A stretch of 58,512 nt of DNA from a virus (IMGVR_UViG_3300037151_000031:1-58512), one strand, 5' to 3'. Shown: positions 1 through 58,512, counted from the stretch's first letter. Notes: a model not told the origin generated them from the sequence alone. A program made the numbers and translations.

Positions 1-104
1 GTTCCTCCGCTTTGGTGTGCTGCGTTTTGGTTTACGTTTCGCGGTCATGGCTTCCGCCGCACGGCGCCTGAAACGGACCCGGACCCGTACCCGGACCCGT
101 ACCC
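1..104. repeat. 104-bp exact direct repeat of 590-693, at the window edge
   Basis: gttcctccgctttggtgtgc...cccggacccgtaccc is identical at 1-104 and 590-693; both copies run into (gtaccc)n tracts followed by cccgactggcctcgct. Confidence 0.9.
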
Positions 105-278
105 GGCCCCGTACCCGGACCCGTCCCCGTACCCGTACCCGTACCCGTCCCCGTACCCGGACCCGTACCCGTACCCGTCCCCGTACCCGGACCCGTACCC
201 GTACCCGTACCCGTACCCGTACCCGTACCCGGACCCGTACCCGGCCCCGGACCCGACTGGCCTCGCTACAGGCCCCAC
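45..278 (-). CDS. Gly-Tyr-Gly repeat protein (long copy)
   Basis: ORF made of GYGS/GYGD repeats; lies in the leftward operon and overlaps its neighbours. Confidence 0.6.
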   Translation of the reverse strand: MGPVARPVGSGAGYGSGYGYGYGYGYGYGSGYGDGYGYGSGYGDGYGYGYGDGSGYGAGYGSGYGSGSVSGAVRRKP

Positions 279-637
279 GAATCACTCACGGGAATGCAGA
301 AAACTTCGCTTGCCTCTGGCACGTCGACGTCCGAGATCTTGCGCAGATCCGCCTTCGTAGCTTTCGGGTTATCGATGACCGCCGCGAATCCTCCGCCAGG
401 CCACGAGAAGACGTGAATCGCTCGCGTTAGTCGGATCCGCCCATTCGCTCGTGTTGCGTCACCCGCGAAGATCCATCCACGGTCCACAACCAACACCACG
501 CGGCTGCCCGCGATTGGCTTTGGCGCGAAGTCCTTGCGGACATACTCTACGTCATCGATTTTGATCGTTGTCGGCTCGGCCATCTTCGTGTTCCTCCGCT
601 TTGGTGTGCTGCGTTTTGGTTTACGTTTCGCGGTCAT
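266..637 (-). CDS. conserved phage protein, DUF6948-like
   Basis: VVLVVDRGWIFAG...RAIHVFSW; this family often lies next to GYG-repeat ORFs; ATG at 637 overlaps the upstream stop (alternative start MAEPTT). Confidence 0.6.
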   Translation of the reverse strand: MTAKRKPKRSTPKRRNTKMAEPTTIKIDDVEYVRKDFAPKPIAGSRVVLVVDRGWIFAGDATRANGRIRLTRAIHVFSWPGGGFAAVIDNPKATKADLRKISDVDVPEASEVFCIPVSDSWGL

Positions 638-759
638 GGCTTCCGCCGCACGGCGCCTGAAACGGACCCGGACCCGTACCCGGACCCGTACCCGTACCCG
701 TACCCGTACCCGTACCCGACTGGCCTCGCTGCTATACTGCGGAGACTGGGGGCGGTCAC
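634..759 (-). CDS. Gly-Tyr-Gly repeat protein (short copy, 41 aa)
   Basis: GTG at 759 overlaps the upstream stop; VTAPSLRSIAARPVGYGYG...RRKP has the same C-terminus as 45-278. Confidence 0.55.
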   Translation of the reverse strand: MTAPSLRSIAARPVGYGYGYGYGYGSGYGSGSVSGAVRRKP

Positions 760-1157
760 GACTCGCCTCGCCGAAAGCCATCCGCGACGACTTCTAGGAC
801 GTCGTCCAAGATTTCGCGAATGACCTGGTGCGTGCTTGGGTCACGTCGGTGCGCGTTCAGGGCTGCGCGCACTTCAGGCGTTGGATGCTGGCTCAGTCCG
901 TAGATAGCTCCCTCCTGCACAACCGCCTCTGGGTGCCTCAGCAGCGCCAAGAGCGGTGGGATCGAGACGGTCCCATCCCGAACTCGCCCAAGCGCCTCGG
1001 CTGCCAGCGAAATAGCTCCCGGCGTCGACGCGCCCGCGAGGTCGGCGTCCGCTGCCGGAGCGCGGCCCGCGCATCCGTCCGCCTCTTGCTGCTCCGCGAG
1101 ATCGAGCTGCGCCTTCCGCCGCGATGACGCTCGGGGGCTCTGGGGGCCGCGGGTCAT
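756..1157 (-). CDS. HEAT-repeat protein
   Basis: AAEALGRV...IPPLLALLRHPEAVVQEGAIYGL is a PBS-lyase/HEAT-like pattern. Confidence 0.6.
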   Translation of the reverse strand: MTRGPQSPRASSRRKAQLDLAEQQEADGCAGRAPAADADLAGASTPGAISLAAEALGRVRDGTVSIPPLLALLRHPEAVVQEGAIYGLSQHPTPEVRAALNAHRRDPSTHQVIREILDDVLEVVADGFRRGES

Positions 1158-1172
1158 AACTTCACCCTGTGG

Positions 1173-1658
1173 TCAGAACGGGATGTCATCTTCGCCTCCA
1201 CCATCCATCTCGCTTGCGCCGTCATCGAAGAGCGGCTCTGGTGCTTGTCGCTTGGCTGCTGGCTTCGTGCGAACGCGCAGCGCCCACCCTCTTGCACGAG
1301 CCGCGTCGCGCAGGTCGTAGCCGGCGTATTTCGGGTCGGCGCCATCGCGTGGGTTCTCCGCCTTCCACTTGAGAAAGTCCGCCATCACCTCGAGGTATTG
1401 CGGCTCGGTCTGGCTGTAGCGACAGCCGGCATAGCTCTGCCCCTGCCAGCGCGGAGGATCTTTCCTGATCAGGGGGTCGCCCTTCTCGGAGTCGAGGTCG
1501 CGGTCATCGGCAACGGCATCGGAGGCCACGGCGCGGCCGGAGGCGCTTGGCTTCGTCGCGTTCGCCCCAATACCGAGATGGGCCGCGATGCGCTCGAGCA
1601 AAGCGCGGTTCTCTCGCGTTTCTTTGAGTAACGCCGCGATGGCTTCGCCGGCTGTCAT
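1173..1658 (-). CDS. hypothetical protein with SSB-like acidic tail (DDIPF)
   Basis: Ends DGGGEDDIPF; overlaps the exonuclease stop. Confidence 0.7.
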   Translation of the reverse strand: MTAGEAIAALLKETRENRALLERIAAHLGIGANATKPSASGRAVASDAVADDRDLDSEKGDPLIRKDPPRWQGQSYAGCRYSQTEPQYLEVMADFLKWKAENPRDGADPKYAGYDLRDAARARGWALRVRTKPAAKRQAPEPLFDDGASEMDGGGEDDIPF

Positions 1659-2794
1659 GCGACCCTCGAGCGGCGCGGCTTCTTCGCCTCGTAGCGCTTA
1701 TGGGTGCTCGTCTTGACTGCGCTGATGCCGGCGAGCTCCTCGCGGACGGCCTTGGCCTTCGGGCGTCCGATGGTCCTCTCCAGTGCAGCCCAGGTGACCG
1801 TATGCGTGACGGCCTCGCCTCCGCCCGCTCGTTCGAGGACGTCGAGCGCCCCGGGCACGTCGAGCGTTGGCTTCTCTGTCGTGACTTCTTGACCCGCCCA
1901 CGTGGACCCGTCCTCCAACAGGATGCCGCCGTGGGTATCGGCGAAGTCGCGGAGCTTGCTTTTGATGACTCGGCACGCCTCCTCGACAAGATCGACCGCC
2001 GTGAGACTCCATGCGGCGTGCTGCTCGCTCTCGATCTGCGCGCTGAGCTTGAAGCGGGTCAGCAATTCCGTCGGCATCGTCTGCGCCAGCGCTTCGACTG
2101 TCGCCGGACATCCGCTCCGGGCCGGGCAGTAGCGCTCTCTACACCATGGCCCCGGGCGTGGCTGCGGGTCCAGGTTCAGCTGGTTGAGCGCGTCGCGAAG
2201 AGTGTCCGCCTCGAGGTCGAGCGCAAACGCATCCAGCACGTGCACGTCGATGAGTCGCGCGTCCACCTCGTTGACGAGGATGGTGCCGACGGTGACGCTG
2301 TCGACGCCCAGCGCGCGCGCCGCAAAGAGTGCCAACGTGTGTAGCTGATGGCGCGCGTCGACTTCGTGTCCGGGCACGTCGTTCTTCGCGTCGTAGATGC
2401 CAATCGCGCCGAGTGGCGAAACGACCAGCAAGTCCGTGGTCCCGCACATCTCGTGGTCGGCAGCATTCGCATAAGCGGCGCGGCCGGTTCCGAGGACTCG
2501 TGCCGTGTCGTCGAACGACGTCCAAGCGAACGCGACTTCTGTCTCTGCTCGGCTGGGGCCGTCGCCCTTGTCGGCGCAGAGCGTCTCCATGACGGGTCGC
2601 ATCGCGACGGTCTTCGCGCGCGCGGGCTCGGACAGGAGCACGACTTCACCCGTGGCAAGCGACTCGAAGCCGCGATGCGCCTCGTGCCCTGCGTCAGCGT
2701 TTTCCGTGGAGACGTTGTCCCACGGCACATCCGGTAATGCCCAGTACTGGCACTCCGAAAACAGCGCCCGCTTGCTCGCGGTGAGCCGGACCAT
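1655..2794 (-). CDS. PD-(D/E)XK Cas4-like exonuclease (DUF2800-like)
   Basis: GTTDLL...IYDAK...HQLHTLAL core; N-terminal Cys plus C-terminal PGPWC..RYCPARSGCP; next to the recombinase. Confidence 0.75.
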   Translation of the reverse strand: MVRLTASKRALFSECQYWALPDVPWDNVSTENADAGHEAHRGFESLATGEVVLLSEPARAKTVAMRPVMETLCADKGDGPSRAETEVAFAWTSFDDTARVLGTGRAAYANAADHEMCGTTDLLVVSPLGAIGIYDAKNDVPGHEVDARHQLHTLALFAARALGVDSVTVGTILVNEVDARLIDVHVLDAFALDLEADTLRDALNQLNLDPQPRPGPWCRERYCPARSGCPATVEALAQTMPTELLTRFKLSAQIESEQHAAWSLTAVDLVEEACRVIKSKLRDFADTHGGILLEDGSTWAGQEVTTEKPTLDVPGALDVLERAGGGEAVTHTVTWAALERTIGRPKAKAVREELAGISAVKTSTHKRYEAKKPRRSRVA

Positions 2795-3727
2795 TCAATC
2801 TTCTCCGGGCTGACGGCCGGCCAGTTCTCCGGTCACCTCGTCGAACGCCGCTTCCGTCGCCGACGCCTTTTCTTCGGGCGCGACGGGCGCTGGCTCGCTG
2901 GGAGGCGGCACAGGCTGCGGCTTTCCGAGCGCCGTCTTACGCGCCACGTAGAGCGCGCGAAGGTCGCCTTGAGACGTCGGCGACAGCTTCCCTTTGGCCT
3001 TCTCAATCGCGACGCCAACGCGCGAGAGGTCCTGCGTTGTCTTGGCCTTCGCGATGCGGCCCGTGAACCCGTCGACAATCTCTCGCTCATCGGGCTCGGC
3101 GACGCCCTCAATCACGGGCTTGCTGCTCGGCTCCGCCGGCGTGACGGACACCTCGATACGCTGCGGCGGCTCGCGGTTATCGGTGAGCTCGTCGGGGTCG
3201 TACAGCCCGCCGACGACGTCAGGGTAGACGGCTCGGGCGAGCGCCATCGACGCCCGAGCGCGGAGCATCGCGGCCGGGTACGACTTCCATGTCCCCTTCC
3301 CGGTCAACCCCGCGACGGTGGCTTCCTCGATCGTGAAGCTCATCGTGGTCGGGTCTTCGCCTTTGCGCTTCGTTCGATACGTCGCGATCTTCGGCGTCGA
3401 CTCGATGAGCTGAAACTGCTCGCAGATCGGGCGCTGCTTCACAAGCCCGACGGCCAGGTCGGCGTACATCCCGATCTTGCCGTCGATGGAGAAGAGCATG
3501 CGGACCGACTGCATCGCCGTGAGGCCGAACTCACGTCCCGCGACGATGATCGTGAATGCCGCCTCGGGGGTCGTGATGCCTTTCGGGAGGATGCGCCCCG
3601 CGTGGAGGATCTTCGCTAACCGGTAGCACTCGTCGATGCTCGTCGGCTCGAAGGCGCGGCTGTCGTCGCGTAGCGAGAGTGGCGTGGGCGGCCCGTTCGT
3701 CGTCGTCGTCTGCATTGCCTGAGTCAT
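2795..3727 (-). CDS. RecT/Bet-like ssDNA annealing protein
   Basis: GREFGLTAMQS...IDGK...AGLTGKGTWKSYPAAMLRARA...YPDVVGGLYDPDE. Confidence 0.8.
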   Translation of the reverse strand: MTQAMQTTTTNGPPTPLSLRDDSRAFEPTSIDECYRLAKILHAGRILPKGITTPEAAFTIIVAGREFGLTAMQSVRMLFSIDGKIGMYADLAVGLVKQRPICEQFQLIESTPKIATYRTKRKGEDPTTMSFTIEEATVAGLTGKGTWKSYPAAMLRARASMALARAVYPDVVGGLYDPDELTDNREPPQRIEVSVTPAEPSSKPVIEGVAEPDEREIVDGFTGRIAKAKTTQDLSRVGVAIEKAKGKLSPTSQGDLRALYVARKTALGKPQPVPPPSEPAPVAPEEKASATEAAFDEVTGELAGRQPGED

Positions 3728-3945
3728 GGTGTGCCTTTCTTCTCCGTGGTGGTGTCCACGATATGTATCAAGTGTCGCGCGGCGTTGTTCAAGCGGAGCT
3801 CCGCTTCGACCGTCAGCTCGCGCCAGAAGTGCTGCTCGGCCAGATTCATCTCTTCGGCGGCTCGCGCGAAGGAGCCGCGCCCTTCCGGGTTCTCTGGTGT
3901 CCGGTACGTGAGCGGCTTCGCTCGCCTAGGATCGTCGCGAGTCAT
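3724..3945 (-). CDS. hypothetical protein
   Basis: ATGA overlaps with both neighbours. Confidence 0.6.
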   Translation of the reverse strand: MTRDDPRRAKPLTYRTPENPEGRGSFARAAEEMNLAEQHFWRELTVEAELRLNNAARHLIHIVDTTTEKKGTP

Positions 3946-4334
3946 GAGCGATCCTTATACTGGCGCTCCAGAGCGAGACTCGCGCCGAGCTCGGTCTTCA
4001 CCTGATCGACAATCGAATAGGCGAGGTTTGCTTGCCGGTTCTCGAGGAGCTGTGCGGCGAGCCGCAACCTGTCGGGCGGCGCGAGCTCGCGAATCTTGAC
4101 GGCGAGATCCTCGAGGTTGGAGCTCGGGGGCGGTATCGTGTCACTCATCGAAGATCCTTTCGCTTGCATGACGCACGTGAAGCAGTGGCCGCACGCGTCG
4201 TGATTGTCGGGACAGAAGCAACCAATCTCGCCGCACGTGGGGCACGGCGGCTCGTCATCTTGCCCGCGGTCGTCGGGCTGGTATCCGGCGTCGTCGACGT
4301 CGTGACTGTCAGCCTTCCAATCGTCGTACGTCAT
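3942..4334 (-). CDS. hypothetical Cys-rich protein, first gene of the leftward operon
   Basis: GGAGG RBS before ATG 4334; CPTCGEIGCFC...CGHCFTC. Confidence 0.55.
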   Translation of the reverse strand: MTYDDWKADSHDVDDAGYQPDDRGQDDEPPCPTCGEIGCFCPDNHDACGHCFTCVMQAKGSSMSDTIPPPSSNLEDLAVKIRELAPPDRLRLAAQLLENRQANLAYSIVDQVKTELGASLALERQYKDRS

Positions 4335-4359
4335 GAGGCAGCCTCCATCGGTGACGTCC

Positions 4360-4388
4360 ACACTACGGTGCGCGGTTTATGCCGTCAA
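4360..4388 (-). promoter_or_regulatory. leftward sigma70-type promoter
   Basis: TTGACG-N17-TAGTGT on the minus strand. Confidence 0.7.
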
Positions 4389-4443
4389 GGCATAATTGGT
4401 GATGCGCTTTCCGGTTGACACGTATACCACCACGGCATAAGCA
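4377..4443 (+). promoter_or_regulatory. two operator palindromes and rightward promoter
   Basis: TTATGCC-N5-GGCATAA (4377-4395) and GTATACC-N5-GGCATAA (4422-4440); TTGACA at 4415-4420 with TAAGCA 17 nt later. Confidence 0.6.
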
Positions 4444-4449
4444 AAAGGG

Positions 4450-4710
4450 GTGAAGTCGGTACGTTCGGGTGTGGGTTGGAGGAATCTGTCCGCGGGGGCC
4501 GCTCTACTAGGCGAGCGGTGCGACGCTGGACGTTGGGCCACCCAGGCGGAGCTCGCGGCGTCTCTCGGTGTGACGCAGTCGATCGTGAGCAGGTGGCGGA
4601 GCGGCGAGCGGCAGCCGAGCTACGCGGCTGCTGCGATCATGGAGAAGGTGCTGAAGATTCCGATGGCGTCATGGGCTGTCCCGGCGCACAAACGGCGAAG
4701 CGTGGCATAG
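4450..4710 (+). CDS. XRE/Cro-like HTH regulator
   Basis: TQAELAASLGVTQSIVSRWRSGERQPS. Confidence 0.85.
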   Translation: MKSVRSGVGWRNLSAGAALLGERCDAGRWATQAELAASLGVTQSIVSRWRSGERQPSYAAAAIMEKVLKIPMASWAVPAHKRRSVA

Positions 4711-4783
4711 GCCATCGTCCGGCGGCTCTCAACACGCTCTAGGCAGGTGGTGGGAGACCCTGGTTCGACCCCAGGGGATGGCA
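4711..4783 (+). ncRNA. tRNA-like structure (T-arm and acceptor-like stem, degenerate D and anticodon arms)
   Basis: GCCATC...GATGGC closing stem; CCTGG-TTCGACC-CCAGG T-arm; intergenic. Confidence 0.4.
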
Positions 4784-4813
4784 CGAAGGACACACTCAAC
4801 GGAGGCGACGACC

Positions 4814-5215
4814 ATGGCGACGAGAGCAGATCTGGATCGTGAGGATGAAGGGCCGAGGGCGCTGGGCGTGATCCTCGCGGAGTTTGAGCAGGGGTCGTTT
4901 CACGCGGACGCGAGCCGCGATCTGATGAAGCTGAATCTCGCGTTGCATGACCACGCAAAGCTCCGTGGCGCGGCGTCGGGCGAGATGGTTCTCACGCTCA
5001 AGTTGAAGTGTGACGACCAGGACGTCGTGACCATCGCGGCGACGTACAAGGTGAAGGCGCCGCTGGCCCCGCGCCGTTCGTCGGTCTTCTTCCTCAGTAA
5101 GGGCGGCAATCTCTCGACCCGCAACCCGAAGCAGCAGGAGCTCCCGCTGCGTGACGTCTCGGCGCCGGCGCAAGTCGATGTCCTCGACAAGCCCTCCACC
5201 CGAAAGGACCACTGA
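4814..5215 (+). CDS. conserved phage protein, usual partner of DUF2303
   Basis: GEMVLTLKLK...SVFFLSKGGNLSTRNPKQQELPL; GGAGG RBS. Confidence 0.7.
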   Translation: MATRADLDREDEGPRALGVILAEFEQGSFHADASRDLMKLNLALHDHAKLRGAASGEMVLTLKLKCDDQDVVTIAATYKVKAPLAPRRSSVFFLSKGGNLSTRNPKQQELPLRDVSAPAQVDVLDKPSTRKDH

Positions 5216-5217
5216 CC

Positions 5218-6135
5218 ATGAGCGACGACTCCAAGCGTACCGTCGGCGACGCTGATGCCATCATCGAAGCGATGCGGTCCGCGTCTCCGCTCCACAGCAT
5301 GAGCCTCGGGGCCGACACTAACGGCGTCCCGCGCGCCGTCATGATCGTCAAGCAAGGGCACGACGTCTTCGACATGAAGCCGTTCCTCGACAAGTACCTC
5401 GTGCGCCCCGAGCGTCGGAAGGGAACGGCGACGTTCACGACGCTCGCCTCGTTCATCCACCACGCGAATCGCTTCAAGGACGAGGACAGCGCCATCTTCT
5501 GCAACGACAGCCAGAGTTCCCCGGGGCTGACGTCGGTGCTCGACTACCACCAGCGCACGGCCAAGGGTCTCCCCCAGTTCGGCGAGCATCGCGGGCACTA
5601 CTCCTTCCCGCTCTCCGACGAGTGGAAGGCGTGGAAGGCGAAGAACGGCGTAGTCATGGGTCAGACGGACTTCGCCCGATTCCTCGAGGACCGCGTCGTC
5701 GACGTTGCGGACGCCGCGCGGGAAAGGCCGGACGGCTCCGCGTGGACCTGGGCGACCAAGCTCGGGCAGAAGTTCGCGTCCGCCGCCGAGCTGCTCGAAC
5801 TCTCCAAGGGGCTGCATGCGACGGTCAAGCACGAGGTCAGAAACGAGGGGAATCTCTCGACGGGCGAGAAGGCCATCTTCTTCGCGAAGTCGAACCTCGA
5901 CCCGAACGGTCAGCCGCTGGCCATCGCCTCGGCGTTCCTCATCGGCATTCCGGTCTTCAAGCTCGGGCCGCTCTATCCAATCCCGGTGAGGCTTCGTCAC
6001 AAGATCGACGAGAAGGTGACCTGGTCATTCGAACTCGCGAGGCTCGATGCCGTGTTTGAGGACGCCATCGACGGGGCGTGCTCTGAAGCCGCTTCGGCAA
6101 CCGCGCTCCCGCTTTTCCGTGGCAGCCCAGAGTGA
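5218..6135 (+). CDS. DUF2303 (YfdQ-like) protein
   Basis: PERRKGTATFTTLASF, VLDYH, SDEWKAW, QTDFARFLED, IGIPVF motifs. Confidence 0.8.
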   Translation: MSDDSKRTVGDADAIIEAMRSASPLHSMSLGADTNGVPRAVMIVKQGHDVFDMKPFLDKYLVRPERRKGTATFTTLASFIHHANRFKDEDSAIFCNDSQSSPGLTSVLDYHQRTAKGLPQFGEHRGHYSFPLSDEWKAWKAKNGVVMGQTDFARFLEDRVVDVADAARERPDGSAWTWATKLGQKFASAAELLELSKGLHATVKHEVRNEGNLSTGEKAIFFAKSNLDPNGQPLAIASAFLIGIPVFKLGPLYPIPVRLRHKIDEKVTWSFELARLDAVFEDAIDGACSEAASATALPLFRGSPE

Positions 6136-6136
6136 C

Positions 6137-6361
6137 ATGGGGTTCCTGACTCGTCGCTTCGCCATCGACACCGCCGATGGCAGAACGTTCTTCTTTTATT
6201 CAAAGAACGCGCAGACTGCTCTTGATGAGGTCCGGCGACTCCGTGTCGCCGAGCCGCTCATCGTGCGTCGAAGCGGCTACATCGACGGGCACGGCCGGCT
6301 CGTGGAGGAGGACCCTCGCGACTCCGGCCGCTTCATCGAAGACAAGCGAGTCGGCGCATGA
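6137..6361 (+). CDS. hypothetical protein
   Basis: Tightly packed operon gene. Confidence 0.5.
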   Translation: MGFLTRRFAIDTADGRTFFFYSKNAQTALDEVRRLRVAEPLIVRRSGYIDGHGRLVEEDPRDSGRFIEDKRVGA

Positions 6362-6543
6362 GCAGCGAGGCGTGCTTCGCGAGCTTCCGCGTCTCGCGCG
6401 CGAAGAGAGACCCCGACGCGGCGGCTCGGGCGGCACGTGCGTATGAGAGGCGCAGAATAGTCGAGATCATCAAGGCCGTACCCGTGCCCGGCCGAGACAT
6501 GCGCGCCGTCGTCGAGCGCATCCTCCTGGCGATTGGGGCGTGA
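6358..6543 (+). CDS. hypothetical protein
   Basis: Overlapping start and stop with neighbours. Confidence 0.5.
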   Translation: MSSEACFASFRVSRAKRDPDAAARAARAYERRRIVEIIKAVPVPGRDMRAVVERILLAIGA

Positions 6544-6722
6544 TGCGGATTGTGGCCAAGGTGCGCGGCTATCAGCGCGGCATGCACTCGGTCTTCGTTG
6601 TGGAATGCCAGACCTGCCGCCGCACGTATCAGACGACTGGAGATCGGGCCGACATCGAGCGGCGAGGGTCATGCAATGGCTGTCGGCCCAAGGCGCGCGA
6701 CGGCCGCGGGCGCTTCGCTTGA
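6540..6722 (+). CDS. small zinc-ribbon protein
   Basis: CQTC...CNGC. Confidence 0.5.
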   Translation: MMRIVAKVRGYQRGMHSVFVVECQTCRRTYQTTGDRADIERRGSCNGCRPKARDGRGRFA

Positions 6723-6787
6723 CCCGCGACGTCGAGGTCGTGCTCTGCCTGGTTTTCTTGCTCGCCTTCGTGGTCGGCCGGTGCGGC

Positions 6788-7282
6788 TCAGAAAAACGCG
6801 GCGACCAGCGCTCGGGCGGTCTTGATCCTCGAGCGCGACAAGTCGAGCCGGTGGTCGCAGTCTCGGCCCCAGGCCAGCTGCGCCAGCCGTTCGTCGACAG
6901 GGTGCCGTGCGCAGAACCGGAAGCTCTCGTGCGCAGCCGCCAGCCAGATGGGCGCTGCGGTCGCCGGGTCCATCAACTCCGCCCGCATGTCCGACACGGG
7001 ACGGCTGAGCAGCCTGGACGCGTAGTCAGGGTTCACCTCGAGGACGCCCAGGCTTGCCCCGCTGTCGCCCTTGGCGTCGGGCTGGAAGCGGCTCTCGCGC
7101 TCTGCCCAGGCAACCAGGATGGCGGCCGTCAGGGGCACGTCAGGGCCGTCTACGCCCATGAACGGGCTCGCCTCGGCAGCGGCCACGAAAGCGGCGGCTG
7201 TCTCGGGATACGAGGCTAGCCACCCGCTCCTGGGAACCAGGGAGATCATGGCAGCAAGGACCGACAGGATGAGGTTGTTCAT
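6788..7282 (-). CDS. lytic transglycosylase (SLT/lysozyme-like) with hydrophobic N-terminus
   Basis: AERESRFQPDAKGDSGASLGVLEVN resembles the ES..GLMQ signature; starts MNNLILSVLAAMISLVP. Confidence 0.65.
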   Translation of the reverse strand: MNNLILSVLAAMISLVPRSGWLASYPETAAAFVAAAEASPFMGVDGPDVPLTAAILVAWAERESRFQPDAKGDSGASLGVLEVNPDYASRLLSRPVSDMRAELMDPATAAPIWLAAAHESFRFCARHPVDERLAQLAWGRDCDHRLDLSRSRIKTARALVAAFF

Positions 7283-7330
7283 GAGCGCCCTTATACGGCA
7301 GGAATCACCCACGATCGAGGAGGGCTCGCC

Positions 7331-7561
7331 ATGAGCTACGACCCCGGAGACCCTGCAAATCCAGAGGAACGCGTCGAGGACGTGCTCAGCGCCGAGGCCA
7401 TCGCGATGCTGCCCTTCCTCCGAGGCCGTTCGAGGCACGCCAGCACCGTCGAGATGCGAAGATCCATCGCCCGACTGCTTCGCGAAAAGGGCTGGAGTTA
7501 CGAGCGGATCGGAACCGTTCTTTCACGTCATCACACAAGCGTGCTCGCACTGTTGAAGTGA
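7331..7561 (+). CDS. HTH protein (DnaA C-terminal-like)
   Basis: WSYERIGTVLSRHHTSVL resembles S..IG..F.RDHTTV. Confidence 0.65.
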   Translation: MSYDPGDPANPEERVEDVLSAEAIAMLPFLRGRSRHASTVEMRRSIARLLREKGWSYERIGTVLSRHHTSVLALLK

Positions 7562-7626
7562 TTTCGAGGTTGACCGTTCCGGATGAGGCGCGGCATAGGA
7601 AGAGCTTCGCAAAGTGGAGGAGATGG

Positions 7627-7881
7627 ATGAAGACGTTCGGTGAACGGGTGCGGGAGCGGCGTATGGCCAAGGGTCTGACGCTTCGAGCCGTCGGGGAGAA
7701 GATGGGCCTCAGCCTCACGTACATGCACGAGGTCGAGAAGGGTACCCGCGTGCTCGTCTATCAGCGCCTCCCCGAGCTCGCAGGCGCCCTCGACCTGCCC
7801 TTCGGTACAGTGCTCGACTGGGCAGGCCTGTGCAGGCAATGCCACGGCTCGGGGAAGTCTCACCTGGTGGCTGTGGCGTGA
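7627..7881 (+). CDS. XRE-family HTH regulator
   Basis: FGERVRERRMAKGLTLRAVGEKMGLSLTYMHEVEKG. Confidence 0.85.
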   Translation: MKTFGERVRERRMAKGLTLRAVGEKMGLSLTYMHEVEKGTRVLVYQRLPELAGALDLPFGTVLDWAGLCRQCHGSGKSHLVAVA

Positions 7882-8840
7882 GCCTCCGCAACGGTCGGGC
7901 GGTCATCGTCGTTCGGGTGGGTGTGCACCTCCCTTCGCACCCTCGGATGCTCCGCGTGCCGAAGGGGAACGTCCGGGGCGCCGCCCTCGGCGCGTGGCTG
8001 ACGGCCAACTGTTACAGCCGGCTCGAGGAGTGCGACGGCTGGTGTCCAGCCGAAGCGCTCGACGGCGTGGCGACGGCCGATACCCTGCGGCGCCTGGTTG
8101 AGGTCGGGCTCTTTGAGGTTGCCGAGCGGGACGGCGTACACGGCTACATCGTCGTCCGATACGACGAGTTCAACGAGACAAAGGCGGAGATCGACTCGAG
8201 GCTCCTGGCGGACCGCCGCAGGAAGTCCGGCAAGGCTCCGTCTGGATTCCGTCCGGAATCCGATCGGAAGGTCAATGGCGTTCCGATGTCGGTCCGGGCG
8301 CCTTCCGATGAAATTCCCCCACCCACGCGCGCGGGCGCTGGTGATGGTGATGGTGATGGTGATGGTGATGGTGATGGTGATGGTGATGGTGATGGTGATG
8401 GTGATGGTGATCTCTCTCTGGGGGTCCAGGGGGGTCCGTTGCCAGCGGAACCCGCGCTGCCCGCCGGCATCGGGTTCTTCGGCGACGAGCGTCACTGGTT
8501 CCAATCCGCCGTGCGGGAGGCAACCGGCGAGCGGGAGTACGTGGCCCCCGCTCCGGCGAGGTGCGGCGGGTTGCTGGAGATCCTGAAGGCCCACGGCGAG
8601 CCGGACCACGACGCAGCGAAGGCGTGGCTCACGTCGAGCGTCGCGGCGTTCGTGGTCGCCACGGATGCCATGCGCAAGTTCTGGCCACTGACACCCGACA
8701 AATGGGTCGCGTGGGTGGGGCTAAAGTCGCCTTCGGCGGCGCAGCTGAACGCTCAAGAAAAGCGCGGCCCCGCCAAAATACGTGTGGTCCAAGGCGGCGA
8801 CGTTCCAGAGAAATTCTGGGAAGGGAAGGATCGGTTCTGA
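7878..8840 (+). CDS. putative replication initiator with (GD)12 linker
   Basis: wHTH-like N-terminus (LRRLVEVGLF...GYIV), low-complexity linker, directly upstream of the DnaC-like ATPase. Confidence 0.6.
   Translation: MSLRNGRAVIVVRVGVHLPSHPRMLRVPKGNVRGAALGAWLTANCYSRLEECDGWCPAEALDGVATADTLRRLVEVGLFEVAERDGVHGYIVVRYDEFNETKAEIDSRLLADRRRKSGKAPSGFRPESDRKVNGVPMSVRAPSDEIPPPTRAGAGDGDGDGDGDGDGDGDGDGDGDGDLSLGVQGGPLPAEPALPAGIGFFGDERHWFQSAVREATGEREYVAPAPARCGGLLEILKAHGEPDHDAAKAWLTSSVAAFVVATDAMRKFWPLTPDKWVAWVGLKSPSAAQLNAQEKRGPAKIRVVQGGDVPEKFWEGKDRF
8340..8411 (+). repeat. perfect (GGTGAT)12 microsatellite
   Basis: 72 bp, 12 identical hexamers. Confidence 0.95.
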
Positions 8841-9544
8841 TGTCCGAAATCGCGGAGTTGCAGGAGATCATGGCCCAGTGCGCGGAGACCTGGAGCCTCC
8901 GCCAGCGGTTCACGCCGGAGGAGCAGGCCCGGCTGGACGCCGAGGCCCAAGACCGCGGGAGAGCCCAACGCTTCGCCGCTGTGGCGGCTCTAACGCCCTC
9001 GGCGCATCGATGGGCACACGCGGACGCCCCGGAGCTCGCGACGCGCGTGAAGCACCCCCACGCCCGAGCATGGGCCGAGTCCCCCCCCGGGTCGACGTTC
9101 GTGCTCATCGCGGGGACGACGGCGACGGGCAAGACGTCCCTGGCCTGCGCCGCGATGCGGACGGCGGTCATTCGGCGCCATCGGGAGGCTTCGGAGTGCG
9201 TGTTCATGAGCGCCCATCGGCTCGGGGTGTCGCGCATCCAGTCCAAGGCTGGGACCGGGGAGTCCGCTGACGTCGAGCGGGCGATGTCGTGCGGCTGGCT
9301 CCTGCTCGACGACCTTGGGAGCGAACGGGACACGGCGAACAACGCGATCCCAGACGTCATCTGGGAGCGATACGATCGCGAGCTCACGACCTGGGTCACG
9401 ACGGGGCTCACGGGCGCCGAGATCAAGGGTCGCTACGGCGCGGGCTTTCTCCGGCGCCTGCTCGATCGGTCGACGGTCGTGAAACTGCTCACGGACGAAG
9501 AGCGTGCGGAACTGGCCACGAAGCAAACGCCCACCACAGCGTGA
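8840..9544 (+). CDS. DnaC/IstB-like AAA+ helicase loader
   Basis: Walker A GTTATGKT, Walker B LLLDDLGSE, RYG..FLRRL. Confidence 0.85.
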   Translation: MSEIAELQEIMAQCAETWSLRQRFTPEEQARLDAEAQDRGRAQRFAAVAALTPSAHRWAHADAPELATRVKHPHARAWAESPPGSTFVLIAGTTATGKTSLACAAMRTAVIRRHREASECVFMSAHRLGVSRIQSKAGTGESADVERAMSCGWLLLDDLGSERDTANNAIPDVIWERYDRELTTWVTTGLTGAEIKGRYGAGFLRRLLDRSTVVKLLTDEERAELATKQTPTTA

Positions 9545-9555
9545 AAGGGACGGAG

Positions 9556-10188
9556 ATGCCGACTGCAAACATCAAAGACTTCATCGGAAGACGGATTCTG
9601 GTTTCGTCCAAGTACGGATACCTCGTCGAGGAACTGAAGGTGCTCGAAGTGTCGCCGGCGGGGACATATGTGCGGGTCATGGACGTGCACGGGAGGAAGT
9701 ACTGGCGCGGGGTCGTCGAGGTGCTTATGGTCGAAGCGCTGACGGACTTCGAGCCAAGGCCTCGGACGGTCGACGTTCCGGAGCACCGTTTCGGGTGTGG
9801 GTTGGAGGACGTGGCCAATCGCGGCATCGGCGAACCTGGACGGGACGCGGAGCTCGCGGCCGTACAGACGCAGCTCGCCGACGCGCTCAAGAGCTGCGGA
9901 GAAGCCGCCGACCTTCGGAAAGCGAAGGACGTGGAACTCGCGGCCGCGCACGAGGCGCTCGCGCAATCGCGCCTTGAGAACAAACTGTACGTCGAGGCGC
10001 GCGTCGCGAATGCCCTGATCGCGGAGCGGGACTTTCTCGCCGCGACATTTGAGCAGAGCGCGAAGATATTCGAGACGTCGTGGCGTGAGGACGGCACCCG
10101 AGAAGACGCAAAGTCCTACGACGCGTGCCTGAAAGGGATCGCGGAAGACATCCGTGCACGCATGTCGAAGACAGCGGGGCATCCGTAA
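9556..10188 (+). CDS. hypothetical protein (beta-rich N-terminus, coiled coil)
   Basis: GGAG RBS; stop overlaps the next start. Confidence 0.6.
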   Translation: MPTANIKDFIGRRILVSSKYGYLVEELKVLEVSPAGTYVRVMDVHGRKYWRGVVEVLMVEALTDFEPRPRTVDVPEHRFGCGLEDVANRGIGEPGRDAELAAVQTQLADALKSCGEAADLRKAKDVELAAAHEALAQSRLENKLYVEARVANALIAERDFLAATFEQSAKIFETSWREDGTREDAKSYDACLKGIAEDIRARMSKTAGHP

Positions 10189-10643
10189 TGCCCATTCGAC
10201 CCGAGATGGCCGCGCGGTATCCGGCCGACTGGCGCGAGATCACGGCCAAGATTCGCAAGCGCGCCGGCAACGCGTGCGAGTGTCGCGGCGAGTGCGGGCA
10301 TTCGCACGGCGTCGTGGGCCGCAGCATTGTCGTTGGAGCAAACGGGTACCTCGAGTCTTCTCCGGCGACGTGCGATGCGCCCAATGGCGCGATGGTCGTC
10401 CGCGACCGGAAGGAGCCGCAGCACTGGGCGATGTGTCTCGGCGACGGAAGTCAGCCTCGAGCCGTCAGGATTGTCCTGACCGTTGCCCATCGCGATCACA
10501 CTCCGGAGAACGTCGCGGACGACAATCTTTTCGCGGCTTGTCAGTTTTGCCATCTCGCATACGACCGCGACGAACACACCAAGAACTCCCGAGCCACGCG
10601 CGCGAAGAAGCGAGCCGTCGGCAACCTGCCAGGTATCGAATGA
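10188..10643 (+). CDS. HNH endonuclease-like protein
   Basis: YPADWREI...CEC...LTVAHRDHTPEN...NL..ACQFCH. Confidence 0.8.
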   Translation: MPIRPEMAARYPADWREITAKIRKRAGNACECRGECGHSHGVVGRSIVVGANGYLESSPATCDAPNGAMVVRDRKEPQHWAMCLGDGSQPRAVRIVLTVAHRDHTPENVADDNLFAACQFCHLAYDRDEHTKNSRATRAKKRAVGNLPGIE

Positions 10644-10924
10644 GCGTCATCCAAGATCGCGATCTCCTAACGGAGGTCCTCGAGTCCGACATCGACGACA
10701 AGCGGAAGACCATCGCCGAAGACATGCTGGCGAAGCTCGATATGTTCGATCGTCCGCTGACACCCGCACAGCGGAAGTTCGCGCAGAGCATGCTCACGGG
10801 GGAGCGCTTCGTGCCGGAGGAGAAATACGAGAACCTTGTGTCGAGCGGTCAGGTGCCACGCGGCAAGGAAGTCGAGTTGAATGTCGGGCCTCTGCCGCTC
10901 AGGCCACCGGCGAGGCGCGCGTGA
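10640..10924 (+). CDS. hypothetical protein
   Basis: Overlapping start and stop in operon. Confidence 0.55.
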   Translation: MSVIQDRDLLTEVLESDIDDKRKTIAEDMLAKLDMFDRPLTPAQRKFAQSMLTGERFVPEEKYENLVSSGQVPRGKEVELNVGPLPLRPPARRA

Positions 10925-11313
10925 CAAAGATTCGCATCGAGGGGATGTCGCTGCTGACGCCAAACGCCACGCGCTTCACAACGCGCGGAGCAGCGATGGC
11001 CCACGCTCGAGCGAAGCGCACCGTCCGAGACTGCGTACAGATGCACGTCGCGGCCGTGTGGCGGCGGCGCGCGGACGGACTCCCATGCTCGATCCTTGTC
11101 ACGAGAATTGGGCCAGGGACGCTCGACGACGACAACCTGGTCGCCAGCCTCAAGGACCCGCTCGACGGCATCGCCCTTGCGCTCGGCGTGAACGACAGAA
11201 CGTTCGTGCTTCTGGGTGACCGCGAAGGGATCCGTATCGAACCGCGGCAACGCAGCGAAGGACGAGGGCGGTACGCGCTCGAAGTCCAATTCATGTACGC
11301 AGAGGATTGCTGA
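10921..11313 (+). CDS. RusA-like Holliday junction resolvase
   Basis: LDDDNLVASLKDPLDGIA..LGVND matches D.DN..K...D. Confidence 0.7.
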   Translation: MTKIRIEGMSLLTPNATRFTTRGAAMAHARAKRTVRDCVQMHVAAVWRRRADGLPCSILVTRIGPGTLDDDNLVASLKDPLDGIALALGVNDRTFVLLGDREGIRIEPRQRSEGRGRYALEVQFMYAEDC

Positions 11314-11324
11314 AAGGACAAGTC

Positions 11325-11996
11325 ATGCTGTACGTGGTTTCCACTGGCCTCAACGCCCCGACGAAAGCGCGATGCATCCGCACCGTCGATATGCAGCAGT
11401 TTCCGAAAGACGAGTATCGCCACATCTACGTCGAGGCGGGCGAGCAGACACCGCCGCGCGGGGCGCTCGAGAACTTCGTCGACGCCGTCGCTTCCGCGAA
11501 GATGGAGCCGATGGACGTGATTATTTCTCTCGATGGAGACGACTGGTTCCCGAATGGGCTCGCGCTGAAGATCGTCTCGCTCCTGTTCGCCAACCCGAAC
11601 GTATGGATCTCGTACGGTTCGTTCATGTACGGGGACAGCCGGCCCGGCTTCGCGTCGGCGTACACGGACGAAGACTGGAAGGATCTCCGGAAGGCCGACT
11701 GGAAGGCGACGCACCTGAAGTGCTACCGCCATGGGCTCTTCGCCAAGCTCGGTGACGCCGAGTTCAAGCGCGCCGACGGCGCGTATCGCCGGCTCGCCTG
11801 GGACCAGGCGCTGATGCTCCCCATGCTCGAGATGGCCGGTCCCGAGCACTCGCGATTCTGCGAGGACATCCTGTGCGTGTACAACTTCGCGAACGCGTAC
11901 GAGTTCACCATGAATGCCGAGGGCCTCGCGGCAGAGCGTGCAGAGAGCGCGGAGATCCGAACGCTGCCGAAGCGCGAGAGGCTGGTGGCGCTGTGA
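11325..11996 (+). CDS. GT2-like (GT-A fold) glycosyltransferase
   Basis: VIISLDGDDW DxD motif; DQALMLPMLEMAG; LCVYN. Confidence 0.75.
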   Translation: MLYVVSTGLNAPTKARCIRTVDMQQFPKDEYRHIYVEAGEQTPPRGALENFVDAVASAKMEPMDVIISLDGDDWFPNGLALKIVSLLFANPNVWISYGSFMYGDSRPGFASAYTDEDWKDLRKADWKATHLKCYRHGLFAKLGDAEFKRADGAYRRLAWDQALMLPMLEMAGPEHSRFCEDILCVYNFANAYEFTMNAEGLAAERAESAEIRTLPKRERLVAL

Positions 11997-12217
11997 TTCT
12001 TGTTCACACGGCCGGAGCCAACTCGCTGTGGCTGATTGTGGCGCATATCGTCGCATTCAGCCCATCCGCGACGAAGACTGCGACGCATCCGACGAAGACT
12101 GCGACGCATCCAGGCACGGATATCCGCACCACGTGCGGATACGTGTGGGAGGTAACGGAGACCGTCGATGCAGTCGCCGAGATGATCGTCAAGGCGGCGA
12201 CAGGGAGGATGGCGTGA
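11993..12217 (+). CDS. FlbD-like small protein with 7-aa duplication
   Basis: LWL..AHIVAF...EVTETVDAV; 21-bp tandem duplication at 12070-12111. Confidence 0.5.
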   Translation: MILVHTAGANSLWLIVAHIVAFSPSATKTATHPTKTATHPGTDIRTTCGYVWEVTETVDAVAEMIVKAATGRMA

Positions 12218-12564
12218 GCGTCTTCGTTGTCCTTGACGGCAACTATCACCAGGAGCTTCCCGTGGCCGTGTGGTCGACCCTCGAGGCCGCAGAGGCACAC
12301 GTCCTCCGGCTCGACGCATCGCCAGAGAGCGTGAAGAACGGGCGGAATGCAATGATCCACGAGGTCCCGTTCAACGAAGATGCAGGGCCCATCCCGGACC
12401 TCGGCGAAGACTTACTTCTTCGACAGCTAGAGACCGTTGCACGACGGATCGCCTTTTGGGAGGCCGGCAGCAATGCCGACGCCGAGGAAATGCGCGTGAT
12501 CCTGTGTCGGATCGATCGATCGCGCGGTCATGCGTCAGGCGATGAGGGGACGCCATGCGCCTGA
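12214..12564 (+). CDS. hypothetical protein
   Basis: GGGAGG RBS; VAVWSTLEAAE. Confidence 0.55.
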   Translation: MSVFVVLDGNYHQELPVAVWSTLEAAEAHVLRLDASPESVKNGRNAMIHEVPFNEDAGPIPDLGEDLLLRQLETVARRIAFWEAGSNADAEEMRVILCRIDRSRGHASGDEGTPCA

Positions 12565-13211
12565 ATTGTCTCGGCGGTCTCTGCAATCGCCTCCGTGCGT
12601 TGCTCTCCTACCGCGCTCTCCACGGCAGCATCGAAGCCATCTGGACGCCCGAGGACATGGTCAGTCACGCGGCCTTCCTCGACGTGTTCGAGCCACTGCA
12701 CGGCGTGACCTTCGTGGACGCCAATGGTGGCTGGGACGTCCAAGCGTGGGCGCCCGCTCCAGATGCACCCAAGGGCTGGGAGCTCGGCTATGCGGAGCTG
12801 AAGCCGGTCGCTGACGTGCGGCGGCGCATCGGCTGGGGCATGCCATACGACGCGGTCCACATCCGCCGCACCGACTACCTGCCGAACATGGCGAGCCTCG
12901 GCCAGGACGTGGAGCCGATCAATGCGTTCCTCGAGTGGGCGTCGATGTCGTCGCTGCTTTACGTGGCGACCGACAACGGGACGACTCAGCGGGCCGTGAA
13001 GGAAGCGCGGCAGCGGGATGGCCTTCGCACGTTCTGGGCGACGTCTCTCGACGGCTCCGACGAGCAGGGACTCGTCGACCATCGGAGAAACGGCACTCTC
13101 GCGGACGCCGTGGTCGATCTCTACATGTGCGTCGACGGCAACAAATTCATGGGAAGCACGGGGAGCTCGTTCAGTGACACGATCAACATTCTGCGAGGGT
13201 TGAAGCGATGA
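12555..13211 (+). CDS. fucosyltransferase-like glycosyltransferase (GT11/GT23/O-FucT clan), copy 1
   Basis: GGLCNRLR, AVHIRRTD, LYVATDN, AVVDLYMC..FMGSTGSSFS GDP-sugar binding motifs. Confidence 0.8.
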   Translation: MRLNCLGGLCNRLRALLSYRALHGSIEAIWTPEDMVSHAAFLDVFEPLHGVTFVDANGGWDVQAWAPAPDAPKGWELGYAELKPVADVRRRIGWGMPYDAVHIRRTDYLPNMASLGQDVEPINAFLEWASMSSLLYVATDNGTTQRAVKEARQRDGLRTFWATSLDGSDEQGLVDHRRNGTLADAVVDLYMCVDGNKFMGSTGSSFSDTINILRGLKR

Positions 13212-14008
13212 CGAACGTTTTGGTCACATTCGGTGGAGTCGGTTACGACTGGACCGTCGAGCGCACACTCGCATTAGCGCCGTCGCGAGGCATCGATCGC
13301 GTCATGGTCTTCGATGACGTGTGGTTGGACCGTCATCCGTTTAGACAACTCAACAAGCACCTGTGGGAGACCAAGGACCAGCGTGGGTACGGATGGCATG
13401 CCTGGAAGGCGCTATTAGTATTTGAGGCGTTCAAAACGATGAGCGACGGCGACGTCTGTCTCTATGTCGACGCGGACACTTACCCCGCATCGGCTCCGTC
13501 GTTGCTCCCGCTCTTCGACTTGTGCAAGCGTGACGGGATCGTGTGTTTCGACTGCTCGGGTAGGCCGCACAATCACTGGTGCAAACGTGATTGCTACATC
13601 GTTATGGGGCAAGACGAGCCGAAGTACCACGAGAGTGCGGCTGGCTGCGCTCGGTTCGGGTTGTGGAAGAAGGGAGACTGGCGCGCGTTCCAGTTTCTTT
13701 GCGAGTTCCTGACCTATTCGGTGAACGTGTTCGCCAACACGCGAGAGAAGGATGGCGAGCGAGACGTGCCGAGCAAGCTAGGACCCGAGCTCCCCGAGTT
13801 CCAGACCGAGCGCGGCAGCGGCTATTGCGAGCATCGGACGGAGCAGGCGATCTACACGCTGCTCGCGCACAAGTACGGCATACCGTTGCAGCCCGAGGCG
13901 AGCGCGGGGAACTCGGCTGGCCAGGGGCTTTCGTATTTTGAGCAGTCTCACGAGACGCACTCCACGAATGGCGTCGGGTCCAAGTACAGAAATGTACCCA
14001 TGCCATGA
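13208..14008 (+). CDS. putative glycosyltransferase (GT-A-like)
   Basis: GYGWHAWKALL...DGDVCLYVDAD...EHRTEQAIYTLL. Confidence 0.65.
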   Translation: MTNVLVTFGGVGYDWTVERTLALAPSRGIDRVMVFDDVWLDRHPFRQLNKHLWETKDQRGYGWHAWKALLVFEAFKTMSDGDVCLYVDADTYPASAPSLLPLFDLCKRDGIVCFDCSGRPHNHWCKRDCYIVMGQDEPKYHESAAGCARFGLWKKGDWRAFQFLCEFLTYSVNVFANTREKDGERDVPSKLGPELPEFQTERGSGYCEHRTEQAIYTLLAHKYGIPLQPEASAGNSAGQGLSYFEQSHETHSTNGVGSKYRNVPMP

Positions 14009-14166
14009 AGCTCACTTACTTCATCCTTTGCCGTCAAGGCGAGCGGACGTGGTTGGTCGAGGCCTTATGGTGCGACTCGCTCGCGGATGCTGAGCGTCAA
14101 GCATCGATGCTGAATGATCGCTTTCCCGACGTTCACCATGAACCCCGTGTGGAGTTGGTTCGATGA
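14005..14166 (+). CDS. small hypothetical protein (53 aa)
   Basis: MKLTYFILCRQ...ELVR; ATGA overlaps at both ends; below the ORF-track cutoff. Confidence 0.5.
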   Translation: MKLTYFILCRQGERTWLVEALWCDSLADAERQASMLNDRFPDVHHEPRVELVR

Positions 14167-14972
14167 GGCGCCTCGTCCCCATCGGCGGTTTGTCCAATCG
14201 CCTACGGTCAATTTTGTCGGCCCGCGCCGCATGGGGCGAAGTCGAAGTCCTCTGGGCCTCGAGCGACGCTGTCAGCCACGGCAGCTTCACCGACGTGTTC
14301 GCCCCACTTGAGCGCGTGACGTTCCTACATGCTGGCGACGGCCACGCACACGAGTTGGATCTCGCGCAGTGGAAGTACGACAAGATGACCTCCAACCCGG
14401 TCGACGATGCGCCGGACGGATGGACGGAGGGGTACGCCGACCTTCGCCCGCTGCCTCACGTGCAGGCCCGCATCGACGAGCTCCGCGCCACGATGGGCGG
14501 CAGGTACGTGGCGATCCACGCGCGCAGGCTGGACCACGTCACGCACTCGGTGCCGTTCGGCCACTCCACGACGGACCAGGAGCTGCTGGATTGGCTGCAA
14601 GGCTGCACGCTGCCCGTCTACATCGCGACCGATGACCCGGTGACGCTGGAGTGGTTCAGGGCACGCATCCCGACGTCGTCGCACTGGCATCGCATGCCGG
14701 AGCGCGTGCACGGTTACGAGATCCGACCTGGCTCTCTTGCCGATGCCGTGGTCGACATGTTCGTTTGCGTGGGCGCAGTCGCGTTCATGGGCAGCTGGAT
14801 CTCCAGTTTCAGCGAGACCATCGACGTCCTCCGTTGCGGGGGAAAGCCGCCTGGCGGATTCGTCCCGCGTCTCCACATGCAGAGCGCAGACGCCGAGTGG
14901 TACCGGGGGCGCCAAGACAGAGCGGACGAGATGATCGCGACGCAACGAAGGGAGCGTGGGAAGTGTCCATGA
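14163..14972 (+). CDS. fucosyltransferase-like glycosyltransferase, copy 2
   Basis: GGLSNRLR, AIHARRLD, VYIATDD, AVVDMFVC..FMGSWISSFS; paralog of 12555-13211. Confidence 0.8.
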   Translation: MRRLVPIGGLSNRLRSILSARAAWGEVEVLWASSDAVSHGSFTDVFAPLERVTFLHAGDGHAHELDLAQWKYDKMTSNPVDDAPDGWTEGYADLRPLPHVQARIDELRATMGGRYVAIHARRLDHVTHSVPFGHSTTDQELLDWLQGCTLPVYIATDDPVTLEWFRARIPTSSHWHRMPERVHGYEIRPGSLADAVVDMFVCVGAVAFMGSWISSFSETIDVLRCGGKPPGGFVPRLHMQSADAEWYRGRQDRADEMIATQRRERGKCP

Positions 14973-15193
14973 AATTCGATCGTGAGTGGGTCGAGCGCGT
15001 GGCTGGCCGCGGCGTCGAAGCCGAAAAGGGACTTGTGGGCGACGTCGTGTTCACCCACACGATCAGCGATCCGGACGTGCTGGCTATGGGCATCACGCAG
15101 AAAGGAATCGACATCATGAAACGGGTCAAGGAAGCCGAAGCACGCGGCGACCATGAGGCAGTGGAAGCCATCTGGGCGGAGGTCGGGCTATGA
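14969..15193 (+). CDS. hypothetical protein
   Basis: ATGA overlaps. Confidence 0.5.
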   Translation: MKFDREWVERVAGRGVEAEKGLVGDVVFTHTISDPDVLAMGITQKGIDIMKRVKEAEARGDHEAVEAIWAEVGL

Positions 15194-15396
15194 GCGGACG
15201 AGATCCGGAGGCTCTATCCTGCTACTGGCCGCACGAGAAGAAGCAGAGGAAGCCGTGGCTCGTGGTGTCAGTCCAAGAGGACTTGGACTTGGACTATGAC
15301 CACTTCGATACACAGGATGAAGCGCGATCGTTCGTGGATGTCCTCGATCGCAAGGCCTGCATCGTCGGCCCTGAGTCTGTGGAGGATCACACATGA
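15190..15396 (+). CDS. hypothetical protein
   Basis: ATGA overlaps. Confidence 0.5.
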   Translation: MSGRDPEALSCYWPHEKKQRKPWLVVSVQEDLDLDYDHFDTQDEARSFVDVLDRKACIVGPESVEDHT

Positions 15397-16154
15397 TCAC
15401 CGAAGAGCGAATCAACCAGGAGCTGCAGATCTTCTTCACCAACTCGGGGTTGCCCCCCGAGCCGATCATGTCGGATCTGACGATCGCTGCGGCACGCGAC
15501 ACGATCCCGCGGATGCTCGATGTGATGCTGGCCGCAACGCGGATGTCGTCGCCCGTGGTTCCGGTGCACGACTTCTCTCACCCATCATCGGCGGAACTAG
15601 GGGCTCTCTTCCACAAGTATCGGTCCGACAAGTCGACCCATCACAACTACCACATCCTCTACGCCAGCATCCTCGGGCCGCGACGCGATGAGCAGCTCGC
15701 GTTGCTCGAGATCGGTCTCGGCACCAACAACACGGACGTCGTCAGCAACATGGGAGTCGACGCCAAGCCGGGGTCATCGCTGCGTGCCTGGCGGGACTAC
15801 CTCCCCAAGGCCAGCATCTTCGGCGCGGACGTCGACAAGCGAGTGCTCTTCACGGAAGAGCGGATCCAGACGTTCTACGTGGACCAGACGCAGCCGCACA
15901 CGTTCGACGCGATGGGCATGCCGACGCTCGACATCGTCATCGACGACGGGCTGCACTCCACGCACGCAAACTTCGCGACCCTCGCGTGGGCGCTCGGCAA
16001 GGTGCGAGTCGGCGGCTGGATCGTGATCGAAGACATTCGCCAGAGCTCGCTGCCGGCGTGGCACATGATGGCGCTGGCACTGCCTCGAGGCAGATTCCGC
16101 TCGCAAGTGGTGTCCGCCGACCACGGGTTTCTTTTTGTAGTGGAGAAGACGTAA
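15393..16154 (+). CDS. class I SAM-dependent methyltransferase, sugar O-methyltransferase-like
   Basis: SDKSTHHNY, LLEIGLG, SLRAWRDYLP, GADVD, DIVIDDGLH, IVIED. Confidence 0.8.
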   Translation: MITEERINQELQIFFTNSGLPPEPIMSDLTIAAARDTIPRMLDVMLAATRMSSPVVPVHDFSHPSSAELGALFHKYRSDKSTHHNYHILYASILGPRRDEQLALLEIGLGTNNTDVVSNMGVDAKPGSSLRAWRDYLPKASIFGADVDKRVLFTEERIQTFYVDQTQPHTFDAMGMPTLDIVIDDGLHSTHANFATLAWALGKVRVGGWIVIEDIRQSSLPAWHMMALALPRGRFRSQVVSADHGFLFVVEKT

Positions 16155-16166
16155 TCAAACCCCGCC

Positions 16167-17384
16167 CTAAAGGGCGGAGCTTTCGGAGAGAGGACGACGT
16201 GGGACACGCAATCCAATCCGTTTCCTGTTTCGCAGGGTGCCCAACTTCGGCGAGCCCTCCGCAGGCAGTCCCGAGCGATTCGCACGGGCAAGTAGAACCT
16301 TCGCAGCATTGAGGTCCGCATGGTCCGAGAAACCACACGAGGTACAAGCGAACGACGACTGCGACCGACGCGACATTGCGTTCACGGCGCCGCACTCGCT
16401 GCACGTCTGCGAGCTGTACGCGGCGGGCACCTCGACGAGCGAGCCTCCCGACCACGCGAGCTTGTAGCGGAGCATGTCCGCGAAGCGGGACCATCCCGCG
16501 TCCGCGATGCTGCGAGCGCAGCGACCTCGAGTCATTCCCGCGACGTTCAGTTTCTCCAGCACAACGACGCCGTGGCTCTTGGTGAGTTGTGCAGACTGGA
16601 CGTGCAGGAAGTGGTCGCGCTGCCGCCTCACCTTGCGGTGGATGCGGGCGACGCGAGCCTTGGCCTTCTCTCTGTTCTTGGAACCTTTCTTCCGTCGACT
16701 GACGGTGCGTTGTGCGTGAGCGAGTCTCGTGAGCGAGGCTTCGAGGTGGCGCGGGTTGGCGATCATGTCGCCGTCGGAGGTCGCGCCGAAGTTCGCGATG
16801 CCGCGGTCGATCGCGACGACGGGACCTTCGCGCAGAGTGGGCTCGGCGAGGTTCAGCTCGCAGACGATCGAGACGAACCACTGATCCCCATCGCGATTGA
16901 GGGAGCACGTCTTCGGCTTCCCTTCGAGCGGTCGGTGCATCACTGTTCGGAGCGTGCCCAGCTTGGGGAAGCGGACGTCCGAGCCGTCGACTCTCCACGC
17001 CTTCGGGTGCGGCTCGCAGAAGCCGAGAGAGTCGCGGCCCCTCCGCTTCCACCGAGGGGCGCGAGCCAACTTGGCGAAGCAGCGTTGCCATGCTCGGTCC
17101 AGCTCGACCAAGAGCTGCGAGCACACGTTGCGAGGCACATCGGCAAGCCACGGGAGCGCAGCGCGGAGTTCGGTCAGTTCGTTGATCTGGTCGAATGCCG
17201 TGGGGTAGCGGCGCTCGTCTCGGGGACGAGCAAGCCCGAGCTTCCGCTGTTCGAGTGCAATGTTCCAGAGGAAGCGCAGCGCGCTCTCCCACGCGTCGAG
17301 GCGGGCGACCTGCTCGGGCGTCGGGTAGACGCGGAAGCGAAAGGCTTTGCTCGTCCTCACCCGGCAAAGCATACTTGGTCTCAT
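16167..17384 (-). CDS. tnpB: RNA-guided endonuclease TnpB
   Basis: KAFRFRVYPT, RuvC-I AIDRG, RuvC-II VLEKL, zinc finger CSEC/CTSC, RuvC-III ADLNAA; real start may be 17372 or 17360. Confidence 0.93.
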   Translation of the reverse strand: MRPSMLCRVRTSKAFRFRVYPTPEQVARLDAWESALRFLWNIALEQRKLGLARPRDERRYPTAFDQINELTELRAALPWLADVPRNVCSQLLVELDRAWQRCFAKLARAPRWKRRGRDSLGFCEPHPKAWRVDGSDVRFPKLGTLRTVMHRPLEGKPKTCSLNRDGDQWFVSIVCELNLAEPTLREGPVVAIDRGIANFGATSDGDMIANPRHLEASLTRLAHAQRTVSRRKKGSKNREKAKARVARIHRKVRRQRDHFLHVQSAQLTKSHGVVVLEKLNVAGMTRGRCARSIADAGWSRFADMLRYKLAWSGGSLVEVPAAYSSQTCSECGAVNAMSRRSQSSFACTSCGFSDHADLNAAKVLLARANRSGLPAEGSPKLGTLRNRKRIGLRVPRRPLSESSAL

Positions 17385-17814
17385 GCCTCACGCAAGCGAC
17401 TTTCGGACGGGCAGACACGTTGTATACGCGTTGACGGTTCACTTGGTCTTCGTCACCAAGTACCGACGCAAGGCCATCACCGAGAGGGTCTTCGACGTGC
17501 TCAAGGCCTCGTGGGAGGCCACTTGCGTGCAGTTCGAGTGCGAGCTTCGGGAGGTTGGCTGGGAGCACGACCACGCCCACCTGCTCGTTGGCTTCCCGCC
17601 GAAAGTCTCGTTGTCGACGCTCGTCAACTCGCTCAAGGGCGGGTCGGCTCATCGCCTTCGGCAGCACAAGTTCCCCGAGGTCACGTCGAAGCTCTGGGGT
17701 CGACACTTCTGGAGTCCAAGCTACTGCGCAGTGTCGTGCGGGGGTGCCCCGCTCGAGATCGTCAAACGCTATGTGGAGGCGCAACGCGGAGACGGCGCTT
17801 CCTCCCCGGCTTGA
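17383..17814 (+). CDS. tnpA: IS200-type Y1 (HUH) transposase
   Basis: HLVFVTKYRR, DHAHLL (HUH), FWSPSY, VKRYVEAQ. Confidence 0.93.
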   Translation: MPHASDFRTGRHVVYALTVHLVFVTKYRRKAITERVFDVLKASWEATCVQFECELREVGWEHDHAHLLVGFPPKVSLSTLVNSLKGGSAHRLRQHKFPEVTSKLWGRHFWSPSYCAVSCGGAPLEIVKRYVEAQRGDGASSPA

Positions 17815-17842
17815 AAGCCGGGGGTTTCCGCGCCGGTGAACG

Positions 17843-18802
17843 ATGAAAGCCATGATCACCGGCATCACTGGGCAGGATGGTTCCTATCTCGCCGAGTTCC
17901 TTCTCGAGAAAGGGTACGAAGTCCACGGCATCGTGCGGCGATCATCTTCATTCAATACTGGTCGAATCGACCACATCTACGAGCGGATCAAACTCCATTA
18001 TGGTGATCTTGCCGACTCGACGTCGTTACGCGCGGTCCTCGATGAAGTTCAGCCTGATGAAATCTACAATCTCGCGGCCCAGTCGCATGTTCGCGTGTCC
18101 TTCGACGTGCCCGAGTACACCGCCGACATTACGGCGGTCGGCACGCTGCGTCTTCTCGACGCCATGCGTCGCAGTGGGTCCAGAGCCAGGTTCTACCAGG
18201 CGAGTTCGTCCGAGATGTTCGGTAACGCTCCAGGACCGCAGTCTGAATCCACGCAGTTTCAGCCAGCGAGCCCATACGCGGTTGCGAAGACCTTCGCCTA
18301 CTACACGACGGTCAATTATCGAGATGCGTATCAGATGAACGTCTTCAACGGCATCCTCTTCAACCACGAGAGCCCACGACGCGGCGAGACGTTCGTCACG
18401 CGCAAGATCACGCGCGCGTTCGGGCGCATCAAGCACGGACTTCAAAAGACGCTCACGCTTGGCAATTTGGATGCGTCACGTGACTGGGGCCACGCCAAGG
18501 ATTATGTGCGCGCAATGTGGATGATGCTCCAGGGTGTCCCGCGCGACTATGTCATCGCGACGGGGCGTGCTTATTCGGTGAGATCGTTCCTCGATATTGC
18601 GGCAGAGCGCGCTGGAATCGATTGGCACGAGCACGTGCATCTCGATGCCCGACTCGTTCGACCGAAGGAGGTTGTTTGGCTGTGTGGCGATGCCAGACGT
18701 GCGAAGGACGAGCTTGGATGGAGCCCGTCGATCGAGTTTCGTCAGCTCGTCAACGAGATGGTCGACTCTGACATGAAGCTGGCAGCGGCGGAGGCGGCAT
18801 GA
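17843..18802 (+). CDS. gmd: GDP-mannose 4,6-dehydratase
   Basis: [65 protein letters not shown]. Confidence 0.97.
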
Positions 18803-18978
18803 CCATCGCTTTCGCGCACGTCCTCTGCCCGGACTGCTTCAAGCGGCTCTGGCCCAACGGGCATGAAGAGAAGTCATGCGCGCACGGGTTCATGGCGGTC
18901 GCCTGTGTCGAGTGCGGCAAGGCACGCAAGCTCGGCGAGAAACCATACTGGCCATGCCTGGGAACGAGGGAGCCATGA
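18799..18978 (+). CDS. small zinc-finger protein (59 aa)
   Basis: CPDC...CAH...CVEC; ATGA overlaps at both ends. Confidence 0.5.
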
Positions 18979-19808
18979 CCGTCGATATCATGATCGCGCA
19001 CGCCGCCTTCGACGTACGGCGGCACGCGCCGTTGACAAGACTGCTCGTCGCACTGGGCGGTCACCCGCTCGTCCTGGCGAGTCAGGAGCGCGTCCACGCG
19101 AACGTGTGGGCGACCGCGCTCTGGAATGCCGTGGCGAGATCGAAGGCCGACACGGTCGTATGCCTGAACGACGACGTCATCCCGCACCCGCAGTTGCGGC
19201 AGCACGTAACGACGCTCGCGGAACTCCTGCCCGACCAGGTGCTGTCGCTGCATCCGCAGTTCCCCGCGATACGAGACGTGGCCAAGGCCGGAGGACGGCT
19301 CGCACGCTGCTACTGGCCGACGGGCCCCGCCATGGCCATGTCCCCAGACTTCGCGCGCGAGCTGCTCGAGTGGCTCAAGACCGTGCCGGAAGGCTGGTTC
19401 GGGAATGACGTGAACGAGGATGGTGCCCTTGCGTCTTTCCTGTGGAGCCGACAGCAGCCCGCGTGGTGCGCGATTCCCGCGCTCGTAAGGCACGACACGA
19501 CGGTGCCGAGCACGCTCCCGGGGTATGACCAGCATCCGCATCGGACCTCGCCGGTGGACTGGGATGACTACCCGCCCCACTGGACCCGCGAGCACGTCGC
19601 CAGCGCTCCGTACACCCCCGTGCCATGGATCTCAGACGACGGGCTACGCAAGCTCGGAGACTCCCTCCGCGGGGTCAGCAAGATGTGCGTGCTGTGCGGC
19701 GCGTATCCAGCCCATCTCTTTCACAAGCGAGGCACCGGACTCTGCGAAGTCTGCGTCCGGAGCCTCATCTTTGCAGCGAAACAGCAGCCCCGCATGGAGG
19801 CACCGTGA
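18975..19808 (+). CDS. putative GT-A glycosyltransferase with C-terminal zinc finger
   Basis: VVCLNDDV, NED, PALVRH; CVLC...CEVC. Confidence 0.6.
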   Translation: MTVDIMIAHAAFDVRRHAPLTRLLVALGGHPLVLASQERVHANVWATALWNAVARSKADTVVCLNDDVIPHPQLRQHVTTLAELLPDQVLSLHPQFPAIRDVAKAGGRLARCYWPTGPAMAMSPDFARELLEWLKTVPEGWFGNDVNEDGALASFLWSRQQPAWCAIPALVRHDTTVPSTLPGYDQHPHRTSPVDWDDYPPHWTREHVASAPYTPVPWISDDGLRKLGDSLRGVSKMCVLCGAYPAHLFHKRGTGLCEVCVRSLIFAAKQQPRMEAP

Positions 19809-20521
19809 CAGCCAAGATCTTCCTCGCCACGCCCACGCACGACGGCAACGTGACTTCGTCATACAGCAACTCTGTCCTGCGGCTCATCGGCTCGCAGACA
19901 TCCTTCTCCGTCGTGTGCGGTCATCGAGTCTATGACAACGACGTCGTGCGCGCGCGCTCGTGGCTCGTGGCCGACTTCCTCGAGGTCGAAGACGCCACGC
20001 ACCTGCTCTTCGTGGATTCTGACTGCGATTTCACTCCAGCCATGGTCGAAGGCATGCTCTCCACGGGTCACGACTTCGTCTGCTGCCCATATCCGAAGAA
20101 GCGGCCAGGGCCAGCGATCTACCCGGGCACGTTCCTCAGCGACAAGCCCGAGGTCGACGCCGAGCACAAGTGCGTCGAGATCGCCGGCTTCGGTCTCGGC
20201 ATGACGCTCCTGTCGCGAAGCATGCTCGAGACGATGGTCTCGTACTACGCGCCGACGCTGACCTTCGGCGACTACCGCAAGGGCCTCGACAAGAAGTCCA
20301 CGTCGGTCGGCATCTTCAACCTCGTGATCGAGAACCCGGGCGAGAACGGTGTCCTTCACTCAGAGGACTACTCGCTTTCGTACCGCTGGAGGGCCATCGG
20401 TGGACGACTCTGGCTCTACCTCGGCGCCGGCGTCTGCGGACACACGGGTACTTGTAGATATACGGGCAGCGTTGATGACTTCAAGAACATGCGAATGCCG
20501 AAAGAGGAGGTCGCACCATGA
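19805..20521 (+). CDS. GT-A glycosyltransferase
   Basis: KIFLATP, VRARSWLV, THLLFVDSD, GFGLGMTLL, SEDYSLSYRWR. Confidence 0.75.
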   Translation: MTAKIFLATPTHDGNVTSSYSNSVLRLIGSQTSFSVVCGHRVYDNDVVRARSWLVADFLEVEDATHLLFVDSDCDFTPAMVEGMLSTGHDFVCCPYPKKRPGPAIYPGTFLSDKPEVDAEHKCVEIAGFGLGMTLLSRSMLETMVSYYAPTLTFGDYRKGLDKKSTSVGIFNLVIENPGENGVLHSEDYSLSYRWRAIGGRLWLYLGAGVCGHTGTCRYTGSVDDFKNMRMPKEEVAP

Positions 20522-20727
20522 AGAACGAGAAGATCGAAACGGCCATCGCGGAGTCGAGGCTTCGACAGGCGGAGCTCATCGCCGCAGTCGAGCAGAACGC
20601 GAATGCGCTGCAGGCGTTCAAGGCCGCAGCCGATGGCCTGGACCGCGCGAAGAGGGCGTCCGCGATTGCAGACGAAGTGCTTGTGAAGACCATCCACGGA
20701 GAAGGGCTGCTCGACTATGGCCAGTAA
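20518..20727 (+). CDS. hypothetical coiled-coil protein
   Basis: GAGGAGG RBS; ATGA overlap. Confidence 0.55.
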   Translation: MKNEKIETAIAESRLRQAELIAAVEQNANALQAFKAAADGLDRAKRASAIADEVLVKTIHGEGLLDYGQ

Positions 20728-20953
20728 GACGTGTCCGATGTGCAAGGGTCAGCGGCTCGTTCTCCGAGACATCGGCGAAGGCCGGAAGAAGCAGACGCAG
20801 TGCAGCCAGTGCCTCGGCATCGGCCAGGTCCACGACCCGAACGCAGCCGAGATCTACAAGGCCGCCGTCGCCGACGTCGAGCGCTGCGAGCAGGAACTCG
20901 CCGGCGCCAGGCTGCGGCTCGAGACCGCGGCGGAAGCGGTGAAGCGTGAGTGA
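20717..20953 (+). CDS. small protein with DnaJ-type CxxCxG motifs
   Basis: CPMCKG...CSQCLGIG. Confidence 0.55.
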   Translation: MASKTCPMCKGQRLVLRDIGEGRKKQTQCSQCLGIGQVHDPNAAEIYKAAVADVERCEQELAGARLRLETAAEAVKRE

Positions 20954-21494
20954 AGCTAACGCAGTGAATACGAGGCGGCCACAACGAGCGATTGAGCAGC
21001 AGTGAAAACGAAAGCGGACCAACGAGCGACTTCTGCGCAGTGAAAACGAGCGAACCAGAGCGAGCGAAGCCACAACAGTGAATGCGAACGTTCAACAGCG
21101 AGCGATCACCGGCCAGTAAAAACGACGAAAGCACAGCGAGCGAAGGTTCCCCAGTGAAACGAGAGCCCGACAGCGAGCGAGATCGAGAACCAGTGAAAAC
21201 GAGAGTGCTCCAACGAGCGAGTCTTGTGCAGTGAAAACGAAGAAGATGCAGCGAGCGAAGATAAGAGAACGAGAGCGATAAGAAGACAGCGAGCGACCGT
21301 GCCGCAGTGAAACGAGACGGAAGCAACGAGCGAAGCACCGCCAACGAAGAGACAGGACCTCAGCGAGCGAGCAGCAGTGAAAACGACGAAGGAGTAGCGA
21401 GCGAGCCTCGTGCAGTGGAAACGACGAAGGAGCAGCGAAGAAGCTGACAGCGTGCGAAAGCTTTGCAGTGAACGCGAAGGTAGAGCAGCGAGCG
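20954..21494 (+). ncRNA. dual-repeat guide-like array 1 (TIGR-like), about 14 units of 38 nt
   Basis: Alternating CAGTGAAAACGA and CA(G/A)CGAGCGA separated by 8-nt variable spacers; the 12-mer starts at 20962, 21000, 21038, 21076, 21114, 21152, 21191, 21229, (21267), 21305. Confidence 0.85.
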
Positions 21495-21518
21495 CACACA
21501 CCACCAGGAGAGCGAAAC

Positions 21519-22028
21519 ATGGCGAACCAAGCAGATGTGATTCCGATGGGCCGGCTTGCAGAATCGGCGACACGCATCAAGGCCGCGATGAGGGCAGGCG
21601 ACACCGGCTACGCGATGATCGCGCACGAGGTCGTCAGCATCGAGCAACGATGGGACATCCTGAAGGGAGAGGCCGAAGGGCGGTCCATCCATCGATGGAT
21701 CAAGGAAGAGATCGGCACGAAGGACCTGGCGTGGTGGCGGCGTCTCGCGAGTGGCGTGACGCGCCTGTCCAGGCATGTCGCGGCGCACTTCTCGACGCAG
21801 GCGATCTTCTGGCTGACGCAGAGCGTGCCAGAGCGCTACCTCGACGAGGTGCGTGACGCTTCGCTCGCGCTGCAACGACGCGAGAAGCAGCCTTCGCCCG
21901 TGACGCTCGCCCAGGCGAAGCGGATGGGGAAGACGATCCTGCCAGCCCACCCGAAGGTCGACGGCTGCGCAGACTGCGAGGCCCTCCGCGCACAGGTGCG
22001 GGAGATGGGGGGCGAACCGAGAGTGTGA
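21519..22028 (+). CDS. hypothetical protein between the two arrays
   Basis: AGGAG RBS; helical, with C-terminal CADC. Confidence 0.7.
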   Translation: MANQADVIPMGRLAESATRIKAAMRAGDTGYAMIAHEVVSIEQRWDILKGEAEGRSIHRWIKEEIGTKDLAWWRRLASGVTRLSRHVAAHFSTQAIFWLTQSVPERYLDEVRDASLALQRREKQPSPVTLAQAKRMGKTILPAHPKVDGCADCEALRAQVREMGGEPRV

Positions 22029-22282
22029 AAATTGACCAGTGAATACGAGGCGGCCACAACGAGCGATCGAGCAGCAGTGAAAACGACGAAGGACCAGCGA
22101 GCGACCGCAGAACAGTGAAAACGAAGAAGACGCAGCGAGCGATTCATGCGCAGCGAATGCGAAGTGCGGGCAGCGAGCGAGGTTCGCCCAGTGAAAACGA
22201 GTCTGAGACAGCGAGCGCGCATGCGAAGAATGCACAGCGCGCGATACTCCTAGAGTGAAGACGACGATGTAGCAGCGAGTGA
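22029..22282 (+). ncRNA. dual-repeat guide-like array 2 (TIGR-like), about 7 units
   Basis: Same repeats; the 12-mer starts at 22037, 22075, 22113, 22151, 22189 (38-nt period). Confidence 0.85.
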
Positions 22283-22309
22283 CCCACCACAACCGAAAGG
22301 ACAACGACC

Positions 22310-23440
22310 ATGAGCATCGAAGAAGCAGTGAACATGCTGGCCCCGAAGAAGCGAACGCGGGTCGCGCGAAAGGTGATGCCGGACGCGCCGGTGATTCCCG
22401 TGCATGAGGAGCCTCGCAAGGAGCTGCGACGTCTCGTCGGCATGCACGCACGGTGGACCCGTGAAGCGCGGACCTTCGGGCAGATGGTCGGGCCGATCCC
22501 GATCTTCCCCTCCGATGGCAAGCCGGTCATCGAGAAGGGGAAGCTTCCGAAACGTCCGACGGACAAGGACCCGGTCACCGTCGTTGCCATCAAGGCGGCG
22601 CAGAAGCAGCTCCAGCATGCCGCGGGCGAACTGGAGAAGGCGATGGTCGCCGAACTGAAGAAGCTTCCCGTCTTCAATCTCTTCCTCGACCGCGTCTACG
22701 GCATCGGCCCGGTCGTCGCTGCATACATCGCGGCAAACGTGGACATCAGCCGCGCGTGGCAGCCCAGCAAGCTGGCGAGATACTTCGGCAACACCCCAGG
22801 GCCATCGGGCCGCATGGAGCGAAGGGTCGCGGGTAGCGCGCCGAAGTATGCGCCGAACGGAGAACTCGACAGCGCGCGCGGCGGCTCCCCCAACGACACG
22901 ATGAGGACCATCCTCTGGCAGGGCATGGTCGCGATGCGAAAGAACTCGGCCAAGTTCACCAGGTGCGCAGCGCACGATGCAGCCTGGGGCGAACTGAAGC
23001 CAGCCGACAGAGCAGCCTTCCGTCGCGAGAAGTGCGCAGAGTGCCCCGAGTGCGCGAAGACCGCCTCCCCGTTCGGCCAGACGTCGAAGTACCTGGATCG
23101 CTGGGCAGAGTCACTCCACGCGAGCCGGACCATGCCGTACGTGAACCCAGACGGGAAGCCGACGAACATCGACAAGAAGGGCCGCATGAAGGCGGCCGAC
23201 GTCTTCATTCACGACCTCTACATGATCATGCGCGCCATCGACGGGCTCGACGTTTTCCCGACGTATGCGACCGTGAAGCGAGATCGAGAGCATGGGATGA
23301 ACGGCCCAGTGAACAACGGCCAAGGCGCCAAGATGTCCGTCGACGAAGCTCTCGCCATGATCGGCGAGGTGGGCAAGCGGCCAGCCACCCGCTTCATGTT
23401 TGATGCCGATGTGGAAGAGGAGGATGGCGATGACGAGTAA
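22310..23440 (+). CDS. Nop-domain / IS110-C-terminal-like protein without nuclease domain (TasA-like)
   Basis: Coiled coil, then LDRVYGIGPVVAAYIAANVDISRAWQPSKLARYFG (Transposase_20/Nop-like) and VFIHDLYMIMRAIDGLDVFPTY; no N-terminal DEDD RuvC; adjacent to the arrays. Confidence 0.75.
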   Translation: MSIEEAVNMLAPKKRTRVARKVMPDAPVIPVHEEPRKELRRLVGMHARWTREARTFGQMVGPIPIFPSDGKPVIEKGKLPKRPTDKDPVTVVAIKAAQKQLQHAAGELEKAMVAELKKLPVFNLFLDRVYGIGPVVAAYIAANVDISRAWQPSKLARYFGNTPGPSGRMERRVAGSAPKYAPNGELDSARGGSPNDTMRTILWQGMVAMRKNSAKFTRCAAHDAAWGELKPADRAAFRREKCAECPECAKTASPFGQTSKYLDRWAESLHASRTMPYVNPDGKPTNIDKKGRMKAADVFIHDLYMIMRAIDGLDVFPTYATVKRDREHGMNGPVNNGQGAKMSVDEALAMIGEVGKRPATRFMFDADVEEEDGDDE

Positions 23441-23819
23441 GCGAAAGCCAGTGCGGACGTTGACATGCCGACTCTGCGGGGAGCGCAAGGTAAGTGCCAG
23501 TGAAGGTCCGTGCGCCTCGTGCCAGGAATTGGGAAGCTTCCGGAGCGCTACCCATGACGCGTGCCGCATGGCGGCGCTATACAAGATGTACCTGGACTCG
23601 TATCGAGGATGGAGTCCTGGGACTACACACGTCGAGGAGTCGATCGCCTGTGCTCTGGGCGTGATGTATTCGCGCCGTGATAAGCACAGGGGAGCGGTTC
23701 TTCTGCCAGAGGACCTGGTCGCCAGGGTCGACCAGGCATTGCCGAAGGCGCCTCTCGCCCGTCTCGCGTGCATTCGTGGCAGCTATGAGAAAGCGAAGGC
23801 GGAGCCAAGTGACGGCTGA
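23430..23819 (+). CDS. hypothetical zinc-finger protein
   Basis: CRLC...CASC. Confidence 0.55.
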   Translation: MTSKRKPVRTLTCRLCGERKVSASEGPCASCQELGSFRSATHDACRMAALYKMYLDSYRGWSPGTTHVEESIACALGVMYSRRDKHRGAVLLPEDLVARVDQALPKAPLARLACIRGSYEKAKAEPSDG

Positions 23820-24738
23820 AGTCGGGAAGTGGAATCCGCAGCTTCACGCCGAGTACAGAGCAATGCCAGAGGGCAGCCGAAAGCGTGCGCTCGCTGGGAG
23901 GATCATTCGAGAGAATGAGCCGCTAATCAAGACGATCGTGAATCAACTCATCAATAAAGGCGCGCCGACCACTCGCAGGAAGAGCGCCGCCGCACGCATG
24001 GGAGGTTGCCAAGGACTAGGCGAAATTGAATGGGAAGACGCAATGCAAGCGGGCCGAATTGCGATGCTGAAAGCGATCGGTAGTTTCGATCCATCGAAAG
24101 GAAAGATCGCTTTCCACTTCCTGATGCAGGTGCGGTACCAGTTACAAAAAATCGAGACGTTCGAGCTCCACCTTGCCCGGAGCCCGCAGGGCAAGGCGGA
24201 CCAGCGGCCGAAGCTCGGGTTGGTCGGGATGCCTGCGACGAGCGAGGAGCACTCGGCGAGCTCGACGGAGTGGGGGTACGTGAACGCGACGACGGACCTG
24301 GGGGAGATGCTGCCGAGCATGACGCCGACGGGGTCGCATGATCGGCTCGGGGTCGTCGCCGAGGGGGTCGACTGGGTCGGGGGCGTGGAGGGGGTGACGC
24401 CGGAGCTCTTGGCGGAGTGGGAGGAGACCGGGGAGTGGCCGGACAGCGTCGAGGCCTTCGTCGAGGCGAGGAAGCCGGCGGTCGTCTACAGCATCCCGAA
24501 GCCGGCGTTGACCGGGTGGAGTCTGTTCCTGGGCAAGGTGAAGCTCGCGGTGTCGGGGCGAGTGGGCGCGGCGAAGGCGTTTCAGGTCTACGCCATGGGG
24601 TGCGCGGAGCTCGGGGAGCGCTGGCTACCAAGAGCGGCCTTCTTCAAGGCTCTCGAGCCGAAGCTGGTCAGGCAGATCACGATCGGAAGCGGCTACAAGT
24701 CAGAGAAGGGGCTGGCAGGTCTTAGGCTGGTCGCGTGA
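23809..24738 (+). CDS. sigma-70 region 2-containing transcription factor with atypical C-terminus
   Basis: IIRENEPLIKTIV...EDAMQAGRIAMLKAIGSFDPSKG is sigma region 2-like. Confidence 0.7.
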   Translation: MTAEVGKWNPQLHAEYRAMPEGSRKRALAGRIIRENEPLIKTIVNQLINKGAPTTRRKSAAARMGGCQGLGEIEWEDAMQAGRIAMLKAIGSFDPSKGKIAFHFLMQVRYQLQKIETFELHLARSPQGKADQRPKLGLVGMPATSEEHSASSTEWGYVNATTDLGEMLPSMTPTGSHDRLGVVAEGVDWVGGVEGVTPELLAEWEETGEWPDSVEAFVEARKPAVVYSIPKPALTGWSLFLGKVKLAVSGRVGAAKAFQVYAMGCAELGERWLPRAAFFKALEPKLVRQITIGSGYKSEKGLAGLRLVA

Positions 24739-24784
24739 TCGCAGCACAAAATACCATGCACTACCTTCGCGGCCGAGGTGCAAG

Positions 24785-24994
24785 ATGGTAGCTAAGAAGA
24801 CGCCCAAGATGACCGCGCCAAAGAAGAGGCTTCTCTCCCACATCGACCGGGCCAAGCTGGTCGTGGAGACGTCCTGCGCGGAGCGGACGATCAAACGATG
24901 GGAGGACGGCGACCCCGTAACGGCCGCGACCGCGATCCGGCTGAAGAAAGCGGCGCGCAAGCTGGGTATCCCCATACCCGAGGCGAGGGCGTGA
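24785..24994 (+). CDS. small HTH protein
   Basis: RAKLVVETSCAERTIKRWEDG. Confidence 0.55.
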   Translation: MVAKKTPKMTAPKKRLLSHIDRAKLVVETSCAERTIKRWEDGDPVTAATAIRLKKAARKLGIPIPEARA

Positions 24995-25036
24995 CGTACG
25001 GATGAAACTGCCCGGCGCTCTTACGGAGCCCGGGCT

Positions 25037-25402
25037 TTGACCAGCACCATGCGAGGGATGCCGATGAGGAAGACTACACCGAAGCGCAGGGCCGTGAAGA
25101 CCAAGGATTTGACGAATAAGACGGAAGAAACCGCGCTGATTCCGCTCACCGTGTGCGGGCACCAGTTTCCAGTGCTGCTAGACGACGACGGGGAGGAGCA
25201 CGTCAAGGTGGCCGACCTTTGCGCTCCATCGCCGGCGGAACAGGTCGCGAGGATGCGCCTCGCTGTCTGCGCCCCCGAGATGGCGAGGCTTCTCCTCTCC
25301 ATGCTCGCGGACAACGAGGCAGCATTCCAGCGTAGCGACCCCGGTGGCTTCGATTCGTACCCAGTCCAGGCGCTCCTTCGGAAAGCCGGCGCGCTTCCGT
25401 AG
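25037..25402 (+). CDS. hypothetical protein
   Basis: ARMRLAVCAPEMARLL resembles the common phage A.LIAAAPEL motif; start uncertain. Confidence 0.55.
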   Translation: MTSTMRGMPMRKTTPKRRAVKTKDLTNKTEETALIPLTVCGHQFPVLLDDDGEEHVKVADLCAPSPAEQVARMRLAVCAPEMARLLLSMLADNEAAFQRSDPGGFDSYPVQALLRKAGALP

Positions 25403-25407
25403 TCCAT

Positions 25408-25809
25408 CTAGCCGTCGACGAACATCCAGTCCTCGATAAGCTGCGAGACCGTCTTCCCCTCCCGTTCGGCCCGGGCCTCGAGCCGCCGGATGGCCTCGGG
25501 CAGGAGCCGCAGGGACCGGAGCTTCCGTGAGCGCTTGGACTCCGGCGTCTTGCCGCTGGGGCCGCTCGGGGACGGGCGCTTGAACCCGTGGGCGCGCAGC
25601 CAGCGCCAGAGCGGGGAGTCGACGTCGTACTGCCGGCCGAGTTCGCGGTATGTTCGAGTGTCGACGAGGAAGCCGTAGCCGTCCTGCAGCACCATCTGCC
25701 CGTTGACGTCGTTCACGTACAGACGCTGCTTCTTCCGTGGCCCCGAGGTGATGGCGAAGCTGTCGGAGAGACCCGCGGCGAGGCGTGCCTTGTGGCCGGC
25801 TTCGGTCAT
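25408..25809 (-). CDS. protein with C-terminal ribbon-helix-helix
   Basis: SLRLLPEAIRRLEARAEREGKTVSQLIE; GGGGAG RBS. Confidence 0.65.
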   Translation of the reverse strand: MTEAGHKARLAAGLSDSFAITSGPRKKQRLYVNDVNGQMVLQDGYGFLVDTRTYRELGRQYDVDSPLWRWLRAHGFKRPSPSGPSGKTPESKRSRKLRSLRLLPEAIRRLEARAEREGKTVSQLIEDWMFVDG

Positions 25810-25947
25810 GGCTCCCCCTTGGAGCCAAAGGAGAAAACGTCGGCGACGGTCGGGACGATCATGGCCGCACGTCCGACAGCACGGCGAGGAGCGCTTTCGC
25901 GTGATCTACGTCGCGAGAGGTGATCAGCATCACCATCCCGTCGTCGC

Positions 25948-26088
25948 TCACGCGGTGAATGCTGCACATTCCGTCGAGGCATTCGCGTCGCGCTCGCTTC
26001 GGAAGCGACGGATCACGGTCCCGTCCCCCGCGGGGCCTTCGCCTTCGGTGTCGTACAGCACTTCCCAGACTTTGATCGTGCGAGCCAT
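25948..26088 (-). CDS. small hypothetical protein
   Basis: AAAGGA RBS; MARTIKVWEVLY. Confidence 0.45.
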   Translation of the reverse strand: MARTIKVWEVLYDTEGEGPAGDGTVIRRFRSERDANASTECAAFTA

Positions 26089-26162
26089 GCGTGTGTTCCT
26101 TTCGTGTGGTGTGGTGATGCGATTGCCTGCGCCCCCCCCGAAGGGGGGCACAAGCCAACGCG

Positions 26163-26486
26163 TCACGCGGCGGAGGTAACTAGCTCTGGGTATCCGTCGC
26201 CCTCAAGAAACGCCGCGAGTGTCGGGCCAGTCACGCGTTCAATCAACGCACGCTCGCGAGACAGATTGAAACGCACGACGGTCCACACGCCAACGGCCGT
26301 GCGGCTTCGATTGTTCGTCTCGCCCGCCCATCCGTTGAGCACAGGCTCGCCGCTACGGTTTTTCCGCTCGGGAGAAGTGTGGAGCAAGTAGCGCTCACTT
26401 CCTGTGCTCGTGTCCAGAATGCGCGTGAGATATCCCGTTGCGCCCTCTCCCAATACGCTGCCGTAGTAGTCATGGTCGATCCACAT
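26163..26486 (-). CDS. hypothetical protein
   Basis: GAGG RBS; first sizeable ORF after the leftward promoter. Confidence 0.55.
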   Translation of the reverse strand: MWIDHDYYGSVLGEGATGYLTRILDTSTGSERYLLHTSPERKNRSGEPVLNGWAGETNNRSRTAVGVWTVVRFNLSRERALIERVTGPTLAAFLEGDGYPELVTSAA

Positions 26487-26640
26487 GGTCTAGCCTCTCT
26501 AGTGTCGGCTCGAATGCCGCGCACGACGTCCCCCGAGATGGGGGGGCGCCGTACGCGATCGGCGAGCTACGCGCGAGCGGCCCGGCGCGTCATCGGAAAA
26601 GCCTTTCGTTTGTGGGGTGGCGTCCCTTGCTACATGACAG

Positions 26641-26669
26641 AATATACGCGCGGTTCCCGCGCGCGTCAA
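26641..26669 (-). promoter_or_regulatory. leftward sigma70 promoter with palindromic spacer
   Basis: TTGACG-cgcgcgggaaccgcgcg(17)-TATATT. Confidence 0.7.
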
Positions 26670-26689
26670 GCGCCTGCCTAGCTTTTCTT

Positions 26690-27905
26690 ATGTCCGAAGA
26701 GTGGCTGTCGATTTCAGAACTCCGCCCATGGGCGAAAAACCCGCGCAAGAACGATGGAACGCCTGTCGATAAGGTGGCCAGATCCATCGAACGGTTCGGA
26801 TTCGTGGCCCCCATTGTCATATGGCGCAGCGCGGGCCGAATGGTGGCCGGCCACACCAGGCTGAAAGCGCTCACGAAGCTTCTGGCAGCCGACCCCGCCT
26901 TCATCCCGAAAGGCGCGCCTCAAGCCGGCGTGGCCCGAGTGATCTGGCACGAGTTCGAAAGCGAGGAAGAGGCGGACGCATATGCGCTGGCGGACAATCG
27001 CCTCAACCAGGATGCGGCGTGGGACGACAAGCTACTCGCGGAGATCCTTCGCGGCATTGGCCAAGAGCGATCGAAAGCAGCCGGCTTCGACGACAAGGAC
27101 ATCACAGCGCTGCTGGATGCGGGTGAAGGGCCGCCCGAGGAGGACGACGTTCCGGACCTGCCCAAAGACCCCGTCACGAAACCAGGCGACATCTGGCTCC
27201 TCGGCAAGCATCGGCTCGTGTGCGGCGATAGTTGTCAGCCTGCGGTGGTTGCTCACGCAGGGGGGGGGGGCACTCGCGGACCTGCTATGGACCGACCCGC
27301 CGTACAACGTGAGTTACGTGGGCAAGACGAAGGACGCGCTCACCATTGAGAACGACACCATGGCCGACGGAGACTTCCGCCAGTTCCTCGTGGACGCGTT
27401 CAGCGCCGCATCCACCGGCATGCGCGACGGAGCCGTGTTCTACGTCGCACACGCGGACTCGGAAGGCCTCAACTTCCGTGGCTCGGTCCTCGATGTCGGC
27501 TGGAAGCTCGCACAGTGCCTCATCTGGGTGAAGGACCGATTCGTGATGGGGCGTCAGGATTACCACTGGCGTCACGAGCCCATCCTCTACGGCTGGAAGC
27601 TCGGGGCCGGTCACCGGATGCTCGAGGACCGGACTCAGGACACCGTCTGGGAGATCCCGCGTCCAGCCAGAAACGCTCAGCACCCCACGATGAAGCCGCT
27701 GGCGCTCATCGACAGGGCCATCCGGAACTCGTCCAATCGGGGCGACCTCGTCCTGGACACCTTCGCGGGCAGTGGCTCGAGCCTGATCGCATGCGAGGCC
27801 GCCGGGCGATGGTGCGCCGCCGTCGAACTCGACCCGGCATACTGCGACGTCATCGTCGAACGGTGGGAGAACGCCACCGGCGGGAAGGCCAGCAGAGCCA
27901 GCTAG
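26690..27905 (+). pseudogene. ParB/Srx-domain N6A/N4C DNA methyltransferase, frameshifted at G11 (27260-27270)
   Basis: ParB part (NPRKND, SIERFGF, VAGHTRLKA, LADNR, GKHRLVCGDS) and MTase part (TDPPY, HPTMKP, LDTFAGSGS) are in different frames; removing one G joins them. Confidence 0.85.
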
Positions 27906-27980
27906 ACCGCGTCGTTCTCCGGTCGCAAGCCGAGGAACACCTCCAACCCACACCCAAACAGTCACCGGCTTCACCCGACG

Positions 27981-28463
27981 TCAACCGACATCCGGGTGCC
28001 CCATCGACTGCCACTTGGACAGCGGTAGGAAACAGTAGTCGCGCTTCTCCCGGATGCTCCGCTCGAGCTCCGAGGCGCTCACGACCTCGTCCTGGTAGAT
28101 GTGTCGCACATCCCCCCAGCCACGCTCGAGCAGCCCCATCGCCACCTGGAAGTGCCGGTGGCAGTCCCCAGGCGCCTCCTCCATGCACATGAGCATGAGC
28201 GTCCGCCCCTGCACCTCCGACGCATCCCGAAGCCAGTTCAGCCCGTTCTCGGTCACGTGGTTCGTCCCCCGGTTCCCCAGGCAGTCCCCACGCCACTGGT
28301 ACCTGCCCGGACCCAGGAGCGTCTCCAGCTGCCGGCAGCCGAAGCCAGCCTTGCTCCGCCCCTTCCCGCCACGGACGTCCACCAGCTGCGCCCCCAGCGA
28401 CCTCAAGAGCCCGTCCAGGTACGCCGGCGTGATGCGCTGGTAGCCGATGCTGAAGATCATCAA
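27981..28463 (-). CDS. DUF488 family protein
   Basis: IFSIGYQ, LVDVR, LMCMEEAPGDCHRH. Confidence 0.75.
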   Translation of the reverse strand: MMIFSIGYQRITPAYLDGLLRSLGAQLVDVRGGKGRSKAGFGCRQLETLLGPGRYQWRGDCLGNRGTNHVTENGLNWLRDASEVQGRTLMLMCMEEAPGDCHRHFQVAMGLLERGWGDVRHIYQDEVVSASELERSIREKRDYCFLPLSKWQSMGHPDVG

Positions 28464-28542
28464 AAAAGCGTACTACGGCACGCCCAGCTTGACAGGATTT
28501 TCGCGAGGGCCTCTTAATGGCCCAGACGTCCTCTTCATGGCA

Positions 28543-29001
28543 TCACCGCGACATCGGGCCCCAGGCTGGGTACTGCTTCGGAGGTAGTCGCTCGACAGTA
28601 GCGAGGCCGCGGACCCTCACGAGGCGGTCCTTGGTTCGCTGAATCCGTGCGGCCGAGAACTTCCGCCAAGGGATCAGGACGAGCGGGTGTGTGGGTGTCC
28701 AGACGTAGACCTTGATGCCAGCCAGTTCGAGCATCTCGAACATGGCCCGTTGGCACGTTCGGACGTAGTCGTGGGCGCTCTTCACCTCCACGCCGTAGGT
28801 CTTACCGCCTTCGCGGACGAGGAAGTCGGGCCAGCCGTTTCGTGTGATCGTCTTGCCCTTGCTGATGGCCGCCTCAGCGAAACGCTGCTCGACCCGTGTG
28901 CAAGACCACTTCGGGTCATCGTATTGTGCGTCCGACAGATTCTTCAGCTGCGAGGAAAGCCGATCGACCAGGTACTCCTTCTTTTTGCGTAGAATGGTCA
29001 C
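28543..29001 (-). CDS. VRR-NUC-like PD-(D/E)XK nuclease
   Basis: GWPDFLV...GVEVKS...Q...LELAGIKVYV; start uncertain. Confidence 0.7.
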   Translation of the reverse strand: MTILRKKKEYLVDRLSSQLKNLSDAQYDDPKWSCTRVEQRFAEAAISKGKTITRNGWPDFLVREGGKTYGVEVKSAHDYVRTCQRAMFEMLELAGIKVYVWTPTHPLVLIPWRKFSAARIQRTKDRLVRVRGLATVERLPPKQYPAWGPMSR

Positions 29002-29037
29002 GCCGCAAGTCTTACTACGATCCACTACGTTCGCCAG

Positions 29038-29715
29038 ATGAGACGCGTTCGATCGCCCGAGAAGCCGCTGAGTCCGTCTGCCGCCGCCCTGTTGGAGGTC
29101 ACCCGCAAACTCGGACAGGTCAGAATCGTGGCTCAAGAACTGGGGGTGAGCGAAGGGGCCATCCGCCATCTGCTAAACGGTCTCCATGTGCCGAAGCTGC
29201 CATTGCGGCAGAACGCTGCCCGTCTCTGGCAGATCCCGGTTGACGGATGGGAGTTGCCAGAGCCGGCCCCTTCGGCCGAGATAAAGGCGCCTCCCGCCGT
29301 AGTGGAGGCTAGTACGATGCAGCCTGGGGGTCAGGGGGTGGCTACGATCGCCGGACGCGCCGCTGTCCTCGTCGAGTTCGAGACGGAAGCCCTCGCGGCC
29401 TCCTTCCGAGACAAGCTCCACAAGGCAGGCGTGGTCGCGAAGCTCGTGGAGACGAAGACCGACGAGCTTGACCCGAACGCCGGACCGGAGGTCATGGCGG
29501 CCGAGTCGCTGGGGTACCTGCGCGGCGTCGTGCGGGATGCTCCGAAGGGGAGGCAGACTCAGGCGGGGATATCGGCGGCCAAGGCCGTCTTAGATCATGT
29601 CCACGCCATCACACCTCCACCAAAGCGGCTGGAGGACGTTGACGTGCAAGTCAAGCCGACGCTTAGCCTTGAGGACGAGCTCCGTCTCGACGAGGAACGC
29701 GGCGCCCAGCAATGA
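29038..29715 (+). CDS. probable terminase small subunit (N-terminal HTH)
   Basis: IVAQELGVSEGAIRH; directly upstream of the large subunit. Confidence 0.55.
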   Translation: MRRVRSPEKPLSPSAAALLEVTRKLGQVRIVAQELGVSEGAIRHLLNGLHVPKLPLRQNAARLWQIPVDGWELPEPAPSAEIKAPPAVVEASTMQPGGQGVATIAGRAAVLVEFETEALAASFRDKLHKAGVVAKLVETKTDELDPNAGPEVMAAESLGYLRGVVRDAPKGRQTQAGISAAKAVLDHVHAITPPPKRLEDVDVQVKPTLSLEDELRLDEERGAQQ

Positions 29716-29763
29716 TAGACACTTCAGCGGCCGGAGGCGCGACGCTCCGGATGGTCCGGTAGC

Positions 29764-31278
29764 ATGGCTGTCAGCACAGAGGCGCTTCTCGTCGGTCCGC
29801 GCGCGTTTGGGCTGACGACGGCGAGCCCGCTTCAGCGCGCAATCGCGCGAGCGGCGGACGGTCTGCCGCTTGGTGATCTGGCCCATGATCCGGTGGTGTC
29901 CACCGTCTTCGGAGGCCCCGATGTCATCGCCAAACTTCCGAATGAGCCGCCCAAAGAGTTCGTGATCGTAGCGGCCATTCGGTCAGGCAAAAGCCTGTTC
30001 TCTGCGGCGCTGGCGCTGAAGATCGCATTGACGATCGACCTGTCCTTCATCTCTCAGACTGAGATCGCGCGCGTCAGCGTAGTCAGTCTCGACAAGGACA
30101 AGGCGAAGGTTGTCATGCAACATCTCATGGGCGCTCTTGAACGAGAGGGGGGGGCACTTTGCCGGTATCTGGTGAAGAAGCCGAAGGCCACGCAAGATCG
30201 CGTCTTCATCCGTCGCGACGACGGGCGCAAGGTCGAGATCGTCATCGCTGCTGGGAAGGCTGGTGGCGGGTCTCTCGTGAGTCGCTGGACCGTTGCGGCA
30301 ATCTTTGACGAAGCGGCGAGGCAGCAAGGGCAGGCTGACGGCATCGTCAACTATGACGACATGCGAGCCGGAGTCATCGCGAGGCTCTCGCTCGTCAAGG
30401 GTGCGCAGCTCATCGCCGTATCGAGTCCGTGGGCTGCTCGAGGGCCGATCTTCGAGGCCGTGCAATCCTACAAGGGTCCGTCGCAATTCATGGTCCTCGT
30501 GCAAGCGACGGGACCGCAGCTAAATCCACGATTCTGGACGCCCGAAGCATGCGAAACGGTCCGCCTGACGGATGAAGGTGCATACGTGACCGACGTGCTG
30601 GGCCTCTTTGCCGATGCCGAGTCAGGGCTCTTCATCCAATCAGACCTTATCAAGCACACTCGCGAGCACTCGATGACGTTGCCACGTGAAGCTGGATGGC
30701 ACTATTTCGCCGCGCAAGACCCGGCAATCTCGCGCAATGCGTGGACGCTCGTGATCGTTGGATACGCACCGTCTCACGACGGGAATCCAGAAAACGGGCG
30801 TTTCCGCGTCGCTCGCACTAGGCAGTGGCAGGGCAGCACACTCGAGCCGCTGAAGGCAAAGGTGGTGCTGCGAGAGCTTGCGGAGGAGCTCCGCGCATAC
30901 GGTCTTCGCGAAGTACACAGCGACTCGTGGGGTGCGGGTCTCCTTTCGGAACTCGCCGAGGAGTCCAGGCTGACGGTCATCACTGACAGCGACACGACGG
31001 TGCAGAAGGACCAGCGGTGGCTGGACCTGCGCAACCGAGTGATTTCGGGACAGGTCGAACTCTCTCCAGACCCGACTGTGCGCGCAGATCTCCTCAGCGC
31101 ACGGAAGAGGCTCACTGCGAACGGCACGAAGATCGACCTGCCGATCACTCGCGACGGAAGACACGCGGACTTCGCGCCCGCATTGAATCTGGCAATTGGC
31201 AAGGCGGCGCAAGGTCCCGGTTGGGCAGAAATCCTGACTGCATGGCGCGCCAACAATAAGGGCGCACCCGTTTATTGA
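29764..31278 (+). CDS. terL: terminase large subunit
   Basis: AAIRSGKS, AIFDEAA, VSSPW, AAQDPA, RHADFAPA. Confidence 0.85.
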   Translation: MAVSTEALLVGPRAFGLTTASPLQRAIARAADGLPLGDLAHDPVVSTVFGGPDVIAKLPNEPPKEFVIVAAIRSGKSLFSAALALKIALTIDLSFISQTEIARVSVVSLDKDKAKVVMQHLMGALEREGGALCRYLVKKPKATQDRVFIRRDDGRKVEIVIAAGKAGGGSLVSRWTVAAIFDEAARQQGQADGIVNYDDMRAGVIARLSLVKGAQLIAVSSPWAARGPIFEAVQSYKGPSQFMVLVQATGPQLNPRFWTPEACETVRLTDEGAYVTDVLGLFADAESGLFIQSDLIKHTREHSMTLPREAGWHYFAAQDPAISRNAWTLVIVGYAPSHDGNPENGRFRVARTRQWQGSTLEPLKAKVVLRELAEELRAYGLREVHSDSWGAGLLSELAEESRLTVITDSDTTVQKDQRWLDLRNRVISGQVELSPDPTVRADLLSARKRLTANGTKIDLPITRDGRHADFAPALNLAIGKAAQGPGWAEILTAWRANNKGAPVY

Positions 31279-31309
31279 CTCAGCATGAGACGACGCCTAC
31301 CTTATGGCG

Positions 31310-31549
31310 ATGCACAAAGAGTTTACGGTTCACATGCTGAACGATGAGGGGAAGAAGAATGCGCGCGCGATCGCGGAGGCATTCGACGAGCTACTGACGA
31401 AGCTAGAGGCGCTCTGCCCGGTCGGGCGGGAGCTAGCGCTCGTCCGCACCAAGCTCGAGGAGGCGTCGTTCTTCGCGAAGAAGGCGATGGCGTCGTGTCC
31501 GGATCATCTCGTGTCCAACGCGCCCGTTGCCGGAGAACCCGTTCCGTGA
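31310..31549 (+). CDS. Acb2/Tad1-like helical hairpin protein (candidate immune-signal sponge)
   Basis: FTVH...CPVGRELALVRTKLEEASFFAKKAMA. Confidence 0.65.
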   Translation: MHKEFTVHMLNDEGKKNARAIAEAFDELLTKLEALCPVGRELALVRTKLEEASFFAKKAMASCPDHLVSNAPVAGEPVP

Positions 31550-31797
31550 GCTACCGCGTTCACCAGGACGGAAGCATCTCCGCAGACACTGTCGATGAGG
31601 CGGTCGCGTTGTCGCGCGTGCTCATGCTGGAGCGGCGACGCCTGTCGTGTGACACGAAGACCGACGACACGGCGGCGTTTCAGGCTGCAATAGACCAAGC
31701 CATCGGCTCCCCGGAGTGGTGGGCAGCGTTCCACGAGGAGCATGGGCGCGACCCGACGCCGGCAGAGATGAGCGCCGAGGCGAGGAGGAAGTTTTGA
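31546..31797 (+). CDS. hypothetical protein
   Basis: GTGA overlap; C-terminus identical to that of the next ORF. Confidence 0.45.
   Translation: MSYRVHQDGSISADTVDEAVALSRVLMLERRRLSCDTKTDDTAAFQAAIDQAIGSPEWWAAFHEEHGRDPTPAEMSAEARRKF
31703..31797. repeat. 95-bp direct repeat (second copy 32137-32231)
   Basis: tcggctccccggagtggtggg...gaggaagttttga is identical in both. Confidence 0.9.
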
Positions 31798-31799
31798 CG

Positions 31800-31846
31800 C
31801 GGAAACATCGGACTGGCTGGTCGCAAGAGATGGTCGACGCAGCCTG
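31800..31846. repeat. 47-bp direct repeat (second copy 32416-32462)
   Basis: cggaaacatcggactggctggtcgcaagagatggtcgacgcagcctg is identical in both. Confidence 0.9.
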
Positions 31847-32231
31847 CAATCCCGTGTTTACGTGGCCAGAAGCAATCAAGGCGGCGGCCGAGCGCAAGGT
31901 GCGCGAAGAGACGGACCTCGCCATCAACGCGGCCGTCGAGCGTCAGAAGCGAGAGAACAGGTTGCCGTATTCATCGCCGTCCCCGGCATCTCGCCCGGAC
32001 CTCTACGAGTGCGCGAGCTGCATGGCGAAGAGCGGGAGCCCAGCGCTGTGCGATCGGTGCCTGAAGGCGCGAGACATCGCCGGCAAGAATTGGCTCGGCG
32101 GCGCGCTGCACTTCGGCGTCCATTCCGAGCAAGTCGTCGGCTCCCCGGAGTGGTGGGCAGCGTTCCACGAGGAGCATGGGCGCGACCCGACGCCGGCAGA
32201 GATGAGCGCCGAGGCGAGGAGGAAGTTTTGA
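31830..32231 (+). CDS. chimeric hypothetical protein
   Basis: Built partly from the two repeats; CASC...CDRC. Confidence 0.4.
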   Translation: MVDAACNPVFTWPEAIKAAAERKVREETDLAINAAVERQKRENRLPYSSPSPASRPDLYECASCMAKSGSPALCDRCLKARDIAGKNWLGGALHFGVHSEQVVGSPEWWAAFHEEHGRDPTPAEMSAEARRKF

Positions 32232-32238
32232 GAAAGTC

Positions 32239-32619
32239 ATGACCGTGCCCAAGGCGTCGAAGATCTGCCGATGCGGGAAGGTCATGCTGCGTACGAAGGC
32301 GGGGAAGCTCCGCCGAGTGTGCGCGCCATGCGTTCGCGCGAGACATAGTGAGAATCATCGTGTGAAAGGCAGGCGCCGGCGGCAGACGCATCCACATCTC
32401 TATGCGAAATGGAACCGGAAACATCGGACTGGCTGGTCGCAAGAGATGGTCGACGCAGCCTGGAAGACGCAGAAGGGGAAGTGCGCCGGCTGCAACGTGC
32501 AGATGGACCCGAAGGGCAAGCAGTGGAACTCCGTCGCATGCGAGCGCGGGCGGACGACGATGCGGTGCCGGCGATGCCTATTCGGTGCTGCACGTGCGCG
32601 ATCTCGATCCTCGGGCTGA
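32239..32619 (+). pseudogene. endonuclease VII-like protein lacking the DH catalytic segment
   Basis: GWSQEMVDAAWKTQKGKCAGC matches the EndoVII lead-in, but DH.H...RGLLC..CN is missing. Confidence 0.5.
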
Positions 32620-32865
32620 ACGCCATGCAGATCCGGCGCATGTCGTGGCCACTCGACCCGCCATTCGGGCCGATGATCCCGTGGCTGATCGCGACGGGGC
32701 ATGGAGACGCCGTGCTGTGCGAGGTCGACCACTCCGTCGCGTTCGTTCTGCCGGGCGTCATTCAGGGCGCGCAGCTGACTGGCACATGGGTGGCGTGACC
32801 CTTGCGTACAGGCGTCACGCCCGGGGCGTGAGACCGTCACCGGGCACCAACCAAAGGCGAAGACA

Positions 32866-33057
32866 ATGCTCATCATCCTCATCCCGTTGCTCGTTACCGT
32901 CGTGGGCGCGCTCATATACGCGCTCTCTGCGAATCCGAAGCTCGTCATGATGGGATTGATCATGTTCGCAGTCGGACTCTTCTGGACGGTGCGTGACGTA
33001 TCGGACAGCGTCATGTCACTCGGCAGCACCACGCATTCGCGTCACGCCATCGACTGA
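32866..33057 (+). CDS. small two-TM membrane protein (holin candidate)
   Basis: Two hydrophobic segments in 63 aa. Confidence 0.5.
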   Translation: MLIILIPLLVTVVGALIYALSANPKLVMMGLIMFAVGLFWTVRDVSDSVMSLGSTTHSRHAID

Positions 33058-33063
33058 AACGCC

Positions 33064-33861
33064 TCACTCGGCGGCGAGGTCGTCTTCTTCGCCTGGCTCG
33101 TCAGCCTCCTCGAACTCGTCAACGATAGGAGAGGGGGTGCACCGGCACTGAAAATCCCGACCTGCATGCGCGAGTGTGCCGTCGTCGTCCACTTCAGGTG
33201 GATCATCCCAAGAGATGATCTCCCCATCGAGTTCCTCATGTCGCGGCCGCACACGCTCGTCGCCGACTGTCGACCAGCGATATTGGGTGATCCCAGCAGA
33301 GCGCTGGCGATGCTCAGCAATCTGGCTATTCAAACGAAGCGTCTGGTCCCTTGCGATGAGCATCGCCCGGCTCTTCGACACGTCGGTGCGCTCCTGCAGC
33401 GCTTTGCGGATGGACTCGGGCGGCTCGCCTTCGCGCTCCTCGAGCGTCTCGCGAACCTGCTGGAGGAAGTCGCTCGTCGCATTGGCGATGAGTGCCACGT
33501 TCATGCGTCTCGCGTGGTCGATTGCCGCGTCGACGCCGGCGACGTGCTTGACGTGAATGCCGTGGAGGACCGCGGCTGCCTGCGTCTTCGAGTCGACTCC
33601 GGCGGACATCCGGTCGAAGGCGTCCTCGACGCGTGGCTTCTGCCACTTCACCACGCGCTGCAGGAGCTTAGTCCCCAGGCCCGCGGGCGGCTTCTTTGCG
33701 TCCGAGTGGATGGGCGGCGACAGGTGCTCGTGTTCCACGACCTTCATGATGCCGTCGTGGGTGCCGCGCATGATCTGGACGAGGTCGAGCACGTAGCGAG
33801 ACTCGGCGCGCTTCGACGCGCCCCACGCCTTCGCCATGGCCTTCGCGCGCTTGGGCATCAC
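33064..33861 (-). CDS. head morphogenesis protein (SPP1 gp7/Mu gpF family)
   Basis: RAMLIARDQ, YRWSTVGDERVRPRH, GRDFQCRC. Confidence 0.9.
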   Translation of the reverse strand: MMPKRAKAMAKAWGASKRAESRYVLDLVQIMRGTHDGIMKVVEHEHLSPPIHSDAKKPPAGLGTKLLQRVVKWQKPRVEDAFDRMSAGVDSKTQAAAVLHGIHVKHVAGVDAAIDHARRMNVALIANATSDFLQQVRETLEEREGEPPESIRKALQERTDVSKSRAMLIARDQTLRLNSQIAEHRQRSAGITQYRWSTVGDERVRPRHEELDGEIISWDDPPEVDDDGTLAHAGRDFQCRCTPSPIVDEFEEADEPGEEDDLAAE

Positions 33862-34151
33862 TCCTCCGGCGGGTGATTGTCCGGCCGGCTCCCGAGCTTA
33901 CCATCGTGCGGCAGCCAGCCTGGCGTCCCCTTCGGCACGAGGCGCCGGTCGCCGTCGCACCCGAAGATGTCAAGGATCCGTTCCTTGAATCCCTGGCACG
34001 CGTGCGGTGAGAAGTGCTTTGCGGTCGCGGTGACGTTGCGCGGGAACCGAGCGAAGCAAGTGCCAGGCTGACAGAGCACGCACTCGAGCTCGAAGCGAGA
34101 CGCACGCTCGACGCACGTGATCGGATGCTTGTCAGTCGCCACTGCCGCCAC
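33858..34151 (-). CDS. hypothetical protein
   Basis: Fills the gap between portal and gp7 with overlaps. Confidence 0.45.
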   Translation of the reverse strand: MAAVATDKHPITCVERASRFELECVLCQPGTCFARFPRNVTATAKHFSPHACQGFKERILDIFGCDGDRRLVPKGTPGWLPHDGKLGSRPDNHPPEE

Positions 34152-36165
34152 CGATCTCCCCGGCCTTCATCATGTGTGCGGTCGCTGCCTTGTCGTGGTC
34201 GGCGGCGACAGCCAGGTGCTTCTTCGCCGCGGTGTCGTTCCCAAGACGGGCATGGCGCGCCGCGAGCATCCGTCGCTCGACCGATGCGTGGGCGTGCGCG
34301 GTCGCTGCCTCGAGGTGTGATTCCGGCTCGGCGCTCGCATCGGCTGCAGTGCTGAAGAGCGCAGCGTCGCGGCTCGACGCAGAGGCGCGCTGCTCGGCGA
34401 GCTTACCCCGGTCGCGCGGCTGTTTCGGGTCGTGCGCGTCGGCGGAGTCCTTGCCCGCTTTGCTCTTGGCCTTCGTCTTCGGGACTGGGCGTAGCTTGGA
34501 CGGCGTGCCCTCCGTCGCGACGGGCACTTTGCCGCCGGCCTTCGCTGGGGGCATTCCGCCGCCGAGCAGCGGCATCGGCACTTGCGGGCCACCGATGGGC
34601 TCGCCTTGGCCCGAGCCGCTCACTGCGGCCGATCCTGTCGGGCTGACAGGGCCAGCGCCGAAGGCGCCCTTCGCCGGTCCCGCTCCGCCCCCGGGGCCAG
34701 TGGGCTTCGGCTCGGGGTCGTTTGGATATGGCTCGAAGCTCTTCTGCGCCTTGAGCACCTCCTCGCGCGCCTCGACGTCCAGGTTCGGGTACGTGTCGCC
34801 CAAGTCGACGGCGACCTCCTCCGGCTTCACGACGTCGGTCTGCAGGTAGATCTGGTCGCGCTTGGCAATCGTGTAGCTCGTCGCCGCCGTCTCCGCGTCG
34901 GTCGGCAGCCAGAGAGGCTTGTGGTGGATCTTGAATCGAAGGTCTTTGCCGCCCTTGACGGGACCCTGCTTGCTCATCGCGAGTAGCCGGTAGATGCGTT
35001 TCAACTTCGGCGTGAGGTCGACTTCCTGCTCGCTCGCGATCGTGTCGTACCAGGCGCGCGTGTCGGAGTCCCCGGTCGCGTTCAGCCCCGCGGGAGCTCG
35101 CCCGAAGAGCCTGGTCGCCGGCATGTCGGCCGCGCACGCAAGGCGCAGCATCATGCGGTCGATGATCTCCGCGATACCGCCGAGCGGCGTCGGGACGCGC
35201 GTGAATGATTCCGGAGCGTGGTTCGCGTCCCCAGCGTCGAGCGCGATGCCTCGCATGACGCTGCGCGAGTACTCCATCAGCGCGAGCCGGTCCGCGAAGG
35301 CGCCACGCTGGCCGCTCGTGATGGCCTTCAGCAGGCCCTGGAGCACGAAGACACCCTGACTCGCATCGGCGAGCAGGTATCCAACGCTGTCGAACGCGTG
35401 CTCGAACTGGCGCATGGCATCGTAGACGCGCTGCAACACGGACCACGTCCAGCCGGCGAGCGTCTGCCGCGTCACGATGTCGGTGTCGTTCCCGTCGAAG
35501 CGGATGACCCGCGACTCGTGGACGAGCGACGCCATGCCGCCCTCCTTCACGATCTGCCAGCCCGTCTTCTTCTCGAGCGGCCCGTGGCTATTCCAGCCGG
35601 AGACCGCGACGGCATTCGAGATCATGTAGATCTCCGGCAGTCCGTACTTCGCGCGGTTCATCGACGAGTACTGGCTCTGCACGTACGCGTACCGGCGGTC
35701 GACGAGCGAGATGCTGTCGAAGCTGCGGATGTTCTCCTCGTCGAGCGGCTCCCACGGATAGCCGCCATCGTTGATGTTCAGCAGCAGCAGGCAGCCGCCG
35801 TACTGCCGACCCCAGCGCATCCCCTCCTTCATGTTCGTGTCGAGGTCCATCTCCTCGGTCGCGAACTCCCTCAGATCATCGGTCTGGCTCGCCGAGAGCC
35901 CGTCGCACTCGATGTCGTACCCGCGGCGGAACATCTCGATGGGCCGCTGGTCGACAATCTTGGCCGCTATGTCCGAGCCGTTGTGGAGGCTGGTCAGCTC
36001 TTGGTCTAAAATTCGATTGACCGGGAAGAAACGGCCATGCCTTGTTTTGTCTGCCGATGAGCCGATGCCGGTCGCGTAGTTCTTCCAAGAATCGCTGTGT
36101 TGCTCGCGCTCCGGCGACGCCTCCATAGGCCGTCCAAACCGGTCCACCAGCACGGGAATCACCAT
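34132..36165 (-). CDS. portal protein (DUF1073-type) with long C-terminal extension
   Basis: WGRQYGG, VHESRVIRFDG, SVLQR, ADMPATRLFGRAPAGLNATGDSD..WYD. Confidence 0.88.
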   Translation of the reverse strand: MVIPVLVDRFGRPMEASPEREQHSDSWKNYATGIGSSADKTRHGRFFPVNRILDQELTSLHNGSDIAAKIVDQRPIEMFRRGYDIECDGLSASQTDDLREFATEEMDLDTNMKEGMRWGRQYGGCLLLLNINDGGYPWEPLDEENIRSFDSISLVDRRYAYVQSQYSSMNRAKYGLPEIYMISNAVAVSGWNSHGPLEKKTGWQIVKEGGMASLVHESRVIRFDGNDTDIVTRQTLAGWTWSVLQRVYDAMRQFEHAFDSVGYLLADASQGVFVLQGLLKAITSGQRGAFADRLALMEYSRSVMRGIALDAGDANHAPESFTRVPTPLGGIAEIIDRMMLRLACAADMPATRLFGRAPAGLNATGDSDTRAWYDTIASEQEVDLTPKLKRIYRLLAMSKQGPVKGGKDLRFKIHHKPLWLPTDAETAATSYTIAKRDQIYLQTDVVKPEEVAVDLGDTYPNLDVEAREEVLKAQKSFEPYPNDPEPKPTGPGGGAGPAKGAFGAGPVSPTGSAAVSGSGQGEPIGGPQVPMPLLGGGMPPAKAGGKVPVATEGTPSKLRPVPKTKAKSKAGKDSADAHDPKQPRDRGKLAEQRASASSRDAALFSTAADASAEPESHLEAATAHAHASVERRMLAARHARLGNDTAAKKHLAVAADHDKAATAHMMKAGEIGGGSGD

Positions 36166-36209
36166 GAGGCAAAAGGTAGCCTTGAGGCCCGCGCTCCTAC
36201 CTTGGACGC
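36166..36209. promoter_or_regulatory. back-to-back late promoters (CTACCTT on both strands)
   Basis: CTACCTT at 36179-36173 (minus, 7 nt before the portal ATG) and 36197-36203 (plus, 6 nt before ATG 36210). Confidence 0.65.
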
Positions 36210-37502
36210 ATGGCAGAAGAGCGCGTTCTTCGGTTCGATAGGTCGGCGATCTCCAAGACTCGGCAAGGCCCATCGGGCGGCCTCATTGTCTCGGGAAACC
36301 TGCGCCGCACCGGCGTTCTCGAGTATCGGCTCGCGGACGGCTCGACGCGACGCGAGCTCGTGCATCCTGACGAGGCCTTCCATGCCGACGCGCGCGAGAG
36401 CTTCAAGGGAGCCCCGATCACGGAGGACCATCCTGGGCGCGTAGACCCGTCGAACTGGGCAGCCCACGCCGTCGGCCACGTGGGGGACACGCCGACCCAA
36501 GACGGGCGCTTTCTTCGGGCCGAGCTCCACATCCAAGACGGCAAGACGATCCAGAAGGTGAAGTCGAAGCAGCTGCAGGAGATCTCCTGCGGATACGAGT
36601 GCGGCATCGACCCCACGCCCGGTGAGTGGAACGGGCAGAAATACGACTGCGTACAGACGAATCCGATCGGCAATCACGTCGCGCTCGGACCGGCCGGATG
36701 GGGCCGCGCGGGGCCTGAAGTCAGCCTTCACATGGATGGCGGAGTCAGCACGACTGTCGACGAAGTCGGCGAGACACACGTGGATGCTCCCGCTCTCAAC
36801 GAAGATCAGGAAACGGTCAAACCTACCTTCGCGGGCATGACCGAAGAAGAGAAAGCGCGTCTCGCTAAACTCGAGGCTGATCTGAAGTCGAAGGATGAGG
36901 AGCTCGCAGCGCTTCGCGCCGACTCCGCCAAAGCGACCACGGCAGCCGAAAAGGCCGTCGCAGACGCCAAGGAACTCGAGGTGCTCCGCGCCAAGACCCA
37001 GTTGCTCGAGGCCCAGGCGGCTCGATTCGACGAGGCCAAGAACGAGCTGGAGAACCAGGCTCGTCAGGACTCGACGATCAACGAGATCGTCAGCCTTCGC
37101 GAGATGGCCCGCAAGGTCTTCTCGACATCGAAGGACCCGTCGGGCGCGAAGTGGAAGGCGGACGGCAAGAAGCCGGACGACATCCGCCGAGAGGTCCTCG
37201 CGGTCATCGAGCCGAACTTCAAGCTCGTCAAGCAGGACGGCACGGCCCTCGACGGCGACGCGCTTGACGCCGTCTATCGCCAGGCCATCGACCACGCGGC
37301 ACGCGTCGACACGGCACGCGGCGCAGCCCATCACGCGGCGGCTGGACCCCGCGTCGACGGGAAGAAGAAGGACGAAGACGAGGACGACGACATGGAAATG
37401 GACGCCGCCAAGGCGCGCAAGGACATGATCAAGCGCGACAAGGCTCGTTACGTCTCCGCAGTCGATCGCAAGGACCGCATGTTTCAGAAAGGGGCACGCT
37501 GA
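36210..37502 (+). CDS. DUF2213 prohead protease/scaffold
   Basis: [30 protein letters not shown]...GRAG; coiled-coil C-terminal half. Confidence 0.88.
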
Positions 37503-38092
37503 TGCCGCAGACAAGCATTCCGCAGAACGCGATTGCCGGTCAGCCAGGCATGGCGTTCGACCTCGAGGCCAGCAATCGCGACGTCGTGTCGCGCATCGCC
37601 GCGGTCGCCATTCCGTTCGGTGTCTACTGCGAGTTGAACGGGGCAGGCCTGCTCGTTCCCATGCAGGACTCCACGACCGGGACGAACTTCAACCCGAGCG
37701 CGTTCGGCATCTCGCTCTTCGACCCGCTCGGCGTCGAAGAGAACTACGTGACGTTCCCCGTCCCCGCATCGACGGCCGGCTCGTCGTCCAGCGGCTACCT
37801 GAAGGGTCAGTCGGTCCCCGTCATGCGCAAGGGTCGCATCTGGGCCGCGACCGACGGCGGCGGCGTTGCGACGCGCTCCGGCCCAATCAACGTCGAGCAC
37901 TCCTCGACGGGCGCGCACAGCCAGGGCGTGTTCACCTTCTCGGCAGTGTCCGCGGTCTCGGGCAACGAGATCGACATCGCGCCGAGCGTCACGGTCTACA
38001 ACCCTGACCTCCTCTACGGCGGAACGGGTCAAGCGATGACGGACGTCTTCGGCAATACGTACAACTCGATTCCGGTGGAGATCAACCTCTGA
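37502..38092 (+). CDS. head decoration/cement protein
   Basis: Between protease and major capsid; AIPFG, VPVMRKGRIW. Confidence 0.7.
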   Translation: MPQTSIPQNAIAGQPGMAFDLEASNRDVVSRIAAVAIPFGVYCELNGAGLLVPMQDSTTGTNFNPSAFGISLFDPLGVEENYVTFPVPASTAGSSSSGYLKGQSVPVMRKGRIWAATDGGGVATRSGPINVEHSSTGAHSQGVFTFSAVSAVSGNEIDIAPSVTVYNPDLLYGGTGQAMTDVFGNTYNSIPVEINL

Positions 38093-39195
38093 TGAACACT
38101 TCACCGCTTTCTACGGTCAACGGCGTCAGCATGTGGGCCGGCGGCTCCGGTGGATTCAACCCCGCCGCCGGGCTCCTTCATTGCGACAGCGTTGATGACC
38201 TCCACGCCTATGTCCGTCACCAGTTCGGCTGGAAGATGGACGCGGGACAGACGTTCGCATTTGCTCGAGAGCTCGAGCACATCATGTCGAAGGTCTACCA
38301 GGCCAAGTACGCCAAGTACCGCGCCAAGGAGTTCTTCCCGATCAACAGCGAAGTCGACCCCGGCGCGCTGTCCTACACGTACCGGATGTCGCAGCGCTTC
38401 GGGAATGCCGCGATCATCAACAACGGCAACGCGAAGGATCTCCCCAATGCGGACGTGGGCGGCGAGGAGTTCCAGGCGCCGGTCGTTACGCTCGGAGTCT
38501 CCTACAACTTCAACGTCATCAACCAGATGTCCGCCTCGATGGCGAACATCCCGCTTGAGGCCTTGAAGGCGGACGCTGCTCGTCAGGCCATCGAGGCCCT
38601 CGAGGAGCAGATCTTCGCTCTCGGCTCTTCTGCCGCTGGCGTCGCTGGCATCACGAACCTCCCAGGCATGGTCGCGACGACCAAGGTCTCGACAGGCACG
38701 TGGGCCGCTCAGGTAGCAGCCGCCGCAACAACGGCAGCCCTGTCGTCGACGCTCGTCGGTGCGCTCGCATCCGACCTCAACGCGATGGCCAACACCATCA
38801 TCCAGAGCAACGGCCACTTCGAGGCGACCGACTGCCTCCTTCCGGTCAACCTCTACTCGCTGCTCAAGACGATCCCGCAGTCCACGCTGTTCAACAGCAA
38901 GAGCCTGCTGACCTTCCTCGAGGAGCAGACCGGCCTCCATTTCGACTACTGGCCGATCCTGCTCAACGCAGGCGCGGTCCCCGGCAGCGTGGCCACTGGG
39001 TATCCAGGCGGCGCCTACACCCGCATCATGGTCTACGACCGCGATCCCGAGGTGGCGTCGCTCGTCATTCCGCAGCCGTTCACTCAGCTCGCCCCGCAAA
39101 TCACCGCGCTCGTGTGGGAAGTGCCATGCTTCTCGCGCATCGGTGGGGCATTTAGTCCCCAACCCTTGGGGATTACTTACCTTGATGGCGCCTAG
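38092..39195 (+). CDS. major capsid protein (DUF2184-type)
   Basis: FARELEHI, GITNLP, RIMVYDRDP, SRIGG..PLGITYLDG. Confidence 0.85.
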   Translation: MNTSPLSTVNGVSMWAGGSGGFNPAAGLLHCDSVDDLHAYVRHQFGWKMDAGQTFAFARELEHIMSKVYQAKYAKYRAKEFFPINSEVDPGALSYTYRMSQRFGNAAIINNGNAKDLPNADVGGEEFQAPVVTLGVSYNFNVINQMSASMANIPLEALKADAARQAIEALEEQIFALGSSAAGVAGITNLPGMVATTKVSTGTWAAQVAAAATTAALSSTLVGALASDLNAMANTIIQSNGHFEATDCLLPVNLYSLLKTIPQSTLFNSKSLLTFLEEQTGLHFDYWPILLNAGAVPGSVATGYPGGAYTRIMVYDRDPEVASLVIPQPFTQLAPQITALVWEVPCFSRIGGAFSPQPLGITYLDGA

Positions 39196-39308
39196 AAGTA
39201 GGCGTAATCATTAGGGTTTTCGGAGTGTTGTTGCACCAAGCGGACAGCGGCCATCCTCGCGAAGGTCAAGCTGGCCGCTGGGATGTCCTTCGACGCTACC
39301 TTCGCCGC

Positions 39309-39503
39309 ATGAAAGCACACGCCGTTCGGATCCCTTCGCGCCGTGAGCGGCGTGCGTTGGCGAAGCAGCACAACGAGCCCTTCGCGCCGCTTTACAATGG
39401 CGGCGGGTATCGTCTCGCTAGCGACGTGGCGCGACCCTTTGCGCCGCTGGCGTCGCTGCTTTCCGAGGTCGAAAAGCAGAACCTCGCACGGAGGCCAGCA
39501 TGA
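39309..39503 (+). CDS. small basic protein
   Basis: CTACCTT 6 nt before ATG; SRRERRALAK. Confidence 0.5.
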   Translation: MKAHAVRIPSRRERRALAKQHNEPFAPLYNGGGYRLASDVARPFAPLASLLSEVEKQNLARRPA

Positions 39504-39757
39504 GCGAGCTTTACGCGAACTCGGAACCCATCACGATCTCGTCGGTGGACTGGGTGCCAACGGCTCCGTACACGCGCACGAGTGCGGTGCTCTGCATCAC
39601 GGGCGGCATCCTCTACTGCGACTTCCTGGGTACTGCGACGGGCACGGTTGGGAACACCAACCAGGGCATCACGATGACGACTGGACAGGTGCTACCTCTC
39701 GCGATCCTGAAGGCGCGACACGCCAGTAGTACTGGGACGTACTTGGCCCTGTACTAG
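39500..39757 (+). CDS. small virion protein
   Basis: Beta-rich; GQVLPL...TGTY..ALY; GGAGG RBS. Confidence 0.55.
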   Translation: MSELYANSEPITISSVDWVPTAPYTRTSAVLCITGGILYCDFLGTATGTVGNTNQGITMTTGQVLPLAILKARHASSTGTYLALY

Positions 39758-39789
39758 GCCTTTCCCGTGCGTACTGCTACCTTCGCATC

Positions 39790-40188
39790 ATGAACGATAC
39801 AGCCGTCACCACCGACCCGAAGTCGAAGAAAGCCAGTCCCGCCGTAGAGGCTCCGCCGAAGAAAGAGAAGGGGCCGCCACCGTCTGGGCACGCATTCATG
39901 CGAGCCATTGTCGGCCAGGAGTTCGCCGCGGACAATGAGTCGATCAGCCCGCGTCATGCGGCGTTCCTCGCTGCGTACGCGTCGATGGTGAAGCCGGAGG
40001 TCGACGCAATGACGACCGACGAGGCGCGGCTTTGGGTGAAGATCTGGCGTCAGCAAAACCCGGGCGCGTGGCGCGCTTCTCGCGGCGGCGATTCTCACGG
40101 GTTCAGCCGGCAGGCGCCTTTCGGAGACGTCGAGCGCAAGGACTTCCTTGCGTTCCAGAAGCTCGTCTCTGACCTGTTCAACTACTGA
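39790..40188 (+). CDS. hypothetical late protein
   Basis: CTACCTT 6 nt before ATG. Confidence 0.55.
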   Translation: MNDTAVTTDPKSKKASPAVEAPPKKEKGPPPSGHAFMRAIVGQEFAADNESISPRHAAFLAAYASMVKPEVDAMTTDEARLWVKIWRQQNPGAWRASRGGDSHGFSRQAPFGDVERKDFLAFQKLVSDLFNY

Positions 40189-40194
40189 GCCCCA

Positions 40195-40785
40195 ATGACC
40201 CCGGCGACGTTCTTTCAGCTCTTCCCGGAGTTCGCGGAGACAAGCCCGAACGTCGTAAGCGGGAAGCTGATGCTCGCCGCCGTCGAGATGGGCGGACCTG
40301 ACTTCTCGGTCTGGCCGCAGTTTGCCAGCACGAGCCAGCAGGGGCTGCCCATCACGCCACTGTCGGTCGGGGACCTGGCCCACGGGTACCTGGCCGCGCA
40401 TCTGCTGCAGAGCACGGCGTTCGGCACGGAGACGATGCTCCAGCCGACGCAGGAGACGACATACGGCCGGAAGTTCGACGAGCTCATGAGGTCGGTCGCT
40501 GGCGGGATGGTCGTCGCGGGGCTCGGGCTGGGGAGTCCAGCGGGCCCGGCGCCCGGGTTCGTCCTCGAGCCTGGCTCTGGCACCGTGACGCTCGTGAACG
40601 GTTCGCTGAACGTCACCTTCTCGATCCCGCAGTCGTTGGGAGCGGGGACGGTGATGGCCTTCGTCGGGCTCCAGCCGGGCGCGCTGTACGCCTTGGCGGC
40701 GAACGTGGACGGCACCAGCGGTACGCTCACGGCGCCGTACACGGGCACGTCGGGCGCTTCCAGCTGGAACGTCCAACAGACCTGA
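40195..40785 (+). CDS. head-tail adaptor (DUF4054-like) with C-terminal beta-domain
   Basis: FFQLFPEF, YLAAHLL, TTYGRKF. Confidence 0.75.
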   Translation: MTPATFFQLFPEFAETSPNVVSGKLMLAAVEMGGPDFSVWPQFASTSQQGLPITPLSVGDLAHGYLAAHLLQSTAFGTETMLQPTQETTYGRKFDELMRSVAGGMVVAGLGLGSPAGPAPGFVLEPGSGTVTLVNGSLNVTFSIPQSLGAGTVMAFVGLQPGALYALAANVDGTSGTLTAPYTGTSGASSWNVQQT

Positions 40786-40891
40786 GCTACGGTCCGCTGC
40801 TCCTGGTGACGGTGCGGGCCGGCGGACGCGAGGACGTGGTGTGCTCGCGTCCGTTCGGTTTTTGTGGCGGGTTGGAGGCTACCTTTGCCGC

Positions 40892-41410
40892 GTGCCTGGA
40901 ACGCGCATCGAGGACAAGGATCGAGGCTACAAGGCCCTGGTCGAGCGCCTGTACGGCATGGCGAAAGAGAAGCCGGTCGTCCGCGTCGGGCTGCTCGCAA
41001 AGGATGGCGACCGCCCGTATGTCCGGAAGGCCGATCAGGCCTCGAATGACAACGGTGCCGACGAGGCAATCACCATCCTCCAGGTCGGGATCTTCAACGA
41101 GTTCGGCACGGACAGGATCCCAGAGCGCAGCTTCATCCGCGCGTGGTTCGACGAGCACCAGGCCGAGATCCGCGACAAGTTCACGGTGCTGATGAAGTCC
41201 GTCGTGCGTGGCGACCGGACGAAGGAGCAGATCCTCGACATCATCGGTCTCTGGTGCGTCGGCAGCATCCAGCAGCGGATCTCTGCGGGCATCGGGCCGG
41301 AGAACGCCGAGAGCACGGTCAAGGCGAAGGGGAAGGGGAGCTCGACACCTCTCGTGGACACCGGATCGTTGCGATCAAGTATCAGCTACGAGATTGGGGG
41401 CGGCGGATGA
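40892..41410 (+). CDS. neck/tail completion protein
   Basis: VRVGL, NEFG..IPERSFIR, PLVDTGSLRSSI. Confidence 0.75.
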   Translation: MPGTRIEDKDRGYKALVERLYGMAKEKPVVRVGLLAKDGDRPYVRKADQASNDNGADEAITILQVGIFNEFGTDRIPERSFIRAWFDEHQAEIRDKFTVLMKSVVRGDRTKEQILDIIGLWCVGSIQQRISAGIGPENAESTVKAKGKGSSTPLVDTGSLRSSISYEIGGGG

Positions 41411-41979
41411 CGCAGCAGAACCCATTCGTTCCCGGCGAGATCTTCCCCGAGGAGCAATTCCTCAAGATCCTGACGCTGGCGTCTGGCGTCCAGGTCGTAT
41501 GGAGGGCATCGAAGCGGCCTCACCTCGGGCAGGCTGCGGGAGGGGTCGCCGCGTGGATCGAGGTCTTCGACACGGGTAGCGAGGACGTCGGGCGGGACGA
41601 GCGACGGGTGCAACCGAATCCGGCGACGTCTCCCCCTCAGCAGAGCGCCATCACGATCGGGCATCGCCACGTGACTCTCTCGTGCATGGCGTACAGCCTG
41701 ACGAAGACGCTCAAGGCGAGAGACGTGCTCGCGCGCCTTCGGTTCGGCTTCAACCGGGCGGCCGTGCACGACCTCATGCAGCCGAACATCTCGCTTCGCT
41801 GGTGCGAGCGGATCACGAATCTGCCGGAAGCGGAGGCGAACGGGCGCACCATCTGGAAGGCACACATGGACGTGCAAATGAACCACGTCGTGTCCGCCGA
41901 CACGCTGGATCCGTCGGTCGAGGGGTACGCCCTCTCGGTCAACGGGGGCGGCTTCACTCCGGGGGCGCTGGACCCGTAG
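41407..41979 (+). CDS. probable tail terminator/neck protein
   Basis: Position and size just before the sheath. Confidence 0.55.
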   Translation: MTQQNPFVPGEIFPEEQFLKILTLASGVQVVWRASKRPHLGQAAGGVAAWIEVFDTGSEDVGRDERRVQPNPATSPPQQSAITIGHRHVTLSCMAYSLTKTLKARDVLARLRFGFNRAAVHDLMQPNISLRWCERITNLPEAEANGRTIWKAHMDVQMNHVVSADTLDPSVEGYALSVNGGGFTPGALDP

Positions 41980-42054
41980 AGAGAAACGCCTCTCACCTAC
42001 CTTCGCGGGCATGACCGAGGCAGAAACTTGGGCGGCTAGCGGGCGGTGCGGCCG

Positions 42055-44160
42055 ATGAGTCTCTCCGACTTCGTCGAGAGTACTCTCGCAATCTCGGACG
42101 CAAGCTCTCCGACCGTTCAGAGCCTCAACGTTGGGCTCATCGCCGCGTATCACACGCAATACCCGGCGCGGGTGAAGGTCTACAGCACTTCGTCCGTACT
42201 GACTGAGCTCGTCGCCGATGGCTTCGAGACGTACAGTCCGGTCTACAAGGCGGCAGAGGCTTACGCGGCGGCTCCCAATGCCCCTGCGCTTTTCGCGGTC
42301 GGTCGCCGCGCGCTGGCACCGACGCAGACGCTCCAACTCGCGTGTACGGACGGAACGGTCGGCGACGCGTACGCCTTCACGCTTGTCGGCTCTGGCGGTG
42401 TCGCGAGTCAGCTGAACTACACCAACGTGATCAACCCCGGCGTCGGAATCGACGGCTCCGGCATCACGCTCGCCGGCGACGTCACGCTGGTGCCTGGCTC
42501 GGAGGCGGTGACCTTCGCCAGCGCGCAGACGCTCACGGAGGGCGAGCTCCTCACGTTCTCGGCTCAGCCCACGGTCACCTACGAAGTCGCTGCGGCCACG
42601 ACAGCATCGACGGCCGCAACGCTGACGGCTCCGTACTGGGGCGCGGCGAGCTCGGTCGCGACGACGACGGTGGCCGATCGCACGTCGGTCACCAATGGCC
42701 TGACCACGGTCACGTTCTCGGGGCCGCAGACGCTCGCCAAGGGCTCTCTCCTGATGTTCGAGAGTCAGCCCGGCGTGTACTACGCGCTCGCCGCGCTCGT
42801 CTCTTCCTCGACATCCGGCACGCTCACTACGGCGTACTCCGGCACGACGAACGCAGCGACGCCGACCACGGCGGTCGCGGCGCTCGCGGGTACGTTCGAC
42901 GTCATCAACGGAAGCGCCACGGTCGCGACGACCTCGAGCCAGGTCGCCGGCGTCAATCCGGGCGACAGCCTCCAGTTCTCGACGCAGCTCGGAACGTACT
43001 ACACGGTCGAAGCCGTCACCGCGTCGGCGGTCACGCTCACCTCGCCGTACTCCGGCGTGACGACCACACTGGGATACGCCTCGAACGTCTGCACGGTCTC
43101 GACGGCCGCGGCATATCTCGCATACCTCATCGGCCTCCTGGGGAGCGCGACGGTTCCCAACAACATCGGCACGGTCTCGGTCATCAATAGCCCGGCGCCT
43201 GCATTCCCGACCGTGCTGAAGCTCGTGCAGGTCGCCGGCGCGTTGAACGACGTCCAGTCGTGGGTCGCGAACGGCTTCCACAACATCCAGGTCCAAGACG
43301 TCACGACCGACCCCGGCATCGCGTCCGACCTGGCTGCGATGATCGCCGCCGACAGTGCAGCCTTCTACGGCGTCTTCCTCGACAGCAACTCGCAGGCTGA
43401 GATCGAAGCCGCGGCCGAGCTCATTGAGGCGACGGGCACGGGCGGCAAGACGTTCTGGGGCAACACGAGTGACTACCAGAACACGCTGAGCTCGGTCACC
43501 ACGGACGTCTTCAGCGAGCTCGAGCTCCTGACGCTCAACCGCTCCTTCGTCCAGCAGAACGACCAGCAGCTGCTCTGCTTTGCGGGCGCGGCGACGTGCG
43601 GGCAGGCGCTCGCGATGAACCCTGGCAGCTACACGCTCGCCTACAAGAGTCTCCCCCTCGTCCCGGCAGACAGCGACACGACTCTCACCGAGGGCCAAGC
43701 GCTCGTCATCAACTCGATGACCGCGTCGAACCCAGGCCCCGGCGGCAAGAAGGGGAACTACTACAAGACCGTCGCCGGGCAGAATTGGCTCTGGCCAGGG
43801 TGCGCTCCGTCCGGTCAGTTCTTCGACCTCACCATCGGGATGGACTCGCTGGCGTTGGCGATTCAGCAGGCCGTCGCGGCCACGCTCGCCGGGCTACCGA
43901 AGGTGCCGTTCGATGACTTCGGGCTGCAACTGCTCGGAAGCGCCATCTACGGCGTGCTCGTCCTCTACTCGACGAGCCAATACAACTTCATCCTCCCGAA
44001 CGGACAGGACCCGGCGAGGCCCATCCAGGTCAACACGCCCACGGCCGCGAGCCTCACGTCCGCGCAGCGCGCGAGCCGCGACGTGACCGGCTTCTCGTGG
44101 TCCGCCGGTCTCCAAGGCGCGATTCAGAACGCGGTGCTCAACGGGAAGCTGATTCCATGA
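42055..44160 (+). CDS. tail sheath protein (DUF3383-like) with three inserted beta-domains
   Basis: PVYKAAEAY, PGSYTLAYKSL, KVPFDDFGLQ, AGLQGAI. Confidence 0.8.
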   Translation: MSLSDFVESTLAISDASSPTVQSLNVGLIAAYHTQYPARVKVYSTSSVLTELVADGFETYSPVYKAAEAYAAAPNAPALFAVGRRALAPTQTLQLACTDGTVGDAYAFTLVGSGGVASQLNYTNVINPGVGIDGSGITLAGDVTLVPGSEAVTFASAQTLTEGELLTFSAQPTVTYEVAAATTASTAATLTAPYWGAASSVATTTVADRTSVTNGLTTVTFSGPQTLAKGSLLMFESQPGVYYALAALVSSSTSGTLTTAYSGTTNAATPTTAVAALAGTFDVINGSATVATTSSQVAGVNPGDSLQFSTQLGTYYTVEAVTASAVTLTSPYSGVTTTLGYASNVCTVSTAAAYLAYLIGLLGSATVPNNIGTVSVINSPAPAFPTVLKLVQVAGALNDVQSWVANGFHNIQVQDVTTDPGIASDLAAMIAADSAAFYGVFLDSNSQAEIEAAAELIEATGTGGKTFWGNTSDYQNTLSSVTTDVFSELELLTLNRSFVQQNDQQLLCFAGAATCGQALAMNPGSYTLAYKSLPLVPADSDTTLTEGQALVINSMTASNPGPGGKKGNYYKTVAGQNWLWPGCAPSGQFFDLTIGMDSLALAIQQAVAATLAGLPKVPFDDFGLQLLGSAIYGVLVLYSTSQYNFILPNGQDPARPIQVNTPTAASLTSAQRASRDVTGFSWSAGLQGAIQNAVLNGKLIP

Positions 44161-44612
44161 CGACCTTCAACGTCCAAGAGTACGACGCCGACCAGATCGT
44201 CATCATCGTCGCCGGCGTAGCGATCAGCCAGGGCGCGGGCCAGTCCGGCTACGCCGACGGGGAGTTCCTCAGCATCAAGTTCCCCGAGGGCTTCACCTTC
44301 GTGAAGGGCACGGACGGGACGATCGCGCGGTCGAAGACCAACGATCCCAGCTGCGAGATCATGCTGAATCTTCTCCAGACGAACAGCGCGAACGCCGCAC
44401 TTTCCGCGCTCTACGCGCTCGACATCAACCAGCCGAACGGCGCTGGCATCGGGTCCTTCGTGATGAAGGACCTGCAGGGCACGTCTCTCGTCGTCTGCAC
44501 GACGGCGTGGATCAGCAAGCCGGCAGACATCACGCTCGACCGCGGTGCCAAGGGTCGGTCGTGGAGCATCTCGGGGGTGCTTGCCCTAGCTCCGCTAATT
44601 GGAGGCAACTGA
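44157..44612 (+). CDS. tail tube protein (DUF3277-like)
   Basis: GYADGEF, GTDG, LLQTNSANAAL, AWISKP; follows the sheath. Confidence 0.8.
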   Translation: MTTFNVQEYDADQIVIIVAGVAISQGAGQSGYADGEFLSIKFPEGFTFVKGTDGTIARSKTNDPSCEIMLNLLQTNSANAALSALYALDINQPNGAGIGSFVMKDLQGTSLVVCTTAWISKPADITLDRGAKGRSWSISGVLALAPLIGGN

Positions 44613-44683
44613 AAGTCTAGCGATTACGCTAGGTTATATGTCGACGTAGCTTCCGCAGTCCCGGCGCTGTAGGACCGTCCACA

Positions 44684-45565
44684 ATGTGGACAATCTACTG
44701 CGTGACTCATGTCGCATCGGGCCGTCGGTACATCGGGCAGACGAAGCTCAGTCTCGAGCGCCGATGGAGGGGCCACCTCGACGCTGCGTTGCGCGGCAAG
44801 CACGACGGACGAAGCCGCTTCGTAAACGCGATGCACAAGTACGGCGCGGAGGCGTTCGTTCGCCACGTCCTAGAGACCTGCAGAACTCAGGAGGATGGGG
44901 ACGATGCCGAGCGTGCGTGGATCGCGTCTTTTTCGACGCAGCATGTCGAGTTCGGATTCAACCTCATGCCGGGCGGCCGAGGTCGCGTGTCCGACGACAA
45001 TCGACGCAGCCCGTGGGCACGCCCCGAGTATCGGGCGTGGCGATCGTCTCCAGAAAGAATGGCGAAGCTTCGTTCTAGACCGTGCCGGTTTTGTGGTCAG
45101 CCAAAGACTGGCCAAGAGAATCGGTGCGTGCCGTGTCGAACAGCATCCCAAGCAAAGCGTCGCCCGACGATGAGCGCATCGGAGCGAGAACGACTGAAGG
45201 CCCACCTCGCCAAGACCTCGGCTGCTTCATGGAAGGATCCAGAGACTCGCGCCAATCGCCTCGCGAAGATGGGTCCAGCGATCTCGGCGGCGTTCAATGC
45301 CCCAGGTCGCCGCGAGCGTGCGTCAGCGTTAGCCAAGGCGCAGTGGCAAGATCCAGACATCCGTTCGAGGAACGTCGCGAGCATGACGGCGACCATGCGG
45401 TCTCCGGAGCGCCGCGCGCGTTGTGCAGCGCGTCCATGCCGGAAGTGCGGCCGTCCGCGGCTGTCGACGAATGCTGGACACCCACGCTGCGGGCCGTGTC
45501 ACGCGAAGGCAGAGCGTGAACGCAAGCAGGCGAAGCGACAGGCGGTTCTCGACGCGGCCGAGTAG
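44684..45565 (+). CDS. free-standing GIY-YIG homing endonuclease
   Basis: TIYCVTH...RYIGQT...RW..H...E..WI...GFN; C-terminal W.DP..R repeats and CxxC motifs. Confidence 0.85.
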   Translation: MWTIYCVTHVASGRRYIGQTKLSLERRWRGHLDAALRGKHDGRSRFVNAMHKYGAEAFVRHVLETCRTQEDGDDAERAWIASFSTQHVEFGFNLMPGGRGRVSDDNRRSPWARPEYRAWRSSPERMAKLRSRPCRFCGQPKTGQENRCVPCRTASQAKRRPTMSASERERLKAHLAKTSAASWKDPETRANRLAKMGPAISAAFNAPGRRERASALAKAQWQDPDIRSRNVASMTATMRSPERRARCAARPCRKCGRPRLSTNAGHPRCGPCHAKAERERKQAKRQAVLDAAE

Positions 45566-45589
45566 CAGGCTCAAGCCTATCTTCTCGGG

Positions 45590-45742
45590 GTGACTGACAC
45601 ACCGATTCCTCCCGCCCCGGCTCCGAAGAAGAAGCCGTGTCCGGCGTGCGGTGAGAAGAAGGCTGACTCGGTCCCTGACACCGAGCCCGCCCCGCGCCAC
45701 GACTCGGGCACGGCGGACGGATCCATGCGGTACGGAGGCTAG
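45590..45742 (+). CDS. small Pro/Lys-rich protein with CPAC (50 aa)
   Basis: CTATCTT 6 nt before GTG; stop 2 nt before the next gene. Confidence 0.45.
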   Translation: MTDTPIPPAPAPKKKPCPACGEKKADSVPDTEPAPRHDSGTADGSMRYGG

Positions 45743-45744
45743 CC

Positions 45745-46155
45745 GTGGCAGCGAACACCCATATGTCGATCGCGACGTGGAACGCCGCGCTGGACGCTGG
45801 CCTGAACCCGCTCAATAGCGGGTTCCTAGAGATCTGGTCCGGGTCGCAACCGGCGACGCCTGACGTTGCTCCGACGGGCGGGAACGTGCTCCTCGCGACG
45901 TTGAACCTGTCGGCGACGGCCTTCACGGCGAGCTCGGGCGGGACGAAGACAGCGAACGCCATCACCTCGGGGACGGCTGCGGCCACCGGGACGGCGACCT
46001 GGTTCCGTGCGTACGACAGCAACGGAACGACGGCCGTGATCGATGGCAGCGCCGGGATCTCCGGAACGGACATGATTCTCGCGACCGCTTCGATCGTGAC
46101 GGGCGCCGTCGTGAGCTGTTCGGGGTGGTCGGTCTCGATGCCGGTGGGCCAGTAA
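45745..46155 (+). CDS. conserved virion accessory protein
   Basis: LEIWSGSQPATPD...GTATWFR...VIDGS. Confidence 0.65.
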   Translation: MAANTHMSIATWNAALDAGLNPLNSGFLEIWSGSQPATPDVAPTGGNVLLATLNLSATAFTASSGGTKTANAITSGTAAATGTATWFRAYDSNGTTAVIDGSAGISGTDMILATASIVTGAVVSCSGWSVSMPVGQ

Positions 46156-46156
46156 G

Positions 46157-46513
46157 ATGGGTGCCCCCGTACAGAACCCGAATGACGGCACGACGCTGGG
46201 AACGTCGGAGGTCATCTCCGACGAGGCGATTGATCCCCAGGTTGGCGGTCGCCGTGACCAATACCTCCCGGTCACGCTCTACAAAGCGCCGCGGTCCAAG
46301 ATTGCGGTCGGTCCATACGGGCAGGACTGGGGCGATGCCACTCAAGACCAGCCACTCGCCGTCGAGTCGCGTTCGCAACGGCAAATCGCCGAGACGGTGA
46401 GCCTCACGCAACGCGACCAGGCGCAGTCCGATTTCATTGCAGCCGCGGGATTTCACAACTTGACGCTAAGCGACTCACGAGGCGCCCACTTCAGCAACCG
46501 AGGCACACGATGA
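46157..46513 (+). CDS. hypothetical virion protein
   Basis: Tightly packed in the tail operon. Confidence 0.55.
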   Translation: MGAPVQNPNDGTTLGTSEVISDEAIDPQVGGRRDQYLPVTLYKAPRSKIAVGPYGQDWGDATQDQPLAVESRSQRQIAETVSLTQRDQAQSDFIAAAGFHNLTLSDSRGAHFSNRGTR

Positions 46514-47175
46514 TATTCGAAGGCATTGCCCAGAGGTTCGTTCAGCGCGCTGCCAGCCAGTTGGCCTCGAGGTTCACAGAGCTCGGGTCCTTGGCTGTCG
46601 ACCAGGTAAAGGAGTCCGGCGACGAGATGACGCGCGCTGGGTGCCGTTACCACCTCAGCGCAGAAGGCGCGACTGGCGTCGCGGCCGGCGTCACGATTCC
46701 GTCCACTGCGGCCAGCTGGATGCTCTACAACCCGATCGCCAACAACGTGACGGCGTGGATCGACCGCATCGCGGCGGTCAACAACTCTGGCACCGGTGGT
46801 GCGACGGGCGGCGCCATATGGGTGTGTCTCGTTCCACCAAAGTTCGCTCCGTCGTCGATCGCCACTGTCAGCACGGCGAACGTCACGATCCAGAACGCCA
46901 ATCCCGCGAGCACGAAGCAGTCGAACCTCGTGTGCACGTCGGGCGTGACGCTGCAAAACGCCGCCGTAGGCAACTGGTTCCCGGTTGCGAGCTCGACGTC
47001 TGCTACTGCCGTCCTCCTAAACGGCTACCTCATCGATTCCGGATGGGACATCCGCGGCAAGATCGCCATTCCGCCTGGTTGTGGCCTCGCGATGTATGTC
47101 GTGATGGCTATCGCAAACTCCCCCGTATTCGTGCCGCTATTCTCCTGGCGCGAGTACGCCTCCGACACGGAGTAA
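46510..47175 (+). CDS. hypothetical beta-rich virion protein
   Basis: IAIPPGCGLAM C-terminal jelly-roll-like pattern. Confidence 0.55.
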   Translation: MIFEGIAQRFVQRAASQLASRFTELGSLAVDQVKESGDEMTRAGCRYHLSAEGATGVAAGVTIPSTAASWMLYNPIANNVTAWIDRIAAVNNSGTGGATGGAIWVCLVPPKFAPSSIATVSTANVTIQNANPASTKQSNLVCTSGVTLQNAAVGNWFPVASSTSATAVLLNGYLIDSGWDIRGKIAIPPGCGLAMYVVMAIANSPVFVPLFSWREYASDTE

Positions 47176-47181
47176 CCCTCC

Positions 47182-48090
47182 GTGGCGGGCGGACTCGGGT
47201 CCTACGCGCTCCTCCTCGTCGAGGCGAGCGGACTTGCGCCCGTCAATTTGACGGGCGGCCAGACCGCGCTTCGACTCGGCGGCAGGCTGACGGCCATCGT
47301 TCCGAATCCGGTCGCGCTCGTTGGGTCGCAAAAGGTCCTGAACAGTGGCGGCCGCATCCTTCCGCTCGCCACGGTGCCGCGCACGGTCGCCCCGTACCTG
47401 CGTGGGCCGGCGGGGCTCGGGGGCGCGGCGACGCTGGTACGGGTCGCGCTCGCGCGACCCGTACCAGTCAAGGCTGCTCCGACGCCCACGCCGCAGTCCT
47501 ACGCCTCCGCCATCGTCCAGGGGCTCGGGTCGGTCACCCAGGTCGCCACAGCAGCCGAGACGATCACGAGCACGGCGGCGCAATCGGTCGGTGGAGTCCA
47601 GCAGACCGCATCAGAGGCAGAGCTCATCTCAGGCACGGCGGCGCAACGCGTCATCGGTGTCATCCAGTCAGCGGCCGTAGCCGAGACCATCGCGACGAGC
47701 GCGACGCAGCATGTCGTGGGCGTGCGGCAGACAGCAGCCGAGGCGGAGCTTGTCGCGACGTCGATCGTCCAGCGCGTGACCGGCGTTCGACAGACAGCCT
47801 CGGAGACCGAGCTTGTCACCTCCACGGTCGCGCAGCGCGTCGGGGGAGTCGTCCAGTCGGCGACGGAAGCCGAGGCGATCTCTGCCGCCGTCGCGCAGCG
47901 CGTTCTAGGCGTCCGACAGTCGGCGGTCGTGGGCGTGCAGAACGCTCTCCTGGTGCGCTTGCGCCAGCGAGCGCGAGGCGTGACGCAGTTCGCTTTCGCA
48001 CAGCAATCGGTCACCCCGGTGCCCGCTGTGGCCCACGCGCGTCAGCGGATTGGCGCGGTGCAGCAGTTCGCCTTTATCTCGAAAGAATAG
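47182..48090 (+). CDS. fibre-like protein with 21-aa tandem repeats
   Basis: Q.V.GV.Q.A.E.E repeated about 6-7 times. Confidence 0.6.
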   Translation: MAGGLGSYALLLVEASGLAPVNLTGGQTALRLGGRLTAIVPNPVALVGSQKVLNSGGRILPLATVPRTVAPYLRGPAGLGGAATLVRVALARPVPVKAAPTPTPQSYASAIVQGLGSVTQVATAAETITSTAAQSVGGVQQTASEAELISGTAAQRVIGVIQSAAVAETIATSATQHVVGVRQTAAEAELVATSIVQRVTGVRQTASETELVTSTVAQRVGGVVQSATEAEAISAAVAQRVLGVRQSAVVGVQNALLVRLRQRARGVTQFAFAQQSVTPVPAVAHARQRIGAVQQFAFISKE

Positions 48091-48112
48091 ACGTCCTGCC
48101 TACCTTTGGGGC

Positions 48113-48586
48113 ATGAGCCGGACGGTTACGAAGCTGACGATCGAAGGGGTCGTCTACGAGATTACGCAGGTCGGTGCCGAGACCGGAGACGCGATCCTTT
48201 TCCGCGTCGGGCAGGCCCTTGCGATGTCGCTCACGGCCACCTCGCTCGCCGACATCCTGGTGCGGCTGATGCGCAATCTGTCGATCGAGGACTTCGTCTG
48301 GCTCCGCAACGAGATGAAGAAGTGCACCAAGGTGGGCATCGTCGACACCGTGGGGGATGGCCGAGTGACGTTCACGCCGCTGGCGCCGCTCTATGACGAC
48401 CACTTCGCCGGCCGATACATGGCGGCGCTCGAGTGGCTGAAGGGAGCGCTCGAATCGAACTTCGGCGCTTTTTTCGTCGAGTTCATCCGACGCGCGCAGT
48501 CCGCAAAGGCCGTGGAGGCGTCGGCCTCCGAGAACCCGAAGGCGGCCGCTGGTTCCTCTGGCGCATCCTCCTCAGCGAGCGGATGA
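48113..48586 (+). CDS. tail assembly chaperone (gpG-like)
   Basis: YDDHFAGRY...LESNFG.FF; upstream of the tape measure gene. Confidence 0.75.
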   Translation: MSRTVTKLTIEGVVYEITQVGAETGDAILFRVGQALAMSLTATSLADILVRLMRNLSIEDFVWLRNEMKKCTKVGIVDTVGDGRVTFTPLAPLYDDHFAGRYMAALEWLKGALESNFGAFFVEFIRRAQSAKAVEASASENPKAAAGSSGASSSASG

Positions 48587-48717
48587 AGGTGGTCTCGCTC
48601 GCCGACCTCGAGCGGGATTGGTCGATCGTGGACTGCATGGTCGCCCACGAGTGGCTGAATGAGTTCGAGGACGCCGAGGCAACCATGCGAGCGCGGCAGG
48701 AGACGAAGACCCCATGA
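48469..48717 (+). CDS. -1 frameshift extension of the tail chaperone (gpGT-like)
   Basis: Slippery T-TTT-TTC at 48469-48475; the -1 frame is open to 48717 (WFLWRIL...SLADLE..WSIVD). Confidence 0.65.
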   Translation, partial: FFRRVHPTRAVRKGRGGVGLREPEGGRWFLWRILLSERMKVVSLADLERDWSIVDCMVAHEWLNEFEDAEATMRARQETKTP

Positions 48718-50375
48718 GCGACTCCAATGCTTTGCGAGAATTGCTCGCCGTTTTTCGCATCGACGTTGACGCCGAAGACCTTGAGAAGGGCGAGAAGCTC
48801 ATTGAGGGCTTCAAGGAGACCCTCACCGGCTTCGGGGAGATGGTGGCGGAGGCCTTCGCCGTTCATGAGGTGAAGGAGTTCATCTCGAGCCAGATCGAGG
48901 CGGGCGCCGCCCTGGGCCACACGACCGAGATGCTCGGCGTCACCGTGGGGGAGTTCGAGGCGTTCGCATTCGCCGTGAAGTCGGCTGGCGGAAGTGCCGA
49001 GTCCGCGAGCGGCGCGCTTCGGTTCCTGAGCCGCAACATGGCCGCGGCGGCGAGCGGCTCCGGGGAACAGGCGGAAGCGTTCACCAGCATGGGCATCGCC
49101 ATCAAGGATGGCTCCGGGCAGATGCGCCCGGCGATCGACGTGATGGCCGATCTCGCCGACAAGATGAAGGCTACGGACGACCCGACGAAGAAGGTCGGGA
49201 TCTCCATGAAGCTGCTCGGGCGCGCGGGCGCACAGATGATCCCCGCGCTCAATCAGGGTGGTGAGGCCTTCCGCAAGGCGCGCGAGGAAGTCGACGAGCT
49301 CGGGGGCAACCTGGGCGAGGAGTTCGTGCGCAACGCGAAGCTCGCCGAGGAGGGACTCGTCAAGGTCGACACGGCGACGACCGGTCTGAAGCGCGAGATC
49401 ATGATGGAGCTCTTCCCCGGCGTCCTGAAGATCATCGGGGTGATGAAGGACTTGACGGGATGGCTCGTGCAGACGGAGAAGAAGTCGCACCTGTTCTCGG
49501 ATGCTCTCGACTTCCTCAAGGCCGGCGCGATCGTGGGCGGCATCCTGAAGATCGTGTCGGCGCTGAACGCGATGACGAAGGCGGAGGCGCTTGCGCTCAT
49601 CACGAATCCGTTCGTGCTGTGGGTCGTTGGCATCGGGCTCGTGCTCCTCGCGTACAACGACCTGAAGGTCGCCCTCGAGGGAGGCAAGAGCGTCTTCGGC
49701 GATCTCTTCGGGCAGACCGGCATCAAGGAACTACGCGAGGACCTCGACGGACTTGTTGGTGCGTTCGACCTCGTGAAGGCCGCGGCGCAAGAGGTGCTGT
49801 CTGGGCTCGAGATCATGGGCAACTCCATCCAGTTCATCGGGAACAAGGTGGGATGGCTGCTCGCGAAGGCTCACGAACTCAACTCGTCGGGGACTGAGTC
49901 CGAGGGATGGCGAAGGTCCGCGCAGCAGTACAGCGACGCCGCCGATGCCGACGTCGACAAGATGCACCAGCACAAGGATGAGTCCGATGCTGGCTGGGAC
50001 AAGGCGAGGAAGAGCGTGCGCGCGCGCGCCGGCATTCCGGAGCTCGAGAACTTCAACGACGAACGCGCTCAAGGGCGTCTGTCATCCGACAACAGCGAGT
50101 TCCCGCTGAAGTCGACGCCGCACCCGTACGGCGGAAACGACAGCTGGTCGCCTCCGGGATCGTTCAACGCGACAGCGCCTCCGATGCTCATGGGAGGTCC
50201 GAACAGCACGTCGAGTTCCTCGGCGAGCAGCACGACGATCAACCAGAACAACCCCGTCACGGTCACGGTGCAGACGAACAATCCGCAGGCCGTGGTGAAG
50301 CCCATCAAGAGCGCCGTGGCCACTGCGAATCAGATCGACATGACGAACGGGAAGACGACGAGGGCTAGGCCGTGA
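48714..50375 (+). CDS. tape measure protein
   Basis: Helical, Ala/Gly-rich; AFTSMGIAIKDGSGQMR, LLGRAGAQMIPALNQG. Confidence 0.85.
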   Translation: MSDSNALRELLAVFRIDVDAEDLEKGEKLIEGFKETLTGFGEMVAEAFAVHEVKEFISSQIEAGAALGHTTEMLGVTVGEFEAFAFAVKSAGGSAESASGALRFLSRNMAAAASGSGEQAEAFTSMGIAIKDGSGQMRPAIDVMADLADKMKATDDPTKKVGISMKLLGRAGAQMIPALNQGGEAFRKAREEVDELGGNLGEEFVRNAKLAEEGLVKVDTATTGLKREIMMELFPGVLKIIGVMKDLTGWLVQTEKKSHLFSDALDFLKAGAIVGGILKIVSALNAMTKAEALALITNPFVLWVVGIGLVLLAYNDLKVALEGGKSVFGDLFGQTGIKELREDLDGLVGAFDLVKAAAQEVLSGLEIMGNSIQFIGNKVGWLLAKAHELNSSGTESEGWRRSAQQYSDAADADVDKMHQHKDESDAGWDKARKSVRARAGIPELENFNDERAQGRLSSDNSEFPLKSTPHPYGGNDSWSPPGSFNATAPPMLMGGPNSTSSSSASSTTINQNNPVTVTVQTNNPQAVVKPIKSAVATANQIDMTNGKTTRARP

Positions 50376-51346
50376 CCCAGTCGATCACTGTCGGTTCTGG
50401 CGCGAACTGGTACGGCGCTCCGGGGAGTCCCGCGCCCAAGGCGGTCGTTCAATTCATCGACGCGAGCGGCGCGAACAACACGCTCACCTTCGATGCGGTC
50501 GTCAAAGAAGAGTGGGACGAGGGAGCAGATATCACTGAGCATGCCGTCGAGGTGGGCAGCAACATTGCCGACCACGTTCGCGTCAAACTCATCACGTGCA
50601 GCTTGCAAGTCTACATATCCAACGAGCCGCTCGGGGTGGCCAGCAACTCCGGACAGGGCGCGAATCAGCCGACCGAGACTCCAACGTCGCTCAATGTGCC
50701 CACGGTCACGTGGACGAAGCATTCGCGCGATCTCATCTATCCAATCTGGGAGAACCAGATCCTTGCAAGGTCGCTCTTTCAGCTGGCCGCGGGGACTGTT
50801 GGTGACGTTGCAGGAGGCGGCACGGGGAGCGCGATAGGAGCGATCGGCGGAGAACTACTCGCCGGCCTGCTCTTTCAGGGGAAGGCCGTGACCGTCGCTA
50901 CTCCGACGACCGCGGGTCTCAGCCCTGTGGTGCAGCCTGGACCGACGGCACTCGTGAACTTGTTCGCCGACGAAACGGACTATGTCGCAGCCATGCACAC
51001 GGCTCTCTCGACGCTCAAGAGCTCGGCGCAATTGTTCAGTGTGCTTGGCACCAAAAAAGTGCTTTTCCCGATGGCAATCGAGAGCCTCGACTTCTCGCGT
51101 TCGGCAGAGACAGGCTCGGGGGAGAACATCACGATCGGCTTCAAAGAGATGCGGATCGTGACCACTCAGGTCGTGCCCGCGCCGATCCCTAACTTATCCG
51201 CCGGCGGAGGCACGCCGGCCGCCAATCATGGTGGGCAGGACCCCGCGCCCGTCGTCCAGCAGTCGGCTGCATCCGCCGCGCTCGCTGCGGTCGTGGGCTA
51301 CTTCTCGCCGGCCACGCAATCCGCTGTCACCGGAGCGGGCCTGTGA
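50372..51346 (+). CDS. baseplate/tube initiator protein
   Basis: FDAVVKE...ITEHAVEVGSNIADH. Confidence 0.75.
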   Translation: MTQSITVGSGANWYGAPGSPAPKAVVQFIDASGANNTLTFDAVVKEEWDEGADITEHAVEVGSNIADHVRVKLITCSLQVYISNEPLGVASNSGQGANQPTETPTSLNVPTVTWTKHSRDLIYPIWENQILARSLFQLAAGTVGDVAGGGTGSAIGAIGGELLAGLLFQGKAVTVATPTTAGLSPVVQPGPTALVNLFADETDYVAAMHTALSTLKSSAQLFSVLGTKKVLFPMAIESLDFSRSAETGSGENITIGFKEMRIVTTQVVPAPIPNLSAGGGTPAANHGGQDPAPVVQQSAASAALAAVVGYFSPATQSAVTGAGL

Positions 51347-51771
51347 TTCTCAGCGTCCCCACCTTCTCGGACCCTTCATGGACCCAGTCCACGACGTTCG
51401 AGGGAACGAAGTACACGCTGGAGTTCGACTACAACCAGCGATGCGCGAGCTACTACATGAGCATCGCGGACGCCGACGGGGTCGACATCTACAACGGCGT
51501 GAAGGTGGTGTGCGGGTTTCTGCTGCTGAGGAAATGCAAGGACTCGCGTCGACCGCCCGGCGACCTCATCTGTCTATCATCGAAGCCCGACACGTCGCCG
51601 CCGACGATGCTGGATCTCCTGCCAGGCTCGGGCCGATGCACGCTGTACTACATCACCAGCGACTGGCTCCAGATCGTAGAGTCTGGCAACGTGGCGGCCA
51701 TCGAGGCGCTGTTTGTTCAGATCGCTGCCAACGCCCAGACATCGTCTCTATCCACCTACGGACAACAGTGA
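51343..51771 (+). CDS. baseplate plug-like protein
   Basis: YTLEFDYNQR...MSIAD...GVKVVCG. Confidence 0.7.
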   Translation: MILSVPTFSDPSWTQSTTFEGTKYTLEFDYNQRCASYYMSIADADGVDIYNGVKVVCGFLLLRKCKDSRRPPGDLICLSSKPDTSPPTMLDLLPGSGRCTLYYITSDWLQIVESGNVAAIEALFVQIAANAQTSSLSTYGQQ

Positions 51772-51778
51772 GGACACC

Positions 51779-52051
51779 ATGAAAGTTGAGCACACGGTTA
51801 CGTATCGCGGCGGCAAGCCGGTCACGAAGGTCGTGAAGCCCGCGGCCCCGAAGCTTCCGACCCGCACGGAGCTCGTCAATGCGAAGAAGGCTGCGGCCGG
51901 ACATCGCAAGTTCCAGGCGGACTATGTCGCTAAGGCGAAGGCCGCGACCGGCAAGGACAAGGCAGACTTCGAGGCGCTCGCCGCGACGCACAAGTCCGCC
52001 GCCGAGAAGGCCGAGAAGACCCTCCAGAGCGCGCCGAAAAAGAAGAACTGA
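51779..52051 (+). CDS. small Lys/Ala-rich protein
   Basis: GAGGA RBS; very basic. Confidence 0.55.
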   Translation: MKVEHTVTYRGGKPVTKVVKPAAPKLPTRTELVNAKKAAAGHRKFQADYVAKAKAATGKDKADFEALAATHKSAAEKAEKTLQSAPKKKN

Positions 52052-52052
52052 C

Positions 52053-52967
52053 GTGACGCAGTCGGCGATCCCGGCGCCGTTCTCGCTGTTCCTGCGCTCG
52101 TGCGTGGTGACCGTGGGAACGATCCAGGTTAGCAACGTCGGGCTCCAGAGTGGGCTCGACATCTGGTTCAAGATCAAGCGCACGCTCAAGCCGGGCGAAA
52201 GCAGCACGTGCGACCTGAAGCTGACGAACCTCGCCGACGCCACGCGCCAGACGATCGAGTCCTATACGAAGGCGAGCGTGCCGACGGGCGCTCCACCGGG
52301 AGCCACGCCGACGAGTATTGTCCCGGTGACGATTGCGGCGGGCTACGTGGGCAACTCGAGCACGATCTTCGCGGGCCAGATGCGAAGCGCGCAGACCGTC
52401 CAGAACGACGCCGACTTCATCACGGAGCTGAACACGGGCGACGGGGACGAGGCGAAGCTGCTCGCGCGTTCGACCGCGAGCTTCGGCACGGGCGCGAATG
52501 CCTACGTCGTGGCGGTGAAGCTCATGAACGACATGGGGTGTGGCTTCGGTAATCTGGCGTCGGTTGCGAGCATCTTGCGCGCGGCCCCGCTCTTCTCTGC
52601 CGGGTGCGTCATCAAGGGCAACAGCAACTCGATTCTATCCGACGTTGCGACCGCATGCGGGCTCGAGGTCAGCATCCAGGGCGGCGTCGCGCAGTGGCTC
52701 ACGCAGGGGCAACCACTCGGGGGCCAGGCATACTTGCTCAGCTCCAACACGGGCATGATTGGCTCCCCCACGGTCGACACGAAGGGCATCCTTCACGTCG
52801 AGACGGTTCTCCTGCCGGGGCTGGCCCCGGGGCAACCGATCCAGGTCAATGCGAAGTTCGTGCAGGGGCTATTCAGGATCCGCGACATCGAGACCACGGC
52901 TGACACGAGCACCGAGAATTGGGGACATAGCCTGGAGTGCGCTCGCATCGGTCTGGGGGTTGGCTGA
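52053..52967 (+). CDS. baseplate hub protein
   Basis: IAAGY, IFAG, GDG, TGMIGSP motifs. Confidence 0.8.
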   Translation: MTQSAIPAPFSLFLRSCVVTVGTIQVSNVGLQSGLDIWFKIKRTLKPGESSTCDLKLTNLADATRQTIESYTKASVPTGAPPGATPTSIVPVTIAAGYVGNSSTIFAGQMRSAQTVQNDADFITELNTGDGDEAKLLARSTASFGTGANAYVVAVKLMNDMGCGFGNLASVASILRAAPLFSAGCVIKGNSNSILSDVATACGLEVSIQGGVAQWLTQGQPLGGQAYLLSSNTGMIGSPTVDTKGILHVETVLLPGLAPGQPIQVNAKFVQGLFRIRDIETTADTSTENWGHSLECARIGLGVG

Positions 52968-52970
52968 GCG

Positions 52971-53819
52971 ATGGAGCGCCAAGTCCAAGTCTCCGAAGTC
53001 GTGTCCGCCGGCACCGACGCCCTCCTCGGGTCGGTCTATATCTCCATGCTTGCGAGCGTCATTTCCTACAACGCGATGACTCAGGTCGCGATGGTGCAGC
53101 CCATCCTGCAAGACGTTCGGTTCGACCTCGACACGGACGTTCCGTACGGCGAGCCGTGGCCGTCGTTCTCGGTCAAGGTGGCGTGGCCGACGTTCGGCGG
53201 ATGCGTGCTCGCGGGGAACCTGAAGCCGAACGACGTGGTGACGCTCGAGGCCTTCGACTTCGATCCGTCGGTCATCACGAAGCTCGGCAGCGCAACCGTC
53301 ATGCCGGTCGACGTGCGCAAGCTCGGGGGGCATGCGTGGCGCGCGGTCCCGCAAGGGCTGATCGTGCCCATCGCGACGGCGGAGGCGACCGCAGCGGCGG
53401 CCGGCCTGGTGATCGGGGTCGTCGGGGGCGCCCAGTGGCGCGTGACGACGGCGGGCGCGGTCTCGCTCGTGGGGGCCACCTCGGCGTCCATCGGCGACGC
53501 CACGACGACGAGCGCCAGCCTCGGCGGGGCGAACACGGCCATAGCGACCATCGGGGGCGCCTCCACGACGTCTGTCGCGCTTGGCCCGGGGACGACGCCC
53601 ATGGCGCTGGCCCCCCCGCTCGTGACCGCTCTGACGGCCCTGGCGGCCTACTGTCAGGGGCTCACGGCCGCAGCGACGGCGGGGGCCGCGGTGCCCGACC
53701 CGACTGGGGTGGCCTTCCAGACGTTCGCCATCGCCCTCGAGGGACTCGGCCCCGTGGTTGCGGCGGCGCTGGCTGCGGCAGAATCGGCGACACCCGCGCT
53801 CGTGGTCAAGGGCGCGTAG
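52971..53819 (+). CDS. baseplate central spike (Gp138/gpV-like)
   Basis: VISYN...VQP...VAWP..GG...LKPND. Confidence 0.7.
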   Translation: MERQVQVSEVVSAGTDALLGSVYISMLASVISYNAMTQVAMVQPILQDVRFDLDTDVPYGEPWPSFSVKVAWPTFGGCVLAGNLKPNDVVTLEAFDFDPSVITKLGSATVMPVDVRKLGGHAWRAVPQGLIVPIATAEATAAAAGLVIGVVGGAQWRVTTAGAVSLVGATSASIGDATTTSASLGGANTAIATIGGASTTSVALGPGTTPMALAPPLVTALTALAAYCQGLTAAATAGAAVPDPTGVAFQTFAIALEGLGPVVAAALAAAESATPALVVKGA

Positions 53820-53830
53820 TCAAAGGGGGC

Positions 53831-54022
53831 CTAGCGGCGACGATTGGCCCAGCACTTCGGACAGTGAATCCACTGCATCCCGGTGTCACCGAACCAGCCA
53901 CCTAATTGGCCGGATTTCATCCAGCCGGACTCGGCGATGTCAGGATGAGGCGTGATCGTCTCGGCGCACGAATCGCAGTCGAGGCGCACGAGCTTCCCCT
54001 CTTTGGAATAGACACGTCCCAT
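53831..54022 (-). CDS. small zinc-ribbon protein
   Basis: CDSC...HCPKC. Confidence 0.5.
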   Translation of the reverse strand: MGRVYSKEGKLVRLDCDSCAETITPHPDIAESGWMKSGQLGGWFGDTGMQWIHCPKCWANRRR

Positions 54023-54023
54023 G

Positions 54024-54725
54024 TCAGTGACATTCCGAGTGCCAGCCGCGCCAAGCGTGCTTCCGGACCTTCACGTACTCCGCCGCGAAGGACGCGAGCG
54101 TGGCCTCATCCTGCTGAATCTGCGCGCCGGCCATGTGTAGGTCGACCACGTTGACGTAGCCGGAGGGGTTGGCGTTCTCGTGGACGATGAAGGCGCGCTG
54201 CGTCTCGCGGTCCTGGTCGGCGGCGCACATCGGCTGGACGGTCACCGTGAAGAAGTCGCGCTCGGCCTGCTCCGCACGCCGCTTGCCGATGCACTTGGCG
54301 TCTGCTCGGCACGTCTTCTCGGCAGTGACGTCATGCTGAAACGCCTCGAGCAACGCCGGCGGCGGCTCGGCCACCGGATGTCCGCAGTCCGCCACGATCG
54401 CCCGCATGCGAGCAAGGGATGCCATGATCTCGTCAACGGCGGTGTCGACGGCGGCATCGGGCCGTGTGACCAGCGATGCGCTCCAGTCGCGCAGCTGCGC
54501 CCCGAGCACTTTGAGCTCGGCCTGCTCGGCGAAGACACGTCGCTGCTCGGCATGCAGCGCGGTCGTGGCTTCGACCGACTCACGTCCCGTCATCGGCGCG
54601 GGCTTCATCGCGAGGACGGCGGAGATGCTCGCGCCCAGCGTGGCGCCCCATGTGGGGGCATCCGTTTCTGCAAGCGCCGGTCGCGCGAGCGTCATGATGA
54701 GAACCAGTGTGCTAAGCGTCTTCAT
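54024..54725 (-). CDS. putative secreted protein
   Basis: AAAGGA RBS; signal peptide MKTLSTLVLIMTLARPALA. Confidence 0.6.
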   Translation of the reverse strand: MKTLSTLVLIMTLARPALAETDAPTWGATLGASISAVLAMKPAPMTGRESVEATTALHAEQRRVFAEQAELKVLGAQLRDWSASLVTRPDAAVDTAVDEIMASLARMRAIVADCGHPVAEPPPALLEAFQHDVTAEKTCRADAKCIGKRRAEQAERDFFTVTVQPMCAADQDRETQRAFIVHENANPSGYVNVVDLHMAGAQIQQDEATLASFAAEYVKVRKHAWRGWHSECH

Positions 54726-54861
54726 GTGCGGGTTTCCTTTCGCCCGCGCCACGGGCTCGGGCATGTGGTGTGCCGCGAGCCCATTCTTATGGCGCTGAGG
54801 AGAGTATAGCTCCCTTCCCGAAGGCCCGCTAGAGCCTCCCGTCTGCCTACCTTTGCGCGGG

Positions 54862-55233
54862 ATGTCGACCACGCTTCGCACTGACACGGGGGACATGGTG
54901 CTTCCGCGCGTGATCGTCACGGATCCGCTGAGCGTCTGCCTGCAAACGCTGAAGGACCATCTCGCGCTTGTTCGCGGAGAATATTTTCTAGATCAAAGCG
55001 TTGGCACGCCGTGGCTCCAGATCCTCGGCGTCAAGATCCTGAACGACGCCCAGGCGGTCGCGATGATCACGTCTGTGATCTCCGCGGTATCTGGAATCGT
55101 CAATACGGTAGTCCAGGTGAAGCTGGATCGCGTGAATCGCTCTTTTTCGTATTCCTACCAATGCACATTCAATAGCGGCGCGATCATCACGGGCGGGAAC
55201 GGCCAGCCGCCCACGGTTCAGGGAGGCAGCTGA
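54862..55233 (+). CDS. baseplate wedge/sheath initiator protein
   Basis: LVRGEYFLDQSVGTPW. Confidence 0.75.
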   Translation: MSTTLRTDTGDMVLPRVIVTDPLSVCLQTLKDHLALVRGEYFLDQSVGTPWLQILGVKILNDAQAVAMITSVISAVSGIVNTVVQVKLDRVNRSFSYSYQCTFNSGAIITGGNGQPPTVQGGS

Positions 55234-56747
55234 TGGCGAGCTATGGCGTGACTCCCGCGGGCTTCGTTGTTCCGCCGCTCTCTTCCATCCTTGCTGGGAT
55301 GCAGGCGCAGGTGCTCGCGACGGTCGACCCGCAATACGACCTCTCCCCCAACACGCCCGACGGCCAGATCCTCGGCATCGTCGCGAATCAATACGCGTCT
55401 CTCTGGGAACTCGCGCAGGTTTGCTGGAACTCCTACAACCGCGAGGACGTGGAGGGCGCGGGCCTCGACAATCTCGGCGACATCACGGGCACGCCGAGGG
55501 AGGGGCCGAGCTTCACGCAGGTCGTCGCGCAACTCCTCATCGCAACCGGGACGTACGCCGCAAGCACGTGGGATCCGACGACGAGTGCGTTGACGAGTTC
55601 TACTCTCGTCGCGAACGTAGCGGGCGCCCAGACGTTCACGTTCGCGAACGCGGAGACGTTCACGGTCGCTGCGTACTCGGGGACGGTCGATGTCACCTCC
55701 GGTTCGCCGGCCATCACGTTCTCGGTACCGCAGACGATCCCTGTGGGTACGGTGCTGTGGTTCGAGAGCCAGCCGGGCGTCCCATACACAACGCTGGCGG
55801 CCATCACCGCGAGCACGACGTGCACGCTGACTACGCAGTACACGGGCGGCTCGGCCCCGACGACGACGGCCATTCCAGCGACGTATACGCTCTTTCAGTC
55901 GACGGTCATCTCGACGACGCCGAGCGTGAACGCGGGGACGCTGACCGACATCACGACTCCGGTCACTGGTTGGTACACGGTCAACAACGTGCTCGCGCAG
56001 TCGCAGCTTGGCACCGACGGCGAGCTCGACGCTGCCTACGCGCTTCGCCAAGCGCAGGACGTTGCCGCGGAAGGCTCGTGCACCTCGGCAGCCACGGCGG
56101 CGGCTCTCAACGAACTCGGCGCGGCGCAGACTCCTCCCGTCAGCCTCACCGTGACGGTGCTCGAGAACACGGAGAACTTCGCGCAACTGATCACGGGCGT
56201 GCTCATGCCCCCGCACACGTACCTCGCGTCCGTGTACGACGGCGGCACGGGATGGGCGACGTCCACGGCCGGGCAAGCGGCAATCGGCGCGGTCATCTAC
56301 GCGAACAAGCCGGCGGGCATCTCGAGCGCTGGAGTCGTGGGCGCGGTCCAAGTCCCGATTCAGGACCCGTACTTGGGCGCCATTTTTGTCTACTACTTTT
56401 CGCCCGTGCAGCTTCCGCTGTACATCTCATCGACCATCGCGATTCGATCTGGGTACGTTTGGTCGCAGGTCGAAGCGGCCATCCAGCAAGCGCTCGTATC
56501 GGCGGCGGTCGCGCCAGATCTCTCGACGGGACAGGCCCCGGTCGGGCAGCTCGCGCCGGGCGCGGACGTCATCGGCTCGCAACTCTCCGCGGTCATCGCC
56601 GGCGTCCCTGGCGTGTACGACATCCAGAGTCTGACCTTCGGCTTCAGCGTCGCTCCAGTGAACACGAGCCCGCTGCTCGTCTCGGGTACGCAGGTCGCTA
56701 CCGTGCTTCCGGCGAACATCGCGCTCGTGCAGGGAAGACTGCCCTGA
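55233..56747 (+). CDS. baseplate J/gp47-like protein with inserted beta-domain
   Basis: YGVTPAGF, PDGQILGI, GAGLD, ELDAAYALRQ, NKPAGI. Confidence 0.85.
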   Translation: MASYGVTPAGFVVPPLSSILAGMQAQVLATVDPQYDLSPNTPDGQILGIVANQYASLWELAQVCWNSYNREDVEGAGLDNLGDITGTPREGPSFTQVVAQLLIATGTYAASTWDPTTSALTSSTLVANVAGAQTFTFANAETFTVAAYSGTVDVTSGSPAITFSVPQTIPVGTVLWFESQPGVPYTTLAAITASTTCTLTTQYTGGSAPTTTAIPATYTLFQSTVISTTPSVNAGTLTDITTPVTGWYTVNNVLAQSQLGTDGELDAAYALRQAQDVAAEGSCTSAATAAALNELGAAQTPPVSLTVTVLENTENFAQLITGVLMPPHTYLASVYDGGTGWATSTAGQAAIGAVIYANKPAGISSAGVVGAVQVPIQDPYLGAIFVYYFSPVQLPLYISSTIAIRSGYVWSQVEAAIQQALVSAAVAPDLSTGQAPVGQLAPGADVIGSQLSAVIAGVPGVYDIQSLTFGFSVAPVNTSPLLVSGTQVATVLPANIALVQGRLP

Positions 56748-56748
56748 G

Positions 56749-57414
56749 ATGTACCCCATCGAGAACGATTGGGTCGTGCCCCAGGGTCTTGCCAGGCTCA
56801 CCTCGAGTTTCATCACGCAGCCCAACATCCGCGCCATCCTTGCGGTCTACCTGCAGCCGGCCCAGACGCTCGAGTTGGTCTTCTGGGACATCATCAATGC
56901 CCGCGTGCTGTCGACGGCGATAGCCTACGACCCGAACGCGACGACGGGGCCGACGAGCAACGTCGTGTTCGACGACATCGGCGCGCTCGTCGGGCTCACG
57001 CGACAGGGTCTCGACGACACGGACTATCGCACGCTCATCTACCTGGAGATCGCGGTCAATCGGTCCTGCGGCCGGACGACGGACTTCAGCCGATTCGCGC
57101 AGCTGCTCGACCCGTACGCGGACCTCATCTATTACCTCGACGGTGACGCGGCCGTGTACTTCGGCTGCTGGAACTTCACGCTGAATCCGACCATCGTCGC
57201 GGCCCAGCTTACTCGCGCTCCGGCGAACGGCGTCGGCGGCGTGTTCGCGTACACCTTGTGGCCCGACGGCGCGGACTTCGAATGGTCCGATTGGTACGAC
57301 GGCTCGGACGGTCAGGGGGCCTCCGGCCAGTACCCGTGGGGAAGCGTGTACGATCCGGCGGAGGGCGGTCTGCTCGTCGCGGCGTTCGCGCTCGGAGGGA
57401 CTGAGTCGGCGTAG
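56749..57414 (+). CDS. baseplate wedge protein (DUF2612-like)
   Basis: DDIGALVGLTRQGLDDTDYRTLI. Confidence 0.75.
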   Translation: MYPIENDWVVPQGLARLTSSFITQPNIRAILAVYLQPAQTLELVFWDIINARVLSTAIAYDPNATTGPTSNVVFDDIGALVGLTRQGLDDTDYRTLIYLEIAVNRSCGRTTDFSRFAQLLDPYADLIYYLDGDAAVYFGCWNFTLNPTIVAAQLTRAPANGVGGVFAYTLWPDGADFEWSDWYDGSDGQGASGQYPWGSVYDPAEGGLLVAAFALGGTESA

Positions 57415-57437
57415 CGCCACGCGGCTACCTTTGCTGC

Positions 57438-58512
57438 ATGATCACATTTATCTGGAGCGCCCCGAGCACACTCTATCCGGCTGGGTCGAATCCGTGGTCA
57501 GGGCAGCCGGTCGGGGTTTCACCGATCAATAGTTACTTCACGCCTGGCTTGAAGCCGGCCGCGGAAAACTTCAATTGGTCGTTCAGCCAGATCTCGGTCG
57601 ACCTCGCGACGCTCGCCGAGTTCGATAACACCGGCGGCAACGGCTACCCGAATACCAACACGTTCGGCGTGCGGGGCACGGGCAACGGCGGGACGCCCCA
57701 CGCTGACCCTGGTTTCACTGGCGTCATCGGCACTGGCGGGTCGGGGAACGACTTCGGCGTCGCTGGCTATGGCACTCGTACTGGCGCAGGGGTGTTCGGC
57801 ATCGGCGGCTCAAGTGGTGGCATCCTCGCCTCAGCAGGCGGCAACTTCCAAGGGGGCAGCGGCGGCGGCAATGGTGTGCAGGGAGAGGGCGGACCGTCCT
57901 CCTCGGGGGTGTTCGGGCTTGGTGGCACGAGTGGCGGCGCCGGTGTTGCTGGCGTCGGCGGGAGTAGTTCGGGCTCAGGCGTCACTGGCGTTGGTGGTAC
58001 GTCAGCCGGCATCGGCGGCAACTTCGCGGGGTATGGCGGCACGCTCGCCACCGGAGGCGGACCTGCAGGTACAGGCGTGGTCGGTACGGGTGGCGCGGGG
58101 AATAACAACGGCGGCCAGTTCTATGGCACTGGCTCGGGGCCCGGGGCCGTGGGCGAGGGCGGACCGGCGGCGTCCAGTGGGCTCCTGGGTCTTGCGGGCG
58201 GCGGTTCTGGTGGTGCTGGGGTCGCTGGCCAGGGCGATGGATCGGGTGCGGGCGGATCCTTCACGGGTGGCACGAGCGGGGCAGGCGTCAACGCGACAGG
58301 TGTCGGCACCGGCACTGGCGTGCATGGGTTCGGCGGTGCCACGGGTGGCACTGGTGTGCTGGGTGAGGGGGGCACCGACGCCAACGGTGTCTCGGGCATT
58401 GGCAACGGAACTGGGGCGGGGCTCGTTGGTCAGGGTGGCGCGACAGGCACTGGCGTTATCGGGGCCGGTGGCGCGAACGGGATCGGCGGCGTCTTCAATG
58501 GTGGGTCAAGCG
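57438..58512 (+). CDS. Gly-rich tail fibre, truncated by the window end
   Basis: MITFIWS...PGLKPAAENFNW followed by GVxGxG repeats; no stop before the end, so absent from the ORF track. Confidence 0.75.
   Translation, partial: MITFIWSAPSTLYPAGSNPWSGQPVGVSPINSYFTPGLKPAAENFNWSFSQISVDLATLAEFDNTGGNGYPNTNTFGVRGTGNGGTPHADPGFTGVIGTGGSGNDFGVAGYGTRTGAGVFGIGGSSGGILASAGGNFQGGSGGGNGVQGEGGPSSSGVFGLGGTSGGAGVAGVGGSSSGSGVTGVGGTSAGIGGNFAGYGGTLATGGGPAGTGVVGTGGAGNNNGGQFYGTGSGPGAVGEGGPAASSGLLGLAGGGSGGAGVAGQGDGSGAGGSFTGGTSGAGVNATGVGTGTGVHGFGGATGGTGVLGEGGTDANGVSGIGNGTGAGLVGQGGATGTGVIGAGGANGIGGVFNGGSS

Follow-up and report, generated by a model that had tools for sequence, protein, structure and literature searches.

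What does a solo-Nop protein without a DNA nuclease domain do when it is encoded beside a guide array in the genome of a tailed phage, and what does the cysteine-rich segment in its middle add? We addressed this question for tasA (22310..23440, plus strand, as are the array blocks, orf169 and all segments of TasA described below), which reads from an ATG start through its stop codon and encodes a 376-aa TIGR-associated protein. The window, i.e., the whole stretch of DNA that was analysed, is a 58.5-kb virus record from IMG/VR with a completeness rating of 69%. Along with protease and tape-measure genes it carries terminase, portal, major head, sheath and baseplate genes, which indicates that tasA is phage-borne. 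ORFs with sigma-70 region 2, HTH and RHH domains lie downstream of tasA. Scans of positions 20400-24000 returned no promoter-like sites and three terminator-like sites against 4.1 expected.

We consider it likely that this gene encodes TasA and so supplies a dual-repeat TIGR-Tas system of a tailed phage with its nuclease-free effector. This degree of confidence covers the whole explanation, that is, the TasA identity together with action as a guide-directed roadblock and the presence of a putative zinc module.

Identity of the tasA product and its guide array

A word-index search found five relatives among 2800 candidates; in a profile search covering 1.84 billion representatives, 1131 matched at E ≤ 1e-3, 117 of them at E ≤ 1e-30. 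Alignment A2 has 112 rows, comprising the window protein and 111 of the relatives P0001-P0121 after removal of ten rows below 270 aa in length; P0122-P0152 were left out. Its profile matched TasR (9mty) in the PDB at E 6.1e-31 and TasH at 1.3e-19, and IS621 weakly (0.006). The AF2 model of TasA built on this alignment has a pLDDT of 89.4 and a pTM of 0.88; in a Foldseek comparison with the PDB, its ranks 1-10 were all TasH or TasR with probability 1.00, and IS621 and ISCro4 came next. No match was obtained by tblastn against 50,697 phage records, no locus of a relative was found in genome contigs, and two array-pattern scans of viral contigs yielded nothing new. Further loci came from two relatives in viral contigs and two in metagenome contigs.

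The coiled-coil dimerisation hairpin (22412..22657, residues 35-116) was delimited by DSSP on the AF2 model as helices 35-60 and 88-116, and it aligns with the corresponding coiled coils of TasR and TasH. In the model, the hairpin is preceded by just 34 residues. Since the open frame spans no more than 385 codons and starts nine codons ahead of the ATG, a longer N-terminus is impossible. The claim of the first-pass annotation that the protein has neither a DEDD RuvC N-terminus nor an HNH domain was thus confirmed by the missing Pfam match, by a coiled coil that begins at residue 35 and by the length of the frame. The same holds across the family: no HNH, RuvC or DEDD family was detected by Pfam among the 112 aligned rows, where Transposase_20 was the sole family matched, in 20/112. 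A Nop domain after a coiled-coil hairpin, an adjoining TIGR array, no N-terminal RuvC or HNH and an aromatic-basic pair on helix alpha-4 are all found here, and these are the marks of the TasA subtype.

The Transposase_20 match raises the question of whether tasA is a decayed transposase gene of the IS110 family. In the window protein this match is the only one in Pfam, sub-threshold (E 0.0077) and limited to residues 126-165; among the PHROGs it matches phrog_4285, annotated as "transposase" (E 3.7e-4), and IS621 appears at E 0.006 as noted above. Against such a descent, DEDD_Tnp_IS110 gave no Pfam match in the window TasA or in the 112 relatives, Tas structures match at least 25 orders of magnitude better than IS621, and a TIGR array adjoins the gene. 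The residual similarity corresponds to a Nop-like RNA-binding domain that the two groups are known to share (Faure et al. 2025, PMC12045711). The PDB profile search, Foldseek and Pfam on the 112 relatives effectively refute a transposase identity, and we regard the probability of this reading as negligible.

The guide array is split into two blocks. The first (20963..21495) is a dual-repeat array of AGTGAAAACGA-type and AGCGAGCGA-type repeats with 9-nt spacers and a 38-nt period, some of its units being degenerate; the second (22038..22282) stops 27 nt short of the start codon of tasA. Each 38-nt unit consists of a AGTGAAAACGA-type repeat, 9 nt, a AGCGAGCGA-type repeat and another 9 nt, the repeats being 11 and 9 nt long. 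Both repeats start with AG(T/C)G and end with CGA; such symmetry is expected where the guide is held by a symmetric dimer (PMC12045711). A dual-repeat array lies beside tasA in all five loci inspected (the window and L002-L005).

To look for targets in the phage itself, all adjacent spacer pairs were compared, in two loop/edge assignments and three joinings, with the rest of the window, array excluded, on both strands. A single 2-mismatch match was found, and it belonged to the plain A+B control joining. All remaining matches had three mismatches; the two tandem joinings accounted for 10 such patterns and the control for 8. With shuffled spacers, the yield per pattern was 0.09 matches at three mismatches and 0.007 at two. 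No guide target was found in the 58.5-kb record, and because the spacers match it at about the rate of shuffled spacers, self-regulation of the phage is not indicated.

Two further segments of the protein suggest how it would work. Helix alpha-4 (22895..22948, residues 196-213) carries the aromatic-basic pair W203/K211. Column 203 is aromatic (Y/F/W) in 103 of the 112 rows, a basic residue (K/R) occupies column 211 in 102, and the stretch R199-T-I-L-W203 aligns both to R234-T-H-C-Y238 of TaTasR and to the W203/K211 helix of SpTasH. In the PlTasA structures this pair is described as acting at the DNA unwinding junction (10.64898/2026.08.11.744272).

The second segment is the C-terminal loop (23258..23296, residues 317-329), a candidate site of pre-tigRNA processing. 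In SpTasH, guide maturation is reported to be metal-independent and performed by two residues of a C-terminal loop, Y289 and H296 (PMC13421893). Y319 of the window protein aligns to Y289, and H328 stands two residues past the position aligned to H296. Histidine occupies the H328 column in 112/112 rows; the Y319 column holds Y in 67/112 and F in 9/112, the three closest relatives (P0001-P0003) being among those with F. Self-processing is uncertain given that Y319 is replaced by F in some rows and that H328 is offset by two residues; from the alignment, we take a role of the Y319/H328 loop in maturing the array transcript to be likely but not certain. The term "nuclease-less" used in the first-pass annotation is correct for DNA nucleases and too broad as a blanket description, given this candidate RNA-processing loop.

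By analogy with solved Tas complexes, two TasA protomers would dimerise through the coiled coil of residues 35-116. Each Nop domain would grip one of the two array repeats, which have the AG(U/C)G start and the CGA end in common, and the Y319/H328 loop would probably mature the array transcript. The two 9-nt spacers of the processed tigRNA would then each base-pair with a different strand of an 18-bp target, W203/K211 holding the unwinding junction. As the complex would contain no DNA nuclease, the bound form is expected to act as a roadblock by which transcription is repressed or replication is blocked. The earlier proposal of an RNA-guided DNA binder or repressor, as opposed to a cutter, is most likely right by homology to the TasA class, and it is not new: nuclease-free TasA proteins have already been published and are the most common Tas effectors (PMC12045711). 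According to a preprint of September 2026, a TasA RNP binds target DNA and leaves it uncut, and brings about reversible repression of a chromosomal gene and of a reporter (bioRxiv 10.64898/2026.09.09.750476); cryo-EM structures of PlTasA, posted in August 2026, keep the Tas recognition core (10.64898/2026.08.11.744272). These repression and structure data come from stem-loop TasA (MbTasA, PlTasA), and what is reported for dual-repeat TasA is RNA binding, FpTasA binding 36-nt RNAs. The role of TasA for phages is stated as an open question in the field.

The first-pass annotation had also raised the possibility of nucleases acting in trans, in which case TasA would mark a target and a separate phage nuclease would cut it. 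Two ORFs could be invoked: an HNH-like ORF at 10125-10643, with H/N/H-like Cys/His motifs recognised by eye and no Pfam match at E ≤ 0.001, and a VRR-NUC ORF at 28543-29169, on the strand opposite to tasA, with a VRR_NUC match in Pfam (E 9.2e-4) that is below the curated cut-off. Both ORFs do exist, but they lie 12 kb and 5 kb away, respectively, neither is co-oriented with tasA, and nothing connects either of them to TasA. The VRR-NUC ORF stands 595 nt upstream of an oppositely oriented terminase gene, and nucleases of both kinds are common housekeeping enzymes of tailed phages. Neither in the window nor in L002 does the tasA operon contain a nuclease gene, and the published TasA RNPs bind without cutting (10.64898/2026.09.09.750476). 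We find action in trans by these nucleases very improbable.

The Cys/His module at insertion 1

A 45-residue module (22946..23080, residues 213-257) follows directly on helix alpha-4. TasA has exactly four cysteines (C219, C242, C245 and C248), all within 30 residues. The CAAH...CAECPEC insertion described in the first-pass annotation is present, as C219-A-A-H222 followed by C242-A-E-C245-P-E-C248, and it is a true insertion: in the A2 profile alignments, TasR and TasH have no residues at the Cys-rich stretch. The length of this loop is bimodal across the 112 rows, with 24 residues or fewer in 84 and 32 or more in 28. Five of the long inserts form a different, Cys-free module.

C219, H222, C245 and C248 are all filled in 23/112 rows. 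No row has two or three of these four residues, 84/112 have none, and five have one, apparently by chance. Conservation of this kind, with four ligands in 23 rows and never two or three, argues that the Cys/His cluster itself is not a chance occurrence. Within the alignment of the 23 rows T217, C219, H222, C245, C248, P254 and G256 are invariant, and the two ligand pairs are 20-28 residues apart in 22 of the 23 (most often 22-23) and eight apart in one. C242, which is C in only 10/112 rows, is not conserved like the ligands, so the site can be written as C-x2-H-x(8-28)-C-x2-C. The module is modelled by AF2 as three short helices with a pLDDT of 93-98, and its net charge averages +3.0. In one partial relative (L005), the module is found along with an acidic tail, and a dual-repeat array follows downstream. 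We also considered intragenic guide units as the origin of the insertion and rejected them, as no array repeat occurs within tasA.

A C-x2-H ... C-x2-C arrangement is classically taken to indicate a structural, tetrahedral zinc site in cytoplasmic nucleic-acid-binding proteins. From the conservation of sequence, the segment is most likely a small helical module held by one zinc ion through C219, H222, C245 and C248. The same residues could instead form disulfides, bind another metal or an Fe-S centre, or merely mark a conserved helical hairpin. Such a reading would fit the finding that the isolated module matched no Pfam family up to E 10, described zinc domains included, but it accounts poorly for four Cys/His residues in two close pairs that are kept jointly and all-or-none (23/23), for the narrow spacing of the pairs in 22/23, and for the free variation of the one cysteine that is not a ligand; we judge it fairly improbable. 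Our preferred reading therefore stays with a single putative zinc site.

Where the module sits bears on what it may do. On the profile alignment, R234-T-H-C-Y238 ... K246-Q247-R248-T249 of TaTasR aligns to R199-T-I-L-W203 ... K211-N212 of the window protein, followed by the insertion and then by T258-S-K-Y-L. By residue count, the module thus occupies the site of TaTasR Q247-T249, which has been defined as "insertion 1" and located within the spacer loop of the guide (10.64898/2026.09.09.750476). In PlTasA, hairpin C, which also comes after alpha-4, is described as contacting DNA at the point of strand separation (10.64898/2026.08.11.744272). The suggestion that the zinc module docks a partner found no support here: in solved Tas proteins, insertion 1, after alpha-4 with its W203/K211 pair, is beside the guide RNA and the unwound DNA. 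By this analogy, a brace close to the nucleic acids is a more likely role for the module than docking.

The distribution of the module over the family is patchy. We placed the module on a quick, unrooted LG+G4 tree computed with the insert columns removed, and 17-18 state changes were needed, at least 10 of them imposed by well-supported branches alone. The label shows hardly any clustering, 39 of 500 shuffles giving a count equally low, and a tree in which the 23 rows are held in a single clade is worse by 536 log-likelihood units (AU p 7e-47), so monophyly of the module is rejected. Flanks of the K-x-[S/T] ... P-x-G type are retained in 17 of the 84 short loops. The module has been lost or gained many times, loss and exchange not being distinguishable from an unrooted count. 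Since most relatives do without it, the module is dispensable for the core function; the patchy distribution bears on this dispensability alone and not on the role of the module where it is present.

We see here a zinc-type, evolutionarily labile variant of insertion 1 that is undescribed in the main texts of four primary TIGR-Tas papers. These main texts make no mention of zinc, and cysteine occurs in them within a reference title only; the clade may already appear in supplementary fig. S14 of Faure et al. The listed papers that mention zinc along with TIGR-Tas or tigRNA are, judged by title, reviews or unrelated methods papers.

Acidic tail, orf169 and other possible roles

The last 12 residues of TasA (23402..23437, residues 365-376) read D-A-D-V-E-E-E-D-G-D-D-E and the last 15 have a net charge of -9, which bears out the acidic C-terminus reported in the first-pass annotation. 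The tail is predicted to be disordered, with a pLDDT below 50 for residues 371-376. Its standing as a special feature of this protein did not hold: the net charge of the last 15 residues is -3 or lower in 78/112 rows and -5 or lower in 60/112, with a median of -5, i.e., acidic tails are family-wide. An A-A-E-like end motif occurs in 54/112 rows and is absent from the window TasA. It is possible that the tail masks the basic nucleic-acid surface of the protein itself, or that it docks a partner.

A candidate accessory gene, orf169 (21519..22028), is flanked by the two array blocks. In L002, a homologue (31% identity, 43 identical columns) stands directly upstream of array and tasA; the TasA of that locus is 29% identical to that of the window and lacks the zinc module. 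Two word-index searches for homologues of orf169 returned the window and L002 copies only. The orf169 product had no Pfam match up to E 10, and its only PHROGs match was weak, to an exonuclease (E 0.0079). Its AF2 model, made from a two-sequence alignment, has a pLDDT of 75; Foldseek against the PDB gave no match at E ≤ 0.001, the best being at E 0.74 and SopB and ParB at E 6-8. Leads from the Atlas were all sub-threshold: DUF3102, DUF6192 and a non-N-terminal part of a ParB-family cluster. A complex prediction of TasA (A2) with the orf169 product scored 0.25 against a mark of 0.32, in a run without controls.

The position of orf169 recalls the tasParB arrangement of Faure et al., in which some tasA operons carry a ParB-like gene and the arrays lie between both genes (PMC12045711). 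We did not retain orf169 as a TasParB, since no ParB-like domain was detected by Pfam (to E 10) or Foldseek; the ParB match in that paper came from HHpred.

These observations bear on whether TasA is a recruiter, its zinc module and/or acidic tail docking a partner (the orf169 product, the sigma-like factor encoded nearby or a host protein) that is thereby delivered to a guide-specified site. The predicted disorder of the tail, together with acidic tails in 78/112 rows and A-A-E-like ends in 54/112, is as would be expected of a short docking peptide; orf169 has a counterpart upstream of array and tasA in the distant locus L002, and ParB-like genes are reported in some tasA operons (PMC12045711). 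However, L002 has the orf169 homologue beside a TasA without the module, so that an orf169 partner, if real, would be independent of the module. Moreover, the module lies at a nucleic-acid-proximal site, orf169 has neither a ParB signal in Pfam nor a significant fold match in the PDB, and TasA is described as generally lacking clear associations with other proteins (PMC12045711). We consider recruitment unlikely.

A related reading holds that the Cys3His module and the acidic tail are a facultative regulatory or docking add-on, which could work as a switch sensitive to metal or redox state or as a recruiter of phage or host factors, for instance the orf169 product or the downstream sigma-like protein. 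We give this a slim chance. If it were true, part of the phage TasA proteins would function as natural, programmable recruiters or activators and not as plain roadblocks, and the near-random scatter of the module would reflect repeated exchange as phages tune the function of the add-on.

TasA might also serve at guided sites not as a transcriptional repressor but as a factor that bends or positions DNA and thereby aids integration, partition or inheritance. Roles of this type were raised by Faure et al. on the basis of a target-DNA bend of about 180 degrees, the association with ParB-like genes and the inhibition of plasmid maintenance by TasR (PMC12045711). The window does have a ParB-N/methylase gene 3 kb downstream of tasA, but there the ParB-N domain is part of a gene of DNA-methyltransferase type (phrog_498, N6_N4_Mtase) that is not operonic with tasA. 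No integrase was seen adjoining the locus, and the direct experimental evidence reported for TasA so far is of repression. We find this role quite improbable, and a guide-directed roadblock remains our preferred reading of TasA.

Comparison with known systems

The central idea of a nuclease-free Tas protein that binds DNA corresponds to the published TasA class, and the Cys3His module is the part added here. This module is compact, confidently modelled and, by alignment, placed at the loop between the two spacers of the guide and the DNA-unwinding junction, in about one fifth of a large family of phage-borne dual-repeat TasA proteins. Its lability provides natural pairs with and without the module on which guide loading, target affinity and mismatch tolerance can be compared, and its effect would matter for engineering binders that are very small and need no PAM. 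The role of TasA for phages could be approached as well through the acidic tail shared across the family and through the recurring orf169.

Among RNA-guided systems at large, naturally nuclease-free CRISPR effectors (type IV, type V-M, Cas12k) and engineered dCas9 also bind under RNA guidance without cutting, a parallel that is drawn in the TasA papers (PMC12045711; 10.64898/2026.09.09.750476). The likeness is a functional analogy only: these effectors have folds unrelated to that of TasA, use a single long spacer and depend on a PAM.

Archaeal Nop5 and eukaryotic Nop56/58 are closer in architecture, with a coiled-coil dimer and Nop domains that grip box C/D-like motifs flanking two guide segments (PMC12045711). 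Unlike them, the window TasA lacks a fibrillarin-binding N-terminal domain and is expected to target DNA and not RNA; no snoRNP chains were among the Foldseek matches at E ≤ 0.001. The bridge-RNA recombinases of the IS110/IS621 group share a distantly related Nop-like RNA-binding domain (Pfam Transposase_20). They differ in having a DEDD RuvC-like domain, which the window TasA lacks, and in using one bridge RNA where TasA has a guide array, and the match to IS621 is far weaker than that to TasR (E 0.006 vs 6e-31).

TaTasR (9mty) and SpTasH (9w03, 9w04, 9vzx, 21kl) have the same coiled-coil plus Nop fold and the same kind of guide array as the window TasA, and SpTasH also has a C-terminal loop with Tyr and His. 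In contrast to both, the window protein has no N-terminal RuvC or HNH, and for this reason no DNA cleavage is expected of it. By alignment count, its wedge is longer than that of TaTasR (about 37 vs 21 residues), and insertion 1, three residues in TaTasR and absent from SpTasH, measures 45 residues in the window TasA.

The closest counterparts are the described TasA proteins themselves, FpTasA with a dual-repeat array and PlTasA and MbTasA with stem-loop arrays. Like these, the window protein is a phage-borne solo coiled coil plus Nop without a nuclease, with an adjoining array of two alternating repeats and 9-nt spacers and with the alpha-4 aromatic-basic pair, and by analogy RNA-guided, non-cleaving DNA binding is expected of it. 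It departs from them in the 45-residue Cys3His module at insertion 1.

Near-copied and degenerate array units

Both blocks of the TIGR array in the window contain near-copies of one another's units. The first unit of block 1 (20963-21000) is nearly repeated at the start of block 2 (22038-22075), with one mismatch in 38 nt and identical spacers. Further paralogous units (21230-21258 versus 22114-22142 and 21376-21404 versus 22076-22104) differ by one or two changes, located within the spacers. The near-copied first unit and these paralogous units suggest that the array grew by segmental duplication followed by point divergence, which is relevant to how TIGR arrays acquire spacers.

Several units are degenerate, i.e., one repeat of the pair is mutated or missing, and gaps of 24-35 nt separate the recognisable repeats that remain. 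Such units are found at 21135-21172, 21250-21362, 21414-21449, 22134-22172 and 22210-22254.

A candidate accessory gene and the neighbourhood of tasA

An ORF encoding an all-helical protein of 169 aa (orf169; 21519-22028, + strand) is flanked by both array blocks. A homologue with 31% identity is found in the distant phage contig L002 (5148-5582, + strand), just upstream of that contig's own array and tasA. The protein belongs to no recognisable family and these two are the only members found; we consider orf169 a candidate TIGR-TasA accessory gene.

Directly downstream of tasA are an ORF resembling sigma-70 region 2 (23677-24738, +; a sub-threshold match at E 2e-4), a short HTH ORF (24785-24994, +) and an RHH ORF on the opposite strand (25408-25809, -), and the TIGR-TasA locus therefore lies within a phage regulatory gene cluster. 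An ORF of 139 aa (23400-23819, +), a putative gene, overlaps the 3′ end of tasA by 41 nt; its product matches no family and has a pair of C-x2-C motifs close to the N-terminus. C-x2-C pairs are also present in a 78-aa ORF just ahead of the array (20717-20953, +), which gave weak DnaJ-CXXCXGXG and Lar-like matches, every one below cut-off.

A ParB-N-like domain ORF (26438-27349, +) overlaps, in a different frame, an N6/N4 DNA methylase ORF (26982-27905, +); the pair resembles a single ParB-methyltransferase gene broken by a sequencing error or frameshift.

The insertion-1 site in TasA relatives

In our alignment of 112 TasA proteins, rows P0041, P0042, P0046 and P0099 (and P0061) carry a second type of insertion, Cys-free and 37-45 residues long, at the insertion-1 site, where the window protein has its Cys3His module. 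The insertion-1 loop thus forms a hot spot at which alternative modules occur.

The TasA of L002 (5887-6993, + strand) presents a much enlarged wedge segment in place of the insertion-1 module.
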